Source: an uncultured Candidatus Saccharibacteria bacterium
GTDB lineage: Bacteria; Patescibacteriota; Doudnabacteria; UBA920
DNA length: 64,000 bases
Assembly (NCBI GenBank): GCA_964532425.1
Contig: CAZHIA010000003.1
Coordinates: forward strand, 201,748 to 265,747
Direction of reading: 5' to 3'
The notes beneath the pieces are model-generated. The model was not told the origin of the DNA and searched no databases. It was given only the letters and a program-made list of their open reading frames with translations. Position numbers and translations under genes: made by a program. The first letter of the stretch is position 1, and each line of letters starts with the position of its first letter. Below, piece after piece: positions 1-64,000 of the stretch.

Positions 1-189
1 CTTTGAGGACACTTGCCTCTGCGCTGAACATCTTCTCCCAATCCGGGCTATACGCCACGACGCGGTAAATTTTGTTTTGGTATGATTCGATTGACATAGG
101 CCTCTCTATAATACCACTACTCCGGGAGAAAATCCATGTAATCAAGCGCAAGTTTTCAACAACCCGCATTATTAACATCCATACTCTGA

Positions 190-798
190 TTATGCTTGTC
201 CTGCGAGTAGTATTCGAAGATAAGATTCCACCGGATGCTCCGCATCCACCAAATAGCATATTCCACCAAGCTTGCTGAAAATTTGATGAACCCGCCGGGA
301 ATCATCAATAGCAATACAGTCACGCAAGTCCGCCTTGAACTTGTCGGCGTATTTCAGAAATAACTCTCCTTCGTTGTCCGTTTTGTGGAGACCCTCTTCG
401 AATGAGTTTGACACTATATCAAAACATTGTTTCAACCGGAGGCGAGGTTCGGTAAACATGGAAAAACTGTCCATGTTTCCGGTCAGCAATATCACAACGT
501 ATTGTTTACGCAGACGGCCGATAGACCGCAGCACTTCTTCAGAAACGGACATTGTCTGGCAATCCTGGACGAATATATCCCAGAGCTCTCCAAAAGGAAT
601 GCCTAGGTTTTCCGATACGATCCTGTTTATCTGCTCAGCTGAATATTTTCCGCGCATCCACTCATTGACCAGCGTGGTGTCCTGCCTGAATAATAACTCC
701 TGGACCTGCTCATGCTGGACCGGCGGCAAGCTTCTCCAGTACCGCTCATAGCACAGCACACCGTCAAAATCCATAAATAAAATGGGTTTGTTTTCCAT
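190..798 (-). CDS. HAD-superfamily hydrolase
   Basis: N-terminal FMDFDGVL (DxDG motif I of HAD phosphatases); 202-aa ORF. Confidence 0.55.
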   Translation of the reverse strand: MENKPILFMDFDGVLCYERYWRSLPPVQHEQVQELLFRQDTTLVNEWMRGKYSAEQINRIVSENLGIPFGELWDIFVQDCQTMSVSEEVLRSIGRLRKQYVVILLTGNMDSFSMFTEPRLRLKQCFDIVSNSFEEGLHKTDNEGELFLKYADKFKADLRDCIAIDDSRRVHQIFSKLGGICYLVDAEHPVESYLRILLAGQA

Positions 799-896
799 AT
801 AGAAATTTTATCAAAAAACCGCTGTTCAGGCGAAATGACAACTCTTGACCAGAGCCCTGCTTTTCGCTATACTAGTTCGTTGTTCAAGGAGGCAAA

Positions 897-1577
897 ATGA
901 CACGCAAAATGATGTCCGCAGTAGTTACTCTGGTGCTGCTTCTCTGCGTTACCGTGACAGCGCAAACCGCTCAACAGCCCCAGCAGGATCAGACCAGCCT
1001 CGGCAGTGTCCTCGACAAGCTCAAAGACCCCGAGTCAGTCAAGCAGCTTCAGCAAGCACTGTCCGTACTGCAGGAAGTTGCCCAGACCAAGGCTCAGGTG
1101 ACAAAACCAGGAGATCATAAGTCTGTCGGCGATGCGCTCGACAAAGGCCTGGACATGGCCAAGACCACGGTCGTCTATCTGGCGGGCAAGATCGAACAAG
1201 TGGCGCCGAAGCTGTGGGAGGTTCTCAAGCTCCAACAGTACGTCAAGGGAGCCACACTCCTCATCAACCCTTTTGGGTTCCTGATTGTCGTACTGCTGTA
1301 CCGGCATTACGTACAAAAATGGTGGAAGCCGCTGCCAGTCGACAATAATCCTGACAGCCCGCTCTTCCATGAATCGACAAGTTCGGAGGACGTTCCATTG
1401 CCAACCCGCAAAGGTTGGCGCAGCATCTTTACGGTCGCCGTGCCACTGGCCTCCCTGGTCGGTGGCGGCATCTGGTTCTACTCCTCCATCACGCAGGCGA
1501 TCGGGTACTTTATTAACCCGAACTACTACGCATTGAAAGACATCATCGCCATGGTTCGCAACCCTGGTGTCTTCTAA
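897..1577 (+). CDS. hypothetical secreted/membrane protein
   Basis: SD AAGGAGG 6 nt upstream of ATG; N-terminal hydrophobic signal-like segment and internal TM stretches. Confidence 0.6.
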   Translation: MTRKMMSAVVTLVLLLCVTVTAQTAQQPQQDQTSLGSVLDKLKDPESVKQLQQALSVLQEVAQTKAQVTKPGDHKSVGDALDKGLDMAKTTVVYLAGKIEQVAPKLWEVLKLQQYVKGATLLINPFGFLIVVLLYRHYVQKWWKPLPVDNNPDSPLFHESTSSEDVPLPTRKGWRSIFTVAVPLASLVGGGIWFYSSITQAIGYFINPNYYALKDIIAMVRNPGVF

Positions 1578-1605
1578 AGCTCCATCGTACCGAGGTATAA
1601 TGGAC

Positions 1606-1637
1606 AACGGGGACGGAATAACATTCCGTCCCCGTTT
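1606..1637. terminator. bidirectional rho-independent terminator hairpin
   Basis: 13-bp stem ACGGGGACGGAAT/ATTCCGTCCCCGT with 3-nt loop, T-run after; between convergent genes. Confidence 0.5.
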
Positions 1638-1674
1638 ATATTTCTAAACTCTTCTGAATTTTCCTTTGAACAAT

Positions 1675-2031
1675 TTATTTGACCACATACCCGCTGGCGT
1701 TGAATTTTTCGGAAAAGGTTTGGATGACCCCTCCGGTTTCGTCTTTCACATGAAAGGTTACCGGATGCCCGGCACGGTATTCCTGCGCACTGACATCCAT
1801 GCCAAAATTATGAAGCCCTACACCGACCGCTTCGGAAATGATACGCGATTTAAAATCATCCCATGAACCGGCACTATATTGCCTTACGTTCAGCTTTAGT
1901 TCGTGCGGCTTGCCGTCACCTTTTATAAAACCCACAGTAATTGAATAACGACCTTGGGGTATTTCGCCAGAATCATAACGATTTTCCGGTGCGATTGATT
2001 GTTCGCGATTCATAAAATTGAATTTAGGCAT
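1675..2031 (-). CDS. hypothetical protein
   Basis: ORF on minus strand; start uncertain (internal Met chosen to limit overlap with upstream gene). Confidence 0.4.
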   Translation of the reverse strand: MPKFNFMNREQSIAPENRYDSGEIPQGRYSITVGFIKGDGKPHELKLNVRQYSAGSWDDFKSRIISEAVGVGLHNFGMDVSAQEYRAGHPVTFHVKDETGGVIQTFSEKFNASGYVVK

Positions 2032-2407
2032 GTTGCGCATCAAGCAGCAACACAGCCCGTTTAATTGCAACGAACGAGTATCCCCAGAGCAGGGGCAGCC
2101 AGAGCGGCATGAGGTTAAACAGGCTTCGGCGGGTAAATGTTTCTACCCCGGTACTGACAAAAATTGTTTCGGAAAAGGTCAGAGCGACAAAACCGACAAT
2201 GAAGATTAGAAGTTCTCGTTTGATCATCTTTATGGCAAACGATACCGCTATAATGACTATATAAGCTAAGGCCAAAAAATAGTCATTTTTAATTATCGGA
2301 ATCAACCCAATCATAATAAGGATGGGTATAAAATTGAGGATGATGTATTTTATGGTTTTCATATAATTTGACAATTGACAGAAAGTGATATATAATGCGT
2401 CTATCAC
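2024..2407 (-). CDS. hypothetical membrane protein
   Basis: 127-aa ORF, four hydrophobic helices. Confidence 0.45.
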   Translation of the reverse strand: MIDALYITFCQLSNYMKTIKYIILNFIPILIMIGLIPIIKNDYFLALAYIVIIAVSFAIKMIKRELLIFIVGFVALTFSETIFVSTGVETFTRRSLFNLMPLWLPLLWGYSFVAIKRAVLLLDAQHA

Positions 2408-2420
2408 GATGAGAGCAGGT

Positions 2421-2975
2421 TCATAAGGTTTTGTCCTTATGCAATTGGCTCTCGTTTTGATTTTCTCCGCCTGTCTGGGCGGTTTTTCTGTATTCTAATT
2501 TCTGTTTTAAGTTATTCATAAAATCCAGCTTGTCTACCGCAAATGACCTCAGTAGCTTGGAATATTTGTGAACATTCGGAACTAGTAATTTTAAAAGTTT
2601 TCCATGAGTGTTCAAATATTCGATCAGGCAATAAAAATCACCGTCTCCGGTCACAATTAAAGCTCTCTCATAATTGGGGAACTGTATCATTGTATGAAGT
2701 ACTAATTCAGCGTCCACATTCCCCTTCACTGTAATTTCATTACCTTTCTTAATTTCCAATGTCGGCTTGAAAACGAGAATATACCCTTGTTTCTGCAGGG
2801 TGGTATACAACCCCTGATTTCCGGGCATATATCCAATAAACAAATACGCCTGTTCGATCTTGTATTTATCACGCAAATAAACCCTGAATCTGCCAAAATC
2901 TAAACGCCAACCTTGAGATTTTATGGCAAGGTTTAAATTTTGACTGTCAATGAATGCGTAATTGTGTATTCCCAT
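2421..2975 (-). CDS. NYN/LabA-like PIN-fold domain protein
   Basis: AFIDSQNL ... VTGDGDF motifs typical of NYN (LabA-like) domain. Confidence 0.55.
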   Translation of the reverse strand: MGIHNYAFIDSQNLNLAIKSQGWRLDFGRFRVYLRDKYKIEQAYLFIGYMPGNQGLYTTLQKQGYILVFKPTLEIKKGNEITVKGNVDAELVLHTMIQFPNYERALIVTGDGDFYCLIEYLNTHGKLLKLLVPNVHKYSKLLRSFAVDKLDFMNNLKQKLEYRKTAQTGGENQNESQLHKDKTL

Positions 2976-3020
2976 TCAATCAGAAGTTTATTTCCACTCA
3001 CAAGTGGAGTTGTACTATTG

Positions 3021-3788
3021 TTAAATGAATAACATCGCCATTAGCGGGGTAATGACGTGAATGACGATATCAGCCGAAAAGTGAGCGACCATAGCAGACT
3101 CAAGTCCCTTCTTCCAGTACAGCCAGCCGAAAATGACCCCGGGAACACCGTTCAGCAAGATTGCCCGTAGCACCACGACCGGAGTTATGGCAGTTACGCC
3201 CCCAGTAATCGGCAAGTGTCCCAACCCGAAAAAGACAGCCGCAAGAACTATGGCGATCCAAATACCCACACTCGTCGGATACCCTTCCGGCGTTTTTTTA
3301 ATTTTTGAAATTATCCAGGCAAGCAAGGTCACTAAGAATAGCCGACAGACAACCTCTTCGGCAATGCCGCCGTAGAACGAAGCAAAAAAGGTCTTCCACG
3401 TAGCAATAGACATTTCAACCTTGAGGAAATCCATGGAGACATTTTGGAACGGGATACTCATTAAAATGATAAGTACTCCCGATAAAATACCAAGACCGAT
3501 TGATGCTCCCGCAATCGATTTCAGATACGTCGTTTGGCTCTCCCCTTTTACCATACCTTCCAGGATCGGCAACCGGAATCCGGTTCGCTGGGCCAGGAAC
3601 AAACCTAAGAATACCGCAATCGAAAACATGACAATAGCCTGCACAAACGCAGCCACCATGAGCGCAGAACTGAACACCTTGGCCAAAGCGGGACTTAGCG
3701 CCATCTCATACGGCACCACCATCATCGAAGTCACCACGCATGCAGCCAGCAGAATAAAAAATACTTTCCAGTTGATTTTGTTTCTCAT
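3021..3788 (-). CDS. CPBP-family intramembrane metalloprotease (CAAX protease-like)
   Basis: multi-TM; EEVVCRLFL (EExxxR) and FFGLGHL (HxxxH/N-like) motifs. Confidence 0.65.
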   Translation of the reverse strand: MRNKINWKVFFILLAACVVTSMMVVPYEMALSPALAKVFSSALMVAAFVQAIVMFSIAVFLGLFLAQRTGFRLPILEGMVKGESQTTYLKSIAGASIGLGILSGVLIILMSIPFQNVSMDFLKVEMSIATWKTFFASFYGGIAEEVVCRLFLVTLLAWIISKIKKTPEGYPTSVGIWIAIVLAAVFFGLGHLPITGGVTAITPVVVLRAILLNGVPGVIFGWLYWKKGLESAMVAHFSADIVIHVITPLMAMLFI

Positions 3789-3906
3789 TGCTTTAAAGAG
3801 TTTATTAACAGCAATAATTATATCATAAAGTAAGTGTTGACAATTCAGCGGTTTTATGCCAATATATCATGTTGTCTGAAAATGAAGAGGAGGAAGTAAA
3901 AACAAT

Positions 3907-4821
3907 ATGCGCCCAGATACAGGCAGTCTCATGTCTACTGCATTCACCTCACCCGCAGGCACCGGCACGGTAACCGTGTGCCACTATCCAATCATCGCAG
4001 CCTTGGTGGCCGCGGAAGGGATCCTCGGCAAAGACCGGGTATGGAACGCCATCAACACCCGCCAGCAACAGTTCTTAGCAGAATCGTTCGCTGCCGGTCG
4101 CGGCCAGATTGGGAAGATTCCGGAAATCGAGTCCATAACATCCTGGGATTACCAAGTAATCAACCAGTTCCTCAGCAGCCGGGGGTTCGACATCCAGCTC
4201 GACGCGTTCGCTCCCAACGAATTCGGCGCCGCCAGCGTACTCAAGCTGGCCATGCAATGGCTGGAAGCCGGAGAAGCAGGCGTACTGATGGGGCCCGGAC
4301 GCCGCACATACGACGCAGTCATCATGAAAGGAGACGGCTTCGCACTGCGCTCCTCGCCGAATCTGGCCCACCCCGTAGTGGTGCTGAAGACGAAGACCTC
4401 AGACCTCGTACTACTGACCAAGGTCGATAAGCCGGTTAGCGAGCTCGAGCTGCCGCAGGTCGCCCGGAATATGTTCACTGCCGGGCCATCGGCGGACTAT
4501 GCCGAAGAAGTCGCATTCCCCATGGTCGACCTGGATATGCAGCCGGACATTTCCTGGCTGCTTCAGATGCACACCGTTGACTCGGCGGGTATGCCCTGGA
4601 AGATCAGCCAGGCGCTACAGCAAACCAAGTTCGCCATGGACGAATTCGGCGCCATAGTCGAAAGCGCTGCCGCACTCGGCATGCGCTGCCTGTGCATTCC
4701 GAACCGGTACGAGATTAACGGCCCGTTCGTAGCCGCGGTCTATCGACCTTCCCTGAAGCTGCCGGTTTTCATCGGCTACCTTGATACGGACTGCTGGAGC
4801 CGGCCCAACCGGACCGTGTAA
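3907..4821 (+). CDS. hypothetical protein (high-GC gene)
   Basis: 304-aa ORF with markedly higher GC than flanks; followed by hairpin terminator; shadow ORFs on both strands. Confidence 0.5.
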   Translation: MRPDTGSLMSTAFTSPAGTGTVTVCHYPIIAALVAAEGILGKDRVWNAINTRQQQFLAESFAAGRGQIGKIPEIESITSWDYQVINQFLSSRGFDIQLDAFAPNEFGAASVLKLAMQWLEAGEAGVLMGPGRRTYDAVIMKGDGFALRSSPNLAHPVVVLKTKTSDLVLLTKVDKPVSELELPQVARNMFTAGPSADYAEEVAFPMVDLDMQPDISWLLQMHTVDSAGMPWKISQALQQTKFAMDEFGAIVESAAALGMRCLCIPNRYEINGPFVAAVYRPSLKLPVFIGYLDTDCWSRPNRTV

Positions 4822-4843
4822 CCATCAGTCGCGCAAACACTCT

Positions 4844-4873
4844 AGCCACCAGTTCACGCTGGTGGCTTTTATT
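4844..4873 (+). terminator. rho-independent terminator
   Basis: AGCCACCAG-TTCACG-CTGGTGGCT followed by TTTTATT. Confidence 0.55.
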
Positions 4874-4913
4874 AATCCCCTCCATGGTGGCCATGAAGGA
4901 ACCAAATTTATGT

Positions 4914-4942
4914 AAAAAGCCCACCAATTTACATTGGTGAGC
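4914..4942 (-). terminator. putative terminator hairpin for 4929..5459 gene
   Basis: CACCAAT/ATTGGTG stem overlapping stop codon, T-run on minus strand. Confidence 0.35.
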
Positions 4943-5459
4943 TGATGGATTGGCGGTACCAAATTTGCTGCCAGTTATAGGTCCGATCCTTTATTTCGTC
5001 GATAATCTGTTGGACCTTCGAAAGCGGTAGCCGCTGGTACGGCCAGGGCAGCGGGCAGAGCCTGGCTGCGAGCTGGATGAATGGTTTCTCGAACGTGTAA
5101 TCGCGTCCCGTTTGGGAATAGCAGTGCCACGCGAGCACCTTATGGATAAGCAACCGTGCCAACAATTGACCTGGAAATGATTCTATTGAGTAGTCATTAT
5201 AAGAAAATAGATTCAGCTGTATCGGTGCCGGTCGAACAAATCGCGCCTCGGCTTCGGCTTGCAACTGTTCTTCATCCCACTCGTCCAGGCTTATGTTCTG
5301 CGGCAAAGGCATGAGCTTAAAAGCCGTTTCGATCATTAACGATCTGCGGGCCCGGCTATTGGAGATTCCTCCACTATCGTAGTACTGCCACAGCCTGCGG
5401 AGAATGAGTCTCGCAAGTTCCTGATCAGATAATTCCTTCAGAGTTCGTTTGCCGTTCAT
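4929..5459 (-). CDS. hypothetical protein
   Basis: 176-aa ORF; no recognisable motif. Confidence 0.5.
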   Translation of the reverse strand: MNGKRTLKELSDQELARLILRRLWQYYDSGGISNSRARRSLMIETAFKLMPLPQNISLDEWDEEQLQAEAEARFVRPAPIQLNLFSYNDYSIESFPGQLLARLLIHKVLAWHCYSQTGRDYTFEKPFIQLAARLCPLPWPYQRLPLSKVQQIIDEIKDRTYNWQQIWYRQSISSPM

Positions 5460-5562
5460 AATCCTCCTTAGAAAAAATATTATACACCGCTGAATGAAAA
5501 TATAAAAGCACCGCCGAATGGGGGTGCTTTTGCTAGGTGAATTTTTGCGAGTTTACCGGTCC

Positions 5563-6423
5563 CTACCACTGTTCCGCGAGGATATCTGTGGCAACCTTGA
5601 TCTTCCGTTCGAGAAATGGGGAAAACTGAGGCGAGTCGGACCACATGAACGATTTCTTCTCCATGTCGCCCGGGAGCTTCGCCATCTCGAATCTTGCCAT
5701 GGCTGCCACATGCTGAGCAAGCGGCGGATTTGCTAAGGCCTCTGGCATGACCGCATACAGCAAATATTCGGCTTCCAACAGGCGAAGCGGAGCGGCAAAC
5801 ACAAAGCCTTCGCGCAGCTCAGGATAGAGGCTGGCAAGGGCAATCGACTCGTTGTCCAACAACCCAACCAGCTCCGCATCATACGTTCCCACTCGACCCA
5901 TCATGTCCGGATGGATTGTATACGTCGCGTACGGAACACCGTTTACTACTGTCTGCGTTTCCACCCACGGACCAAGCTTGTCTTGCAACTTGGCGAGCAA
6001 CTGACAAACCAGGTCCTCTGGCATGTGGTTTACCTGGGCCAGCTGGATGGAGCTGATGGGACCGCAGGCCATGAGACCGCGAAGAACGCGATGGCAAGCC
6101 ATATATGTCATAATCTGTCTGCTAAGTTCAGCCATGGCGAAACCATGGACCGCGTCGTAGAGCATGCGCCGCTTTTCAGGGTCGTTGTTCATTGCCCAGA
6201 CCGGGTAATTAGCAGGCTGGGATGGAGTGGCTTCTCTCTTAACTATGACGCCCTCAGTCTCGAAATAGTCAATAAAGCTTTTGGCTTCCTCGCGCGTTAC
6301 TTTAGCCAAGTACTCGATTTCCTGAAGGCCGAAAACCATCAAGCTACAAATGGCTCTCCGAACGCGATCAATCGGTTCCATCTTCGGAACTTCCGGCAGC
6401 GTTAGAATCACTTTCTTATACAT
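5563..6423 (-). CDS. hypothetical protein
   Basis: start moved to MYKKVIL Met preceded by AGGAGG at 7 nt spacing. Confidence 0.55.
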   Translation of the reverse strand: MYKKVILTLPEVPKMEPIDRVRRAICSLMVFGLQEIEYLAKVTREEAKSFIDYFETEGVIVKREATPSQPANYPVWAMNNDPEKRRMLYDAVHGFAMAELSRQIMTYMACHRVLRGLMACGPISSIQLAQVNHMPEDLVCQLLAKLQDKLGPWVETQTVVNGVPYATYTIHPDMMGRVGTYDAELVGLLDNESIALASLYPELREGFVFAAPLRLLEAEYLLYAVMPEALANPPLAQHVAAMARFEMAKLPGDMEKKSFMWSDSPQFSPFLERKIKVATDILAEQW

Positions 6424-6526
6424 ACTTTCCTCCTGTAAAACATTCAACAATACCACAACAGGCGATTTTGGTCAACTCTTTATTTTTTTAGTAAAATAAT
6501 CTATAATATCAAAGAATCTAACACGT

Positions 6527-6576
6527 TGGGGTGTCGCCAAGTGGTAAGGCATCCCGATTGGATCGGGGCATTCGAA
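6527..6576 (+). tRNA. tRNA-Pro(UGG)-like 5' segment (acceptor 5' strand, D arm, anticodon arm, variable loop, first 3 nt of T stem); interrupted
   Basis: TGGGGTG-TC-GCC-AAGTGGTAA-GGC-A-TCCCG-ATTGGAT-CGGGG-CATTC-GAA then diverges; anticodon TGG at 6559-6561. Confidence 0.45.
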
Positions 6577-6581
6577 AGAGT

Positions 6582-6821
6582 ATGTACTCGGTATATATCT
6601 TAGAGAATCCCCTAGGGAAGCTCTACATTGGGCAGACCGATAATGTTGCGGAAAGATTGGAAAGGCACAATCGGAGCGGTACAAATTATACATCCCACAA
6701 AGGTCCCTGGAGAATAATTTATACAAAAGAGTTTTTGACCCGTTCCGAAGCGCTAGGGTATGAAAAGTATTTAAAAAGTCTTAAAAGTTCCCGGTATATA
6801 AAAACTGAGATCGTTCGTTAA
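6582..6821 (+). CDS. GIY-YIG nuclease, YhbQ/UPF0213-like (79 aa)
   Basis: VYILENPLGKLYIGQTDNVAERLERHN = GIY-YIG core (YIG, Arg, Glu), aligns with E. coli YhbQ; AAGAG SD-like upstream; ORF begins inside the tRNA fragment. Confidence 0.75.
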   Translation: MYSVYILENPLGKLYIGQTDNVAERLERHNRSGTNYTSHKGPWRIIYTKEFLTRSEALGYEKYLKSLKSSRYIKTEIVR

Positions 6822-6930
6822 TTTTTTTCTTCCACCCTATTGGGGTGTCGCCAAGTGGTAAGGCAGCGCCCTTTGGAGGCGCCATTCGAAGGTTCGAATC
6901 CTTCCACCCCAGCCAGGTGGAAGAAAAAAA
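6822..6930. repeat. perfect 15-bp inverted repeats TTTTTTTCTTCCACC / GGTGGAAGAAAAAAA bracketing tRNA-Gln
   Basis: IR-L 6822-6836, IR-R 6916-6930; exact reverse complements. Confidence 0.8.
6841..6915 (+). tRNA. tRNA-Gln(UUG), CCA encoded
   Basis: cloverleaf: acceptor TGGGGTG/CACCCCA (U1-A72), G73, D arm GCC-AAGTGGTAA-GGC, anticodon arm GCGCC-CTTTGGA-GGCGC (TTG 6873-6875), T arm GAAGG-TTCGAAT-CCTTC. Confidence 0.85.
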
Positions 6931-6946
6931 TTAGCCAATGCATCTA

Positions 6947-7011
6947 GTCAGTGGTAAGACATCCCGATTGGATCGGGACATTCGAAGGTTCGAATCCTTC
7001 CACCCCAGCCA
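6947..7011 (+). tRNA. tRNA-Pro(UGG)-like 3' segment (D arm through CCA) lacking a matching 5' acceptor strand
   Basis: GTC-AGTGGTAA-GAC-A-TCCCG-ATTGGAT-CGGGA-CATTC-GAAGG-TTCGAAT-CCTTC-CACCCCA-G-CCA; 7 nt at acceptor position (ATGCATC) cannot pair with CACCCCA. Confidence 0.45.
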
Positions 7012-7013
7012 TG

Positions 7014-7046
7014 AAAAAAGTATCCCCGTAAGGTGATACTTTTTTC
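7014..7046 (+). terminator. rho-independent terminator after tRNA cluster
   Basis: 14-bp stem AAAAAAGTATCCCC/GGTGATACTTTTTT (1 mismatch), GTAA loop, T-run. Confidence 0.55.
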
Positions 7047-7292
7047 ATTATGCGGACAAGATGGTGGTACCTTTCTCGATTTCGCACCGCCAATAATGAT
7101 GCTGATATAATTTCTTGTTTCTAACCTCTCTCTGTCTCTCCCCATTTCATTGGGGAGAGGACATACTAAGAAGCCAATCTATAATTACATATGAACTAGC
7201 GCGAGTGGCCAGCATAAAAGATACCCTGGACATGAGCTTCTATATATGGTATCCTGTGAGGTCTTAAAAAGACTTTCGAACAAGGAGGTAGT

Positions 7293-7667
7293 ATGGAAAC
7301 AGCTCACACAGGTGACAACTTACCGCATTTCCAAATCTGTGGGTGCGGCAAGCATGGAAGAGTAGTATTTCCCGACGGCAGGACCGGAGGGGAATTCGCA
7401 TCACAGGCACAAGGCAGACTTTGGATGGAGTACGCGGCACTGGTCGACGCATTCCAAAACGTGGATATCTTCCCCGAGGGAAAACTACAGCACCTCTTCG
7501 AAGAGATTCAAATCTCCCCGCTCCCCGACCAAATCGAACCCGACGCTTACATTCTCAAGGTAGTCGACACCTGGAATGCGGCCAAACTCCACCAACCCAG
7601 CCTGAACCCGGTTAATTTCCACCATGTCATGGACCGGCTGTGGGATTATAATGCCTTTGAGCAGTAA
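7293..7667 (+). CDS. hypothetical protein
   Basis: SD AAGGAGG then ATG; 124 aa; higher-GC block. Confidence 0.6.
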   Translation: METAHTGDNLPHFQICGCGKHGRVVFPDGRTGGEFASQAQGRLWMEYAALVDAFQNVDIFPEGKLQHLFEEIQISPLPDQIEPDAYILKVVDTWNAAKLHQPSLNPVNFHHVMDRLWDYNAFEQ

Positions 7668-7675
7668 CCAGCCTC

Positions 7676-7708
7676 GGCGGCGCGATCACCTCGCGCCGCC
7701 TTTATTTT
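7676..7708 (+). terminator. rho-independent terminator
   Basis: GGCGGCGCGA-TCACC-TCGCGCCGCC then TTTATTTT. Confidence 0.6.
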
Positions 7709-7711
7709 AAA

Positions 7712-7738
7712 TCTCCTCCATGGGGACCATGGAGGAGA
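7712..7738. repeat. 12-bp perfect palindrome TCTCCTCCATGG-GGA-CCATGGAGGAGA
   Basis: member of CCATGG-cored hairpin family. Confidence 0.6.
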
Positions 7739-7821
7739 CCACCATTGACATACATCACTAAATGTGTTATTTTTATTTGTTCAATTTGCTATTTTCAAAA
7801 ACCTCAGGAGGAAGCAAAAAG

Positions 7822-8265
7822 ATGACTCTGTTTCCCAATCAGATCATGGCTAAGCTGGCCCAGCTTGACCCTACTGCGTGTATCCGATACAGATCAAGCT
7901 TTAAGGAGACTGATCCGCGAGTTTGGTATGTTGACCTGGGTCGCATCGTGGTAAGTTCGGAGCGCGGTGGCTTTAACAGCCATCTCCACGGCACAGACGG
8001 CCCAACTCCCGACATAGCGTTATATAAAACGTGGGAAGCCATACTGGAATTTTTCCGAACGTATCCGGAAGGGTTCTTCCTGCTCTTCAGCTGCCCTCCC
8101 AATGTTCCCATCCCCGGTGATACTCCGCAAGCGTGGGTCCGCTGGGATGAACGCCAGGACGATTGGGTGAATGTCAAGCCGACAGCTCAAAGTCTGCAGG
8201 CACATCACATACCAGCCGATAGGATCGTTTCCTACACGGACCACGCTCTCGCAAGTCGGCGATAA
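7822..8265 (+). CDS. hypothetical protein
   Basis: start set at MTLFPNQ Met preceded by GGAGGAAG; 147 aa. Confidence 0.5.
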   Translation: MTLFPNQIMAKLAQLDPTACIRYRSSFKETDPRVWYVDLGRIVVSSERGGFNSHLHGTDGPTPDIALYKTWEAILEFFRTYPEGFFLLFSCPPNVPIPGDTPQAWVRWDERQDDWVNVKPTAQSLQAHHIPADRIVSYTDHALASRR

Positions 8266-8284
8266 CAGATAAAGGAGATATACA

Positions 8285-8803
8285 ATGAGCGCGCATGTTG
8301 TGACACCTATTGTCGACCCGACGAATCCGGTCGACTACTCCAAGACCGTAACGCCGCCCAACTACAAGTGCGGCAAGTGTGGCGCTACGAACTGCAAACT
8401 CTGGCGCGAATACAACACGTTTCTCGAGCACCAGCAACTGCTCTGCGTGAAATGTGCCGGAGAAGAAGAGCGAAAGAAGGTTTGCGACATTGATGCGAAC
8501 GGAAAAATCCAGTTCGAACGGCTCTGGCGCACGGACCAGATCGGCTGGATGATCCCCGCTGTACCGACCGAAGAGAATGATACCTTCTGGGGATATTCGT
8601 CGGTTCCCGCTGCCGGCTGTGAGTGGTGGTACCGGCTGCCCTCCATCTCCGAACAAACCAGAAACGAGCTCAGAAAGCTCGCTGTGACAGTCATCGATCA
8701 TGCGAAGAGTCGAGCGCGCCGCGGCCGCAAGCCGTCCATGGCGTATTGGGGAGAACGAAACCCCAACAAAGCGCTCGCGCTCGCTCGTAAGTTCGCGGCA
8801 TAA
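8285..8803 (+). CDS. hypothetical protein with CxxC...CxxC zinc-ribbon
   Basis: SD AAAGGAGA; CGKCGATNC and CVKCAG cysteine pairs. Confidence 0.55.
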   Translation: MSAHVVTPIVDPTNPVDYSKTVTPPNYKCGKCGATNCKLWREYNTFLEHQQLLCVKCAGEEERKKVCDIDANGKIQFERLWRTDQIGWMIPAVPTEENDTFWGYSSVPAAGCEWWYRLPSISEQTRNELRKLAVTVIDHAKSRARRGRKPSMAYWGERNPNKALALARKFAA

Positions 8804-8818
8804 GCCGCGCAAATTCAA

Positions 8819-8858
8819 ACGCCTGTCCAGGACCAAATCTTGGACAGGCGTATTTTAT
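8819..8858 (+). terminator. rho-independent terminator
   Basis: ACGCCTGTCCA...TGGACAGGCGT followed by ATTTTATT. Confidence 0.55.
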
Positions 8859-8860
8859 TA

Positions 8861-8889
8861 AACCCCTTGATGGTTACCATCAAGGGGTT
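8861..8889. repeat. 13-bp perfect palindrome AACCCCTTGATGG-TTA-CCATCAAGGGGTT
   Basis: between convergent genes; CCATCA/TGATGG core, 3-nt loop. Confidence 0.6.
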
Positions 8890-8898
8890 GTTGATGTA

Positions 8899-9237
8899 TC
8901 AGTCGCGACTTTTGCTGCGGGCAACTTCCACTTCGAGCTCGGTCATAAACTCTTCCTTGGTACAGAGGCCAAGCGACTCGAACTCGCCAAGAAAGTGCCA
9001 CCAGCCCGCGACTTTGTGCTGCCAGAATAGCTGCATGGCGCGTTTTTTGTCGGCTTCGGTCCGGACTGCCGGATAGACATCGCGCCTGCCTACGTCCAGG
9101 CCGTGATCCGCAAGAAATCGATACTGCTGGCCCAATTGGGAAAGATCGCCGTCGCCGACAATGAAGTCGTACTCGGCATCATACCTGCCAGCATGGGACA
9201 GGGAATCTAAAGTTCCCGGAGCAAATGAAAATTGCAT
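8899..9237 (-). CDS. hypothetical protein
   Basis: start at MQFSFAPG Met with AAGGAGG SD; 112 aa. Confidence 0.5.
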   Translation of the reverse strand: MQFSFAPGTLDSLSHAGRYDAEYDFIVGDGDLSQLGQQYRFLADHGLDVGRRDVYPAVRTEADKKRAMQLFWQHKVAGWWHFLGEFESLGLCTKEEFMTELEVEVARSKSRD

Positions 9238-9302
9238 GACGACCTCCTTTTTAGAACTCAATAGAGTACACCCGACCGGCCAAAAAGTCAATCGCCGACA
9301 TA

Positions 9303-9338
9303 AATAAAACCCGCAGCGCGTAGTGATACGCGCTGCGG
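9303..9338 (-). terminator. rho-independent terminator of rtcB
   Basis: CCGCAGCGCGTA-TCAC-TACGCGCTGCGG followed by GTTTTATTT on minus strand. Confidence 0.6.
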
Positions 9339-9346
9339 ACCGAAGA

Positions 9347-10585
9347 CTAATCCTTATATGGGTCGAATTCGTTCTCGCCCGCCATGGCGACAATGAGCGG
9401 ACGAAGCGTGTGGAGGATTTCGATTGTATCCCCCTGCGCTTTCAATACATCCGGCAGCCGGCGATAAGCGTGCGGACTTTCGTCCAAGCCTCCACCTCGC
9501 AATATGACACCCTTTTCGGCCAGCCAAGCCTGCATCATCTCCGGACTGACCTTGCCCGGTTTGATGATTTCACCGGAGCGGAACTTGCGCTTACCCGCGG
9601 CTTCGGTCCGGCTCATGACCCTGCCGGCACCGTGCACCGTGGAGAACAACGCCTGTTCCTGGTCGAAAAGAACTTCCGGTTCGGTAGACACCGTACCCTG
9701 GACAATGACGGCATCGTCCCCCATTGAGCCGCCAATAAAACCTTTCTGTCCGGGATACGCCGGAGTAGCGCCCTTACGGACTACAATAAGATCGCGGCCG
9801 CCATGCGCCTCTTCCCAGGCGAAGTTGTGATGGTTATGAACCAGCTCAACTTCTTTGGCCCCGAGAATTGAAACAACTTTTCTCGCAACCCACTCGCGGC
9901 CGGTGTACGCGTACTCCCCGGCCAACTGCATCAGGTGCCAGTAGTCGTGGCCAAGTGGGTCGCTGAGCGACAACAGAATCTCGACCTCTTGCGCACCGCG
10001 GGCCTCCCACGGCTTGTTCTGCGAGAGGTTCAAAAACCCCGTTGCCACGCCATGACCAAAGCCACGGGAACCGAAGTGCACACCAACCCAGAGCACGCCG
10101 TTTTCATCTGCGAGCACATCCACGTAGTGGTTGCCCGAGCCGACGGTGCCCAGCTGGTTACGGGCGCGGTCTTTGAGACTGTCGCGCTGGCTCCGGTCGC
10201 CAACGAGCGACCACGCATCACTCTCAAAGAGCGGATGGTCAACCGGCGCATCGCCCGCGTTGTTAGCGCGGCCAACACCGAAGCTGATGGTCGCAGCGAT
10301 CTGGTCCGCGATCTCCGCAAGCCGCTTGTTAATGGCTGGCTGATCACTGCCGAGACTCGAAAGTGAAAGGTCAGTCCTTATGGCTGCGTTGCCGCAGGCG
10401 ATATCGAAACCGACACCCACGACACTGACTTTGTTGTCATACGCTGCCACGCCACCAATGGGCATGACATAACCCTTGTGGCCATCGGCCATAAGGGCTG
10501 CAAATTCCGCCCGGCTGGCCACATCAGCAAGCTGGGCAAATGTGCCTTCATCGTGAGTACCGAAAACTCCCAAGATTCTTCCCAT
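9347..10585 (-). CDS. rtcB: RNA ligase RtcB (short ~410-aa form)
   Basis: DGHKGYVMPIGGV, GFDIACG and C-terminal HNHAG-like His motifs of RtcB family. Confidence 0.8.
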   Translation of the reverse strand: MGRILGVFGTHDEGTFAQLADVASRAEFAALMADGHKGYVMPIGGVAAYDNKVSVVGVGFDIACGNAAIRTDLSLSSLGSDQPAINKRLAEIADQIAATISFGVGRANNAGDAPVDHPLFESDAWSLVGDRSQRDSLKDRARNQLGTVGSGNHYVDVLADENGVLWVGVHFGSRGFGHGVATGFLNLSQNKPWEARGAQEVEILLSLSDPLGHDYWHLMQLAGEYAYTGREWVARKVVSILGAKEVELVHNHHNFAWEEAHGGRDLIVVRKGATPAYPGQKGFIGGSMGDDAVIVQGTVSTEPEVLFDQEQALFSTVHGAGRVMSRTEAAGKRKFRSGEIIKPGKVSPEMMQAWLAEKGVILRGGGLDESPHAYRRLPDVLKAQGDTIEILHTLRPLIVAMAGENEFDPYKD

Positions 10586-10799
10586 AATGATTTCCTCCCT
10601 TGAAATTCTTCATATTATACACTATTTTATAATTTTTGTCAAGAGTAAGCCATTTTTAAACTTAGCCTTCTCTGTTACATTATTTGGTTTACACTCTCAC
10701 TACGATACAAAGAAGTATCACAGCAAGGGGTGGAAATAAAAAAACCGCGCCTGAGAAAACCCAAAGCGCGGGATTGAAACTACTGGACCACAGTGGTCC

Positions 10800-11705
10800 T
10801 TACCGATTGCCAATGGACAAATTACCGGAGCCGATTACCACTTTGTGCGGGCGGTTTTCCACGTACGCCAAGCTCACATTACCTGATCCCGTCATTCTCA
10901 CATCCGCGTCTTGGGCCTTGCCGCCAAAATTTACGTTACCGGAACCGGTCATGTCGACTTTGATGTTAGAAACAGCCCCGCGGTCGATGCGTACTTGAGC
11001 AGAACCGACGAGATTAATGTTCACGTGCCCATTCGTCTCGGCGATGCGAATTCTTCCGCTCCCGCTGAGAAGCAGATCTGTGTCAGTGACCTTTCCAGCT
11101 TGGATTTGGTTCGATCCGTCCAGGTTCACCAGAAGCGGGCCGAGCGTATCCCCCACCTCGGTTTTACCTCTGACCCGGTTCAGTCTCACCGGTGCGCCTT
11201 GGGGAACCTTGATGTCGACCTTCGCTAAGTCGGCACCTCCACCAGCCGTCAAGACAACATTGTTGACGATCGAATCGAAGACTCTGCCGGAAATAACAGT
11301 AGCGCCACTGACTACATACTTCGTGGCCCGGCTGGGCTGCCCGGAAATTACAAGGCACCCTTTTGATTCGTTCATAACAATCGCCTCGACCGCATCCTGC
11401 TCCCCTGAGATAGTCACCTCGATGACATCTCCTGCATGGGGCTCTATGGAAACCTTGGCGTGAACGCCGGAAACTTCCAGCACCTGGCTCCGGAATAACA
11501 ACGGACCTTTCGTAACCAATTCTGGTCCGGTGTCATTTGGCGGCGAACCGATGGTAATGTATCCCTTACCGCGATTGACGACCTGACCTGTCGATACATC
11601 ACACCAGCTGCCGTCTTCAAACTCAACGCGGCCGCCTTTGATAGCACTGAACAGCTTGTCCGAGTATACGTCTTTACCGTTTATGTTGGCAATAAGTTTT
11701 GCCAT
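10800..11705 (-). CDS. DUF2807/DUF4097-like (head GIN domain) beta-repeat protein
   Basis: repeated LSGSGRIRI / MTGSGNVNF / MTGSGNVSL strands; start moved to MAKLIAN Met with GGGGGA SD. Confidence 0.5.
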   Translation of the reverse strand: MAKLIANINGKDVYSDKLFSAIKGGRVEFEDGSWCDVSTGQVVNRGKGYITIGSPPNDTGPELVTKGPLLFRSQVLEVSGVHAKVSIEPHAGDVIEVTISGEQDAVEAIVMNESKGCLVISGQPSRATKYVVSGATVISGRVFDSIVNNVVLTAGGGADLAKVDIKVPQGAPVRLNRVRGKTEVGDTLGPLLVNLDGSNQIQAGKVTDTDLLLSGSGRIRIAETNGHVNINLVGSAQVRIDRGAVSNIKVDMTGSGNVNFGGKAQDADVRMTGSGNVSLAYVENRPHKVVIGSGNLSIGNR

Positions 11706-11914
11706 TACGTCCCCCTTTAAATCAGCGAATAAACTCCAGTATTCATGCTGACCTGCCAGTTTACCATATAAACCGCATCCTGAAAAGACCGTTTTTCTTA
11801 TGCACCAAACCCTCTTCTCCTGCCGTAGTACTATGTATGAAATAAACCAATAGGAAACTTGTATTAATGAATGCAACCTCAAAAGAGATTATTAAGTCGG
11901 AAAGGAACATAATT

Positions 11915-12727
11915 ATGAGCATATCGAAAAAAACCGCAATCATAACCGGAGCAGCCATTATCATTGCCAGCGCCGGTATTATCCGCGTCAGCTCTGCAGC
12001 CGGAACTTCGAGCACCCGTATGAGCAATCTGGTCAATGCCATTGCCAGCAAATTTAACCTTAACCCAAATGATGTCCAGCAGGTGGTTGACCAGACTCTG
12101 CAGCAGGAGCGGTCACAGCGGCAAGCGCAGTTTCTCCAAAATTACACCACGAGAATCAACCAGGCAGTGCAGAATGGACAGCTGACCCAGGATCAGGCCA
12201 ATAAAATTTTGGCTAAAGAACAGGAAGTCCAGAATTTTCTGAACAGTCTTTCCGGAAAGACCGCACAGGAACGCCAGTCCGCAGTACAGCAGGAACTCAC
12301 CTCCCTTCAGCAGTGGGCACAGGATAATAACATTCCGCAACAATACTTACCCATCGGCTTTGCCATGAAAGGCCATATGCGCGGCGGTTTCGGTATGATG
12401 GGACAGCACCCGGCTGCAGTCGGAACCGTCACGGGCGTATCTGGCAATAGCATTACCATAACTGACGGAAACAACACGACCTACACCGTAGATGCATCGA
12501 AGGCAACAATCACGAAATTGACCCCGGGCACCAACGGCGCAGCACCAACCCAAGCCACCGTGGCTGTGTCCCAGATCCAGACCGGCGACAAACTTGCGGT
12601 TGTAGGAACTCTTTCCGGCAATACCATTTCCGCTACGCAAATTACTGACGGCGTATTCGGCCGCATGGGAATGGGCGCAGGCATGGGCAGATGGATGATG
12701 CAGCCGGCCAACTCGGCAACCCAGTAA
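11915..12727 (+). CDS. hypothetical secreted Gln-rich protein
   Basis: start at MSISKK with GGAAAGGA SD; N-terminal signal/anchor; Q-rich coiled region; Gly/Met-rich tail. Confidence 0.5.
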   Translation: MSISKKTAIITGAAIIIASAGIIRVSSAAGTSSTRMSNLVNAIASKFNLNPNDVQQVVDQTLQQERSQRQAQFLQNYTTRINQAVQNGQLTQDQANKILAKEQEVQNFLNSLSGKTAQERQSAVQQELTSLQQWAQDNNIPQQYLPIGFAMKGHMRGGFGMMGQHPAAVGTVTGVSGNSITITDGNNTTYTVDASKATITKLTPGTNGAAPTQATVAVSQIQTGDKLAVVGTLSGNTISATQITDGVFGRMGMGAGMGRWMMQPANSATQ

Positions 12728-12787
12728 AAAACCGAGTCTGAATATCACAATTCAGGATCACGTCAAAAATATTGAAAGGAAATTCAT

Positions 12788-13702
12788 ATGCCGCTCAAAA
12801 TTAAATTGATGGCAACAGCAGCGCTGCTGGCCTCACTGCTCGGCTTTTCGATTCTGACTGCCGCACCGGCGCTCGCCTATAGCGGCAGGCACCAAGCCAA
12901 CCCGCCGAACATTACCGTCATCCGCCATCGCTTCGGAAACAGAGGCTTTGGTTTGGCATTCGGCTACTACCGTCTCATGAGTCCCCAAACCGGGGCAACC
13001 ACTGCATTAACGCCGCAAGCGAGCACCGTAGCACAACAGGCCTCCCCTGCCGTAGTCTACATAAACGCATATAAGAATGTACCGACATATTCGGTTGAGT
13101 ATACCCAGGCAGCTGACGGGACCATTCAGGTCAATCAAACGCAGACCGGCACCGTTAATCAGGAGATATCTTCGGGAAGCGGATTCTTCATTACATCCGG
13201 CGGTTATATACTGACCAACAAACATGTAGTCTCTGATGCGACCAACACATATATGGTCAACTATAACAACACGGAAATTCCTGCCCAAGTCATCTACCGG
13301 GATCCGAACTACGATCTGGCCATAGTGAAAGTCGATGGCAACAATTATCCCACACTCCCACTCGCAGATTCGTCAGGCGTGACTGTCGGCGAAAACGTAG
13401 TGGCTGTAGGGAACGCCCTTGGCCGGATTACTGACTACGCCACGCAGGGCACGGTCACCGCGCTATCCCAAAACATCACCGTTGACGGCGATAACGGCAG
13501 TGCTGAAAACTTGCAGAACGTGCTGCAAACGAACGCCAAACTTTACCCAGGCGATTCCGGCGGCCCGCTTTTGGACTTGAACGGAAAAGTGATTGGGGTC
13601 AATACCGCCACAACTGTTGGCAGCAGATTCGCCTCAGCCGGATTTTCCATTCCTATCAACACCGCAAAGAGCGTAATCTCCGCAGCCGGCATTACTATGT
13701 AA
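12788..13702 (+). CDS. trypsin-like (S1/Do-family) serine protease without PDZ domain
   Basis: signal peptide; catalytic triad contexts TNKHVV, DLAIVKV, GDSGGPLLD. Confidence 0.75.
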   Translation: MPLKIKLMATAALLASLLGFSILTAAPALAYSGRHQANPPNITVIRHRFGNRGFGLAFGYYRLMSPQTGATTALTPQASTVAQQASPAVVYINAYKNVPTYSVEYTQAADGTIQVNQTQTGTVNQEISSGSGFFITSGGYILTNKHVVSDATNTYMVNYNNTEIPAQVIYRDPNYDLAIVKVDGNNYPTLPLADSSGVTVGENVVAVGNALGRITDYATQGTVTALSQNITVDGDNGSAENLQNVLQTNAKLYPGDSGGPLLDLNGKVIGVNTATTVGSRFASAGFSIPINTAKSVISAAGITM

Positions 13703-13716
13703 ATACTTCAGTATTA

Positions 13717-13750
13717 AAATCCGCCCCGCAATGTGCAGGGGCGGATTTTG
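13717..13750 (+). terminator. rho-independent terminator
   Basis: AAATCCGCCCC-loop-GGGGCGGATTTT. Confidence 0.6.
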
Positions 13751-13776
13751 CATCTGACAAATGTATGGACAACCGG

Positions 13777-14133
13777 CTATCGCGGAGTAAAAATCACCTT
13801 CCTGCCACGGCGGTAGTAGACCGGCATTCCTTCATAACTTCGCGGAAACACCGCTGGTTGTTTCAGGGGAATCGCTTTACTGCCAATCGTTTCTCTTCCT
13901 TTGGGAAGATGCTCCGACTGGCGCGCATCAAGCGAAATTTCTGCCGGAATGTATTCTACGAGTAAGGCATCAATTCCCACCGGACAGCCAAACCCTTTAC
14001 TCCAGGCAGCTGTTGACTGCCAAGACGAATAGAGAGCTATTATCTGAACGGGTGGAATATCGTCCCCCTCGAGCGTACCAGGCCTGTTCCAGAATTGTTT
14101 ACTGAACCGCTCCCTCACTTGGTTTTTATCCAA
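13777..14133 (-). CDS. hypothetical protein
   Basis: 118-aa ORF, no motif recognised. Confidence 0.4.
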   Translation of the reverse strand: MDKNQVRERFSKQFWNRPGTLEGDDIPPVQIIALYSSWQSTAAWSKGFGCPVGIDALLVEYIPAEISLDARQSEHLPKGRETIGSKAIPLKQPAVFPRSYEGMPVYYRRGRKVIFTPR

Positions 14134-14263
14134 ACACCCTCCTTTTTAAGCCCTCCCATTCTACCTAACATTTAGCTTTTGTCAACCTGCCGGGTATCCC
14201 CGCGGAGGTATGCAATTTGACTTTTCTTCCAAAGCTGATACATTGACCCAGAAGGAGGAATAT

Positions 14264-14608
14264 ATGCCGGTAACTATGATACCCCGGCAAGTCGGCAACA
14301 TTACCGTATTTGACTGCGCCGGTCGCATTACGCTCGGCGAAGGAGCCACACACTTGCGCGACACTCTTCGCGAAGCGGCCGCAAAAGGCAATCAGCAGAT
14401 CTTGCTAAACCTGCACGGCGTTACCTATGTCGATCCGTCCGGCATTGGAGAGCTGGTATCCGGATTCACGACTATCACAAACCACGGCGGCCGATTAAAA
14501 CTCCTCGCGCCGGTCAGACGCGTCGAAGACCTCCTGAGAATTACCAAGCTGTATACGGTCTTTGAAGTATTCACCGACGAACCAACCGCAATACGCAGTT
14601 TCAACTAA
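14264..14608 (+). CDS. STAS-domain anti-sigma-factor antagonist (SpoIIAA-like)
   Basis: start MPVTM with GAAGGAGG SD; ITVFDCAGRITLG ... VTYVDPSGIGELV ... STAS pattern. Confidence 0.65.
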   Translation: MPVTMIPRQVGNITVFDCAGRITLGEGATHLRDTLREAAAKGNQQILLNLHGVTYVDPSGIGELVSGFTTITNHGGRLKLLAPVRRVEDLLRITKLYTVFEVFTDEPTAIRSFN

Positions 14609-14628
14609 AACTCCAGAAAGGACTGATC

Positions 14629-14874
14629 ATGACCTGCCCGAAATGCAAAGGAAGAAAATCTGTCATAGTCAAAGTTCCCGCTCTCGGCAACATTCACGCC
14701 GAAGTCAGCTGCCCGGACTGCAAAGGCACGGGTAAAATCGGCGAACCAGGAGTCTGCCAGGAATGCAACGGAAGCCGGACCGTTATGCACGACATGGGCG
14801 GTTTCTTCGCCGAAGTCAGATGCCCAAGCTGTTCAGCTCCCGTAGTCTTGGAGCCCGAACAAGCAAGCTCATAG
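14629..14874 (+). CDS. small DnaJ-type zinc-finger protein (4 x CxxCxG)
   Basis: CPKCKGRK, CPDCKGTG, CQECNGSR, CPSCS repeats. Confidence 0.55.
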   Translation: MTCPKCKGRKSVIVKVPALGNIHAEVSCPDCKGTGKIGEPGVCQECNGSRTVMHDMGGFFAEVRCPSCSAPVVLEPEQASS

Positions 14875-14894
14875 ACATCGGCTGGCACACAACA

Positions 14895-14925
14895 ACCCGG
14901 ACCACTTTGGTCCGGGTCTTTTTTA
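14895..14925 (+). terminator. rho-independent terminator
   Basis: ACCCGGACC-ACTT-GGTCCGGGT then TCTTTTTTATTT. Confidence 0.65.
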
Positions 14926-14929
14926 TTTC

Positions 14930-15760
14930 TTATATTATTGGGTGAACGGGCAGCTTACGCTTGCCCCTACGGAGAACGATCGAATGTGATAAAAGCGGAA
15001 CAAATCGGTTCTCATATGGTTGATCCATAACAAAAAGTAACGGGTGGCACTGCGTAGAGTGCCACCCGTGCTGTACGAGCGTTATGCGACAATGGAGGTC
15101 TACCGCACGGCGCACAGAGAGTGCGCTAAATATGGTTATGTTTCCTGCGAAATGTAGCAGAGCCGTATCGGATATCGCAAGACACCACATCGTGCCCACA
15201 TCTTCGGTCCCAGTCCTAGCTCACTGCGCTAGATTGTTCCGTGCAACTTCCACGGGATGAACCGGATTGTCAACATCAAACTTCGATGTATCCTCCTACC
15301 TTAGGTAGTGGTCTGGGCTGAATCCCTTTAATCTCAGATCCTGAAGCTACCCTGAGATTTTCGACCAACCATTGCAACTGGACATTATTCAACTTTAGGC
15401 CCGGGTACCACCCTGGCATCAACTTGCCGAACTTCCGGCAAGACTTGAAAGTAGTCCTTGTGTACTTCAGACAGTCTTTCTTGTTTTTCCAAGGGCCTCA
15501 TCCTATGCGGGAACCAAATCCCACGTTCGGCTTCCAGGCAAACTGCTGCCCTTCTCGCCTTATCGTCACGGCATCAGGAATCGAGTTTACGGCTCTTTAA
15601 CAGAACCGATGGTTCTTTCTTGTCATTTCTAATGTCCAGTACGGATTTTTGGTCCGTAAAATCATTTTACTCTTTGTGTGTACAGTGTCAAATTAGTTAT
15701 CAACAAGCGGGAAAAGTGCACTGATCCGTAACAACACCAGTTTCCCCGCGTCAGACCTCC
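14930..15760. other. ORF-free hairpin-rich segment (candidate structured ncRNA or decayed gene)
   Basis: no ORF above ~90 aa on either strand; multiple strong hairpins (e.g. 15040-15069 CGGGTGGCAC/GTGCCACCCG; 15107-15126; 15423-15440). Confidence 0.3.
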
Positions 15761-15774
15761 GGTAAGGAGGAATA

Positions 15775-16419
15775 TTGTTTAAACCAGCTGTCTGTATATG
15801 CGTGTTTGTCGCCAGTGTTCCCGCCCTGGCACAGTACCAGAGTGGGTTCGGCGTGGAATTACGACCGGGAGTCTTGATTCTACCGGATTACCTACAATCC
15901 ACAACGCTGCGGATCAACCCCACACTCACCCAAACCTTCCTCGCTCCCCACCGGGGTTTTTACCTGTTCAGCGGCAGCATTGCACCGGAATTGTATTGGC
16001 ACCGCTTTGCGGTCCGTGGCGGACCGGTATTTACCTACCCGATGTACCCGACCAGGGACACTACGGCATTAACCTCAAGCCAGTTCTCAATCGGCATGGA
16101 GCAAAAGATGATTGTCTCCGGCTTTGGGGAAATGCAGTTCAACTTAACGAAAAGTTTCTCGGTCATAGCGGGCTACACCCAGAACCGCTACAACCTCGAA
16201 GCCAACTACCCTCCGGGTACGATAAATCGCTTCTCCCGGCATACACTCCGTTTACCCTACGGCGGCATCCGTTTCCAGCCCAGTGTGCTCGGAATGTACG
16301 CTACAATCGGTCCACTGTCCGAAAGCATGACACTACTGCGGCCAAATACCGACATAACCATGAGCACTCCAACTTATTTCGTCTCCGCAGGTCTGGTCTT
16401 TGACTTCTCCTGGCATTAG
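15775..16419 (+). CDS. secreted beta-rich protein, outer-membrane beta-barrel-like
   Basis: TAAGGAGG SD then TTG start; signal peptide; alternating amphipathic strands; C-terminal ...VFDFSWH. Confidence 0.45.
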   Translation: MFKPAVCICVFVASVPALAQYQSGFGVELRPGVLILPDYLQSTTLRINPTLTQTFLAPHRGFYLFSGSIAPELYWHRFAVRGGPVFTYPMYPTRDTTALTSSQFSIGMEQKMIVSGFGEMQFNLTKSFSVIAGYTQNRYNLEANYPPGTINRFSRHTLRLPYGGIRFQPSVLGMYATIGPLSESMTLLRPNTDITMSTPTYFVSAGLVFDFSWH

Positions 16420-16564
16420 CAGACCGCTTCACAAAGCGAGGTTAGAAAAAACCTCGCAACCGAAAGCCGTTTCATCCGCTCCGGCGGTCTTGGAACGGCC
16501 ATTTTCATTTCCAAATAGCTGCTCCTGAACTATACTTAAAGCATAGATATTGCAGGAGGAAATA

Positions 16565-17680
16565 ATGCAGTTTCTTACCGGCATCGACACTCCGATGCCA
16601 GATGTTATGAAAGATGGCGGCGTTGTCTGGAACCATCATGCGAAATGGAATCAATGGGAAACACATTGGGAAGATGACCTGCGCTGGCATGCCGACAACG
16701 GTTTTCGGCTGTTACGCTTCAATATTCCATGGTCGCTGATCCAGCCCAAACAGAACATCTTTGACTTCACGGTACTTGGGCCACAGATCGAGCTTGCCCG
16801 CAAACTTGGCATCGAGATCGTCTATCCGCTCGCGCACTTCAACTACCCGTACTGGATCTGCCGTGACGACGAGCTTCATCCCACACTGGCTTCAGGATTA
16901 GCTGATGCACTGGCACTGTATGCCGAGGTAGCCAAACGGGAATTCTCTTTCCACTATATTATTCCCATAGTCGAAATCAGCATCGATTGTATGCTGCGTA
17001 GCGCGGATTCGCGATGGGCTGACCACAGCGGAGTCTGGGCGCCCCATGCCCGGGGCGTTCGCGAAGTGATGGAACACAATCTCACCAGGGCTTTCGTGAC
17101 CGCCGCGGCCAACCTCCAGCACCGATCCGGCTCGCTGATCCTCTGCTCAGAACCTGCTTCCGCGCTGGACATCGTAAAAAATATCAGTCGCTATTGCGAC
17201 ATCCTCGGCATGGATTACTATCCAAAATTCCACCGTCATCCAAAAAACGGCGAACCAGATCTCTCAGACCGCCTCAAACAATGGAGCATCCTGTTCAAAC
17301 GCCCGATCGCCATAACCGAATACGGAATTCCCGAAACGTACGATTGGGACAGGCAACGCGACCAGCCCGATTTGCACATTCGTGCCGGAGATTGCCGGAA
17401 CCGGACCCAGGCAGCCAAGTACTTATTCCGGGAGATCCGCAAAGCCAAACAAGCCGGAGTGACGATTCCCTTCGCGGGATGGTTCCCGAGCATTGATAAC
17501 CGCGGCTGGGAAAGCCTGCTCACGAAAGACCCAGGAAATGCTGCCGGCAATCGCGCCGGCATTGTCGATCTGGAGTGGGAAGATAGCAAACTCCGGCGCG
17601 TCCCCTGCGCTGAACTGGTTGCGGAACTTCACACCCTTAGCGATTACAAGCAAGCCAAAGAAGCATCCACATCAACGTAA
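16565..17680 (+). CDS. TIM-barrel glycoside hydrolase (GH1/GH5-like)
   Basis: AGGAGG SD; ITEYGIPE resembles GH1 nucleophile motif I/VTENG. Confidence 0.5.
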   Translation: MQFLTGIDTPMPDVMKDGGVVWNHHAKWNQWETHWEDDLRWHADNGFRLLRFNIPWSLIQPKQNIFDFTVLGPQIELARKLGIEIVYPLAHFNYPYWICRDDELHPTLASGLADALALYAEVAKREFSFHYIIPIVEISIDCMLRSADSRWADHSGVWAPHARGVREVMEHNLTRAFVTAAANLQHRSGSLILCSEPASALDIVKNISRYCDILGMDYYPKFHRHPKNGEPDLSDRLKQWSILFKRPIAITEYGIPETYDWDRQRDQPDLHIRAGDCRNRTQAAKYLFREIRKAKQAGVTIPFAGWFPSIDNRGWESLLTKDPGNAAGNRAGIVDLEWEDSKLRRVPCAELVAELHTLSDYKQAKEASTST

Positions 17681-17685
17681 GACAC

Positions 17686-17716
17686 AAAAACCCCGTCGCG
17701 ATCGCGACGGGGTTTT
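17686..17716. terminator. bidirectional terminator
   Basis: AAAAA-CCCCGTCGCGATCGCGACGGGG-TTTT palindrome between convergent genes. Confidence 0.65.
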
Positions 17717-17764
17717 ACTATTCACTCAGCACTAATCACTATGTACTATGAGCTAATTACTGTA

Positions 17765-19507
17765 TCACTTCTTCTCCACCGGCCTTGTCGGCGCAATATG
17801 GTAATAGCTCAAAATGAATTGCGCTAATTCTCCCCACGCCGGAGCGGCGGTGCTCTCCGCGAAGCTGACATCGCGAGGATGGTCGATGCGCACAAGCATG
17901 ACAAACTGAGGATCGTCTATAGGGCCGTATCCGATAAAGGAACCAATATTGTCATCTGTCACATACCTGCCGTCTTTGGAAACCTGGGCAGTACCAGTCT
18001 TGCCTCCGATATAGTAACCGGACACCCCCGCTTTTTTCCCATGCCCGTTTTCCACCACGCTCACCAGCATCGCAGAAAGAATGTTCGCAGTTTTGGCGCT
18101 TATGACCTGGCCTACAACTTCAGGCTGTGTCGCATAGGTCTTTCCTTCCGGAGTGATGCGTGACTGGACAATATACGGCTTCATCATCTTGCCTTCATTA
18201 GCGAGTGCACCATACGCCTGTAGCATTTGGATTGGCGTGACCATAAACCCCTGACCAAAGCTCGCCGTGTCATAATTGACCGCAATATTGGCGCGTAGGT
18301 TATCCAAATTCCCGGACGTCTCAGCCACCTCGATACCAGTTTTCCGCCCAAACCCAAAACGCTGAATAGCTTTGTAAAATTCAGGGTTGCCGATCTGATT
18401 CTTGGAAAAAATCGCCCCGGTGTTCAAGGACTCCTCTAAGACTTGGGTCATGGTCCGTATGCCGTGAGCTTTGTGGTCCGAGTTCTGGATTTTTGTGCCA
18501 TCCACTTCTTCCACTACGCCAGTATCGTTGTACGTCGTATCCGGAGTGACTTTGCCGGCATCTACGGCTGCAGCCATGGTCACCGACTTGAATGTCGAAC
18601 CCGGTTCATAATTTCCGGTTGTGCATTCGTTATTGAACACTTTGGGATCGGTGGCTTTGTTATATTCATTCGGATCAAAATCCGGGTATCCGGCCATTGC
18701 CAAAATGGCACCGGTCTTCGGATTGGCCACTATAACACACCCGCTGTCAGCTCCGTGAGCAACAACCGAATCTTTCAGAACTTGCTGGGCTTTGAACTGA
18801 ATCGTTTTATCAACGGTCAAAATAAGATTATCCCCATCACGGGCCGGCACAAAGGACCGCTTGGAGCCAAAGATCCAGGCACCGTTCGTATCTTTTTCTT
18901 CTTCGAGCAAACCCGGAGTTCCGGCGAGCTGGGATTCAAAAGCCCGTTCGAGCCCATAGAGGCCAACCTTCTTGCTGTCCTTGTTATAGCCGACAAAACC
19001 CAATACCTGACTGAGCAGATTTTTCTCAGGATAAAAACGGGTATCCTCGGAATCAAAATAAATACCCGGTAAATTCAGGTCTTTGATTTTTTGTTGCTGC
19101 TCATCGGTCAATTGCTTCTTAATGGGAACATATTTCTTTTCCGTGTTCGTGAGTTTAACCAGCACGTCCTTGCTGTCCATGGCAATCACGGGTGAAAGCT
19201 TGGCCGCTGCATCGGCAGGGTTTACGATCTCCTGGGGTACGGCATAAACCAGATAACTCTTAATATCCGTCGCCACGTCGGCAGCATCGCCGGACAGGCG
19301 ATCCACGATTTTAATTTCACCACGGCTGGGAAAAAGCTTTTGGTAAATGCTATGCTGGTCTTCGGCCCGAGCCCGCGCAGCGGCTCCCCTAACAACCTGA
19401 AGATAGAACAGGCGCGAGACAAGTACCGTAAAACATACCAATAAAAAAACCGTAAGGACGGTGGTGCGGTTTGTAAAAACGTCATTGCGAACTTTTCGAC
19501 TTGGCAT
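17765..19507 (-). CDS. ftsI: peptidoglycan D,D-transpeptidase FtsI (class B PBP)
   Basis: N-terminal TM, PBP dimerisation region, transpeptidase STFK-like/SxN/KTG(T) context; downstream of ftsL-rsmH-mraZ. Confidence 0.85.
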   Translation of the reverse strand: MPSRKVRNDVFTNRTTVLTVFLLVCFTVLVSRLFYLQVVRGAAARARAEDQHSIYQKLFPSRGEIKIVDRLSGDAADVATDIKSYLVYAVPQEIVNPADAAAKLSPVIAMDSKDVLVKLTNTEKKYVPIKKQLTDEQQQKIKDLNLPGIYFDSEDTRFYPEKNLLSQVLGFVGYNKDSKKVGLYGLERAFESQLAGTPGLLEEEKDTNGAWIFGSKRSFVPARDGDNLILTVDKTIQFKAQQVLKDSVVAHGADSGCVIVANPKTGAILAMAGYPDFDPNEYNKATDPKVFNNECTTGNYEPGSTFKSVTMAAAVDAGKVTPDTTYNDTGVVEEVDGTKIQNSDHKAHGIRTMTQVLEESLNTGAIFSKNQIGNPEFYKAIQRFGFGRKTGIEVAETSGNLDNLRANIAVNYDTASFGQGFMVTPIQMLQAYGALANEGKMMKPYIVQSRITPEGKTYATQPEVVGQVISAKTANILSAMLVSVVENGHGKKAGVSGYYIGGKTGTAQVSKDGRYVTDDNIGSFIGYGPIDDPQFVMLVRIDHPRDVSFAESTAAPAWGELAQFILSYYHIAPTRPVEKK

Positions 19508-19678
19508 AGAGGTTATAAGTACACCTGCCGAAAAACGGAAAAGAAATAAGGTAGAAATAAAGTTGAGATACAGTGGAAATACAATTGTATTTCTATGGTA
19601 TTTCTACCATATTTCTATTTATTTCTTGTTTAATTGATTAGTATTCCATTTCGACAAAAGGTCATTTTGAACAGTCTC

Positions 19679-20041
19679 CTATCTCCGAGTAAGTTGTGTC
19701 TGTTGCAAATACTGTGTCTGCCCGACCGGTACGAATTTTGCACCGAGGAAATCTCCCTGGATAGAGGCGATAGACGACTGCTCGGCCATCTTCAGACCAA
19801 GCTTCTTGTTTTCTTCGGTTAGCTGGTTGACCCGGGTCTGCAGACGCTTGATTTCATATCCCCTGGATGCATTAATATTGACACCGAGCAGATACGCCAT
19901 CAACACCACCGCATTGGCAACCGTCAATACCAAAACCATCGCTACAATGAGCGGTTGCGGCTTTGCCACCGTGTGAACCTTTACTGAGCGAGCTGGTGTG
20001 GGGGCCGAAAAAAACGTCGGCATGGATAGCGTTTTGAACAT
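19679..20041 (-). CDS. cell-division protein FtsL-like
   Basis: single TM plus coiled-coil LQTRVNQLTEENKKL; position between rsmH and ftsI. Confidence 0.5.
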   Translation of the reverse strand: MFKTLSMPTFFSAPTPARSVKVHTVAKPQPLIVAMVLVLTVANAVVLMAYLLGVNINASRGYEIKRLQTRVNQLTEENKKLGLKMAEQSSIASIQGDFLGAKFVPVGQTQYLQQTQLTRR

Positions 20042-20106
20042 AGCGTGTTGGTGTGTTTCTTTGTTTTCCAGAATTATTTTGTTTCTGGCGGGCTTAAAAT
20101 TTTTAT

Positions 20107-21069
20107 TTATAGTTTGATAATTGCACGCAGCTTGGCAGGCTTGCTTCGCGGGTTTGTAGCGAGCTCATCCGGTGAGGCAGTAACTGGCTTTTTGTCCAGC
20201 AGCCTTGCTTTTGGGTTCTTTCCGCAGATGCACTGGGGAAATTCCGGCGGACAAACACAGCCTTTTGCCAGGCGCTGGAAGAATTGCTTGACAATCCGGT
20301 CCTCGAGCGAGTGAAAACTGACCACTGCCAGCCTGCCGCCCGGGGCAAGAATATCGAACGCCTTAGGCAGAAAGTCCTGCAGGCTGTCCAGCTCCCCGTT
20401 GACCGCGATGCGAACGGCCTGGAATACACGGCGGGCAGAGTCGCCAGCCTTGTGCCGAACCGGCTTTGGTAGTGCCGCTTCAATGATCCGGTATAAGTCG
20501 GTTGTGTATTTAATTTCTGATCCGTCCCCTGGGGAATCACCCTTTCTGGCTTCCGAAATTTTTCTGGCTATCTGGCGGGAGAATTTTTCCTCGCCATATT
20601 CCCAGAAAATAGCTGCCATTTCTTGCTCGGTCCATCCCCCATTCAGGTAGAACCTGGCATCATCTTTCTGACGCTGATCGAATCGCATATCGAGCAGCTC
20701 TTTTTTTTGAAAGCTGATACCACGTTCCGCCTGGTCAAGCTGGTAGCTAGAAAACCCCAGGTCAGCCACTATGCCATTGACGATATTAAAACCGTGTCGT
20801 GTGGTTAACGCATCGATCTCGCGAAAATTGCCATGTGCTATGGTCCAATTCTTAATTTCAAGATCTTGTTTTTGTTTCTCTGCATTTTTGACCGCATCGA
20901 GATCCGCATCAATCGATAAGACGGATCCGGTGCTCCCCACTTTCTCCAAAATTGCTTTGCTGTATCCCGCGCCGCCTAGCGTGGCGTCGACGAAACTCTC
21001 ACCGGTACAGGGACCAAGATGCGAAATAACTTCTCCCAAAAGGACAGGTACATGGTGGTAATCGGTCAT
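20107..21069 (-). CDS. rsmH: 16S rRNA (cytosine1402-N4)-methyltransferase RsmH
   Basis: HVPVLL, DATLGGAGYS, KGFSF motifs. Confidence 0.9.
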   Translation of the reverse strand: MTDYHHVPVLLGEVISHLGPCTGESFVDATLGGAGYSKAILEKVGSTGSVLSIDADLDAVKNAEKQKQDLEIKNWTIAHGNFREIDALTTRHGFNIVNGIVADLGFSSYQLDQAERGISFQKKELLDMRFDQRQKDDARFYLNGGWTEQEMAAIFWEYGEEKFSRQIARKISEARKGDSPGDGSEIKYTTDLYRIIEAALPKPVRHKAGDSARRVFQAVRIAVNGELDSLQDFLPKAFDILAPGGRLAVVSFHSLEDRIVKQFFQRLAKGCVCPPEFPQCICGKNPKARLLDKKPVTASPDELATNPRSKPAKLRAIIKL

Positions 21070-21090
21070 GAATTAATGGTTTTCGGTATA

Positions 21091-21188
21091 CAATTCCCAA
21101 TTTCCAATATCCAATTCCCAATGGCTGGATTTTGTTGGGAAACCTGCCTGCCGGCAGGCAGGTTAGAAATTGGGTATTAGAAATTAAT
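21091..21188. repeat. MITE-like element: CCAATTTCCAAT-type arms around GC palindrome CCTGCCTGCCGGCAGGCAGG
   Basis: between rsmH and mraZ; related copy at 36848-36948. Confidence 0.55.
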
Positions 21189-21190
21189 TA

Positions 21191-21619
21191 TTACACCCCC
21201 AGCGTTCCCAGCTGCTCCGCGATATTATTGCTTTCCTTCTCGGTCTGCAACTTGTACGTATTCCAGAGTTCCTCGCTCCAAATTTCAACACGGTTGAACA
21301 AGCCGGCGAACACAATCTTCTTGTTGATTTTGGCGAAGTCCTTCAAGTAAGCAGGCAGGTTAATTCTCCCCTGCTTATCTATCTCGCAGTCCATTGCCCC
21401 GGCCAGCATCAGACGGGAAAAAGCTCTGGTGTTGGCCGTGGAAATGGGCAGGCTGGCCAGCTTTTCCGCCAGCTTCTTCCACTCGTCCATGGTATACAAA
21501 AACAGCGAATTATCGAGCCCACGGGTCACTACGACTTTAGCCTTCAGTTGGGTGCGGAATTTCGCTGGTATGGAAATTCTTCCTTTTTCATCGATATTAG
21601 CTTGGTATTCGCCGATGAA
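21191..21619 (-). CDS. mraZ: transcriptional regulator MraZ
   Basis: MFIGEYQANIDEKGRISIPAKFR ... second DxxGRxxIP repeat. Confidence 0.85.
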   Translation of the reverse strand, partial: FIGEYQANIDEKGRISIPAKFRTQLKAKVVVTRGLDNSLFLYTMDEWKKLAEKLASLPISTANTRAFSRLMLAGAMDCEIDKQGRINLPAYLKDFAKINKKIVFAGLFNRVEIWSEELWNTYKLQTEKESNNIAEQLGTLGV

Positions 21620-21882
21620 CATAAGATCGCAGATTAAAATCACAGATTTTTAGACACCACGCAGATAGCACTGATAGGGGCCATAAATCCGAAACACCAT
21701 ACTGACGGAGATGACTGACATTGTAGGTTAACCGAATCTTTGCAGAGCATCTGCATTATCTGCGCAAATCTGCGTATCTGTGATCCTTTTTGGTCTGCGG
21801 ACTTCTGCACCCTGCCTGCTCCAGGTAGAGGGAGACTTCGACCTGGCCCAAACAGGTGGGGTGATGCAGAAGCCCTAAAATA

Positions 21883-22181
21883 GTATCCACAAGGTCCACC
21901 ACTTATCCCCACTTTTTACCACTTTGTACCATTTCAAATTCATTATATACCACCTTTTGACACAGGTCAAAGCCTAAACAAGAACCCTGTATATACCAAA
22001 AAACCGCATATAAATGCGGTATAACTTGAATTACTCCCTGTCTTTAAAAAACTTATCCCCCACTCAAAAAATGATTTTATTTATTGTGGTGGATAAAATC
22101 AAAAAAGTGGATAAATTTGACCACAATACCAAGTCAAAGGCAAATTTTTTTAGCTCATGTCAGCACCTATTTTTATCCACG
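21883..22181. promoter_or_regulatory. cluster of six DnaA-box-like 9-mers (each 8/9 to TTATCCACA) in 670-bp AT-rich noncoding region upstream of mraZ
   Basis: GTATCCACA 21883, TTATCCCCA 21903, TTATCCCCC 22053, GGTGGATAA 22088, AGTGGATAA 22106, TTATCCACG 22173. Confidence 0.4.
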
Positions 22182-22195
22182 TAATGACATGACCT

Positions 22196-22300
22196 ATACA
22201 AATCTACAGATGTATCCGAATCTACAAATACCTACAAATTCCGGTAAGTGGAATTTGTAGGTATTTGTAGATCTGTAGCAAATTTGTAAATTTGCAGCAC
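22196..22300. repeat. repeat element containing 21-bp perfect IR CTACAAATACCTACAAATTCC / GGAATTTGTAGGTATTTGTAG
   Basis: IR arms 22222-22242 and 22250-22270; TCTACAGAT and TTTGTAAATT units shared with 39692-39790. Confidence 0.6.
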
Positions 22301-22312
22301 TCCATCGTACAA

Positions 22313-22807
22313 TCATGCATTACGAAGCCCATACATGGCCACTCCGAATGCTACAGAGACGTTCAGACTCTCTTTTTGGCCGAGCATAGGAATTTCCAAA
22401 AGCACATCACACTGCCGTAACAACGATTTACCGATACCACTCACTTCTTCGCCGAGAATTAATGTTAGAGGAAATGTTGGTTTGAATATATTCAAAGGGC
22501 GCAGGCGGCCAATGGCCGCCCCTACATTATTCTCAAGACCAACAATCTGGATACCGGGATGTTCTTTTTTGAGCTTGGTGATTAGCCTGCCGGCTGATCT
22601 GGAATACTCCCAGGGCACGAAATTTTCGGCTCCCAGGGCTGTTTTTGCGATTTTTGAGGCGTGGACCGGGTTATCGGGCGCACCCGTATATCCGGTCAAA
22701 TACAACCGAGTCACACCAAAGGCATCCGCAGTGCGAAAAATAGAACCGACATTAAGGAGCGAGCGGATGTTATGGGCGATGACAAATATTTCTTCGCTAT
22801 TTTTCAT
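22313..22807 (-). CDS. SpoU/TrmH-family RNA 2'-O-methyltransferase
   Basis: SPOUT motifs GLENNVGAAIGR, LILGEE, NVSVAFGVAMY. Confidence 0.7.
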   Translation of the reverse strand: MKNSEEIFVIAHNIRSLLNVGSIFRTADAFGVTRLYLTGYTGAPDNPVHASKIAKTALGAENFVPWEYSRSAGRLITKLKKEHPGIQIVGLENNVGAAIGRLRPLNIFKPTFPLTLILGEEVSGIGKSLLRQCDVLLEIPMLGQKESLNVSVAFGVAMYGLRNA

Positions 22808-22813
22808 AAAAAA

Positions 22814-22917
22814 GCTACGAAACTACGGAATACACGAATCTACGGAAAACTACAAATTCTCTTCATGAAGATCCGTAGTTTTCCGTAGATTCGGATTCTT
22901 TTCGTAGTTTCGTAGTC
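22814..22917. repeat. ~100-bp imperfect palindrome built of CTACGAAACTACGG / CCGTAGTTTTCGTAG units
   Basis: arms ~40 bp each around TCTTCATGAAGA core. Confidence 0.55.
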
Positions 22918-22930
22918 CGAAATTGGTAGC

Positions 22931-23350
22931 CTAATCAAGTAAGTTGAGCCCGATCTCTTCGCTCTTTTTACGACTCATTTCACCTTCCATCTGGATCAAG
23001 AAAATCTCGCAAGTTGCCTGTACCACGAGTTTGAACACATGGCCCCCAGCAACTGAAAAGTCCGTCCTACCGAACATCCCATGCATATGCACTGCAGGTT
23101 TACCGTCCAGCAACGACACATTGCCGTTTAAGCTGATGATTTCCATATCCTCAAACATCGGCTTGCGCCGATATTCCTTTAAATGGGCATTAAAATACCC
23201 CAATTCCAACTCGCGGCAGCTGCCGATGCCATGGAACGCGGCTGCCTTGCTCCCCTGCTTGGTGGCAAAATCAACTAACCCTTCCACTACATCTTCTCCC
23301 TGGTCAAACCTCAGCACGAATCTCCGGTTATCCTGTACGACGATTTTCAT
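22931..23350 (-). CDS. PPC-domain (DUF296) protein
   Basis: 139 aa; FHGIGSCRELELGYF ... pattern of PPC/DUF296 family. Confidence 0.5.
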   Translation of the reverse strand: MKIVVQDNRRFVLRFDQGEDVVEGLVDFATKQGSKAAAFHGIGSCRELELGYFNAHLKEYRRKPMFEDMEIISLNGNVSLLDGKPAVHMHGMFGRTDFSVAGGHVFKLVVQATCEIFLIQMEGEMSRKKSEEIGLNLLD

Positions 23351-23352
23351 GA

Positions 23353-23736
23353 TTACCCCACGCGCACGGTGCGGCTTAATACATCTTTTACTTTCTGGAC
23401 AATGTCATCGACCGATTGGTCGCTCTTAAGCAGGTAATCAGTCGCCCCTGCCTCCACGATCTTGCTGATCGTCTCAACGTCACCAATGTTCGTTAACACA
23501 ACCACCGGAATAGCTGCGGTGTCGGGGTTGGCTTTCAGTTCCCAGAGGACCGAGATACCGTCAAGTTTCGGCATCATAATATCAAGCAGCATGATATTTG
23601 GTTTGACTTCCTTCGACTTCGCTACCGCCTCCTCGCCGTCATATGCCGGCTCAGCTTCAAATCCGTTCTGTTTGAGCGCGTCGCAGAGCGAAGCTGAGAT
23701 CAGCTTGTCATCTTCAGCGACTAATATTTTTGCCAT
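23353..23736 (-). CDS. single-domain response regulator (CheY-like receiver)
   Basis: MAKILVAEDD ... LLDIMMPKLDG ... receiver motifs; start moved to MAKIL. Confidence 0.8.
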   Translation of the reverse strand: MAKILVAEDDKLISASLCDALKQNGFEAEPAYDGEEAVAKSKEVKPNIMLLDIMMPKLDGISVLWELKANPDTAAIPVVVLTNIGDVETISKIVEAGATDYLLKSDQSVDDIVQKVKDVLSRTVRVG

Positions 23737-23774
23737 ACGAATATACTTTAATTGTATTAACACCATTTTAATAC

Positions 23775-23950
23775 ATCGAATCAACGAATGGAACGAATCT
23801 GCGAATATTCTACGAAGCTACGAATTCGTTGATTCGTAGCCCTTCGTAGATTCGCCTGCCTGCCCCGGCACCATCATATGGTGCTCGGGCCTGCCGGTAG
23901 GCAGGCCTGCCTGCCGGTAGGCAGGTCTTGATTCGTAGATTCGATATATT
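23775..23950. repeat. composite repeat: TTCGTAG/CGAAT palindromic units plus two GCCTGCCGGTAGGCAGGC palindromes and GGCACCATCATATGGTGC hairpin
   Basis: intergenic between histidine kinase and response regulator. Confidence 0.5.
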
Positions 23951-23952
23951 GC

Positions 23953-25626
23953 TTAATTTTGCTTATCCAGCGGCAAGGCAAAATAGAAAGTTGACCCCAG
24001 GTTTTCACCGGCGCTTTCCGCCCAGATCTTCCCGCCGTGCGCATCGATGATACCCTTACTCACGACCAGTCCAAGCCCGGTCCCCTTCCGGCTGTGCTCC
24101 AAAGTCTTCAACTGCTTGAACTTAGAAAATAATACCGGCAAATCTTCACGCGCTATTCCAATTCCGGTGTCTTTGACGGAAACAACCACCGTGTGATCGG
24201 CTTCGCCTACGGCAACATTGAGGTTGATCTGCCCGGAATCGGTGTATTTTATGGAATTGCTCAACAAGTTGCCGATCACCTGGGAAATCCTCACCCGGTC
24301 GAAATTCAGTCGGTATTTGTCCGGACAGGTAACGGTCAACTCCAAATGCTTAGTTTGGGCCTGCGGAGTAAACATCTTCACCTGGTCCTTTACCACCTCA
24401 ACTATATCATAGTTTTGCATATTTAACTCAAATTTACCAGCCTCAATCTTGGCCACATCCAACAGGTCGTTGACCAGTTCAAGCATGTTATTAGAGGCAG
24501 TCTCAATGGTCACCATGGTTTCCTTGACCTTAGCCGGATCGGTTCCCTGCGCCAAAGACAGATTCTTAATAAGGGACTCCGAAGACCAGCGAACCGCGGT
24601 CAACGGGGCCCGTAACTCGTGGACCATCATGGCGGTAAATTCCTGTCGGACCTTCTCCAGCGATTTTTCCGATGTGATGTCATGGAAAACTACGGATGCG
24701 CCAATATTTTCTCCCAGCGAGCTCTTCACCGGGCTGATAACCACTTCCAACGCCTTATCTTTCAACAGTACCTCGGATATAACAATGGGCTTGTCCTCAG
24801 CCAGAGCTTGTTCAATTTTCGTGCGCAGGTCCAATTTTCCGGCAAGGGCATCCACAATATCAAACATAGTCAGTGGCTTATCACCACTGATACCGAGCGT
24901 CTGTTTGACCGCCGGATTGGATACCGTCAGCTGATGGTTTAAATCCACCGTGACCACACCGTCAGCCAGGGAATAAATAATGGCAGCCAACTTGCCCTTT
25001 TCGCTCTCGAGTACGGTCTGCAGTTTGGAAACCGCAGTCGCCGCCTGGTTAGTAATGGTATATAAAATGGCAGCCTGCTTTTCCCCGTACCGCCCTTTCT
25101 CGCGTGATGCAACATTAATGAGCCCGACTAACCGTCCGGAAATTACCACCGGGAGGTTAAAATATGATTCCACATCGGCATTGAGATTGTCATCCAATAT
25201 GTTGCCGGTAATGCTTTCATCAATGTGCTGCGGCTTAGTTTCATCATTCATGATCGCCTGGTAAGAGCCAAGCATCTTGAATTTGATCTTTTCGATGAAC
25301 GCATGATTGACCGTGCTTTCGACATGGCACTTGAACACCAGATTGCCATCCTGCGCAACGAGAATATGCGATACTGTATCGTACCCCAACAAATTCCCAA
25401 GCGAGCTGGTAATAATTTCCACGACTTTGCCGGTGTCGAGGCTATAGCCGATGCGCTCGTTGATCTCTTTTAAGACTTGTGCCTGGTAAACCTTCTGCTG
25501 CAGCTCAAGAGATTGGCTGGCTTCGGCGCGCAAAAACTTCCGCTCGCGGTTCGAGGCATACAAATACGCTCCGACCACGATGGCCAGCATGAGAAAATCT
25601 ATGACGAGCAGGAGGTTGATAATCAT
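23953..25626 (-). CDS. sensor histidine kinase (TM, GAF/PAS-like, HisKA, HATPase)
   Basis: H-box HELRAPLTAV; G-boxes DTGIGI, GTGLGLVVSKGII. Confidence 0.8.
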   Translation of the reverse strand: MIINLLLVIDFLMLAIVVGAYLYASNRERKFLRAEASQSLELQQKVYQAQVLKEINERIGYSLDTGKVVEIITSSLGNLLGYDTVSHILVAQDGNLVFKCHVESTVNHAFIEKIKFKMLGSYQAIMNDETKPQHIDESITGNILDDNLNADVESYFNLPVVISGRLVGLINVASREKGRYGEKQAAILYTITNQAATAVSKLQTVLESEKGKLAAIIYSLADGVVTVDLNHQLTVSNPAVKQTLGISGDKPLTMFDIVDALAGKLDLRTKIEQALAEDKPIVISEVLLKDKALEVVISPVKSSLGENIGASVVFHDITSEKSLEKVRQEFTAMMVHELRAPLTAVRWSSESLIKNLSLAQGTDPAKVKETMVTIETASNNMLELVNDLLDVAKIEAGKFELNMQNYDIVEVVKDQVKMFTPQAQTKHLELTVTCPDKYRLNFDRVRISQVIGNLLSNSIKYTDSGQINLNVAVGEADHTVVVSVKDTGIGIAREDLPVLFSKFKQLKTLEHSRKGTGLGLVVSKGIIDAHGGKIWAESAGENLGSTFYFALPLDKQN

Positions 25627-25671
25627 AACAACAGCGGAGGTTCGCGATGAACCAGCCGAATTAGTTGGGTA

Positions 25672-25938
25672 TTAATCAAGTTTCAATTGGGGATATTTCT
25701 TGACCAGTGCGGCCATGGTAATTCCGAACACGTACTCCGAGAGTGCGCGAAATTCATTCATTACGGCTTTGAAGATCATGACTGGGTCGCCGCCCATAGT
25801 CAAAACCACACCCTCGTCGCTAACCTTGATCCCGGGAACCTTGCGCGCCCTGTCGACGGCGATGTTCGGGCCCAATATAACCATCTGTTTCTGAATCAGT
25901 TCGGTCAAGGCTTTTCTATATTCTTCTTGTTCTGCCAT
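25672..25938 (-). CDS. hypothetical small protein
   Basis: 88-aa ORF upstream of kinase. Confidence 0.4.
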   Translation of the reverse strand: MAEQEEYRKALTELIQKQMVILGPNIAVDRARKVPGIKVSDEGVVLTMGGDPVMIFKAVMNEFRALSEYVFGITMAALVKKYPQLKLD

Positions 25939-26147
25939 GATTTTTATTTCATTGAGAAGCTTTATACAGATTTATTATACCACATTTCCACCATGCTACA
26001 CTATTCCTGTTGAAAACCCTGTTCAGATGTCTCGCGGAAGCACGGATAACACGGACCCCGTGGGAATAAGACGGCCATTCCGCGCCATCTGCGAAACCCG
26101 CATATCCGCGAGATAACTATTCCTGAAGGTAGATATTGTACATCACT

Positions 26148-27722
26148 CTAGCTATCACCCATCTCTTTCCACTCATTCCGCTCCCGCAGGCGTCCAAAAC
26201 CTATAGAGTCTCGAATGACATTCCGGGCGGCAATCACCGGCGCGCGGCACACGGTAAAATCGCCATATTTTTTATCAAGCTTGTCTAAGGCCTCATCAAC
26301 GCGCCGGGTGCGCTCGGCGTCGCCGAACAGGCTCAGTTGGTTCACCGCTTCGGACAGGCCGGAAACGGTCACACCTATTAATTTAATACCGCTGATCGGT
26401 CGCTGACGGGAACGCTGATCGGTCGCTGATTTTACAGCCACGTAACCCTCCATATTGATACGGTCAAATATTTTCATACATTCCAAAAAGATTTCCCGAC
26501 CGTCCTGAGTGTTGTAGCCAAGTTTTTTTGACTGGCCATAACACTCATGATCCTTGTCGTGCAGGTGGAAATGTAGCACATTGCCCCATAACCCTTGCAG
26601 CCGCAGGCGACGGCTCACCATTTCGCACAACCGGTAGAGCACGGGCACGAAATACTTCCGTTCCCGGTATTCTTCCGGAAGCGTGTACATATGGCCCATA
26701 GACTTGATGTCTTGTTCGTCCGCCACATCTTCTTTCCAACTGCCTTCCAGCTGTCCCATACTATGCAAATGGTGGCCTAAAATGCCAAACTTGCTGACCA
26801 GCCAGCTTTTAGGGTATTTCCGCAGATCCGCCAGTGTCTTGATTCCCATTTCATTCAGGCGCCGTTCCTGCCGCACGCCAATACCGGGGATATCAATCAA
26901 TTTCAAACGATGGTATAAGTCTTCTTTGGTAAGCACAATAGCCCTGACACCCGCACTCTTCACTCCGCACTCTGCACTTTTCACTACCACCAATCCATCG
27001 GGCTTTTGCAGGTCTGAAGCAATCTTGGCAATGAGTTTATTGGGACCAATACCGACGGAACAGGTCAGGTAGTCACCCACCTCGCGCTTCATCCGCCGCT
27101 TGATGGTTTGGGCAATCTTCACCGCCTCCTCGAACGGGTCGGCTGCTCGGTAATCTTGTTGGTGTTTCATCCAATAATACTCCACTTCGGGATCTTGCCC
27201 GCCCAAAGGCCTCAAGGCCAATGTGGGGGGTCCGCCTGAATGTCTGTCAGGGCTTTCGGCGGAAAAATTGGAAATTGGAAATTTGACCCTGTCATTCGTC
27301 AGGGCCATCCCGTCGCATGACGGGATGGCACCTGACATTTGATAGCTATTCGGCTTCTGGAATGTGGTGATCGGAATTCTGATATTACTTGCCTTCGTAA
27401 TATCCAAAAACACCTCGTCAATGCTGTACACCTCCACTTTGTCCGTATAATCACCCACCACTCTGTGAAGGCGCGAAGCATACAGCCGGTAGCGCTCCGG
27501 ATGCGTCTTGGTCAGGATAATTTTAGGATAGAGCTTTCTTGCCTCCCACACAGCCGTGCCGGTCTTGATGCCCCAACGCTTAGCTTCAATGCTAGCCGCA
27601 ATGATAATACCGCCCAGGTGCTCGCACACGCCGACCGGCTTGCCGCGATACTCAGGATTATCCTGCTGCTCCACCGAAGCGAAGTAGCTGTTCATGTCGA
27701 GATGGAGAATAATGGGAGGCAT
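26148..27722 (-). CDS. dinB: DNA polymerase IV (Y-family, DinB) with extra in-frame segments
   Basis: ILHLDMNSYFASVEQ, SIDEVFLD, IGPNKLIAKIASD core motifs; ~75-aa and ~12-aa insertions relative to E. coli DinB coincide with repeat DNA. Confidence 0.75.
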   Translation of the reverse strand: MPPIILHLDMNSYFASVEQQDNPEYRGKPVGVCEHLGGIIIAASIEAKRWGIKTGTAVWEARKLYPKIILTKTHPERYRLYASRLHRVVGDYTDKVEVYSIDEVFLDITKASNIRIPITTFQKPNSYQMSGAIPSCDGMALTNDRVKFPISNFSAESPDRHSGGPPTLALRPLGGQDPEVEYYWMKHQQDYRAADPFEEAVKIAQTIKRRMKREVGDYLTCSVGIGPNKLIAKIASDLQKPDGLVVVKSAECGVKSAGVRAIVLTKEDLYHRLKLIDIPGIGVRQERRLNEMGIKTLADLRKYPKSWLVSKFGILGHHLHSMGQLEGSWKEDVADEQDIKSMGHMYTLPEEYRERKYFVPVLYRLCEMVSRRLRLQGLWGNVLHFHLHDKDHECYGQSKKLGYNTQDGREIFLECMKIFDRINMEGYVAVKSATDQRSRQRPISGIKLIGVTVSGLSEAVNQLSLFGDAERTRRVDEALDKLDKKYGDFTVCRAPVIAARNVIRDSIGFGRLRERNEWKEMGDS

Positions 27723-27983
27723 GCTATTAATTCAAAATGAAAAATTCAAAATTCAAAATGTAGGTGTCCGCCGAAGGCGGACTCTATAACTTTTAACTTT
27801 ACACTTTTAACTTTGAACTGATATGTGTACGTTCGTTCACCTTATTATGATAGCATAAAAAAACGGCCAAAGCCGTAAGTTGTCCACAAGAAGCTTTCAG
27901 CTATCAGCTTATAGCTGTTAGGAGGGGCCGATAAAAAGAACTTCAATGCTGGTATTCCTATAAGCTAAAAGCTATAAGCTTGC

Positions 27984-28463
27984 CTAATGTTTTTTCTCCT
28001 GCCCTCCCGGCAGGCTCCCGTGGTGTTCGCTTCCCTGGGCGCCGTGTTGTTGGCTGTGCTGTCCGTGTCCCCCGCCATGATGTGCATGGTGGTGAGCCGC
28101 CAGCTCCCGCCGCACATGAACATGGCGCTTCTTATGAAAAAAGAAGATGGTCAAACCGAACAGCAGATATCCTGCCCAGAATGGCCAGCGCTTATATGGC
28201 TCGTAACCAACGATCGGTACTATAACGAGAAAGTCTCCCAGCAGGGAAAGCAACAGCCAGACAATAGCCGTCATCAGTCCTTCCAGGTAGTTAATCACCC
28301 CGAGGCGCCGGCAGCAGGCCAACGTGGCCAGGCAAATTAAAAAGCCGAACAGAACCTGGGCAAACAAAGTATCTATCCCGGTGAATTTGAAAAAAAGGAC
28401 CTTAATGGCAACCGTAAGCAGCCAGGCCAGAAAGCCGTAGCCAAAAAATTTTTTGAAGGTCAT
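27984..28463 (-). CDS. hypothetical membrane protein, His-rich C-terminus
   Basis: four TM helices; HHHAHHGGGHGQH tail. Confidence 0.45.
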   Translation of the reverse strand: MTFKKFFGYGFLAWLLTVAIKVLFFKFTGIDTLFAQVLFGFLICLATLACCRRLGVINYLEGLMTAIVWLLLSLLGDFLVIVPIVGYEPYKRWPFWAGYLLFGLTIFFFHKKRHVHVRRELAAHHHAHHGGGHGQHSQQHGAQGSEHHGSLPGGQEKKH

Positions 28464-28467
28464 ATAA

Positions 28468-28551
28468 ATATAAAACCTTTAACATTTAACATTTGACCTT
28501 TAACTTAATACAAAACCGGTCAAATGTCATATGTCAAAGGTTAAATGTTGT
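28468..28551. repeat. MITE-like element, TTTGACATTTGACC family copy 1
   Basis: AACATTTAACATTTGACC ... GGTCAAATGTCATATGTCAAAGGTTAAATGTT inverted arms. Confidence 0.6.
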
Positions 28552-28563
28552 CTTGGCAATAGA

Positions 28564-29082
28564 CTATTTCACGGTTTTTCTTGCCACGCGCTTGCGCACA
28601 GTCGGTTTGACGGTCGGTTTTATGGTAACCGGCATCCGTTCTACTTCCTTCGAAAGGTCTTCCAACTCCCACAAGCCCTTTTCCAAATCGCGGGCCACAT
28701 CTGCGGTCAAGTGCGAGATACGGGTTTTCAGTGTACCGGGTTGATAAGAGGGCTTGACCCTGGCGCTGGCATACAACAGGTGTTCCAAAAGGCCGCCATG
28801 GATATTGCTTTCATACACTGCCTCATACCAGTATGAACCGATCCAGATCCCATACCAAACACCACCGAGCAGGGCAAAAACCATCGTGATATACTCCAGC
28901 GCCAGGAATTCGATCCCGGATAAGCCGAATGTCAGAAAATCATTGCTCTCTGCTAAGATGACGAAATACAAAAACACTGCGATCCGGTGCAGGATCAAAA
29001 AGAGCAATGCCCCTAACAGCGCGGTGAGAAAAATATAAAAAACTTTTCTCGCTCCATTTGTCATATAATTTTTATTTCCCAA
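28564..29082 (-). CDS. hypothetical membrane protein
   Basis: 172 aa, several TM helices. Confidence 0.45.
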   Translation of the reverse strand: MGNKNYMTNGARKVFYIFLTALLGALLFLILHRIAVFLYFVILAESNDFLTFGLSGIEFLALEYITMVFALLGGVWYGIWIGSYWYEAVYESNIHGGLLEHLLYASARVKPSYQPGTLKTRISHLTADVARDLEKGLWELEDLSKEVERMPVTIKPTVKPTVRKRVARKTVK

Positions 29083-29141
29083 AGATATTATTTGGTTTTA
29101 GTATAGAATAGTTTGCGGAAAAACGCAAATCATTGTTACTA

Positions 29142-29222
29142 ACATGCGACATGTAACCTTTGACATTTGACCAACCGAAACAGATTCACGTCAAATGTTA
29201 AATGTCAATTGTCAAATGTCCT
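29142..29222. repeat. MITE-like element, TTTGACATTTGACC family copy 2
   Basis: TAACCTTTGACATTTGACC ... GTCAAATGTTAAATGTCAATTGTCAAATGTCC. Confidence 0.6.
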
Positions 29223-29229
29223 ATTGGGA

Positions 29230-30237
29230 CTATTTAGTACTCAAGATGCTCTTCTTGTAACTATCCAAATTATCCAAGGCTACACCGGTTCCTTTCGCGA
29301 CGCACAGGAGCGATTCTTCCGCCACGAAACAGGGCACGCCAACCGACTGGGAAATGTAATGGTTCAAATTTTTGAGCAGCGCGGTGCCGCCGGTCATAAC
29401 CATACCCTTGTCAATAATATCCGAAGCCAGCTCCGGCGGTGTTTCCTGCAACACGGTCTTGACCGCCTTGACTATTTCACGCAACTCTTCCTGGATTGCA
29501 TCCACCGCTTCATTGGTAGAGACAGTCACGGTCTTTGGCAGGCCGGTAATCATATCCCGCCCTTTTACCTCCATCAATTCCTCTTCAGGCATGCGGACAG
29601 CCCCGCCAATGGTGACTTTGATATCTTCTGCAGTCCGGTCCCCGATAGCAATGTTGTGGCGGCGCCTGACGAAATCAATGATAGCCTGGTCCAAACGATT
29701 ACCCGCGACGCGCACCGAGGTGGAATTGACGATTCCACCGAGCGACAATACAGCCACGTCCGTGGTCCCGCCTCCGATATCGATGATCAGATTGCCGGAC
29801 GCTGAAGCAATAGGGATACCGGCACCGATCGCCGCTGCTACGGTCTCCTTAATGACATATGCCTGCTTGGCACCAGCTGCAATTGCAGCGTCGATCACCG
29901 CGCGTCGTTCGGTTGAAGTAATACCTCCCGGCACCGAAATCATGACTTCCGGACGGAAGAAACGAATATTACCGAGAGCCTTGTTAATAAAATACCGGAG
30001 CATAGCCTCTGTTACCCGGTAATCAGCAATAACCCCATCCTTCATAGGGCGGCTAGCAACAATCGTCTCTGGAGTACGCCCGAGCATTTCTTTGGCCTCC
30101 TGTCCCACCGCGAGGACCTTATTCTCTTCCAATGAAATAGCAACAACCGTAGGCTCATTGATAATAATCCCCTTTTTGGGGACGAATACCAGAGTATTAG
30201 CCGTTCCGAGATCAATGCCAATTTTCGTTTCAAACAT
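29230..30237 (-). CDS. mreB: rod-shape protein MreB
   Basis: start MFETKIGIDLGTANT; actin-fold phosphate motifs DIGGGTTD. Confidence 0.9.
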   Translation of the reverse strand: MFETKIGIDLGTANTLVFVPKKGIIINEPTVVAISLEENKVLAVGQEAKEMLGRTPETIVASRPMKDGVIADYRVTEAMLRYFINKALGNIRFFRPEVMISVPGGITSTERRAVIDAAIAAGAKQAYVIKETVAAAIGAGIPIASASGNLIIDIGGGTTDVAVLSLGGIVNSTSVRVAGNRLDQAIIDFVRRRHNIAIGDRTAEDIKVTIGGAVRMPEEELMEVKGRDMITGLPKTVTVSTNEAVDAIQEELREIVKAVKTVLQETPPELASDIIDKGMVMTGGTALLKNLNHYISQSVGVPCFVAEESLLCVAKGTGVALDNLDSYKKSILSTK

Positions 30238-30350
30238 GAAATATAATCCTAAACTACGAATAGTATCCAAATGCCCCAAATGGACCCAATTCGATTTGAA
30301 TCATTCGGATTGCGAGTATTCGGAGCATTCGGATTATATTAATATACCTA
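30238..30350. mobile_element. ~100-bp MITE-like derivative (R1-A) of the 42761-43208 GxxExxY cassette, in mreB 5' region
   Basis: ATAATCCTAA...GCCCCAAATGGACCCAATTCGATT...CATTCGGATTGCGAGTATTCGGAGCATTCGGATTATAT; ~80% identical to 48055-48158. Confidence 0.6.
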
Positions 30351-30415
30351 ACGACTTATTATACCAAACGTTGGTGTATTGTTAAAGCCCCATTTTTCCT
30401 GTAAAATAGGCATAT

Positions 30416-31708
30416 ATGTCCAAAAAGGCCCGCTATCTCCTGCTTGTTTTCGGCTTTCTCGTGTTCATAGTCCTGGCTCCCATGATTGTCATGTACGCCA
30501 CCGGCTTACGCTATGATACCGCCTCAGGCAGGTTCACCCCGACAGGATTGATCGCCATCCGGACCGACCCACGGTCCGCCAGCATTACCGTTAATGGAAA
30601 ACCCAGACTCAAGTCAGCAGGTGACATCAAATTTCTGGAACCAGGCGAATACGAAATCTCCATCAAACGAGATGGCTACTTTGAATGGAGCAAGCGACTG
30701 CAAGTCAAGGAGAACCAGGTAACCTGGGCCAACCCCGTACCGAATAAAATATTCCTGTTCCGCAAAGACCAACAACCCCAGCAGCTCGCCAGTAACATCA
30801 CTGATTTCAGCATTATCGGAAGCCAGGTATTAGCGGTCACAAACGGGGGGCTGAGTTTGTTTTCTCTCAACACTCCTCAGGCGAGCGAGAATTATCCCCT
30901 CTCCGAGCCGGTCGACACGATCTTAGCTGTGCAAGGCGACCAGGCTGTTGTTGGCCAGTCTTCCAGCACAAACCCCGCTCTATACTACTTTAACCGCAGC
31001 GACAGAAAGACCACAGACTTAAGTAGCCTGTTCTCTTCAAAGCCGACGGTCAAGATCGCTAGCGATGGCACCCTTTTTGCCCTTGACCAGGGCAGCTTAT
31101 ACCGCCTCAACCCTACTGCCCGCACCAAACAGCTTATCACGACCCACTGTTCTGCGTATGCACTGGAGGGGCATAACCTGTATTACACAACGGACGTTGA
31201 CAGTAAGAATACGCTCTATGTCGCGGGGCTGGACGGCCATAATCCACAAGTGCTATTTGAAAACATTCCAAGCTTCTTAAGCGGAGACATTTTTATCACC
31301 TCGCAAAAGCAGGCATTCCTCAAGGCTGATAACAAACTGTATGTTATCCGATTGGGGTTGGACTTGCTTTCCGATAATGTGGATGAAGTCGATTTCAACC
31401 AGGAAGCCGGCACCCTACTGTTCCACCACGGTGGGGAGGTTAGTAACTACAACTTCGGCCAGCAGAATGTCGACCTGGTCACGAGAAGCGATGAACGACT
31501 CGCTTCACCTATCCTTGACCAGCCAACCAGCGTCGCATTCGTCATCAAGGGCAACCGCGCTGAAGGCATCGAACTCGATCCCCGCGACCGTCAAAATGAG
31601 TACGTCTTCTACGAGGGCAAGAACCTGACTAAAATTTCACTCTACCGTCAATCTACGGCCTTACTGGTGCTCGATGGCGGGACGTTACAGGAGATAAAGA
31701 TCAGGTAG
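30416..31708 (+). CDS. PEGA-domain membrane-anchored protein
   Basis: N-terminal TM; IRTDPRSASITVNGKPRLKSAGDIKFLEPGEYEISIKRDGY = PEGA domain. Confidence 0.6.
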   Translation: MSKKARYLLLVFGFLVFIVLAPMIVMYATGLRYDTASGRFTPTGLIAIRTDPRSASITVNGKPRLKSAGDIKFLEPGEYEISIKRDGYFEWSKRLQVKENQVTWANPVPNKIFLFRKDQQPQQLASNITDFSIIGSQVLAVTNGGLSLFSLNTPQASENYPLSEPVDTILAVQGDQAVVGQSSSTNPALYYFNRSDRKTTDLSSLFSSKPTVKIASDGTLFALDQGSLYRLNPTARTKQLITTHCSAYALEGHNLYYTTDVDSKNTLYVAGLDGHNPQVLFENIPSFLSGDIFITSQKQAFLKADNKLYVIRLGLDLLSDNVDEVDFNQEAGTLLFHHGGEVSNYNFGQQNVDLVTRSDERLASPILDQPTSVAFVIKGNRAEGIELDPRDRQNEYVFYEGKNLTKISLYRQSTALLVLDGGTLQEIKIR

Positions 31709-31756
31709 GGAGAGATGGTTATAGGTTATAGTTCGCAAGATCCTATGGTATTTTAA

Positions 31757-31788
31757 AACCCCCTTATCACAAGGGGGTTAATTTTATT
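31757..31788. terminator. bidirectional terminator
   Basis: AACCCCCTT-ATCACA-AGGGGGTT then AATTTTATT. Confidence 0.6.
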
Positions 31789-31792
31789 CACA

Positions 31793-32209
31793 CTACGCTT
31801 TTACTGACAGAGCTTCGTCGATTGCCTGATTTACGAGTTTGTCTGCCGCTTTGTTCAATTCCCGTCGCACATGGGTAAAACTGATCGATTTGAAATTGCG
31901 AGTCAGCTTAAACACTTCCTGGGCCAGTTTTTGCAGGCTCGGTTCTTTGATCTTGTACAAACCTTTCATTTGCTTGACGACCAACTCCGAATCCATTTGC
32001 ACCTGAATGTCCTGCTCACTACGCTTAACGGCTTCCTGCAGCCCCAGGATCAATGCCCTGTATTCCGCCACATTATTCGTAGCTTCGCCGATATATTCCT
32101 TAAACTCTTCGGTTATCTTACCGTTCTTCTGAAATACCACCCCGATACCAGCCGGGCCGGGATTGCCCCTGGCGCCGCCATCGGTATTGATTACAAGTTT
32201 TTCGGACAT
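31793..32209 (-). CDS. rnhA: ribonuclease HI
   Basis: INTDGGARGNPGPAGIGVV ... DEDHN-type motifs of RNase H. Confidence 0.85.
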   Translation of the reverse strand: MSEKLVINTDGGARGNPGPAGIGVVFQKNGKITEEFKEYIGEATNNVAEYRALILGLQEAVKRSEQDIQVQMDSELVVKQMKGLYKIKEPSLQKLAQEVFKLTRNFKSISFTHVRRELNKAADKLVNQAIDEALSVKA

Positions 32210-32230
32210 TTGTTTTTTAATACTGGTAAT

Positions 32231-33958
32231 TTATCTTTTCCTGATATCTATAACCCTTAATTTCACGCTTTGCCGGCCATTCCAACTGTCAGCGACCAGC
32301 TCAGCTGCCACATCTATAGTATCGCCAAGATTCACATTTTTTGCAAAGTCAGAAGCGTTAAAGACTATGGCGCCAATCTGACGATCCCCGGCTTGCAATT
32401 GCAGCTGTAAATGCTGTTGGCTTGCTCCAACGAGCCGAACCGACCGAACGGATAGGCCCTCTACCAAGAATTTCGGCTTTGTGTTATCCACACCGAACGG
32501 TTCGAACTTAGCCACCGCCGCTGCCGTTTCCAGCGTCAGCTGCCTGGTGTCGAGTATCGCTTCCAGTTCCAATTTGGAGCGCATATCATCTTCACTCAGG
32601 AATTCCTCCGCATACTCCAGCATTTTACGGTAAAAATCCTCATATTCGCCAGCTCTCAAGGTCAGGCCGGCAGCTTGTTTGTGCCCGCCAAACCGGCATA
32701 AATGCTCAGAAGCATGCTTTAGTGCCTCGACCACATTGAATTCCCCTATGGTCCGGGCCGAGCCAGTGGCTGTCTCGCCGTTTTTCTCCATGACAATGAC
32801 CGGCTTCTTGTATTCTTCGACCAGGCGCCCAGCCACCAGGCCGACTACGCCTTTAGACCAGCCTTCACCCATAATGATCAGGATCTTCCGGTCCTTAATG
32901 AGCTCTATTTGTTCCCGGGCTTCACTCAAAATTCGCGCGGTAATATCCTGTCGATTCTGATTAATCTGCTCTAGTTGGTCTGCCCTCACCGCTGCCTGGA
33001 GAGGATTCTCCTCAAGCAGCAGGTGCAAGGCGATATTTGCATGTTGGAGCCGGCCTGCAGCATTCAATCGCGGGGCAATAACGAACCCGATCGTATACGT
33101 ATCCGGCATGCGGGCGGAACAATCCACGTTAGCCCTGGCACACAGAGCCTTGAGGCCTGCCCAGCGCGTTTTAGTCAGAACCGTGAGACCAAACTTTACC
33201 AATATGCGATTTTCTCCCAGCAAGCTGTGACAGTCAGCTACAGTTCCAATCGCGACCAGGTCAAGGAGCCACTTTTCCCAAGCTGCGACAAACGGCTTTT
33301 TGAGCATATCCCGACGCTCTTGAACCTTGCTGTGTTTGGAAAGCAGACCGCAGGCCAATTTGTATGCCACACCGACGCCGGTAATCTCATGGTATGGGTA
33401 TTGATCTGCCGGATTTTTCGGGTTGATGAGCGCCAGAGCATCCGGAACAGGGCCAATAATCTCGTGGTGGTCCGTAATAATCAAATCAAGGTTGTTTTGC
33501 TTACAGTATTCAGCCACATCGACGGAATTTGTACCGCAGTCCACGGTAATCACGAGCTGCGCCCCAAGATTCTTAATCTTATCGAATGCCTCCAAGTTCA
33601 ACCCGTACCCTTCCGTAAACCGGTCCGGGATATAGCTTTCCACCTCGACACCTAAGTATCGGAAAGTCTGCTGCAGCACCGCATTAGCAGTTACCGCGTC
33701 CGCATCGTAGTCTCCGTAAATGAAGATCTTCTCCTTGTTCCCAATCGCCTGCCAGACGCGCTGTACGGCTTTTTCCATATCCATAAACAAAAACGGGTCA
33801 TGGAGGGACTCGTATGATGGGTGCAAGAATTGTTCCGCTTCGGACGGCTCTAAAAGACCTCGGCGATACAGTAGCTGCGCAGTCAAATCATCGTACTCTG
33901 CCAGCTGCTTGCGTATTTGTGCCGGAATTTCAGGCGCTATATTCCAGGTGTGAGGCAT
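32231..33958 (-). CDS. recJ: single-stranded-DNA-specific exonuclease RecJ
   Basis: DHH motifs (IYGDYDADAVT, DCGT, ITDHH) and DHHA1 GGHxxAAG. Confidence 0.85.
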   Translation of the reverse strand: MPHTWNIAPEIPAQIRKQLAEYDDLTAQLLYRRGLLEPSEAEQFLHPSYESLHDPFLFMDMEKAVQRVWQAIGNKEKIFIYGDYDADAVTANAVLQQTFRYLGVEVESYIPDRFTEGYGLNLEAFDKIKNLGAQLVITVDCGTNSVDVAEYCKQNNLDLIITDHHEIIGPVPDALALINPKNPADQYPYHEITGVGVAYKLACGLLSKHSKVQERRDMLKKPFVAAWEKWLLDLVAIGTVADCHSLLGENRILVKFGLTVLTKTRWAGLKALCARANVDCSARMPDTYTIGFVIAPRLNAAGRLQHANIALHLLLEENPLQAAVRADQLEQINQNRQDITARILSEAREQIELIKDRKILIIMGEGWSKGVVGLVAGRLVEEYKKPVIVMEKNGETATGSARTIGEFNVVEALKHASEHLCRFGGHKQAAGLTLRAGEYEDFYRKMLEYAEEFLSEDDMRSKLELEAILDTRQLTLETAAAVAKFEPFGVDNTKPKFLVEGLSVRSVRLVGASQQHLQLQLQAGDRQIGAIVFNASDFAKNVNLGDTIDVAAELVADSWNGRQSVKLRVIDIRKR

Positions 33959-34096
33959 ATATTATATTGTACCAGGCTGGCAATGAAAAACCAATTAACC
34001 GCCAAGATACAAATATAGAAGAATAGAAAATAGAAAAATTACCCAAAGCCATAGATACCCTTAACAAACCATGATAATCAAGAATTTTTAAAAAAA

Positions 34097-34125
34097 CTCA
34101 AAAATATTGACAAAAAACAAAAATT
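34097..34125 (+). promoter_or_regulatory. consensus sigma70 promoter
   Basis: TTGACA (34097-34102), 17-nt spacer, TATAAT (34120-34125). Confidence 0.6.
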
Positions 34126-34158
34126 GTTGTATAATTGTCTCATTCATCCAGGAGGAAC

Positions 34159-34416
34159 ATGCCTAATACAAATCGCCGCAACGGCAAGAGCAAGTATCCC
34201 CTCTTCAATCAAATTAAGGCGGATCGATATTTCCGATTCATCGAACTGCCCGAAGGAGAAGCAGAAAAGGGAAAATATATTCTCCGGAAGTGGGACAATA
34301 AAACAGCGCTCGTCGTAAGCGCCGATGAATACCCTCTTCACCTCAACGGTCCGTTGCGCGTCGGATCCTTCGTCAATGTCAGGACGAACAGCAAGGTCGC
34401 ACTGCAAACTATGTAA
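34159..34416 (+). CDS. hypothetical small basic protein
   Basis: AGGAGG SD then ATG (MPNTNRRNG); 85 aa. Confidence 0.5.
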   Translation: MPNTNRRNGKSKYPLFNQIKADRYFRFIELPEGEAEKGKYILRKWDNKTALVVSADEYPLHLNGPLRVGSFVNVRTNSKVALQTM

Positions 34417-34421
34417 ACGAA

Positions 34422-34469
34422 CTCCCGTTCAAATCCGCATAAAGCGGATCGGAACGGGAGATTTTTTTT
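34422..34469 (+). terminator. rho-independent terminator (nested hairpin)
   Basis: CTCCCGTTC...ATCCGC-ATAAA-GCGGAT...GAACGGGAG then TTTTTTTT. Confidence 0.65.
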
Positions 34470-34599
34470 AAATGAACAAATATTATAAGAATAAGTAAAA
34501 ATGATCAATAATTATTCTTGTCATTTTTAATTTTTGTTCATTTTTGTCATTACAGCCATAAACACCCGCACACGAAACAACGACGAACTCGGTATGCGA

Positions 34600-36201
34600 T
34601 TAGTATAACGAATTTAAAAGGCTTATCCCGGTCATCTCAGCCGGCTTTTCGATGCCGAACAGATCCAAGATGGTCGGAGCCACATCGCAGACCACACCGC
34701 CAGGCACGTGTTCTGCTAGGTTCTCATACTCGCGCGCCTTAGGCGTGACAAAGCGAAATTCTTCCGCGACGACCAGCAACGGCACCGGGTTGGTCGTATG
34801 GTCTTTGTCTATCTCGCCCGTCTTCATGTTGATCATCTGCTCGACATTGCCATGGTCCGCCGTTACCACCAGCGCAGCACCAGCCTGCAAAACAGCATCT
34901 CGAATCTTACCCAGACACTGGTCCAGCGCCTCCACCGCCGCGATACCAGCAGTTAAATTGCCGGTATGGCCGACCATATCACCGTTGGCAAAATTAGCAA
35001 CGAATAAGTTAGTGTCAGTATGGAGGATTTTATCGACGAGCATATCGGTGAGCGCGTCAGCTGACATGCGCGGATTATCGACGTAATTCTTCGTATTATT
35101 TGTCGGGCTGGCTACAATGTACCGGTCCTCTCCGGAATACCGTTCGCTCCGGCCGCAATTGAAAAAGACAGTAACGTGGGCGTATTTCTCGCTCTCTGCC
35201 ATATGGAACTGCGACATGCCTTTTTGAGAGATCACTTCAGCCAGATTGTTGTTGAGGTTCATGGGTCCAAAAGCAACCTTGACCGGGAAATCCGGGCTGT
35301 ACTCGGTCATAGTTGCGATATACATGTTTTGGAAAGGCTGGTGGCGAAACTGTTCGGGGACAATCTCGGAATTAACGAACATTTCCGTCAGCTGCATCAC
35401 GCGGTCTGTTCGGAAATTGAAAAAGATAACCGCGTCATTGTCGGAGATCCTAGCCACGGGCGCGCCGTCCGAACGCAAAATCACGGTCGGCTTGATCATT
35501 TCATCAAAAACATTCTTGGCATAGTTATTGCGGATACAGTCCTCGGCTGATGGTGCCATCTCCCCTGCCCCGTTGACCAGGGCCTGATACGTCAACTCGG
35601 TCTGTTCCCAATGGCCGCCGCGGTCCATAGCGTAAAATCGACCTGCGATGGTGGCTACTTCTCCAGCGCCGATCTCGTCGATCTTTTCGTGTAGCTTGCG
35701 AAGCGATTCCAAGGCCACCTTTTCGTCAGTGTCCCGGCCGTCAGTGAACATATGGATATATACCGAATGGACATGGTGTTCGACCGCCAGCTCAAGCAAT
35801 GCATAAGCATGCTCGTCCAGACTGTGTACCCCACCCGGACTGACCATACCGACCAGATGCAGTTTGGAATTGTTTTTAGCCGCATGGTCAGCAGCCCCGC
35901 AGAGCGCCGGGTTTCGAAAAAACTCATGCATCTGAATCGAATTGGTAATGCGCGGCAAATCCTGGCCGACTATGCGCCCGGCGCCGATATTGAGGTGTCC
36001 AACCTCACTATTCCCCATCTCGCCCCATGGCAGGCCAACCAGAGGTCCTGAAGCCTGAATGGTCGTTACCGGATAATCAGCCACAATTTCATTCAGATTG
36101 GGAGTCCTTGCCTGGCTAATGGCATTGCCATGGCCCGGATGGGACACGCCAAATCCGTCGAAGATGACCAAAACAACTTTGCTGTATGTTTTATGCTCCA
36201 T
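34600..36201 (-). CDS. gpmI: 2,3-bisphosphoglycerate-independent phosphoglycerate mutase
   Basis: VVLVIFDGFGV, DGRDT, HGNVEQM-type motifs. Confidence 0.9.
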   Translation of the reverse strand: MEHKTYSKVVLVIFDGFGVSHPGHGNAISQARTPNLNEIVADYPVTTIQASGPLVGLPWGEMGNSEVGHLNIGAGRIVGQDLPRITNSIQMHEFFRNPALCGAADHAAKNNSKLHLVGMVSPGGVHSLDEHAYALLELAVEHHVHSVYIHMFTDGRDTDEKVALESLRKLHEKIDEIGAGEVATIAGRFYAMDRGGHWEQTELTYQALVNGAGEMAPSAEDCIRNNYAKNVFDEMIKPTVILRSDGAPVARISDNDAVIFFNFRTDRVMQLTEMFVNSEIVPEQFRHQPFQNMYIATMTEYSPDFPVKVAFGPMNLNNNLAEVISQKGMSQFHMAESEKYAHVTVFFNCGRSERYSGEDRYIVASPTNNTKNYVDNPRMSADALTDMLVDKILHTDTNLFVANFANGDMVGHTGNLTAGIAAVEALDQCLGKIRDAVLQAGAALVVTADHGNVEQMINMKTGEIDKDHTTNPVPLLVVAEEFRFVTPKAREYENLAEHVPGGVVCDVAPTILDLFGIEKPAEMTGISLLNSLY

Positions 36202-36363
36202 AATGATGTTTTTGTTTCGTTATCTGATTACTGAAATCTGCGCCCAGTATTGCCTGTATTATACAGGAAATCGCCGAAAATGAAAAAATGCCCTGCCTCC
36301 GCCTCCGTCGGTTGACGGATGACAGACGACAGGGCGGGCACGGCGTCCAGGAACAAGCCTGGT

Positions 36364-36735
36364 TTAAGCGACTTGGAGGGCGCCAGTGGCGAGCAGTGGG
36401 TGTCCGGCTCGCATAACGTTTCCTCTTCTCGTCTTGACGGGTTGGGGAATTTCTTTGCGGAGTATGTACTCCACGCATCCCCGGCCGTCCGGAGCAAATT
36501 CGATCAGGAATTCGGGCATGCGCTCTCTGAGGCGCAACACGACCGTAGCCAAGTTGACCGGATTGTTGGCATCGCGAAGCACGCGGTCAAGATCTGCATG
36601 GTCACGCAGCGGATAGTCATGGGTCTGACCCTTCGTATCCTTGCGGCTGCGAAACACCGACCAGTCTTCCCTCATTCCAATTACCAAATCGTCGAGGATC
36701 GGTCCCAAAGGGTCCTCAAGCTGCTCAGTATTCAA
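36364..36735 (-). CDS. hypothetical protein
   Basis: AGGAGG SD before MNTEQL; competing plus-strand ORF judged a shadow. Confidence 0.4.
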   Translation of the reverse strand: MNTEQLEDPLGPILDDLVIGMREDWSVFRSRKDTKGQTHDYPLRDHADLDRVLRDANNPVNLATVVLRLRERMPEFLIEFAPDGRGCVEYILRKEIPQPVKTRRGNVMRAGHPLLATGALQVA

Positions 36736-36847
36736 TTCATTTGCCTCCTGCTATGGAATTTTTTGTTTACGCCTCATACAATTTTGAAACGCAATTGTAT
36801 TTAAAAGCAATTTGTTTTTTGTGTCAAGATGTGGACAAATGGAAAAA

Positions 36848-36948
36848 TCCAATTTCCAATTCCCAATTTCTAATAAAACACCCAAACTGACCAGTACCAG
36901 TTTGGGTGTTCTGAATTTTTTGGAAATTAGATATTGGAAATTGGAAAT
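36848..36948. repeat. MITE-like element: CCAATTTCCAATTCCCAATTTCTAAT / ATTAGATATTGGAAATTGGAAATTT arms around 13-bp perfect hairpin AACACCCAAACTG/CAGTTTGGGTGTT
   Basis: immediately downstream of pgk stop; same family as 21091-21188. Confidence 0.6.
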
Positions 36949-38175
36949 TTATTTCAATGCTTCTATCCCCGGCAGTTTCTTGCCGGCTAAATATTCCAGC
37001 ATGGCGCCGCCACCGGTGGAGACATGGTCGATATTCTCAAACTGGTGCGATTGCCTCACCGCATCCACCGTTTCTCCGCCACCGACTACGGCATAAGCCT
37101 TGCGGCCGGCAACACCGCCGATGACGCGCGCCAAAGCCATAGTAGCCGTGCGGAACGGCTTGGCTTCAAAATAGCCTAGCGGGCCATTCCAGACGATGGT
37201 TTTGGCTGCTTTGAGCTCTTCCGCATACATGAGAATAGTCTTCGGCCCAACATCCAGGATCATCTCTTGCTTGCCCACCTCATAGGGCGTACGGACCCGA
37301 ATCGAATCGCGGCTCATATTCTTGTCTGCCACTACGACATCCACGGGCAACAGCAGTTTATCCTTGAAATTCTTCGAGATCTCAAAAGCAATGCGTTCCG
37401 CCCCGTCTTCCGCTTTCGACAATCCGACTTCCATACCTTTCGCTTTGAAGATCAATGTAGACAATCCCCCGCCAAGCAGGATCTTGTCAGCCTTTTCCCC
37501 GAGATGGGTAAGCGTCTTGGCTTTGTCGGAAATTTTAATGCCACCCATGAGCAGGACAAAGGGTTTCTTGTGCTTATGAGTCACGACATCAAGCGATTTA
37601 ATCTCTTGCTCCAGTAACGGGCCACAATATGACGGTAATAATTTCGTAATGACAGCTGTCGACGCGGCAGCCCGATGGCACACGGAAAAAGCGTCGTTGA
37701 CATAGACATCACCCAAACGAGCCAGACACCGCGCGAAATATTTGTCATTCTCCTCTTCACCCTTGTAGAAGCGGAGGTTTTCCAGCATGACAATATCCTT
37801 GGCCGTAATATTCTTGAGCTGGTCAGCGTGCAGGTCAGCCATAATGTTCCCGGTGTAGAAGATGAGATGGCTAATGGGGTACTCAGGCAGCGGGTGATGA
37901 GTTTCCAAAAACTTATACCCTAAATGCCCGGCAAGGACCTTGGCCACGGGCTTCAACGACAAACTCTTATCCCGGCCCTCGGGCCTTCCCAAATGCCCGC
38001 AGAGAATAATGCGATTATTCCCTTCCTGAAGCATCCGAATGGTCGGAATAATGGAGGCAATGCGAAAATCATCCGCCACCTTGCCGGTCTTATCGTCAAT
38101 CGGAACATTCACATCCACGCGCAGAAGGATGGTTTTATTTTTTAGGGTAGTGGGTTTTAGATACTTGATGGACAT
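36949..38175 (-). CDS. pgk: phosphoglycerate kinase
   Basis: MSIKYLKPTT...RVDVNVP; GGGA/GGGETV nucleotide-binding motifs. Confidence 0.9.
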   Translation of the reverse strand: MSIKYLKPTTLKNKTILLRVDVNVPIDDKTGKVADDFRIASIIPTIRMLQEGNNRIILCGHLGRPEGRDKSLSLKPVAKVLAGHLGYKFLETHHPLPEYPISHLIFYTGNIMADLHADQLKNITAKDIVMLENLRFYKGEEENDKYFARCLARLGDVYVNDAFSVCHRAAASTAVITKLLPSYCGPLLEQEIKSLDVVTHKHKKPFVLLMGGIKISDKAKTLTHLGEKADKILLGGGLSTLIFKAKGMEVGLSKAEDGAERIAFEISKNFKDKLLLPVDVVVADKNMSRDSIRVRTPYEVGKQEMILDVGPKTILMYAEELKAAKTIVWNGPLGYFEAKPFRTATMALARVIGGVAGRKAYAVVGGGETVDAVRQSHQFENIDHVSTGGGAMLEYLAGKKLPGIEALK

Positions 38176-38655
38176 ATGATACCGATATACGGATTTGAAT
38201 ACTGATGATACGGATAAATACGGATCACCCCTTCCAGTTATCTATCCTCACAATACGCTTGGGTTTGATGTATTTATCCCGAAAATTGACCAGGATTCCA
38301 AGTTTTAGACCACTCTCTTGAAGGTACCGTTGTACTTGATAATAAACGTCTTTTGTTAATAACCGCTTAGCCTTAAACTCGAGTAGCACCAGCCCTTTCA
38401 CTATACCATCTGCAATATTATTTGAATCCCCGATTCTCACTTCCGTTTCAAACCCTATTCCTTTTTCTTTGAATAAGCGCTTAACCACCTCTACGTATTG
38501 CTTCTCTCGAGCATATGGGCCGACTTCGTTATGTGCCGCAAACAGTACACCATTAATGTCAAACGTCAAATCCTCGTAAATCAGTTTACGTTCTCTAGGT
38601 TTGATATCCGTATTATCAGTATCATCCGTACCCATCAGTATATCCGTATCATATT
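38176..38655. mobile_element. GxxExxY-gene cassette flanked by imperfect inverted repeats of ATACGGAT/CAGTAT units
   Basis: flanks 38180-38224 and 38598-38652 are reverse-complement related; inserted between gap and pgk. Confidence 0.5.
38225..38635 (-). CDS. GxxExxY-family protein (PD-(D/E)xK nuclease-like)
   Basis: HNEVGPYAREKQYVEVV ... VLLEFKAKRLL ... GLKLGILVNFR; paralog of 42768..43127. Confidence 0.65.
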   Translation of the reverse strand: MGTDDTDNTDIKPRERKLIYEDLTFDINGVLFAAHNEVGPYAREKQYVEVVKRLFKEKGIGFETEVRIGDSNNIADGIVKGLVLLEFKAKRLLTKDVYYQVQRYLQESGLKLGILVNFRDKYIKPKRIVRIDNWKG

Positions 38656-39679
38656 ATATACTCTTCCCTACTAATATAGCCTCCTCCACCAGCCTATTGC
38701 TATACCCGAACTCGTTATCGTACCAGGCGATGATTTTAACAAAGTTGCCGTCAATAACCTGGGTCAGCGAGAGGTCGACGATGCAGGAAGCGGGATTGCC
38801 GACAATGTCGGATGACACGATCTGCTCAGTGGTGACTTCCAGGATGCCTTTATACGTCTTGTGCTTGCTGGCTTCGGTCATGGCTTTGTTGATCTCTTCC
38901 TTGGTGGTTTTTTTCTTCAGGATGATGGAAAAATCAGAGAGACTGCCGACTGGCGTAGGCACGCGGATGGCCAAGCCGTCAAATTTGCCGCGCAGCTCGG
39001 GAATAGCCTGAGTAGCCGAAATGGCAGCACCGGTGGAGGTGGGTATAATATTGGCCGCAGCGGCACGGGCGCGGCGCAGGTCATTGGCTTTGCCTCCGGG
39101 CGGCGGTCCGTCAACCAAATTTTGTTCGGCGGTATAACTGTGAATAGTGGTCATGAATGCCTTATCAATACCGAATTTGGCTTGCAATACCGCCATAACC
39201 GGCGTGATGCAGTTGGTTGTGCACGAAGCGTTGCTGATAATCGCCTGATCCTTGTAATCCTTCTGATTCACACCAAGCACAATGGTCGGAGTAACACCTT
39301 CGTCTTTGGCCGGGGCGGATATGATAACGCGGCGCGCGCCAGCCTTAATATGGGCAGACGCTTTTTCACTGTCCGTAAAACGCCCGGTAGACTCAATGAC
39401 CACGTCAACTTTTAACTTGCCCCAGGGCAGCATGCTCGGATCTTTTTCCGCAAAGATCGGGTACTTCTTACCTTCGACCACTACCTCCTTTTCGGTGGCT
39501 CCGATATCCAGCGGAAATTTCCCATAATTAGTGTCGTATTTTAACAAGTGCGCCAACACTTGAGGACTCGTCAAATCATTAATCCCCACTACTTCCAATT
39601 CTTTCTTTTCCAGCGCCAATTTAAAGGCCTGGCGTCCAATGCGGCCAAATCCGTTGATACCAACCCTAATCTTTTTCAT
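38654..39679 (-). CDS. gap: glyceraldehyde-3-phosphate dehydrogenase
   Basis: MKKIRVGINGFGRIGR; ASCTTNC catalytic motif. Confidence 0.9.
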   Translation of the reverse strand: MKKIRVGINGFGRIGRQAFKLALEKKELEVVGINDLTSPQVLAHLLKYDTNYGKFPLDIGATEKEVVVEGKKYPIFAEKDPSMLPWGKLKVDVVIESTGRFTDSEKASAHIKAGARRVIISAPAKDEGVTPTIVLGVNQKDYKDQAIISNASCTTNCITPVMAVLQAKFGIDKAFMTTIHSYTAEQNLVDGPPPGGKANDLRRARAAAANIIPTSTGAAISATQAIPELRGKFDGLAIRVPTPVGSLSDFSIILKKKTTKEEINKAMTEASKHKTYKGILEVTTEQIVSSDIVGNPASCIVDLSLTQVIDGNFVKIIAWYDNEFGYSNRLVEEAILVGKSI

Positions 39680-39691
39680 AGCATCTCCATG

Positions 39692-39790
39692 CAAATTTAC
39701 AGATGGTCACAAATCTACAGATACCTACCTATTTCCAATCCTGCATATCTGTAGTTATTTGTAAATTGGCTACTATCTGTAGATTGGCAT
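39692..39790. repeat. repeat element of TCTACAGAT/TTTGTAAATT family
   Basis: AAATTTACAGATGG...AAATCTACAGATACCTACC...ATATCTGTAG...TATCTGTAGATTGG; same motif set as 22196-22300. Confidence 0.55.
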
Positions 39791-39796
39791 TATTTA

Positions 39797-40024
39797 TTAT
39801 TCTGTTTCAATTAATTTTCTTTGCATTTCGCGCTGCTTGAGCAAATTCGATTTCTTGAGCTTAACCTGCTCATGCGTGACCGGCATCCCCTCATACTCGG
39901 TAGACATCATCAACTGCGCTTTCCAAAACAGCACCGAACCGAATGCTAATACCCCCATAAATACTATAACACAAAACCTTAGCTTGACGTTGGCATTCTT
40001 GACTTCGCTTCCGAGTAGCCCCAT
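39797..40024 (-). CDS. hypothetical small membrane protein
   Basis: 75 aa, one TM helix. Confidence 0.35.
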   Translation of the reverse strand: MGLLGSEVKNANVKLRFCVIVFMGVLAFGSVLFWKAQLMMSTEYEGMPVTHEQVKLKKSNLLKQREMQRKLIETE

Positions 40025-40092
40025 GTCTTTCTAGAAATAATTATCTGTACAAACCGATCTATACTGCTTTTCTATCACTAATACCAATCTGA

Positions 40093-41109
40093 CTATTTTC
40101 TATTTTTATATACCTCATCTATTACTCGCTGTTTCACTTTATGATCCGTGATAAGCACCGGCTGGTACGACTTCTTTTTCTTTAACTGAGTTTCTATGAC
40201 GTGCCGGCTCAAGAGTCCAGCTTGCGGCCCGATATGCTGAACTACACTCGCCGCATTGACCGTTCCCCACCGTAACGCTTCCCGATGCGGCAACCCGTAC
40301 GCCAGAGCCGCTATGTACGCCGTAGTGAATGAGTCCCCTGCCCCGGTCGCCTCGACGCGAGGACCGGGAAATTCCGGAATGTAATAAAAACCCTCGCTGC
40401 TCAAACTGAACGCGCCGCGCTGGCCATCGGTCAGCACAACCGCCTGCGGTCCAAGCTTGACCAGGCGTCGGCACAATTCTTCCGGGTCACGGCCGCAGTC
40501 ACCCACCCAGCCTTGCGCCTCTTCGACATTCAGTGACAGCAATGCGGTCCGCTTGAGTATCTGTTCATTAGCCTTGAGACCCTTGCGAAGCTGGAACGTG
40601 CCGGGATTGAATCCGAGCTTGGCCTCATACCGGTCAATATATTTGGCCAGGTCGCCATAGATCTTTTCAAAACCATTAGCCAGGCTGGTTAAATAGATCC
40701 AGCGTGCAGGTACGAGGTTCGGCAGTTTGTAAGTCCGGTGCTCGTGATACACAAATATCGTTCGCTCACCATCGTGGGAGAGCACGGTCGAGGCATTTGT
40801 TCCGTGGCGTTCATCAATCACGATAAACCTTGTCGAAACCCCTTCCTTCTGCATTTTATAGATTATTTCGCGGCCGCCGACATCGTGGGCCAGCACCGTA
40901 TAGAACGCCGTTTTAAGACCCAGCCGCGCCGAACCAACCGCGTTATTGGCAGCATTGCCCGCCACGGTGCGGTAAAATTCCTGAACCGGCAGTTTGTCGC
41001 CCCAGCTGATAATCGCTTTCTGCTGGCCCTCGATATCCTTGATCTCGACATCTTTAACGAACAGGAATGTATCAATGGTCGCATCGCCGATGGAAATAAT
41101 GTCAAACAT
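40093..41109 (-). CDS. PfkB-family carbohydrate kinase (ribokinase/fructokinase-like)
   Basis: MFDIISIGDATID; GGNAANNAVG; GAGDSFTTAYIAALAYG anion-hole/catalytic motifs. Confidence 0.75.
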   Translation of the reverse strand: MFDIISIGDATIDTFLFVKDVEIKDIEGQQKAIISWGDKLPVQEFYRTVAGNAANNAVGSARLGLKTAFYTVLAHDVGGREIIYKMQKEGVSTRFIVIDERHGTNASTVLSHDGERTIFVYHEHRTYKLPNLVPARWIYLTSLANGFEKIYGDLAKYIDRYEAKLGFNPGTFQLRKGLKANEQILKRTALLSLNVEEAQGWVGDCGRDPEELCRRLVKLGPQAVVLTDGQRGAFSLSSEGFYYIPEFPGPRVEATGAGDSFTTAYIAALAYGLPHREALRWGTVNAASVVQHIGPQAGLLSRHVIETQLKKKKSYQPVLITDHKVKQRVIDEVYKNRK

Positions 41110-41283
41110 GACAAATAGTGACTAGCGATTAATGAATAGTAAACAGTAAATAGTTTCGGACAATTAAATTACAGAACACCCACGACTACACTCAAGACTT
41201 CTTAGTACGTTCCCTCTCCAATTCATGGACAAGGGTACCCCAAATTTGCCAAAGGCAAATGAGAGGAATCCCCTGGAGAGAGG

Positions 41284-41786
41284 CAGGGAGAGGTTAACAT
41301 ACGACCTTCCTGATGGTTTCCAATATCCCTTCCATGTTACTATCTAAATCATTATTCCAGAATCTTAAGACCGTATACTTGTGTTCTTCTAAAAACTCTT
41401 GTTTGCTTTTGTCCTTCTGTGAGACTCCTATGGTACCATGTTGGCTGCCATCGAGTTCTATAACCAATCTTTTGCTCTGGCAACAGAAATCTACTACATA
41501 ATCGCCAATTGGCACTTGCCTCTTAAATTTAAGACCATTAAACCTGTTCCCTCGCAAAAAATACCATAACTTAGCTTCCCACGGGGTGGATTTCTTTCTG
41601 AGAAGCTTTGATACTATTGTCAGGTTTTTCCCTTCCAGAATCTAACCTCTCTCCTGTCCTCTCTCCATGCAATGGAGAGAGGAACCTTCTACACAGACTT
41701 TCTGATATTTATAATTCGCATAGATAGTATTAATTTCCACAGTACGTCCCCTCCCCAATGCATGGGGAGGGACAGGGAGAGGTTAA
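41284..41786. mobile_element. DUF559-gene cassette bounded by 14-bp direct repeats CAGGGAGAGGTTAA
   Basis: direct repeats at 41284-41297 and 41773-41786; internal CTCC...CATG...GGAG palindromes (41659-41682, 41746-41773). Confidence 0.5.
41294..41557 (-). CDS. DUF559 (Vsr-like endonuclease fold) protein, N-terminally truncated
   Basis: VPIGDYVVDFCCQSKRLVIELDGSQH ... VLRFWNNDL; TTG start. Confidence 0.6.
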   Translation of the reverse strand: MRGNRFNGLKFKRQVPIGDYVVDFCCQSKRLVIELDGSQHGTIGVSQKDKSKQEFLEEHKYTVLRFWNNDLDSNMEGILETIRKVVC

Positions 41787-42763
41787 AGCCGGGGTTTGTT
41801 TTTCCTCCCCATTACCTTCTTTACCGCACTGACAATGGCTTTTGTACCCATTCCGTATTTTTCGGCCAGTTCATTAGGCGTACCTGACTCGCCAAACACA
41901 TTCGGCATGCCGACCATTTCGATAGGCACGGGGCAGTGCTGTGCCAGCACCTCGCAGACCGCACTACCGCAGCCAGCCATTGTCTGGTGTTCCTCCAGTG
42001 TAACTACGGCCCCGCATTTTTGTGCTGCTGCCACAATCGTCTCAACATCGATCGGTTTGATGGTGTGATTATTGATCACCATCACGCTGAGACCTTCTTT
42101 TTCGAGTTCCCGGGCAGCAAGCAGTCCGCTGTAGAGTATCGGCCCGCTGCCGATTATCGCCGCGTCAGCTCCCTCCCGAAATACGACAGCCTTGCCGATC
42201 TCGAACGGAGCGTCCTCAGTGGTCATCACGGGCGACTTTTCCCGACCCAGTCGAAAATATACCGGTCCGGTAGTTTCAGCGGCTGCTATGGCCGTTTTTT
42301 TGGCTTCTACGGCATCACACGGAACGATCACGGTCAAATTCGGGAGGACTCGGGTAATTGCCACATCTTCGAGCGCCTGGTGAGTCGCCCCGTCAGGGCC
42401 AACCGAGACTCCGGCGTGGCAACCGGCAATCTTTACATTGGCCTGGCTGTAACATACGCTCACGCGCAGCTGATCCCAGGACCGTCCCGGTGAGAATACG
42501 GCATATGAGGTCACAAACGGAATCTTTCCGGCCAGCGCCATCCCCGCTGCCACACCCATCATATTCTGTTCAGCTACTCCACACTCAACGAACCGTTCCG
42601 GGTATTGTTTAGCAAACGCTTCAACGCGGGTGCTTTCTGCCAGATCCGCGGTCAGCACAACCACATTCTCGTCGGCCGCCCCGGCTTCCAATACACCATC
42701 ACCAAAACCATTACGAGTAGGGACTTGTTCGATGTCAGGTTGTCCAATCTTAGAGTTCAACAT
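41783..42763 (-). CDS. transketolase, C-terminal (pyrimidine-binding) subunit
   Basis: PTRNGFGDGVLEAG...; start ATG lies inside the left TIR of the adjacent cassette. Confidence 0.8.
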   Translation of the reverse strand: MLNSKIGQPDIEQVPTRNGFGDGVLEAGAADENVVVLTADLAESTRVEAFAKQYPERFVECGVAEQNMMGVAAGMALAGKIPFVTSYAVFSPGRSWDQLRVSVCYSQANVKIAGCHAGVSVGPDGATHQALEDVAITRVLPNLTVIVPCDAVEAKKTAIAAAETTGPVYFRLGREKSPVMTTEDAPFEIGKAVVFREGADAAIIGSGPILYSGLLAARELEKEGLSVMVINNHTIKPIDVETIVAAAQKCGAVVTLEEHQTMAGCGSAVCEVLAQHCPVPIEMVGMPNVFGESGTPNELAEKYGMGTKAIVSAVKKVMGRKNKPRL

Positions 42764-43208
42764 AATCCTAATTCCCCGAATTAATATCCAAATTCCCCGA
42801 ATAACTGCTATTAAGTACGCGCTTTGGAGACAATCGATACGCTCGAAAATTAACAAGCAATCCTAATTCTAATTTAGATGCTGTTAAATATCTTTGCATC
42901 TGCAAATAATCTTCTTTAGTAATATATGGTTTTGCTTTGAGATCAATAACTATTTTATTCTCAGCCAAGAAATCAACCCTGTTTCCCTTAGGTGATCCTT
43001 CTATGAATAGTTTAATTTCGTACTCCCGTCGATACTCAATTTGTTCTTCTATCAACATTTTTTCGAATTCATCACAATACTGTCTTTCCGACGCAAAACG
43101 TCCCAGCTTTTTATGGACCTTAAACACAATCCAACAATTTTATATGATAATTCTGGCTCCACTATTTGAGGCATTTGGATTGCAGTATTCGGGGAATTAG
43201 GATTATGT
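42761..43208. mobile_element. 448-bp TIR-bounded cassette encoding a GxxExxY protein
   Basis: TIR CATAATCCTAATTCCCCGAAT at 42761-42781, reverse complement at 43188-43208 (21 bp perfect; ~26 bp with internal duplication on left). Confidence 0.7.
42768..43127 (-). CDS. GxxExxY-family protein (PD-(D/E)xK nuclease-like)
   Basis: VDFLAENKIVIDLKAK ... ELGLLVNFR; C-terminal 12 aa encoded by the TIR. Confidence 0.6.
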   Translation of the reverse strand: MFKVHKKLGRFASERQYCDEFEKMLIEEQIEYRREYEIKLFIEGSPKGNRVDFLAENKIVIDLKAKPYITKEDYLQMQRYLTASKLELGLLVNFRAYRLSPKRVLNSSYSGNLDINSGN

Positions 43209-45389
43209 TTCCTTTCCTTGTAAAAACCCTATTATCTGCTCCCGGTGCCTGCGATAAATAATGGATACGCCGACCAAAATAAACCCGAGGGCTATGAACG
43301 ATACAACTCTAAAGCTCAAGTCCAATACGAGGAGATCGTACAAAAAGACCTTCAGAATAGTCACGGCGAACAAGACGACGGCCAGTTTTTTAAGCAATGA
43401 GTTGTTGCGGAAGACTCCCCAGAACATCATCACCGCCGAATACACGATCCACCACAGGCTCAAGATGAGGTTGCGGGCATTTTTTGAATCAAAACCCCGG
43501 TAATGCTCCACAATCTCCCATGAGACAGCTAGCCACAACAACAAACTCGCTCCTACATTGAACACATCACTCAGCTGATTCTGACCCTCGCCGCGGCGGT
43601 AGATATACGCGGCAAACAGCAAGGCCGCAGCCTCAAGTACCATTAATTCGAATTTGGTATTCATCAAGAAAACCGGGTTAGCGTCATATGGCAGCACGAG
43701 AACGCGTACCAGGCTAAACACCAGTAAGATCGCGGCCGTAGCCATAAGCAGCTTTCGTTTGGCCAATGCGGCAATCAGGAGCAACAGCGCCGGATACAAC
43801 ACCCACCATAACGCCATCCACTGGCTGCGAGCCAAGTCAGTCGTCCCGACCAGGGCCGCGGCAATATCCCAGCTGACTCCCGCCCACAGGACCAGGATTG
43901 CAACAATCTCCATAGCATCCCGCGCCTTGTCTCCGGTTTGCGGGTCCGGATACCGGCTATAGAGCCAGCCAGCATACAAAAGCGCCAAGGTATCGGCAAA
44001 CATCAGACCGAATTTGGCATTGAACAGGAAAACGAGATCTTGTGACGTATACGGCTCCACGACGGATTTGAACAGCGCCAAGAACAGAATCACCACACTC
44101 CACATGCGGAGCTCTTCGCGCTTCAATAATGCGCCGATCGTAATACCAAACAACCCCAAAGCCAACCAAGCGAGAGCCAAGGCCTTCCCCTGCCATTCCC
44201 AACCGGCGGCACAGACCAGCATGACAGCTCCCACAATCGATAATCCGTAGTTCAGCATACGGTATTCCAGCCGGTCAACTAAGGCATAAGCAAACAGGAA
44301 CAGCACACCGCCGAGCAACGCCACCGGTGCAAGCAGCGAATGATAGTTCTCATTAAGAAGCAGCGCGATGGATATAAAATAGAACAAGCCGGACAGAGTC
44401 GCTACAATTGAAGCATCTTTTTCGAAATTTTTCGGAAGCACCCCCTGTGCGTGATGATACCTGGTCAAAAAACCGAGACCGAGCACGAATAGCACAGACG
44501 TGAAAATGATAAAGAACAGGCTCGGATAGGTATTGCCCGCATTCGAGTAAGCGGAACCCCAGACGGCAAAATCGAGCGTTGCCCCAACCAGGGCTAGCAG
44601 CATCAATTCCAGCCAATATTTTCTCGCCAGAACGACCAACACAGCAATGTTAAGCAGCGTAAGATAAATGAGCAGCGGCCCCTGCTGGTCATGACCGGTA
44701 GACAAAACGAGCGGTGACCCATAAGCCCCAAAAAATGCCAATGCCCCCAAAGCCAGAGAAGAATGCCGATATGCCAGCCAGACGGATAGCGCGGCAACAC
44801 CGAGCATAAGCACGAACGCCAGCGGCTGGGGCAGCAATCCATAAAAATGGAAGCCGGCATACAAAGTGAAATACAACAAGGCAATACCGCCTCCTGTAAT
44901 GGCTAGCGCGTAATTACCATACCGTTCCTTCCACAATTCTCCAAGATAGATCAGCAATCCGCCAACGGCCAATCCGAGCGCAATACGGACCCACTCATTG
45001 ATCCAGCCCATGTCAACGGCGATCTTATAAAAAAACGCAACGCCTAAAACCAGAGCAGCGACCCCGATCTTGTTGAGCCAAGAAATCGCGCGGTCCGTAT
45101 TCATCTCGCTGTGCCGTTCCTCAGGCCTGGCAGAGACAGGGGCTTGGAAGGTCCGTGCTTCCGGCTCGCGGTGCGACGGAAAAGGCGTATGATGAATTTC
45201 CGGCTGCTGCAGCGCGGCATTGTATTCGGCTTCGGTCGGCGGACGTGGCGCAGGGCGCGGCGGAGCGGACGCAAGTCCCTGGCTCCGCAGACGCGCTTCC
45301 AATTCATGTACGCGATTGTTGATACTGGCAATCCAAAAGATCAGAATAAGAACGACAACGAACAGTACGAATTCAATGAATCCGGACAT
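43203..45389 (-). CDS. DUF2339-like polytopic membrane protein
   Basis: 728 aa, >20 predicted TM helices in repeated blocks; stop codon overlaps right TIR. Confidence 0.55.
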   Translation of the reverse strand: MSGFIEFVLFVVVLILIFWIASINNRVHELEARLRSQGLASAPPRPAPRPPTEAEYNAALQQPEIHHTPFPSHREPEARTFQAPVSARPEERHSEMNTDRAISWLNKIGVAALVLGVAFFYKIAVDMGWINEWVRIALGLAVGGLLIYLGELWKERYGNYALAITGGGIALLYFTLYAGFHFYGLLPQPLAFVLMLGVAALSVWLAYRHSSLALGALAFFGAYGSPLVLSTGHDQQGPLLIYLTLLNIAVLVVLARKYWLELMLLALVGATLDFAVWGSAYSNAGNTYPSLFFIIFTSVLFVLGLGFLTRYHHAQGVLPKNFEKDASIVATLSGLFYFISIALLLNENYHSLLAPVALLGGVLFLFAYALVDRLEYRMLNYGLSIVGAVMLVCAAGWEWQGKALALAWLALGLFGITIGALLKREELRMWSVVILFLALFKSVVEPYTSQDLVFLFNAKFGLMFADTLALLYAGWLYSRYPDPQTGDKARDAMEIVAILVLWAGVSWDIAAALVGTTDLARSQWMALWWVLYPALLLLIAALAKRKLLMATAAILLVFSLVRVLVLPYDANPVFLMNTKFELMVLEAAALLFAAYIYRRGEGQNQLSDVFNVGASLLLWLAVSWEIVEHYRGFDSKNARNLILSLWWIVYSAVMMFWGVFRNNSLLKKLAVVLFAVTILKVFLYDLLVLDLSFRVVSFIALGFILVGVSIIYRRHREQIIGFLQGKET

Positions 45390-45399
45390 AAATTTCTTA

Positions 45400-45996
45400 T
45401 TATTGGTCTAGGTGGGCTATCGCACTGCCGGTCTTGTAAGAATTGAACTCTGTCTTGTTGACCGTGATAATCTGTTCCTCATCGATAGGTGCCTCGTCAA
45501 GCGCTGACTGAAGAAGCTGCTGCTTGACCCCATTCTCGATATCAACCTGGTAGATCTTGGAGTTCCCCTGTAATCGGATATATTGGGCGGTTAAGTAAAA
45601 ATCAAACTCATCTTGGGAAACGGTCTGCACTTCCTCATGCTTGTTGTGATATGACTTGAATACCGTTTCATTGAGCATGGGGAGTTTATAGTTGTGCTCG
45701 GAAACCCAATACACGGTCTGGTCACCCTCGAGCTGGATAAGTCGCGGGCCGTCAGGATACTGGCGGAAAGACAGCAAGCCGTCGCTGTTCACGAACGAAC
45801 TGCCATTGGTAAACCCGTTATTGTTCGGCGTGACATAGTTATACCAGTCAGAGGGCATCTGCAGGCCTCCCCCCTGCATCTGGAGCATGGGCACGGCCGA
45901 ATCGGTCGTAGACGCATTATCTGCCAACAAAGTCGCCGGCCCAACCAGGGCCAGTATAAAGACTATGGCAGCGGTGATGAAATGTTTACGGTTCAT
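45400..45996 (-). CDS. hypothetical secreted protein
   Basis: signal peptide MNRKHFITAAIVFILALVGPATLLA. Confidence 0.5.
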   Translation of the reverse strand: MNRKHFITAAIVFILALVGPATLLADNASTTDSAVPMLQMQGGGLQMPSDWYNYVTPNNNGFTNGSSFVNSDGLLSFRQYPDGPRLIQLEGDQTVYWVSEHNYKLPMLNETVFKSYHNKHEEVQTVSQDEFDFYLTAQYIRLQGNSKIYQVDIENGVKQQLLQSALDEAPIDEEQIITVNKTEFNSYKTGSAIAHLDQ

Positions 45997-46041
45997 ATAT
46001 TAATCTTTTAATCCTTAAATTTTTAAATTTTAAATTTGATA

Positions 46042-46893
46042 TTATTGATGCTCGCTGGTAATCCGGCCGCGCAGTGTTCGCAGCTCATTTAAAGCTAGGG
46101 CTGCCTGCTCCTTGTCAGGTGGAATGCCGTGCCATTCGTACCGGTATTCCATAAAATCAATGCCTTTACCTGGGATCGTGTGGGCAATAATCACCGTCGG
46201 CTTTTCATAGATCGCCTTAGCTTCCATACACGCATCGATCATCTCCTGAACGTTATGGCCATCGACTTCGAGCACGTGCCAATTGAATGCTTCATATTTC
46301 GCTTTCAGACTCTCAAGTGGCATAACATCTTCCGTAAAGCCGCTGATCTGGATATTATTGCGGTCAATAATCGCCGTGAGATTACTGAGCCGGTACTTGC
46401 CGGCGAACATGACAGCCTCCCAAGTTTGCCCTTCTTCCTGTTCACCATCGGACATAACCAAGTAGACCCGGCTGCGCGAACGGCTCATTCGCAGGGCCAA
46501 AGCCATGCCGCAGGCCTGGCTCGAACCTTGACCTAAAGGGCCGGATGAAGTTTCCACGCCTGGCAGTGCTAAGTTATGAGGGTGCCCCTGAAGCCTACTG
46601 CCAAGCTTGCGCAGACTCATAAGTTCCGCTTTAGGAAAATAGCCGGACTCCGCCAGAGTGGCATAGAGCACGGGTGCGAGATGTCCGCAGGACAGTACGA
46701 GCCGGTCGCGACCATCCCACGAAGGATTTGCCGGGTCATGATCGAGTACGCGGAAATATAAAGCTGCAAAGGCATCAGCCATATCCAAAGAACCAGCGCT
46801 ATGGCCGGACTGAGCCTCAAGCAGCATCTGGATGATATCCTGCCTGATATCGTTGGCTTTGTACTTGAGTTCGTTAATAGATAATTGTTGCAT
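46042..46893 (-). CDS. transketolase, N-terminal (TPP-binding) subunit
   Basis: GHSAGSLDMAD, GHLAPVLYA, GPLGQG TPP motifs. Confidence 0.85.
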   Translation of the reverse strand: MQQLSINELKYKANDIRQDIIQMLLEAQSGHSAGSLDMADAFAALYFRVLDHDPANPSWDGRDRLVLSCGHLAPVLYATLAESGYFPKAELMSLRKLGSRLQGHPHNLALPGVETSSGPLGQGSSQACGMALALRMSRSRSRVYLVMSDGEQEEGQTWEAVMFAGKYRLSNLTAIIDRNNIQISGFTEDVMPLESLKAKYEAFNWHVLEVDGHNVQEMIDACMEAKAIYEKPTVIIAHTIPGKGIDFMEYRYEWHGIPPDKEQAALALNELRTLRGRITSEHQ

Positions 46894-46937
46894 TTGGTAT
46901 CAATATCCCTCAAAATTGCGGGATGCCCTGAATGCTA

Positions 46938-47594
46938 TTAGGAAATATTGCCTTGGACCGCTGATTGCAACGAATCCAGCGCACTTTGCACATCTCCGGC
47001 TTTGACCAATGCGGACCCGATGACTACAAGGTCCGCCCCGGCATCAATTACAGCTTTGATATTTGTTTCATTTATGCCGCCATCTACTTCAATTATAGCA
47101 TTCGGACACATTTTTCTCAATTCCGCAACACGTTTGGGGGTGCTTGGAATAAAACTCCCGCCCTGAAAACCCGGTTCAACACTTAACAACAAAAAGTGGT
47201 TTGTGAGCCCTTCAAACGCCTTCAGCACGGAAACATGGGTTTGAGGGCATAGAGCCACCCCGGATTCAAGACCTTCGGCTCTGATCGCATCAAGCGCTTT
47301 AATGATGCCTGCCAGCCCGGAAAACGCCTCATAGTGAATAATGATCGAAGTAAAGCCAGGTATCTGGTAATCCAGAAAGTCAGATGGCTCCCAAACCATA
47401 AGATGGGCTTCCCAAAGGAACGCCGGGTTCAAACTATCCATCTCAACGACCGGCAGTGTCTGGTGGGATACAAACTTTCCGTCGCCAAAATCCACCTGGA
47501 TACGCTCAATTCCGGGCAGCTTGGTAACTCGCGCCACTTTGTCGAGAAACCCAGATTCGTTCTCTTCTAAAATTGCCGGGACGATAACGCTCAT
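46938..47594 (-). CDS. rpe: ribulose-phosphate 3-epimerase
   Basis: PSILSAD-like start context, HLMV, VDGGIN motifs. Confidence 0.9.
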   Translation of the reverse strand: MSVIVPAILEENESGFLDKVARVTKLPGIERIQVDFGDGKFVSHQTLPVVEMDSLNPAFLWEAHLMVWEPSDFLDYQIPGFTSIIIHYEAFSGLAGIIKALDAIRAEGLESGVALCPQTHVSVLKAFEGLTNHFLLLSVEPGFQGGSFIPSTPKRVAELRKMCPNAIIEVDGGINETNIKAVIDAGADLVVIGSALVKAGDVQSALDSLQSAVQGNIS

Positions 47595-47601
47595 AAAATG
47601 C

Positions 47602-48057
47602 TCATACCAGATTAGTTCGTTCTATGCTTTCTATCTCCCTAATTCGGCGCTTGTGGCGTTCCTCGGTGCCAAATGGAGTCTGTAAAAATGCTTTGACGAT
47701 CTTTCTTGCCTCAACCACGGTGATGAAGTCGGCTGGCAGGCTCAGTACATTCGCAAAATCATCATGACGACTCGCCTTGGCTTCTTTGATATTCCAAACC
47801 AGAGCCGACCGCACGCCCCTGAATTTATTAGCTACGATAGAAACCCCTTGGCCACTGCGGCAAATCAACAGTCCCATATTAGTCTTCGGCTGCTTTGCAA
47901 CTTCAGTCGCAACCTTGGTAGCATAGGGAGGATAATCATCACTCTTGTCTAATTTCTCCGGACCCAAATCCACATACTCTATCCCCTGCTTCACAAAAAA
48001 TTTCTTCAATTCTTCCTTAAGTTTATAGCCTCCGTGGTCAGATGCGATAAATAACAT
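47602..48057 (-). CDS. rpiB: ribose-5-phosphate isomerase B
   Basis: MLFIASDHGGYKLKEEL ... LICRSGQGVSIVANK. Confidence 0.9.
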   Translation of the reverse strand: MLFIASDHGGYKLKEELKKFFVKQGIEYVDLGPEKLDKSDDYPPYATKVATEVAKQPKTNMGLLICRSGQGVSIVANKFRGVRSALVWNIKEAKASRHDDFANVLSLPADFITVVEARKIVKAFLQTPFGTEERHKRRIREIESIERTNLV

Positions 48058-48158
48058 AATCCTAATGCTCCGAATTGGTATCCGTATGCCCCGAATGGAC
48101 CCATTCGATTCGGGTCATTCGGATTGCAAGCATTCGGATAATTCGGATTATATTTACA
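48055..48158. mobile_element. ~100-bp MITE-like derivative (R1-B) of the GxxExxY cassette; terminus overlaps rpiB start codon
   Basis: CATAATCCTAATGCTCCGAAT...GCCCCGAATGGACCCATTCGATT...CATTCGGATTGCAAGCATTCGGATAATTCGGATTATAT. Confidence 0.6.
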
Positions 48159-48864
48159 TGTTAATTATTTGATTAAAATGCTTCGGAATGAGGCTGTCTG
48201 CGCCAACCAGCAAGCCGTCGACGTGCGGCTGTTCCAAATACGGCTTGGCATTGAAGACATTGACGCTGCCGCCGTAGAGCACGGTTTTTACATTGTAACG
48301 AGTCTTGATGTAAAGAGAGATCTTTTCCGCATGGTCCGGGGTCGGTACTTTTTTGGTCAAGTACGGGTCACCGCTCGAGATGGCCCAAACAGGTTCGTAT
48401 GCCACCACGACCTTGGACGGATCAATACCGCGCAAATCCAGTTCCAGCTGGCCTTTCAGGACATCTACCACGGCTAAATCATCTTCCTCAGCTGTCGTTC
48501 CATAACCAACACAGAGAATGGGAGTGATTTTGTGTTCAACCAGGGTCCTGAGCTTAAAATTGACCTGGTCATCCGTTTCCCCAGTCCCACGCTTCTCACT
48601 ATGGCCGATGATGCAATATTTGATTTTGAGTGCCTTGAGCTGCACCGGCGAGATCTGGCCAGTGAACGCGCCGCGTTCTTCCCAAAAGCAGTCCTGGCTG
48701 CCTATATTGGGGAAATCTACCAATCCCATAAAAGCCGGCGGCGGACAGATGACCACCTTGCTGTTCGCTTCGCGCGAAATCTTGGCAGCCAGCCTGACTG
48801 CCTCTTTCGGAGTCGCCGGATTTAGTTTCCAGTTGGCTACGATCAATTTTTGAGGGAGTTTCAT
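48154..48864 (-). CDS. tpiA: triosephosphate isomerase
   Basis: VANWKLN, IGHSE(K)R, YGGSV motifs. Confidence 0.9.
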   Translation of the reverse strand: MKLPQKLIVANWKLNPATPKEAVRLAAKISREANSKVVICPPPAFMGLVDFPNIGSQDCFWEERGAFTGQISPVQLKALKIKYCIIGHSEKRGTGETDDQVNFKLRTLVEHKITPILCVGYGTTAEEDDLAVVDVLKGQLELDLRGIDPSKVVVAYEPVWAISSGDPYLTKKVPTPDHAEKISLYIKTRYNVKTVLYGGSVNVFNAKPYLEQPHVDGLLVGADSLIPKHFNQIINM

Positions 48865-48865
48865 A

Positions 48866-49291
48866 TCAGGTAAGTTTAGCGTTATTGTTCGAAAGCCGTT
48901 CTATTTCACGAAGTAGCAAGTCTTTTTGCTTTTGCACTTGCCGGGTGGCTGTCCATAAGAACAAATCGCCGAGGGTAAAATATAAAACGGTCTCGATGGG
49001 ACGCTCGACGTTGGCATGTGTGAGCCGGTCCAGGAACAAGCTGGCGATTGCCACCATAACCCCCGCCAGTCCGAATATCCAGCACAACCCTTCCTTTGCC
49101 TCATCCGGCATCCACCGGGCAAACCCGAAACACGCAAGCCCGGCCGCGAGGTGAATAAGGTTTTGTTCGTCATCCAGCCACCACAGGTTGTGTAACGCGC
49201 TTTCATCGGCCGTTGGGCCGAGCACGCCAAAGAAACCCAGCGCCGCAAGGATCAGGAGGAACAAGCCCATGCCAAGTAAAAATTTTTTCAT
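48866..49291 (-). CDS. hypothetical membrane protein
   Basis: 141 aa, four TM helices. Confidence 0.45.
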   Translation of the reverse strand: MKKFLLGMGLFLLILAALGFFGVLGPTADESALHNLWWLDDEQNLIHLAAGLACFGFARWMPDEAKEGLCWIFGLAGVMVAIASLFLDRLTHANVERPIETVLYFTLGDLFLWTATRQVQKQKDLLLREIERLSNNNAKLT

Positions 49292-49319
49292 ATGGCTGTA
49301 TGCATATTACGACCCGGGA

Positions 49320-50318
49320 TCAGGAAAGATCGCCTCTCAAAAACTTTGCTGTTTCTTCCGGCGGCATGGGATTGACCGGTATGCCGGTCGCATACTCAAA
49401 GCCGGCCCAAATAGTGATCCGCGGGAAAATAGTCAGGTGCCAGTGGTACGACTTCTCTTCGTGTTCTTGCTGCACATTTCCCCGGTCGATCGGCATGGTA
49501 TGAATGTAGAAATTCAGCGGCGGATCGGACAATTTCGTGTAAAGTTGCCCGAGCGTAACCTTCAGAACGAACGACAAATGATGAATCTCTTCCGAAGTCA
49601 ACTCTTCAAACCGGGCACAATGCCTTTTGGGCAGGATCCATGTTTCGAAGGGACTGCGGCTAGCATATGCGGAAATAACCACAAAATGCTCGCTTTCAAA
49701 GACCACACGGTCGTGGACAGTGAGCTCCTCTTTAATGATATCACAATACGCGCAGGCCCGGTGATTTTGGTAGTAGTGATAGCACCCCATGATCTCCCCA
49801 TGTATATGGGGAGGGACGATGGGAGTGGCGATAAGCTGGTAGTGAGGATGAACAATGGAGGCACCCGCATCGCGCCCGTGATTATGGAAGACCTGTACAT
49901 ACGCCAGTTCGGGATGATTTGTTAATCGCTGCATCCGCTCGATAAAAGTCTTCAAAGTCAACTCGACGACCCCGATTGACTGCAGGGCTACAGGCTCGTT
50001 GTGCTTGCGCGTGATAATCACCTCATGATCGCCGTCGCCGGAATGCGAAACGTAAAATTCGCGGTGGCGGTACGCCGCGGTATGTTCAAGCGCCTGGAAT
50101 TTATTCGGAATCACCCGAATTTCCCAGTTTTTACCGTTGGGTATGCGCTCTACTTCTTTGTTCAGGTGCTCGTTACCGGGACAAAATACGCATTTTTCAT
50201 CGACTTCCGGTATCCCGGTCATGACACTGTACGTTGCATACTGGTCTGGCCGCTTGGCCCGGTTCGGGGCAATCAAGACCCACTGTTTTGTAATTGGATT
50301 TTGCCGAAACTCGCTCAT
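49320..50318 (-). CDS. galactose-1-phosphate uridylyltransferase-like (GalT/HIT family)
   Basis: CVFCPG zinc site; HPHYQLIA (HxHxQ) motif; start moved to MSEFRQNP. Confidence 0.7.
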   Translation of the reverse strand: MSEFRQNPITKQWVLIAPNRAKRPDQYATYSVMTGIPEVDEKCVFCPGNEHLNKEVERIPNGKNWEIRVIPNKFQALEHTAAYRHREFYVSHSGDGDHEVIITRKHNEPVALQSIGVVELTLKTFIERMQRLTNHPELAYVQVFHNHGRDAGASIVHPHYQLIATPIVPPHIHGEIMGCYHYYQNHRACAYCDIIKEELTVHDRVVFESEHFVVISAYASRSPFETWILPKRHCARFEELTSEEIHHLSFVLKVTLGQLYTKLSDPPLNFYIHTMPIDRGNVQQEHEEKSYHWHLTIFPRITIWAGFEYATGIPVNPMPPEETAKFLRGDLS

Positions 50319-50545
50319 AATTTTATAGAGTGTAGGTCCGCCGAAGCTTTCTGATAAAAGGCAGCTCACACACTCTGGAATTAAATATTTATTTTAGAAA
50401 AATATTACAAGCACCGAAAGCGAAGGCGGAACGGAATTCAGACATTTATTTTCTTATAGTATGGAGATCCGCCGAAGCTTCAGCGAAGGCGGGACGGAAC
50501 TCATTTATGTTGTTATTGAGCAAAAATCCTCCAAGGTTCTCTGGC

Positions 50546-51121
50546 CTATACGCTGCCTGCCGGTTGCAGAATACCCATTTTGATTTTTACGGCATACCAT
50601 ATGCCAAAGGCCATACCGCACTGCCACAGGATGTAAAGGAGAATAAACGGAAAAATACTGCGAATGCCACTCGTGTCTTGAAGCTCGAACGCCCCGACCA
50701 TCCCAAGCAAGCCGCCGCACAGGCCTAAAATCAACACCCATTGCCAACTGTAGACCCGATATAACGCATTGACCGTGGCCAATAACAGAAGAGCTCCGAT
50801 TAAGCCGCCCGCGAAAAATGAAGCCCACGGCTGCCGCTCACACGAACCAAAAACTATGCCGCAATTACTGTCGAGCCAGCCAAAAGCATAGATGGTCGAC
50901 CAGACCGCAGCCATATAAAAACCAGCTGAGGCCAGCAGGAGCACCACCCGTTTCCACAATCGGGCATCACCAACACCCATACGAGAGAACATTACCATGA
51001 GCACAAGCGAAAAGAGTATCCCGGGTATGGGATTAAACAACAACATCCCATCTGTAACCAGGTTACTTGCCGATGACAGAACCGCCGAGACCACGCTCCC
51101 TGCTAAAATTAGTAGTGCCAT
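50546..51121 (-). CDS. hypothetical membrane protein
   Basis: 191 aa, 5-6 TM helices. Confidence 0.45.
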   Translation of the reverse strand: MALLILAGSVVSAVLSSASNLVTDGMLLFNPIPGILFSLVLMVMFSRMGVGDARLWKRVVLLLASAGFYMAAVWSTIYAFGWLDSNCGIVFGSCERQPWASFFAGGLIGALLLLATVNALYRVYSWQWVLILGLCGGLLGMVGAFELQDTSGIRSIFPFILLYILWQCGMAFGIWYAVKIKMGILQPAGSV

Positions 51122-51128
51122 ATTTGAT

Positions 51129-51515
51129 TTAATAAAGGCTTTTTATTTTATCGAGATAATTTTGTAGTAAAATCTGAGCGGCTAAACTATCTACATCCTT
51201 TTTCCCGCCCGGCAATTTAGCTGCCATGACGCTCGATAACCGCTCATCGATGGTTCTCACCGGCAACCCCGTCTCGCTTTCTAGATTTACCTTGAAACTT
51301 TTTACTTCTTCCGTCTTTTTTGTCTCTTCACCGTCCATGTTCAGGGGCCAGCCCAGCACAATCTCCCCAACCTCTTCGTCCGCAATGAGCAACCTGATTT
51401 TTTCCCAAAACTCTTTTGGTGACAGAATTCCGAGCTCGCGGGCAAACGTCTGCGATTCATCGCTGATCGCTAACCCTATCCTCTTTTCACCGTAATCAAT
51501 TCCTAGGATCTTCAT
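51129..51515 (-). CDS. ruvX: pre-16S rRNA nuclease / Holliday-junction resolvase-like YqgF (RuvX)
   Basis: MKILGIDYGEKRIGLAISD RNase H-fold start. Confidence 0.85.
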   Translation of the reverse strand: MKILGIDYGEKRIGLAISDESQTFARELGILSPKEFWEKIRLLIADEEVGEIVLGWPLNMDGEETKKTEEVKSFKVNLESETGLPVRTIDERLSSVMAAKLPGGKKDVDSLAAQILLQNYLDKIKSLY

Positions 51516-51593
51516 GACATTTAACCTTTGACATATGACATTTGACCTGCTGCAATGTATGTTAAATGTTAATGGTCAAATGTTAAATGTTGC
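51514..51593. repeat. MITE-like element, TTTGACATTTGACC family copy 3
   Basis: ACATTTAACCTTTGACATATGACATTTGACC ... TTAAATGTTAATGGTCAAATGTTAAATGTT. Confidence 0.6.
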
Positions 51594-51594
51594 T

Positions 51595-52893
51595 TTATTT
51601 CGTTTCCCCCAACGTCACTTGCACCGTCTTTTCACTGCCTTTATCATACACCTTCATAGTCACCGTATCACCGGCATTGGAGGAACCCAGTGCGTCTGTT
51701 AACGTATGGTTTTCATTAATCTGCTGCCCATTCACCTCTTCGATAATGTCATTTTCCACCAGCCCTGCCTTGTCAGCCGGGCTCCCCGGAATCACCGCAA
51801 ACTCGTTGGCGTTCTGGCCGCGTATGACCAGCGCACCGTAGTTTTTCGGCAGTTTTTCCTGCTGGGCAACATCGGCAGTAATAATCACGTACCGGACACC
51901 CAGATACGGTCTCGTAATCTTTCCGCTTTTCTGGAAACTGGTCACTGCCTTGCTGGCTGCATTGGATGGGATGGCAAAGCCGACAAGCTGGCCCTGTTGG
52001 TCAACTGCCGTATTGATGCCAATCACTTGTCCTACAACGTTCAAAAGCGGCCCGCCAGAGTTGCCGGGGTTAATAGCCGCATCCGTCTGGATGACTCCCG
52101 AGAGTTCCTCGCTGCCGGTCTCCCCGCCTGCCGTAATGCGCCGCCCGATGCCTGACACAATACCGGTCGTGACCGTATTTTGGTATTGTCCCAGACTGTT
52201 GCCGATGGCAATAACGCGCTGGCCAACCTGCAGTTGCGAAGAGTCCGCCAAAGACAGCTTCGGGGCGTTTTGAATATTAACTTTTACGATGGCCAAGTCG
52301 TTCACCGGGTCCCGCGACAAAACCTGGGCATCGTATTTTTTCCCGTCCGAGGTCAATACCGTATAGCTCGCCTGAGTATCTTCAACTACATGCTTGTTAG
52401 TCAAAATCAAACCATCGCTACTGATGAAAAAACCGGTACCCGCGCCGACTTGCTGGACATTGGGTGACGTAGGAGCAGCAGGCTGCTGGCCACCGCCATT
52501 ATTGAAGAAAAAATTGAAAAAGGGGTCATTTTCGAAAGGATTAATCCCATACCCCGGGATCTTGCTCAAATCCTTGGAAATAACAATAGAGACCACGGCC
52601 GGACTGGTTTTTTTGACAACATCGATGACCGCGGAATCCTCTGTCAGTGATACGGATTGCTGGAGAGAGGCATTACCGCTTTGACTGCCGAGGGCCCGGT
52701 CTATGCCGGGAATCTTAAGGCCGTACCACACGCCGAACACGCCGCCTGCCGCGCCTGCCATCATACTGACCACAATGGTCAGTATCAGCGTACTAACGCT
52801 GAGTGATGGCCCTTTGCGCTCATGCGACTGAGCAACGGAAGGTATTTGCTGAATAGGGTTTGTGTTGATAGGTTCCATAAAATGTAAGATCAA
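51595..52893 (-). CDS. htrA: HtrA/DegP-family serine protease with PDZ domain
   Basis: TM anchor; GSGFFIS..LILTNKHVV, DLAIVKV, GNSGGPLLN; C-terminal PDZ. Confidence 0.85.
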   Translation of the reverse strand: MILHFMEPINTNPIQQIPSVAQSHERKGPSLSVSTLILTIVVSMMAGAAGGVFGVWYGLKIPGIDRALGSQSGNASLQQSVSLTEDSAVIDVVKKTSPAVVSIVISKDLSKIPGYGINPFENDPFFNFFFNNGGGQQPAAPTSPNVQQVGAGTGFFISSDGLILTNKHVVEDTQASYTVLTSDGKKYDAQVLSRDPVNDLAIVKVNIQNAPKLSLADSSQLQVGQRVIAIGNSLGQYQNTVTTGIVSGIGRRITAGGETGSEELSGVIQTDAAINPGNSGGPLLNVVGQVIGINTAVDQQGQLVGFAIPSNAASKAVTSFQKSGKITRPYLGVRYVIITADVAQQEKLPKNYGALVIRGQNANEFAVIPGSPADKAGLVENDIIEEVNGQQINENHTLTDALGSSNAGDTVTMKVYDKGSEKTVQVTLGETK

Positions 52894-53047
52894 TTACCGA
52901 GCTCGGCACCACCCAAGCGCACGCGCTAAAAACCTGGTTGTTCTATCAAAATAAGGCTTATTATACGGGAGGGCACCTGAATAAATTATACCATATTATC
53001 CATAACGAAACCGGCCGCCAAAACTGGCGGCCGGTTGTACGGGAGTA

Positions 53048-54775
53048 TTAAGGTCCTGTGTTGAGCATGCAGGGATTGGGGATATTGTACTGCTGCATCT
53101 CCGCAGCCGTCCATTCACCGCAGAACTGTGCGACCGTACACACCCCGGAATCGACTTCCATTTGCGATAGCGGGTTACTACGCGACCAAGCCTTACATTG
53201 CTTATCAGGAATCGTCAGGGTGCTCAACGAACTGGTCGCCAGGCCGGTGGCAAGCGAATAAGCAGGGATAACACAAGTACTCTGTTCCTTGATAACCACC
53301 CCCTGGAACAAGTACTGGTTGAGCAGGGCCTGCGTTATGTTCGAAGCAATCTTCGCTGCCGGAATCAAATTGCTGTTAGATGGATCAGACATGTTGAGAG
53401 CTTTCTGCAAACTTACCCGAATGCTCTCCAAGAACATCTGGGCCGGCTTTAAGATGTCCCCGAGCAGCGTTCGGGCGGATTTCATCCCCGGTGCATTCAA
53501 TTCATTATTCACAGCTTCTTTGGCTGCGGCAATAGACTGCTGCGCCACATCCTGATAATCCATCTCCCAACCATCAGGCCTGGACAAGTAATCTCCGGCT
53601 CTGCCCATTTTCGAATAGAAATCCGGATCACTGGGATTAAGCGTTGCCGGGTCATACCCCAAATGCTGGTCGGCTTTAGCTTTCAAAGCCGCTCTCATAT
53701 CCGGCGACATCCCGCACGTAATTTGGGGAATAAAATTCTGAATGAGCTGCTTATCAATGTTGTCCGGCACGTACTTCTTTAGATAATCCTGGACATACTG
53801 ACCGCTCATCACGGCATCGGCATAGTATAGATAGTTTGAAATGCGGTACGTTTGTTCAAGCTTGTTAATGAGCATATTAACAAACGCAAGCTCAAACTGG
53901 ACCAAGGCGGTCGCAATGATGACTTCGACAATTTGTTTAACTTTTTCCCAAACGTCTATAGTCAGCCATTGGGCATGGGCAGCAGGTACAAATATATTGC
54001 CTTTGGCTAATCCGGCGTCAGACTGTTCCTGGTAGTATGCCGTCAGATTATATTTCGAATTTAAATGCTGGTAATTACTCTGTGCATTCATTACCCCCTC
54101 ATGGGCAACCAAATAGTCCTGATAGACTGATGGCCAGGGATCATCCAGACTGCCTTCTGCATATGCTTGGGCATTTTTTACGACATCAACATAGGCTTGC
54201 AACGCGAGTATGGCGCCTTTATGGAACTGCACAGCTTCAGAAGGCACCGAGAGCTGTCTATATTTCTCCAAAGCGTCCTGGGCTTTGGAAACAAGCGGCT
54301 GGACACTGGCTCCGTTCGTGCCCTTGGCAAATAAATCATTCAGCATAGGGTCGGCCGCACTCCCCAATTCCTGAAAATAACCACCGCCTTTCATCATATA
54401 ATCACCGATCTCTTTGCGGCCGGTTTTTTTTGCGACTTTTATTTCGGAGTCAGGCACTGCCGGAGGCGTGAATTGCTGATCAGCCTTAAGCGCTTTTACC
54501 ACTTCCTGTTCCACCACTGCTTGCGGCATAACTTCTTCGAACAGCATTTGGCTGGCTTTCGGGCTGGTATTGAGCGCTGCCAGGTAAGCCATAGTCGCCT
54601 GCATTCGATCCTGGTACGCCTTCTCCGCCGCCGAATAATTTGTCTGATCCACGTAGACCGTCTGCGGTCGATGCCAAATCGAGACAACGAGCAAGACCAC
54701 AATCAACGCGATCGTGGTGAAAAATAGTTGTTTTTGTTCTTTTGTTTCTAACATAGAGTGAGCGCTTAAGCGCAA
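53048..54775 (-). CDS. hypothetical large exported/anchored protein
   Basis: N-terminal TM helix; 575 aa; no motif recognised. Confidence 0.45.
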   Translation of the reverse strand: MRLSAHSMLETKEQKQLFFTTIALIVVLLVVSIWHRPQTVYVDQTNYSAAEKAYQDRMQATMAYLAALNTSPKASQMLFEEVMPQAVVEQEVVKALKADQQFTPPAVPDSEIKVAKKTGRKEIGDYMMKGGGYFQELGSAADPMLNDLFAKGTNGASVQPLVSKAQDALEKYRQLSVPSEAVQFHKGAILALQAYVDVVKNAQAYAEGSLDDPWPSVYQDYLVAHEGVMNAQSNYQHLNSKYNLTAYYQEQSDAGLAKGNIFVPAAHAQWLTIDVWEKVKQIVEVIIATALVQFELAFVNMLINKLEQTYRISNYLYYADAVMSGQYVQDYLKKYVPDNIDKQLIQNFIPQITCGMSPDMRAALKAKADQHLGYDPATLNPSDPDFYSKMGRAGDYLSRPDGWEMDYQDVAQQSIAAAKEAVNNELNAPGMKSARTLLGDILKPAQMFLESIRVSLQKALNMSDPSNSNLIPAAKIASNITQALLNQYLFQGVVIKEQSTCVIPAYSLATGLATSSLSTLTIPDKQCKAWSRSNPLSQMEVDSGVCTVAQFCGEWTAAEMQQYNIPNPCMLNTGP

Positions 54776-54975
54776 AACACATTATTTGTCTCTCCTCATG
54801 AAGAAAGAAGGGACCCGTTTAACGGGTAGAGGGGTTTCTAACCAAACCTAATATTTGTTTTATTATACCACACAGCCAGCGGTATGAGTAATGCGGTAAC
54901 CCACCCGCCGGCGAGGCAGGTGCTGCGCGTTTCGGTTATCAATATACGACAAACGAAGATACAGCATCGATTCCT

Positions 54976-56598
54976 CTATTCTATAAGCTCCCCCCCGAAC
55001 AGTTTGATTGCACTATCTAAGGCCCCGGCATGGTCAACTGGCACAGACTCTTCTTTCTTAACAATCTCAGTGGTCAAGCCAACCCGCTTGCCTGAAACCT
55101 CGGCAATAGTATCGCAAATAAGCTTCAAGTTTTTCTGATTCTCCAAATTTTGCTTATGGAATAAGTACTTAACGCCCAAGACCGCTTTACCATCGCGAAT
55201 ATCTTGCAGCGGGGAATTTTTTAACAAATTAGCGAGCGGGCCATTATGCTGTTTCAAACGGTCAATAACCGCCGGCCAGGAGGCATGAAGTTCTTCCACG
55301 GTTACCGTTGAATCGTACTGACTGGAATATGCGGCAGAAGACTCTTTAGCTGTGGTAGATTGGTCGATCGCTCCTGCAGATTCCGCTACAATCGACGAGG
55401 GTGGTTGCGTGGTCTGGGCCGGAGTTTGCGTCACGGTAAAAACAGGGGCTGCAGCCTTTTGCCCGCTACTTGGTACCACAGCACGCTGCACCGGAACTTC
55501 TGGCGCGCTCCGCTTCAAGCACGCTTCCACCGCAGCCAACAAGAGCGGAATTTCAGGTTCAGGCGCACCGGGAATTTCCTTGAATGAACGTAAAAACAAA
55601 CGGATCACAAAGACAATTTCGTTCACGGTAAGTTCCCGGGACAGTTCCAAAACTTTCTGGTCATGGCTTTCACCGAGCCCTGGCAACTGCTTGCCAGCGG
55701 TGACCTTACAGACCAAAACTTTTCTCAAATATTCCAAAAAATCACGATTAAAAACCGCCGCATCCAACCCCTGCTGGCCTAAATTCTCAAAGAATTCCGG
55801 CACAGTTGCTGCCGCACCGATAACAATCTTCCGGAGGAGATCTTCCGACAAAGCTACGTCGGTCACGCCCAGAAGCTGCCGGCACTCTTCGAGCGTCGCC
55901 GTGTTGCCCAGAGTCTGCACCTTGCCGAGCAAAGACAAGGCGTCGCGCATGCCACCTTCGGCCCGCTGGGCGATCAAAGTAAAAATCTCCGGATCAAACT
56001 GCAAGTCTTCCTGAGCAGCGACCTGGGAAAGATGCCCAGCAAGGTCCTGAATTGACAAGGACTTGAAGTCAAACCGCTGGGTACGTGAAATGATGGTGGC
56101 CGGGACTTTATTAATCTCAGTCGTGGCTAATATGAACATAGCATGCGCCGGCGGCTCTTCCAATGTCTTCAGCAAAGCATTAAACGCCCCCTTGCTCAGC
56201 ATATGGACTTCATCGATGATAAACACCTTGTATTTGCCGGCAGTCGGACTGAACTTGATATGCTCGATAAGGTCGCGGATATTGTCGACGCCGGTATTGG
56301 AAGCGGCATCAATCTCTACCAGATCCATAAAGCTGCCATCGGCGATCTGAGTGCACACCTCGCATGTACCGCACGGTTCGCCCACTTTGGCCTTTTGGCA
56401 ATTCACCGCTTTGGCCATAATGCGCGCAATGGATGTTTTGCCGACACCGCGACCACCGGTAAATAAGTAAGCATGCGCCGGCTTGCCGGCTTTGGCCTGG
56501 TTTTTAAGCGTCCGGACAATATGTTGCTGCCCCACCACTTCCGCAAAGGTCTGGGGCCTGTATTTTCTATATAAAACCGCCATGTTTTTGTGTATCAA
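54976..56598 (-). CDS. dnaX: DNA polymerase III subunit gamma/tau
   Basis: YRPQTFAEVVGQ, GGRGVGKTS Walker A, zinc module CQKAKVGEPCGTCEVC, DEVHMLS. Confidence 0.85.
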   Translation of the reverse strand: MIHKNMAVLYRKYRPQTFAEVVGQQHIVRTLKNQAKAGKPAHAYLFTGGRGVGKTSIARIMAKAVNCQKAKVGEPCGTCEVCTQIADGSFMDLVEIDAASNTGVDNIRDLIEHIKFSPTAGKYKVFIIDEVHMLSKGAFNALLKTLEEPPAHAMFILATTEINKVPATIISRTQRFDFKSLSIQDLAGHLSQVAAQEDLQFDPEIFTLIAQRAEGGMRDALSLLGKVQTLGNTATLEECRQLLGVTDVALSEDLLRKIVIGAAATVPEFFENLGQQGLDAAVFNRDFLEYLRKVLVCKVTAGKQLPGLGESHDQKVLELSRELTVNEIVFVIRLFLRSFKEIPGAPEPEIPLLLAAVEACLKRSAPEVPVQRAVVPSSGQKAAAPVFTVTQTPAQTTQPPSSIVAESAGAIDQSTTAKESSAAYSSQYDSTVTVEELHASWPAVIDRLKQHNGPLANLLKNSPLQDIRDGKAVLGVKYLFHKQNLENQKNLKLICDTIAEVSGKRVGLTTEIVKKEESVPVDHAGALDSAIKLFGGELIE

Positions 56599-56730
56599 CT
56601 GATGTCTTTAACCTGTTCATTATACCATCGACGTCATAAAACTACAAAAGTGGCGAGCCTCTTTGCCTAGACTGCCATATTGGGCAGTAAGGCAGTATTT
56701 TTGCATTTCAGTAGTAATATATTGTGAGGC

Positions 56731-56767
56731 AAAAAAGAAACCCCAGCTACCCGAAGGTGCTGGGGTT
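56731..56767 (-). terminator. rho-independent terminator
   Basis: AACCCCAGC-ACCTTCGGGTA-GCTGGGGTT then TTTCTTTTTTG on minus strand. Confidence 0.6.
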
Positions 56768-56782
56768 GGCGAACTTGTACTA

Positions 56783-57112
56783 CTAGCTGGATCGCTTCTT
56801 GGGCGTGCGGCGCCGTTTCGGCTGCCGCCGCTCGTAGGTCTGCCCGGCCTCGAACGCTTGCTTCAGCAAGTTTTCGAGGAGGCTCAAAAAGGTCACTGAG
56901 TCTCCGAGGTGCTGAAGATTCGGGTCACAGAGGGACATCAGAATTTTGCCAATCCTCTCATACTTGGGCCCGGTCTCGATCACCCCGGCTAGTTTAGGAT
57001 TGCCTCCAAAAAATCGACTGAGCTCCGCCTCACTCAAGTCGAGAGGCCGGAAGCCTGCTCTTTCCACAATAGCGGCAACTGTGCCGTTTTGGATCGCAAA
57101 ACCAACTCTCAT
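56783..57112 (-). CDS. hypothetical protein with basic C-terminal tail
   Basis: AGGAGG SD; 109 aa; RRQPKRRRTPKKRSS tail. Confidence 0.5.
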   Translation of the reverse strand: MRVGFAIQNGTVAAIVERAGFRPLDLSEAELSRFFGGNPKLAGVIETGPKYERIGKILMSLCDPNLQHLGDSVTFLSLLENLLKQAFEAGQTYERRQPKRRRTPKKRSS

Positions 57113-57340
57113 AAAAACTCCTCCTATCGTTTTTCGTTCCCATCCTACCTTTAACCATACTGAGTTACAGGGAGAAATCTGCCCACGAGTATCAGCATGG
57201 ACAATTTTCTCCCAATAATTGGAAACTATATTTTATCACATTTTACAAATTTTGTCAATCACATACGGAAAATATAAAAAACCGGCCAAAAAGCCGGTTT
57301 ATCTGTGTTAATCCGTAAAAAAATCAGTGTTTATCAGTGT

Positions 57341-58006
57341 TCATTTCTTAAACACAAAAATCTTATATCCGATAAAATTCCAAATCAGTGAGATAGCGGT
57401 AGCTGCCAGTTTGCCAATATTCAGGTTATCGCCTGCGTTCGCAGTCACGGATCCGTGAGTAGTAGTAAGATACAGTACGAGCGAATTGATAAGAAAGCCA
57501 ATCACGCTCACAATAAAGAATGACAAATACGGCTGATGCTGTTCACTTCCTTTTTCCTTAAAGAAGCCGAACGCATACCAGAGAATGACCTGGGCTAGGA
57601 TGAATACAATAAGGATACCAAGGAAGAACAGCGGGCGGGCTGCCACATGGCCTCCGAACAGCACGAGCCCGAAGATTAACACTCCCACGACGCCAACTGC
57701 AACCAGACGCAGAAAATTCTTGACCGCATCCACCACCGCTTCCGTTCCGAAAGCCCAGTACTTGTTCCAGTAGTAGCTCTGAATGACCGCAAGGATAAAC
57801 CCTGGCAAGTTAACCCAGCCGATCCCAACCCCCTTAGTAATACCGAACTGGGATGACATGTAATTCAGGACCAGGGCATCCATAGCGGTATTGAACACGC
57901 CAATAGCACCAAAGCGCAAAATCTGTAAAACGATCGGGTTTTTTTGCAAAACTTCGGAAATTTTCTGCCTGAACGAAATCGTAGTGACTGTTTGTGTTTG
58001 TTCCAT
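57341..58006 (-). CDS. GtrA-family membrane protein (extended)
   Basis: RFGAIGVFNTAMD ... NFIGYKIFVF GtrA signatures; start ambiguous (ATG 58006 or GTG 58054). Confidence 0.55.
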   Translation of the reverse strand: MEQTQTVTTISFRQKISEVLQKNPIVLQILRFGAIGVFNTAMDALVLNYMSSQFGITKGVGIGWVNLPGFILAVIQSYYWNKYWAFGTEAVVDAVKNFLRLVAVGVVGVLIFGLVLFGGHVAARPLFFLGILIVFILAQVILWYAFGFFKEKGSEQHQPYLSFFIVSVIGFLINSLVLYLTTTHGSVTANAGDNLNIGKLAATAISLIWNFIGYKIFVFKK

Positions 58007-58107
58007 AAAGCTGGTTAATCTTCTTTGATATAAAACGCTGATGGTCACCGGCACTGCATCGTTTTCAGCGAGCGTTCCGCGTAGCCATCAGCGTAATTTG
58101 AGCGTGA

Positions 58108-58725
58108 TTATAGCTCTTCATCCTCATCAATAACCAGGCGGTTCCCTGCCAGACCGTCACCCATTTCCAGGTCGGTGTGGGATGTGGAAGAATCCTTCTT
58201 GATGACATTCTCAACCGCGGCCCATTCGGCTTCCGTATCTTTGGGTACGATAATGGTCACTTCATCCCCGGGTTCGGCTTTAAAATAGGTCAGGCTGGCC
58301 AGCAAAACCCTGAACGGATGACCTTCCGCAAGCACTCGAAAATCACCGCGGTCATCCACGGTCAGAATTCCCAACATTTTCTTACGCTCTACTGGACCGA
58401 TCTGTTTATAAATAAATGATCCATCCTCGGCAATGGTGAGCTTCAGTACATCCCCTTCTACCAACTTTGATTTGGAGGCGTAGTTGGCAGGGACCGGGTA
58501 CTGTTTTTTGTCGGGACCGATCATATTCTGCCCGTCAAACACACCCTCAATAACCTTGCCGCCTTCGGATACCGTTAAAGCCTGAGCCTTTTCAGAAAGC
58601 TGACCTAAAGGCTTGATCGGCTGGCCACCCATCATTTCCCTAAGCAACTGCTTGGCCGACTGGATATTTTTTTCCGCAGATTCGATCATCTGCGCGATAA
58701 GAGCCAAATTAGAAAGTTTGTCCAT
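58108..58725 (-). CDS. hypothetical protein
   Basis: 205 aa, acidic C-terminus. Confidence 0.45.
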   Translation of the reverse strand: MDKLSNLALIAQMIESAEKNIQSAKQLLREMMGGQPIKPLGQLSEKAQALTVSEGGKVIEGVFDGQNMIGPDKKQYPVPANYASKSKLVEGDVLKLTIAEDGSFIYKQIGPVERKKMLGILTVDDRGDFRVLAEGHPFRVLLASLTYFKAEPGDEVTIIVPKDTEAEWAAVENVIKKDSSTSHTDLEMGDGLAGNRLVIDEDEEL

Positions 58726-58862
58726 AAGTTTTTTGTTTTTTACTTTGGGTTATAAAAAGCGTTAGGGTTGCAGCTCTTTTTGTTTCAAACTGTAAGACGC
58801 ATACCTCCCTCAATTATAACATAAACATTTAAAACCGCAAGTAATACTGCTATTTTTACCCT

Positions 58863-59306
58863 TCAAGCCGGTTGAGCAACCTGGGAGAACTGGCGAGCCA
58901 CCTCTGAATCGGATAACAAATAACTGCAGAATGCTGGGTATTTAACGCATAACTCTTGTACTGTCGCCCCAGGCCGCGCAGCCGTTTGCAGAAATTCGGA
59001 AGACATCACCATATCCTGTTTGAACAGCTCAGCCGCAAATTCCCGGACCTGTTGTTCGTAGACTACAATATCCGATGGGTCATATCCGAAATGAAGCGCC
59101 ATCTTCAGGACCGTAAACTCTTCAAACTCCTTCTCAATATCCGCCAAAAACCCCAGCACCTCATCCTCGTTTTTAAGCGTCTGAATGGCATAGAGAACGC
59201 GCGAAGAAATTTCCGCCGCCCTCCGGATACTGGTCCGCCGGCTCCGGATGATCTCTGACAGGAACAATGCTACAAGATTTTTTAGATTTTGGTTTGGTTC
59301 GAACAT
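58863..59306 (-). CDS. hypothetical protein
   Basis: 147-aa ORF. Confidence 0.45.
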   Translation of the reverse strand: MFEPNQNLKNLVALFLSEIIRSRRTSIRRAAEISSRVLYAIQTLKNEDEVLGFLADIEKEFEEFTVLKMALHFGYDPSDIVVYEQQVREFAAELFKQDMVMSSEFLQTAARPGATVQELCVKYPAFCSYLLSDSEVARQFSQVAQPA

Positions 59307-59324
59307 GTTTGTGTGATGTATGTT

Positions 59325-59585
59325 TCAATGATGGCCGTGGCCGCCGGATTTCTTCGCGCCTCCACCGCCACCTTTGCCTCCCCATATGGCGGCGCCTAAA
59401 AAGTCACCGATTATCGATGCAAAACCCGACATAGTTTCAATGAACTGCTCCGGACTATTTATGGCGCGCAGCTGGTTGATGGGCTGCATGATCGTAGAAT
59501 CAAAAAATTCGCGCCAAAACCCGCCTGACGATTTCTTTTTTGGCTCTTCGTGGTGTCCTCCACCTTCTGGTCCGTGTCCCGACAT
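59325..59585 (-). CDS. hypothetical Gly/His-rich small protein
   Basis: GGGHHEE... GGKGGGGGAKKSGGHGHH low-complexity ends. Confidence 0.4.
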   Translation of the reverse strand: MSGHGPEGGGHHEEPKKKSSGGFWREFFDSTIMQPINQLRAINSPEQFIETMSGFASIIGDFLGAAIWGGKGGGGGAKKSGGHGHH

Positions 59586-59589
59586 ATAA

Positions 59590-59823
59590 TTATTCTTTAA
59601 ACTGGTATGCCGGGTCTTGAAGCCGGTCTTTTAATTCCTGCAGCTCCGGGAACCCCTGCAGATTCTCATCAATGAAAGCAATGAGCTCATTCCGAGACTT
59701 TACAGTCTCCAGGAACGGTACATAAATTTTCATCATCTCATAAACTCTTTTCAAATCGGCTCGCTTTTCCTGCAGCAACTCGGCCATGTACACCGAATAA
59801 ATATGAATATAGTTTTCTTCCAT
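59590..59823 (-). CDS. hypothetical small protein
   Basis: 77-aa ORF 4 nt downstream of ATPase-cluster gene. Confidence 0.4.
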   Translation of the reverse strand: MEENYIHIYSVYMAELLQEKRADLKRVYEMMKIYVPFLETVKSRNELIAFIDENLQGFPELQELKDRLQDPAYQFKE

Positions 59824-59926
59824 AATGTTATTATAACAACATTAGCACTATAACGGCAACTATTCACTCCTTTATCCCGTCGAGAACTTGATACCTTTAT
59901 AACTTTCTACTTGATAACTTAATTAC

Positions 59927-62464
59927 TTACAGCCCTCGTTCGATACTTCCCGGCCCGGCCGACATCATTTCCGCCGCACGACTCGATTCCAGTATTTCAT
60001 CCTCAACTTCCGCCCTGGGACGGCCATACTTGAGGCGGGACAGCTGCCGGATAGCCTTGGCCAGTTCGGGGTTATGTTCTTTAGGCAGCCAAGGGGTAGC
60101 CAAATTGAACGGCTTGGTAGCCGCACCGTTGACCAGCATTTTAATGTAGACATTGCCGCGCTCAATGTTAGTTAGGTCGAACTGGTTGAACGTTGGAGAA
60201 AATTCCTTTTCCAGGAATTCAGCATCTTCCGCACCGGCACGAAAAGTGATTATGGTACCGGCATTACCGAAGACCGCATCTCGCAAGTCCGAAGAACCTG
60301 CTCCCTGCGCCCCAGCCTGCGACTGCAGTTGCGCCAGATACTGGTGGGCAATAACCAGTCCCAGATGGTACTTTCTGGCTTCAGATAGAATGGAGGCGAA
60401 GGCGTCGGTGATGAAATTTTGAAACTCGTCCACATACAGCAAAAAGTCGCGGCGCTGCGATTCCGGTACATTGGCACGGCTCATGGCAGCCATTTGGATC
60501 TTGCTGACCAAAATGAGCCCCAAAAGCTTGGCATTGATCTCGCCGGTGAGCCCTTTGGACAAATTCACTAAGAGTACCTTACCGTCATCCATGACCTTGC
60601 GAAAATTAAAAGCACTCTTCGGCTGGCCGACAATGTTGCGCATCATGGCATTTTCTACAAAGCGCCCGACTTTGGAGACCAAGTAGCCCAACATCTCCGA
60701 CTTGTGGAAGTCAGACGTCTTGGCCATTTCCTTTTCCCAGAACAACCGAACGACCGGGTCTTTGACCTTATTCACCTTGTATTTTTGGAAATCAGTGTCG
60801 GTGAATATGCGCGGAATGTCCGTAATCGTACCAGGGTGTTCCTCATCCGCCATAAGCGTGAGCATGGCATTGCGCATATTATGCTCGAACATCGGGCCGA
60901 GCATGGACGGGTCAGTCACCAACTTATAGAAAATGGAGATCATCTCCTGCACCGCAAAATCCTTCTGCTCCTCATTGTCTACTTCCAGCATATTGAGGCC
61001 CATAGGGCGATCCATGTCGAACGGCTCGAACAGCACGACGTCTTCGGCCCGCTCCTTGGGTACGCGCTCCAAAATATCCTGGGTCAAATCCCCGTGCGGA
61101 TCAATGACGCACAAGCCTTCGCCATTCACGATATCCTGTATGGCCATATTAGCCAGCAGCCAGCTCTTGCCGCCTCCGGTACGGCCAAGCACATACGTGT
61201 GGCGCAAGCGGTCTGACTTGGCCATATAAATAGGCGTTTGCATGCCGCGGTAGATATTGGTGCCCAAAAACAACCCTGCAGTCGGTACGTTAATGGGCGG
61301 CGGTGCCTTTTTTGACATGAGCCATTTAATGTTCGGCGTCTCGATGAACGGCGTAGGCAAATGCCACAGACTCGTCAGCTCCTCAGTATTCAAAATATTC
61401 CTGACACCCTCGTCACGAAACACGCGCAGCACGTAATCCTGTAAAATGTCGTCCTTTTTGCGCTTTTTCGTGTGAAATCCGTTGAAGGGCGGCATATTGA
61501 ACTGCAGAAATGACGACAGGATGTTGCGCATGTGAATGCCGGCATTTCCTGGTATGGTCGATGAAGTGACCACGCGGATGTTCGTTTTGTATCCGGGACG
61601 GCTGGCTTTTTCTTCTAAACGCTTCACAATCTCCTGCTGCATGGGTGTCAGCTGGATTGGCGAATAATATCCGGTCAGGTCCTTGTGGGCGTGGTCCCCC
61701 TGCTGGCCGCTGCCGGACAGGCTGGAAGTAACACCATGTAGCAGATCATGCATCATACGGGCGAACTTGCCTTTTTCCACCAGCTCGGGATTCTTGCCTT
61801 GCTGAATCTCGAGCGCCATGTGCCGCGGGCGACTCTGCCACACGGTCCCGGCCGGACAAACCACAAATTGGATTGCCGCACCTTCGGTCTCGGTTAGCTT
61901 GCTCATGGCATTGGTAATGGCATTGAGCGGATCTGATTCCATGTTCTTATAAGTGCGGAACGGGTAGACATACTGTTTATTCAACTGCAGCTCTTCCACT
62001 TCCACGGTCCCGCCCTGGACGAACGGATTATAGCCGCGCACCTCTTCTACGAAGGCATGGGGGTACTGGGCCTGCAACTGCTTTTCAACGAGCTGCTGCA
62101 AATGGCGTGGGCAATTGATATAGAACGCAACCTTCTTGTCCGTGCAGGCAATTTCAAAACTATAATAGTCACTACCCTTCAGCCAGCCCTTACTACCACC
62201 ACCTTCGGATAAGGTTGTGAACAACTGCTCGCCGAGCGAAATCATGGCCTTCTTTTCTTCTTCAGATTTCTGGCGGTTGTCATCGCCTGAGTTCTCTTTC
62301 GGCATCTGGATTTCCAGAAAAACCCATTCCAAAACCCGGGGCGCAACATGCTTGGTATGATAGATGTGGCGTTTGTAGTAATAAAAAAAGACAGCAATAA
62401 AAATTGCTATCAGAGCAGCCAAAACTACCACCGCAATATTGGTAACACTCAATTCAAACGGCAT
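59927..62464 (-). CDS. membrane-anchored P-loop ATPase, type IV secretion coupling-protein-like (VirD4/TraG/DUF87 family)
   Basis: N-terminal TM; Walker A YVLGRTGGGKSWLL; Walker B LLYVDEFQNF; LVIAHQYLAQL resembles TraG-D_C HQ motif. Confidence 0.65.
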   Translation of the reverse strand: MPFELSVTNIAVVVLAALIAIFIAVFFYYYKRHIYHTKHVAPRVLEWVFLEIQMPKENSGDDNRQKSEEEKKAMISLGEQLFTTLSEGGGSKGWLKGSDYYSFEIACTDKKVAFYINCPRHLQQLVEKQLQAQYPHAFVEEVRGYNPFVQGGTVEVEELQLNKQYVYPFRTYKNMESDPLNAITNAMSKLTETEGAAIQFVVCPAGTVWQSRPRHMALEIQQGKNPELVEKGKFARMMHDLLHGVTSSLSGSGQQGDHAHKDLTGYYSPIQLTPMQQEIVKRLEEKASRPGYKTNIRVVTSSTIPGNAGIHMRNILSSFLQFNMPPFNGFHTKKRKKDDILQDYVLRVFRDEGVRNILNTEELTSLWHLPTPFIETPNIKWLMSKKAPPPINVPTAGLFLGTNIYRGMQTPIYMAKSDRLRHTYVLGRTGGGKSWLLANMAIQDIVNGEGLCVIDPHGDLTQDILERVPKERAEDVVLFEPFDMDRPMGLNMLEVDNEEQKDFAVQEMISIFYKLVTDPSMLGPMFEHNMRNAMLTLMADEEHPGTITDIPRIFTDTDFQKYKVNKVKDPVVRLFWEKEMAKTSDFHKSEMLGYLVSKVGRFVENAMMRNIVGQPKSAFNFRKVMDDGKVLLVNLSKGLTGEINAKLLGLILVSKIQMAAMSRANVPESQRRDFLLYVDEFQNFITDAFASILSEARKYHLGLVIAHQYLAQLQSQAGAQGAGSSDLRDAVFGNAGTIITFRAGAEDAEFLEKEFSPTFNQFDLTNIERGNVYIKMLVNGAATKPFNLATPWLPKEHNPELAKAIRQLSRLKYGRPRAEVEDEILESSRAAEMMSAGPGSIERGL

Positions 62465-62487
62465 GGATTTTTGTTTTTAGCTTCCGC

Positions 62488-62886
62488 TTATTTCAGCTCG
62501 GGGTCCTGGTTGTTCCTCTTAAACTGCTCGGAGGCGTTCAAGATTTCATCCATTATATTAGGCAGATCTTTATTTCCGATCCCGATCTTCTGTGAATCGT
62601 TGTCAACGGTTTGATTAAGCAAGGCTGCCAATTCTCTTGCGCCATACACGGGTTTGTTGGAGGTTTCAGGGACAGCAACATTTCCAGAACCGTGGATTTC
62701 TATTACTTCTTTGGCAGCTTCCAACTGTTGGGCATCTGCGGTCTCCTGGTCGGCTACAGGCACTTCTGGTTCATGACCAGCTTCAATAGCGTCCCGGTTT
62801 TCCGGTTGTGGTCCTGTCTCGATCGATTCCGCTTTCTGAAACCCCTGTTCTAGCTTCGGTTTTTCTGCTTCAGGCATTGGTGTCAT
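62488..62886 (-). CDS. hypothetical acidic protein
   Basis: 132 aa, Glu/Pro-rich N-terminus. Confidence 0.4.
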   Translation of the reverse strand: MTPMPEAEKPKLEQGFQKAESIETGPQPENRDAIEAGHEPEVPVADQETADAQQLEAAKEVIEIHGSGNVAVPETSNKPVYGARELAALLNQTVDNDSQKIGIGNKDLPNIMDEILNASEQFKRNNQDPELK

Positions 62887-63070
62887 GCATTAATTATACC
62901 ACAAACCATAAATAACCCATAATCTTAGCTTTTTCCAGAGCTTCTGTCAAACCTCAGAGCTCAAAAAGAATGAACTTCTGATAGATAAAAGCAATTCTTC
63001 CGGGCCTTTCCCATATATTAAAACCGACGCCAGTCCAGAGCAGGACTTAAGCGCCGGTCGCACATACCTT

Positions 63071-63850
63071 TTACTTCATGTACAAAAATGCGGTTTTCAA
63101 CTTCTTCCCGTTGAAATACAGATCAAGCGTATGCCGGCCCGGCCCCGCTGCCGGTACCTGCAAGTTAACCTGTACGGTCGCGAATCGCTTTGGTGCCGCA
63201 CCGACAAACAACACAGTTTCTCCCGGCTGGACCTGGCCGTCAAACGTCCAGGACAGCACACCTTTCGGCTTGGGCAGCCATTCACCCGTAGGAGCGATTC
63301 CCGGCGGCAGCGGATTATCAAACATACCGAAAGCCGTGCCGAGCAATGCTACGAACCCAGGCGACGAAGCTGGTAATGGGTTGACGTAATCCACAGCTGC
63401 GTATGGCGGCAGGGCGCTTAAGACTATCGGATCGCCGCCGGCATCCTGGAATAAAGCCGGTGAGGCCTCGTGGACAAACACCTTTACCGGTTCGCTCGCC
63501 ATGCCGTTATTGTTGACGACGATAGCGGCATTATTACCAGGTGCCAGGTACGGGGTTACGAAGTTAATCTGCTGCGGCGAGACGTACAAGAGGTTGCACA
63601 TCACGCCGTTTACACTGACCGTGACCCCGCCTAAGCTGTATGGTAGTGGCGTGGATGGGTTACTGTAGTCAGCCTGGACACTGTAGATGGCCAGGTTGTT
63701 CCCTTTTATGGTATATACCGCACCGGGAGTGATAGCACCCACTTCCCCTGCGGGATTGGTTATACCGGAGAAGTCAAATTTGGGTACCTGGGTTTGCTGA
63801 GCGGCTGCCAGGATGGCAACCAGCAAAAATACCGACGCGAACTTGCACAT
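63071..63850 (-). CDS. secreted protein with TIGR03437-like (Solibacter-type) C-terminal domain
   Basis: signal peptide; ...LLYVSPQQINFVTP... and ...ATVQVNLQVPAAGPG... resemble IPT/TIG-like module and the QVN.QVP hallmark. Confidence 0.45.
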   Translation of the reverse strand: MCKFASVFLLVAILAAAQQTQVPKFDFSGITNPAGEVGAITPGAVYTIKGNNLAIYSVQADYSNPSTPLPYSLGGVTVSVNGVMCNLLYVSPQQINFVTPYLAPGNNAAIVVNNNGMASEPVKVFVHEASPALFQDAGGDPIVLSALPPYAAVDYVNPLPASSPGFVALLGTAFGMFDNPLPPGIAPTGEWLPKPKGVLSWTFDGQVQPGETVLFVGAAPKRFATVQVNLQVPAAGPGRHTLDLYFNGKKLKTAFLYMK

Positions 63851-64000
63851 GAACTTCCTCCTCTGGGATCAGACTTCCGCCAAACACGTGCCGGAAATCT
63901 TCATATCATAGAAGGAAAAGGTAACTTTGTCAAAAGGGAAAACAGCCGTCAAATTTTACCCTCGGCTAACCATTTTTGTTCGAGTTTCCGGATCTCTGAT

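What the first reader, a model, noticed from the sequence alone, without database searches (positions are those of the whole stretch)
42761..43208. 448-bp TIR-bounded mini-element encoding only a GxxExxY (PD-(D/E)xK-like) protein, wedged between tktC and a DUF2339 gene
A 21-bp perfect terminal inverted repeat CATAATCCTAATTCCCCGAAT (42761-42781; reverse complement at 43188-43208, extending to ~26 bp with an internal 21-bp duplication on the left end) brackets a single 119-aa GxxExxY-family ORF. The element's termini read ...TTAGGATTATG outward on both sides. On the left, this ATG is the start codon of the transketolase C-subunit gene, with an SD-like AGGA box supplied by the TIR. On the right, the TIR overlaps the stop codon of the DUF2339 gene and opens only an 18-codon ORF. 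GxxExxY proteins are abundant, poorly characterised nuclease-fold proteins. Here one appears as the sole cargo of a transposon-like unit, which suggests it may be the mobility nuclease of a previously undescribed minimal element.
Basis: seen in the sequence. Interest (0 to 1): 0.8.

Follow-up and report, generated by a model that had tools for sequence, protein, structure and literature searches.

The report
Nuclease gene nested in mobile palindrome
The 448-bp unit is a real insertion of a compact selfish DNA element of Patescibacteria: two repeat-built inverted arms around a small nuclease gene (broken in this copy). The family also has many gene-less mini-copies and lands between, and in other genomes inside, host genes.

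Summary
A perfect 23-nt inverted repeat (42759-42781 / 43187-43209) brackets a GxxExxY (PF13366/TIGR04256) gene between DUF2339 and tktC.

- **The gene is broken.** The 119-aa ORF is the tail of a 135-codon gene with a 1-nt deletion at 43122-43125. Two further assemblies carry the same 119-aa ORF.
- **It is an insertion.** Syntenic relatives have DUF2339 and tktC overlapping by 11 nt or 4 nt apart, with no element. The unit has 34.6% GC against 52-55% in the flanking genes.
- **It belongs to a family.** Each arm holds about four CCGAAT-type units in a fixed polarity, with the gene at the apex.
  - Intact 446-nt copies with the same ATAATCC...GGATTAT ends sit at other loci in other genomes.
  - Gene-less palindromes of about 95 bp are commoner: two lie in this window and about 20 in 11 MAGs.
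  - The gene-less copies sit just upstream of start codons.
- **The pattern recurs.** A second GxxExxY subfamily, also in this window, has its own conserved arms. Related cassettes lie in frame inside FolD and RseP genes (a RecG case was read from protein sequence only) or fused to prepilins and archease.
- **Both parts are under constraint.** The protein is a PD-(D/E)XK fold with invariant catalytic residues and dN/dS of 0.04-0.13. The arms are conserved well above neutral sites.

That the nuclease drives mobility is inferred, not shown.

The parts
42759..43209 (-). Whole cassette, from the outer end of one arm to the outer end of the other. The conserved family termini ATAATCC...GGATTAT span 42762-43206.
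   Evidence: IR. Alignment to the 446-nt intact copies L003 and L005. The gene-less profile splits into positions 1-57 (43206-43150) and 30-96 (42836-42762). GC 34.6% against 52-55% in the flanking genes.
43150..43209 (-). 5' arm in gene orientation. It holds four CCGAAT-type units: the outer 23 nt are a perfect IR, and the inner units carry the gene's ATG (43172-43174).
   Evidence: 89% identical to the L003 arm, against 46% at third codon positions of the core.
43203..43205 (-). TAA stop codon of DUF2339, supplied by the outer unit of the 5' arm.
   Evidence: The DUF2339 C-terminus is 6-7 residues shorter than in L107 and L109.
43128..43174 (-). N-terminal 16 codons of the GxxExxY gene (MPQIVEPELSYKIVGL..), in a different frame from the rest of the gene.
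   Evidence: ORF 43052-43174. hmmsearch hit in this frame. Alignment.
43122..43125 (-). Site of the frameshift: 1 nt is missing from a pyrimidine run (TTGTG-TTTAAGG against TTGTGTTTTAAAG).
   Evidence: It is the only indel in alignment A3. The same 119-aa ORF appears in Logan contigs from SRR11567520 and SRR11567528.
42768..43127 (-). Remaining 119 codons of the GxxExxY PD-(D/E)XK nuclease gene, carrying E30, D68 and D78-x-K80. The stop TAG lies at 42768-42770.
42759..42805 (-). 3' arm, with ATTCGG-type units. It encodes the disordered C-terminal tail YSGNLDINSGN and the stop codon, and it ends in TTAGGATTATG.
   Evidence: Tail pLDDT below 50. 82-89% identical to the arms of L003 and L005.
42761..42763 (-). 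ATG start codon of tktC, supplied by the outer unit of the 3' arm.
   Evidence: The tktC N-terminus is 2-3 residues shorter than in relatives.
48056..48151 (-). Gene-less copy of the same element family (96 bp palindrome) at the TIM|RpiB junction. Its 3' end GGATTATG supplies the ATG of the downstream gene.
   Evidence: nhmmer scores 81 bits sense against 46 antisense.
30243..30337 (-). Gene-less copy of the same family (95 bp) just upstream of mreB. A copy sits at the orthologous position in Ca. Doudnabacteria MFD03726 (L025).

Best explanation
The 448-bp unit is the gene-bearing form of a compact, polar, palindromic selfish element of Doudnabacteria-like Patescibacteria.

**Structure**
- Two arms of about 45 nt each carry about four CCGAAT-type units in inverted orientation.
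- In the wider family, unit spacing peaks at 9 nt, roughly one helical turn.
- The arms enclose a 135-codon GxxExxY PD-(D/E)XK nuclease gene at the apex of the palindrome.
- Arms and gene move as one unit.
- Gene-less derivatives of about 95 bp keep only the arms and are the commoner form.

**This insertion**
- The element landed in the overlapping stop/start junction of DUF2339 and tktC.
- It is tolerated because its termini replace what it destroyed: ..ACATAA gives the upstream stop, and ..GGATTATG gives the downstream start.
- The nuclease ORF stops 5 nt before that start.
- In RNA the arms can pair, which would bring the upstream stop and the downstream start together.

**Inferred**
- The nuclease binds the iterated units of its own arms.
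- It makes the DNA breaks that let the host's repair or replication machinery copy or move the arms, with or without the gene.
- It would act in cis on gene-bearing copies and in trans on gene-less ones.
- This copy has lost its reading frame and is a decaying, probably non-autonomous member.

**Confidence split**
- About 0.9 that this is a mobile-element insertion of a defined family.
- About 0.45 that GxxExxY is the mobilising enzyme.
For: **Shown: it is an insertion**
- L107 has DUF2339 and tktC overlapping by 11 nt; L109 has them 4 nt apart. Neither carries arms.
- The unit has a GC deficit.

**Shown: it moves as a unit**
- Intact 446-nt copies with ATAATCC...GGATTAT ends sit at ORF87|HisKA (L003), ruvX|galT (L005) and upstream of another gene (L028). 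A 474-nt copy lies upstream of ruvX (L027).
- The window lacks the L003 insertion at the syntenic site.

**Shown: the arms are cis-elements**
- They are 69-89% identical between genomes, against 45-51% at third codon positions.
- Polarity is conserved: 81 and 66 bits in sense against 46 and 40 in antisense.

**Shown: gene-less derivatives**
- Pattern hits occur in 11 MAGs, nearly all 84-111 bp palindromes, and several genomes hold more than one.
- L003 carries a copy in the RR|PCC junction, where the window has only TAA-TC-ATG.

**Shown: generality**
- In 52 of 73 metagenomic GxxExxY loci the 5'/3' flanks form an IR that beats all 20 shuffles.
- Units are polar: 3.2 against 0.7 per 5' flank.
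- A subfamily only 34% identical has its own arms, ATGATACnGATATAC...GTATATCnGTATCAT, at three sites in four genomes.

**Shown: intragenic copies**
- In-frame copies with arms lie inside FolD and RseP; a RecG case was read from protein sequence only. Fusions to prepilins and archease also occur.

**Shown: the protein looks functional**
- E30, D68 and K80 are invariant, and D78 is conserved in at least 90% of sequences.
- dN/dS is 0.04-0.13.

**Shown: RNA folding**
- The arms form a long-range RNA stem, z -5.8.
Against: - PD-(D/E)XK nucleases hydrolyse DNA. From general knowledge, none is known to perform strand transfer alone, so integration at sites without homology is unexplained.
- No consistent target-site duplication is seen.
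- Among the 11 MAGs with pattern hits, only one showed a cognate gene-bearing copy with the strict pattern. These MAGs are incomplete and the pattern is strict.
- In this window the only cognate gene is broken.
- Cognate gene-less copies were not enriched within the 2.5-kb flanks of 40 gene-bearing loci: score 14.7 against 13.9.
- The same junctions (TIM|RpiB, RR|PCC) hold unrelated heptamer palindromes in other genomes. Some palindromes may therefore arise or spread without GxxExxY.
Confidence: 0.6

Rival explanations
1. The nuclease gene is a parasite of the palindromes, not their mobiliser. On this view the hairpin elements spread or arise by some other route. The GxxExxY gene then invades their apex in a homing-like way: it cleaves the tip of a gene-less cognate palindrome, and repair from a gene-bearing copy uses the ~45-nt arms as homology.
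For: - The gene always sits exactly at the centre of symmetry, and all four units of each arm are retained.
- Gene-less copies far outnumber gene-bearing ones, and they occur in MAGs with no detected cognate gene.
- Unrelated heptamer palindromes without any nuclease occupy the same junctions in relatives.
- Other small nuclease genes (GIY-YIG, DUF559) occupy equivalent junctions.
Against: - The DUF2339|tktC empty sites carry no palindrome to invade, so this insertion would need two steps.
- Arms co-diversify with the gene across two subfamilies and many sites, which is what a unit that travels together would show.
- The arms are conserved well above neutral sites.
Confidence: 0.25
2. The system is domesticated or works at the RNA level. 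The arms would be operon-punctuation or 5'-UTR hairpins useful to the host for coupling, stability or processing. GxxExxY would be a co-evolving maintenance or RNA-processing nuclease, in a REPIN/RAYT-like mutualism. It might cleave the arm stem in the transcript.
For: - Gene-less copies have a fixed polarity relative to the downstream gene. They end in TTAGGATTAT, with the start codon at offsets -2 to +8 in 11 of 17 scored copies and up to +28 in the rest.
- Copies upstream of mreB and dnaJ sit at the same position in different genomes.
- The arms fold as a long RNA stem.
- Recurrent in-frame fusion to archease, the RtcB RNA-ligase cofactor by general knowledge.
- tRNA-splicing endonucleases appear among the fold matches.
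Against: - Sense and antisense strands fold equally well (-29.2 against -29.4 kcal/mol), so there is no sign of RNA-specific G-U pairing.
- Presence or absence varies between close relatives, the GC is low, and insertions occur inside essential genes. These look selfish rather than domesticated.
- The second subfamily's terminus has no Shine-Dalgarno-like motif.
Confidence: 0.1
3. The region is not mobile at all. It would be ancestral intergenic DNA with a regulatory inverted repeat, or an invertible (phase-variable) segment bounded by the IR.
For: The IR lies between two genes and overlaps their stop and start codons.
Against: - Syntenic relatives have no spacer at all.
- The same unit occurs at unrelated loci.
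- No recombinase lies nearby.
- Orientation relative to neighbours is constant across assemblies and across most loci: 40 of 49 downstream and 42 of 48 upstream neighbours are co-directional.
Confidence: 0.02

Closest known systems
MITEs and their autonomous TIR transposons (e.g. Correia/CREE elements of Neisseria, RUP of S. pneumoniae)
   Same: - Terminal inverted repeats.
- Short gene-less copies that outnumber a longer coding form sharing the same ends.
- Intergenic location next to gene starts, co-transcribed with the host genes.
- A hairpin forms in the RNA.
   Different: - The only gene is a ~115-residue PD-(D/E)XK domain. It is not a DDE, serine, tyrosine or HUH transposase.
- No target-site duplication is seen.
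- The arms are arrays of iterated 6-nt units rather than a single TIR.
- The element has a strict polarity.
REPIN/RAYT systems (PMC3116915, PMC3337134)
   Same: - Palindromic doublets of about 100 bp are dispersed in intergenic DNA.
- A single small enzyme gene is flanked by the same repeats in inverted orientation.
- Different enzyme subfamilies pair with different repeat families within one genome.
   Different: - RAYTs are HUH Y1 transposases, whereas this protein is a PD-(D/E)XK nuclease.
- RAYTs are single-copy and vertically inherited at a fixed locus. These cassettes sit at different loci in related genomes, and inside genes.
- Here the gene lies inside one palindrome, not between two REPs.
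Rickettsia palindromic elements (RPE; from general knowledge, Ogata et al. 2000)
   Same: - Palindromic repeats of reduced genomes.
- They insert in frame within protein-coding genes as well as between genes.
- They are translated as extra peptide segments.
   Different: - RPEs carry no gene, and no cognate enzyme is known.
- Here a subset carries a nuclease domain that becomes part of the host protein.
Free-standing homing endonuclease genes and inteins
   Same: - A small nuclease gene that is variably present at the same junction among relatives.
- Some copies lie in frame inside host proteins.
- Different nuclease families (GxxExxY, GIY-YIG, DUF559) occupy equivalent junctions.
   Different: - There is no Hint splicing domain.
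- The gene carries its own conserved inverted arms.
- Copies are found at many non-homologous sites.
- Gene-less arm-only copies exist.
TIGR-Tas arrays (PMC12045711)
   Same: Short periodic repeats, also found in Patescibacteria.
   Different: - TIGR arrays alternate two 8-12-nt repeats with 9-nt spacers, in direct orientation.
- They lie next to a Nop-domain Tas gene.
- None of these features is present here.

Membership tests
GxxExxY protein (TIGR04256 / Pfam PF13366 PDDEXK_3) | Profile match above the curated cut-off | tested here: met
   PF13366 scores 74.6 bits against a cut-off of 22. TIGR04256 scores 80.3 bits against 35, over positions 1-115 of 116, after frameshift repair.
GxxExxY protein (TIGR04256 / Pfam PF13366 PDDEXK_3) | PD-(D/E)XK catalytic residues E ... 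D ... (D/E)xK on an alpha-beta-beta-beta-alpha-beta core | tested here: met
GxxExxY protein (TIGR04256 / Pfam PF13366 PDDEXK_3) | Intact open reading frame | tested here: not met
   A 1-nt deletion at 43122-43125 splits the gene into 16- and 119-codon parts. Two Logan assemblies carry the same 119-aa ORF.
Classical TIR transposon / insertion sequence | Terminal inverted repeats, several copies, and empty sites in relatives | tested here: met
Classical TIR transposon / insertion sequence | Encodes a transposase of a known catalytic class (DDE, HUH, serine or tyrosine) | tested here: not met
   The only ORF is PF13366, and no other family is hit. The unit is only 446-448 nt long.
Classical TIR transposon / insertion sequence | Target-site duplication of fixed length | tested here: inconclusive
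   Flanks of about 25 copies show no consistent direct repeat. A palindromic TA or AT duplication cannot be told apart from an extension of the TIR.
MITE (applies to the gene-less copies at 30243-30337 and 48056-48151) | Short, non-coding, TIR-bounded, multi-copy, sharing ends with a longer coding element | tested here: met
   The gene-less profile matches both ends of the gene-bearing unit. Hits occur in 11 MAGs.
REPIN/RAYT | The associated gene is an IS200-like HUH tyrosine transposase | tested here: not met
   The protein is PD-(D/E)XK.
REPIN/RAYT | The enzyme gene is single-copy and vertically inherited at a fixed locus | tested here: not met
   Orthologues 64-73% identical (65% for L027, 64% for L028) lie at five different loci. 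One case of a shared locus exists: GAPDH|PGK in the window and L115.
Homing endonuclease gene / intein | The nuclease cleaves the cognate empty site and is copied by repair | not testable with these tools
   This needs a cleavage assay on the DUF2339|tktC junction, or on gene-less palindromes.
Homing endonuclease gene / intein | A protein-splicing (Hint) domain in the in-frame copies | tested here: not met
   The FolD, RseP and RecG fusions show only PF13366 plus host domains.
Invertible promoter segment (inverton) | A site-specific recombinase, and both orientations present in the population | tested here: not met
   No recombinase was found among the ORFs scanned around the element. The orientation is the same in all assemblies and related loci.
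TIGR array | Alternating edge and loop repeats with 9-nt spacers next to a Nop-domain gene | tested here: not met
   The unit structure and inverted arrangement differ.

The most novel reading that the evidence does not exclude
GxxExxY proteins would be the dedicated enzymes of a previously unrecognised class of prokaryotic mobile element. Each element is a nuclease-only cassette of about 450 bp. Its iterated-hexamer arms are the nuclease's own recognition array. It propagates itself and its ~95-bp arm-only derivatives between genes, and in frame within genes, without any conventional transposase. This would give a function to a large uncharacterised family: 5,817 clusters at 50% identity reached with this subfamily's profile alone.
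Probability: 0.35. Interest if true: 0.9.

Novelty: new variant of a known kind. Interest (0 to 1): 0.78.

Why it matters
- **A function to test.** PF13366/TIGR04256 is a large family listed as 'Unknown' in the only survey that mentions it (PMC3424549). Full-text searches for GxxExxY, PF13366 or TIGR04256 returned a handful of papers, none about mobility. This finding gives a concrete hypothesis: a nuclease that acts on its own flanking repeat arrays. It also gives defined substrates to test.
- **Selfish DNA in reduced genomes.** Highly reduced Patescibacteria genomes carry an active layer of selfish DNA. It occupies stop/start junctions, donates stop and start codons, and even becomes part of essential proteins (FolD, RseP, probably RecG).
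- **Possible tool.** If the nuclease reads the iterated units, it would be a compact sequence-directed DNA enzyme with an unusual modular target.
- **Annotation.** These cassettes can account for fused 'GxxExxY-pilin' or 'GxxExxY-archease' gene models, shortened gene ends, and AT-rich islands in CPR MAGs.

Tried and rejected
- **TIGR-Tas arrays.** Rejected after reading their definition.
- **RNAalifold covariation on 16 gene-less copies.** Uninformative, because the repeated units allow alternative pairing registers.
- **Sense versus antisense folding energy of gene-less copies.** No difference, so there is no evidence for an RNA-only structure.
- **Promoter and terminator scan of 42500-43500.** Nothing above shuffles.
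- **Rfam, 41-49 kb.** No family matches the hairpins.
- **PADLOC.** No defence-system match for either GxxExxY protein.
- **PDB sequence search.** No hit.
- **IMG/VR scan.** No relatives found.
- **Cognate gene-less copies within 2.5 kb of 40 metagenomic gene-bearing loci.** Not enriched over other loci. This fits a density of about one per 30 kb but offers no support.
- **Looser genome-wide pattern.** Not used, because a 16-base pattern was estimated to give a few hundred chance hits.
- **Target-site duplication.** No consistent duplication at about 25 copies.
- **Microhomology at the empty site.** L107 (AACATAA...GGACTAT) resembles the element ends, but L109 does not share this. Treated as possible coincidence.
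- **Programmed frameshifting at UUUA-AGG.** Considered for the broken copy but not tested.
Full report
**1. Observation**

The region was read directly.
- The inverted repeat is 23 nt and perfect: AACATAATCCTAATTCCCCGAAT at 42759-42781, with its complement at 43187-43209.
- The 21-mer with up to 3 mismatches occurs three times in the window, against 0.00 expected.
- The left arm has a second unit (42786-42802, 94% to 42765-42781). The right arm has a degenerate second unit (43163-43180). Each arm is therefore about 45 nt.
- ORF 42768-43127(-) is PF13366 (E 1.1e-20). Its neighbours are a transketolase C-terminal subunit gene and a DUF2339 gene.

**2. The gene is frameshifted**

- The Pfam match began at profile position 12.
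- A 40-codon ORF in another frame (43052-43174) starts MPQIVEPELSYKIVGL, which is the missing N-terminus.
- Restoring one T gives a 135-aa protein. It matches TIGR04256 over positions 1-115 of 116. Its closest homologues are also 135 aa and 68-73% identical.
- DNA alignment with two intact copies shows a single 1-nt gap at TTGTG-TTTAAGG (43122-43125) as the only indel in the unit.
- Two Logan assemblies carry the same 119-aa ORF. A sequencing error is therefore unlikely.

**3. It is an insertion**

- tktC homologues 78-79% identical keep the synteny DUF2339-tktC-pfkB-...-GAPDH-PGK.
- In L107 the DUF2339 and tktC genes overlap by 11 nt. In L109 they are 4 nt apart. Neither has arms or a palindrome.
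- In the window the DUF2339 C-terminus is 6-7 residues shorter and the tktC N-terminus 2-3 residues shorter than in these relatives.
- The stop (GAA ACA TAA) and the start (GGATTATG) come from the element's termini.
- The unit has 34.6% GC, against 52-55% in the flanking genes.

**4. It belongs to a family with conserved, polar arms**

*Gene-bearing copies elsewhere.* Intact copies with the same ends (ATAATCCKAAT...ATTAGGATTAT) occur at four other places:
- Between an 87-aa ORF and a histidine kinase in Ca. Doudnabacteria MFD03726 (L003).
- Between ruvX and galT (L005).
- Upstream of ruvX (L027).
- Upstream of another gene (L028).

Three of these are exactly 446 nt long. The window has the syntenic kinase operon but no element there.

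*How the arms relate to the gene.*
- The arms pair up to and including ATGACCCGAAT / ATTCGGGTCAT.
- The start codon and 3-4 codons therefore lie in the 5' arm.
- A disordered tail (YSGHSDINSGN, pLDDT below 50) and the stop codon lie in the 3' arm.
- The TIGR04256 domain forms the 'loop'.

*Conservation.* The arms are 69-89% identical between genomes. Third codon positions of the core are 45-51% identical, and pS is about 0.75. The arms are therefore constrained as DNA.

**5. Gene-less copies**

- The window holds two palindromes of about 95 bp from the same family, at 48056-48151 and 30243-30337.
- A strict 5'-arm pattern found 22 hits in 21 stretches from 11 Patescibacteria MAGs. Nearly all are 84-111 bp palindromes, and only one is gene-bearing.
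- A profile of the gene-less copies matches the long element as two halves, positions 1-57 and 30-96.
- Polarity is fixed. Sense scores exceed antisense. The 3' end TTAGGATTAT is followed by the start codon of a co-directional gene such as mreB, dnaJ, the PCC-domain gene or rpiB, at offsets -2 to +8 in 11 of 17 scored copies and up to +28 in the rest.
- One copy in L003 sits in the RR|PCC junction, where the window has only TAA-TC-ATG.
- No consistent target-site duplication is seen.

**6. Generality**

- In 52 of 73 metagenomic loci of this subfamily, the gene's 5' and 3' flanks form an inverted repeat that beats all 20 shuffles. Mean scores are 18.8 for the IR, 9.3 for shuffles and 10.9 in direct orientation.
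- The flanks are arrays of C[GTA][AG]AT units. There are 3.2 per 5' flank against 0.7 of the complement, with the mirror image on the 3' side. Spacing peaks at 9 nt.
- The second GxxExxY gene of this window (38225-38635, 34% identical) has different arms, ATGATACnGATATAC...GTATATCnGTATCAT.
- Those arms are conserved with its orthologues in four genomes at three sites: GAPDH|PGK twice, Nramp|infC and PCC|SpoU.
- Neighbours are mostly co-directional and very close.

**7. Copies inside genes**

- A profile search of 1.84 billion cluster representatives found 5,817 hits. Many are longer proteins.
- Pfam shows in-frame GxxExxY-prepilin fusions in 12 of 20 sampled proteins.
- It also shows GxxExxY-archease fusions, and GxxExxY domains embedded in FolD, the RseP protease and RecG.
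- DNA of the FolD and RseP cases shows the same kind of arms flanking the embedded domain, translated as N/S/G/D/P-rich linkers.
- The RecG protein also contains what looks like a translated gene-less copy. This was seen at protein level only.
- Caveat: cluster representatives may favour long fused forms, so these frequencies are not meaningful.

**8. The protein**

- The AlphaFold model has pLDDT 87.4 and pTM 0.81.
- E30, D68 and K80 are invariant, and D78 is conserved in at least 90% of sequences.
- dN/dS among close pairs is 0.04-0.13.
- There is no PADLOC hit and no PDB sequence hit.

**9. Mechanism**

*Shown.*
- A unit made of polar repeat arms plus a nuclease gene is inserted here.
- Related units and arm-only derivatives occupy many non-homologous sites.
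- Both the arms and the protein are under constraint.
- The termini supply stop and start codons.
- The arms can pair in RNA (dG -120 kcal/mol, z -5.8).

*Inferred.*
- The nuclease recognises the iterated units of its own arms and makes the breaks that lead to copying or movement. Host functions would complete the reaction.
- Expression relies on read-through transcription and on translational coupling. The upstream stop lies 29 nt before the cassette's ATG, and the cassette's stop lies 5 nt before the tktC ATG.
- This copy is decaying.

*Main weaknesses.*
- PD-(D/E)XK enzymes have no known joining activity.
- There is no target-site duplication.
- Many genomes carry gene-less copies but no detected cognate gene.
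- Unrelated heptamer palindromes occupy the same junctions.

The chief rival is that the gene homes into the apex of palindromes that spread by other means.

**10. Comparison and novelty**

- The system behaves like a MITE/autonomous-element pair and like REPIN/RAYT. Its in-frame insertions recall Rickettsia palindromic elements and inteins. It fails a defining feature of each of these: no known transposase class, no HUH enzyme, no Hint domain.
- Full-text searches found the family described only as 'Unknown' (PMC3424549). They found nothing on its mobility or on such elements in Patescibacteria.
- I rate it a new variant of known kinds. It has a fair chance of being a new class if the nuclease proves to be the mobilising enzyme.

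Noticed in passing
window 38173-38655 (-): A second, intact GxxExxY cassette (136-aa ORF 38225-38635) sits between GAPDH and PGK. Its arms differ from the first cassette's: ATGATACnGATATAC...GTATATCnGTATCAT. The PGK ATG (38173-38175) lies inside its 3' terminus. Orthologues with the same arms occur at three sites in four genomes.
   Followed up: yes
window 41214-41785 (-): A short DUF559 (Vsr-like) ORF (41294-41557, 38.6% GC) lies between tktC and pfkB. It is bracketed by the inverted repeat TGGAGAGAGGCAGGGAGAG / CTCTCCTGTCCTCTCTCCA (41274-41292 / 41649-41667, 84%), with a further palindrome at 41649-41781. It may be another nuclease-in-palindrome cassette.
   Followed up: partly
window 19539-19619, 21090-21190, 22214-22272, 22835-22893, 23810-23925, 28467-28549, 29141-29215, 36843-36950, 39712-39785, 51516-51595: Many intergenic regions hold palindromes built from other short periodic units (AACATTT, ATCTACA, CCAATTN, TAGAAAT and others). 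Most lie directly upstream of start codons. None has a nuclease gene in this window.
   Followed up: partly
L110 312-387, L005 5223-5296, and window 48056-48151: The same TIM|RpiB junction carries three unrelated heptamer palindromes in three related genomes: TTAGCNN/GCTAAAC, GTAG/CTAC-type and CCGAAT-type. The RR|PCC junction is empty in the window, holds a CCGAAT-type copy in L003, and holds a CTACAGAA-type palindrome in L113.
   Followed up: partly
L110 6958-7390: At the GAPDH|PGK junction, where the window has GxxExxY #2, a relative has a 98-aa GIY-YIG gene. It is flanked by the direct repeats AAATTGCGAG(GA)GTGCAGCC and by one inverted copy. L107 has an unrelated 98-aa ORF there, and L109 has nothing.
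   Followed up: no
P0362, L031, L041, L047, L075; also P0361, P0363-P0365, P0372, P0378-P0380, P0384, P0388, P0390: GxxExxY ORFs read through the 3' arm in frame into archease, which lacks its own ATG, or into prepilin-type proteins just before the N-methylation motif. Prepilin peptidase cleavage would release the nuclease as a giant leader peptide.
   Followed up: partly
P0377/L117 (FolD), P0382/L119 (RseP), P0381 (RecG): Complete GxxExxY domains with arm-encoded linkers are embedded in frame inside housekeeping proteins. The RecG sequence also contains a stretch (RDPNDTNSPELPKQRESNFGTSGWNSDFSGRD) that looks like a translated gene-less palindrome.
   Followed up: partly
window 6814-7010: tRNA-Gln (6841-6915) lies inside a 34-nt inverted repeat (6814-6847 / 6905-6938). 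It is followed by a tRNA-like sequence that shares its 3' half (about 6940-7010), which ARAGORN does not call.
   Followed up: no
window 21142-21162 and 23906-23926: The GC-rich palindromic motif ACCTGCCTGCCGGCAGGCAGG recurs 2.7 kb apart, embedded within AT-rich heptamer palindromes.
   Followed up: no
L113 5319-5405: A 23S_rRNA_IVP / bAvd four-helix-bundle gene, another family known from intervening sequences, lies near a GxxExxY cassette in a related genome.
   Followed up: no
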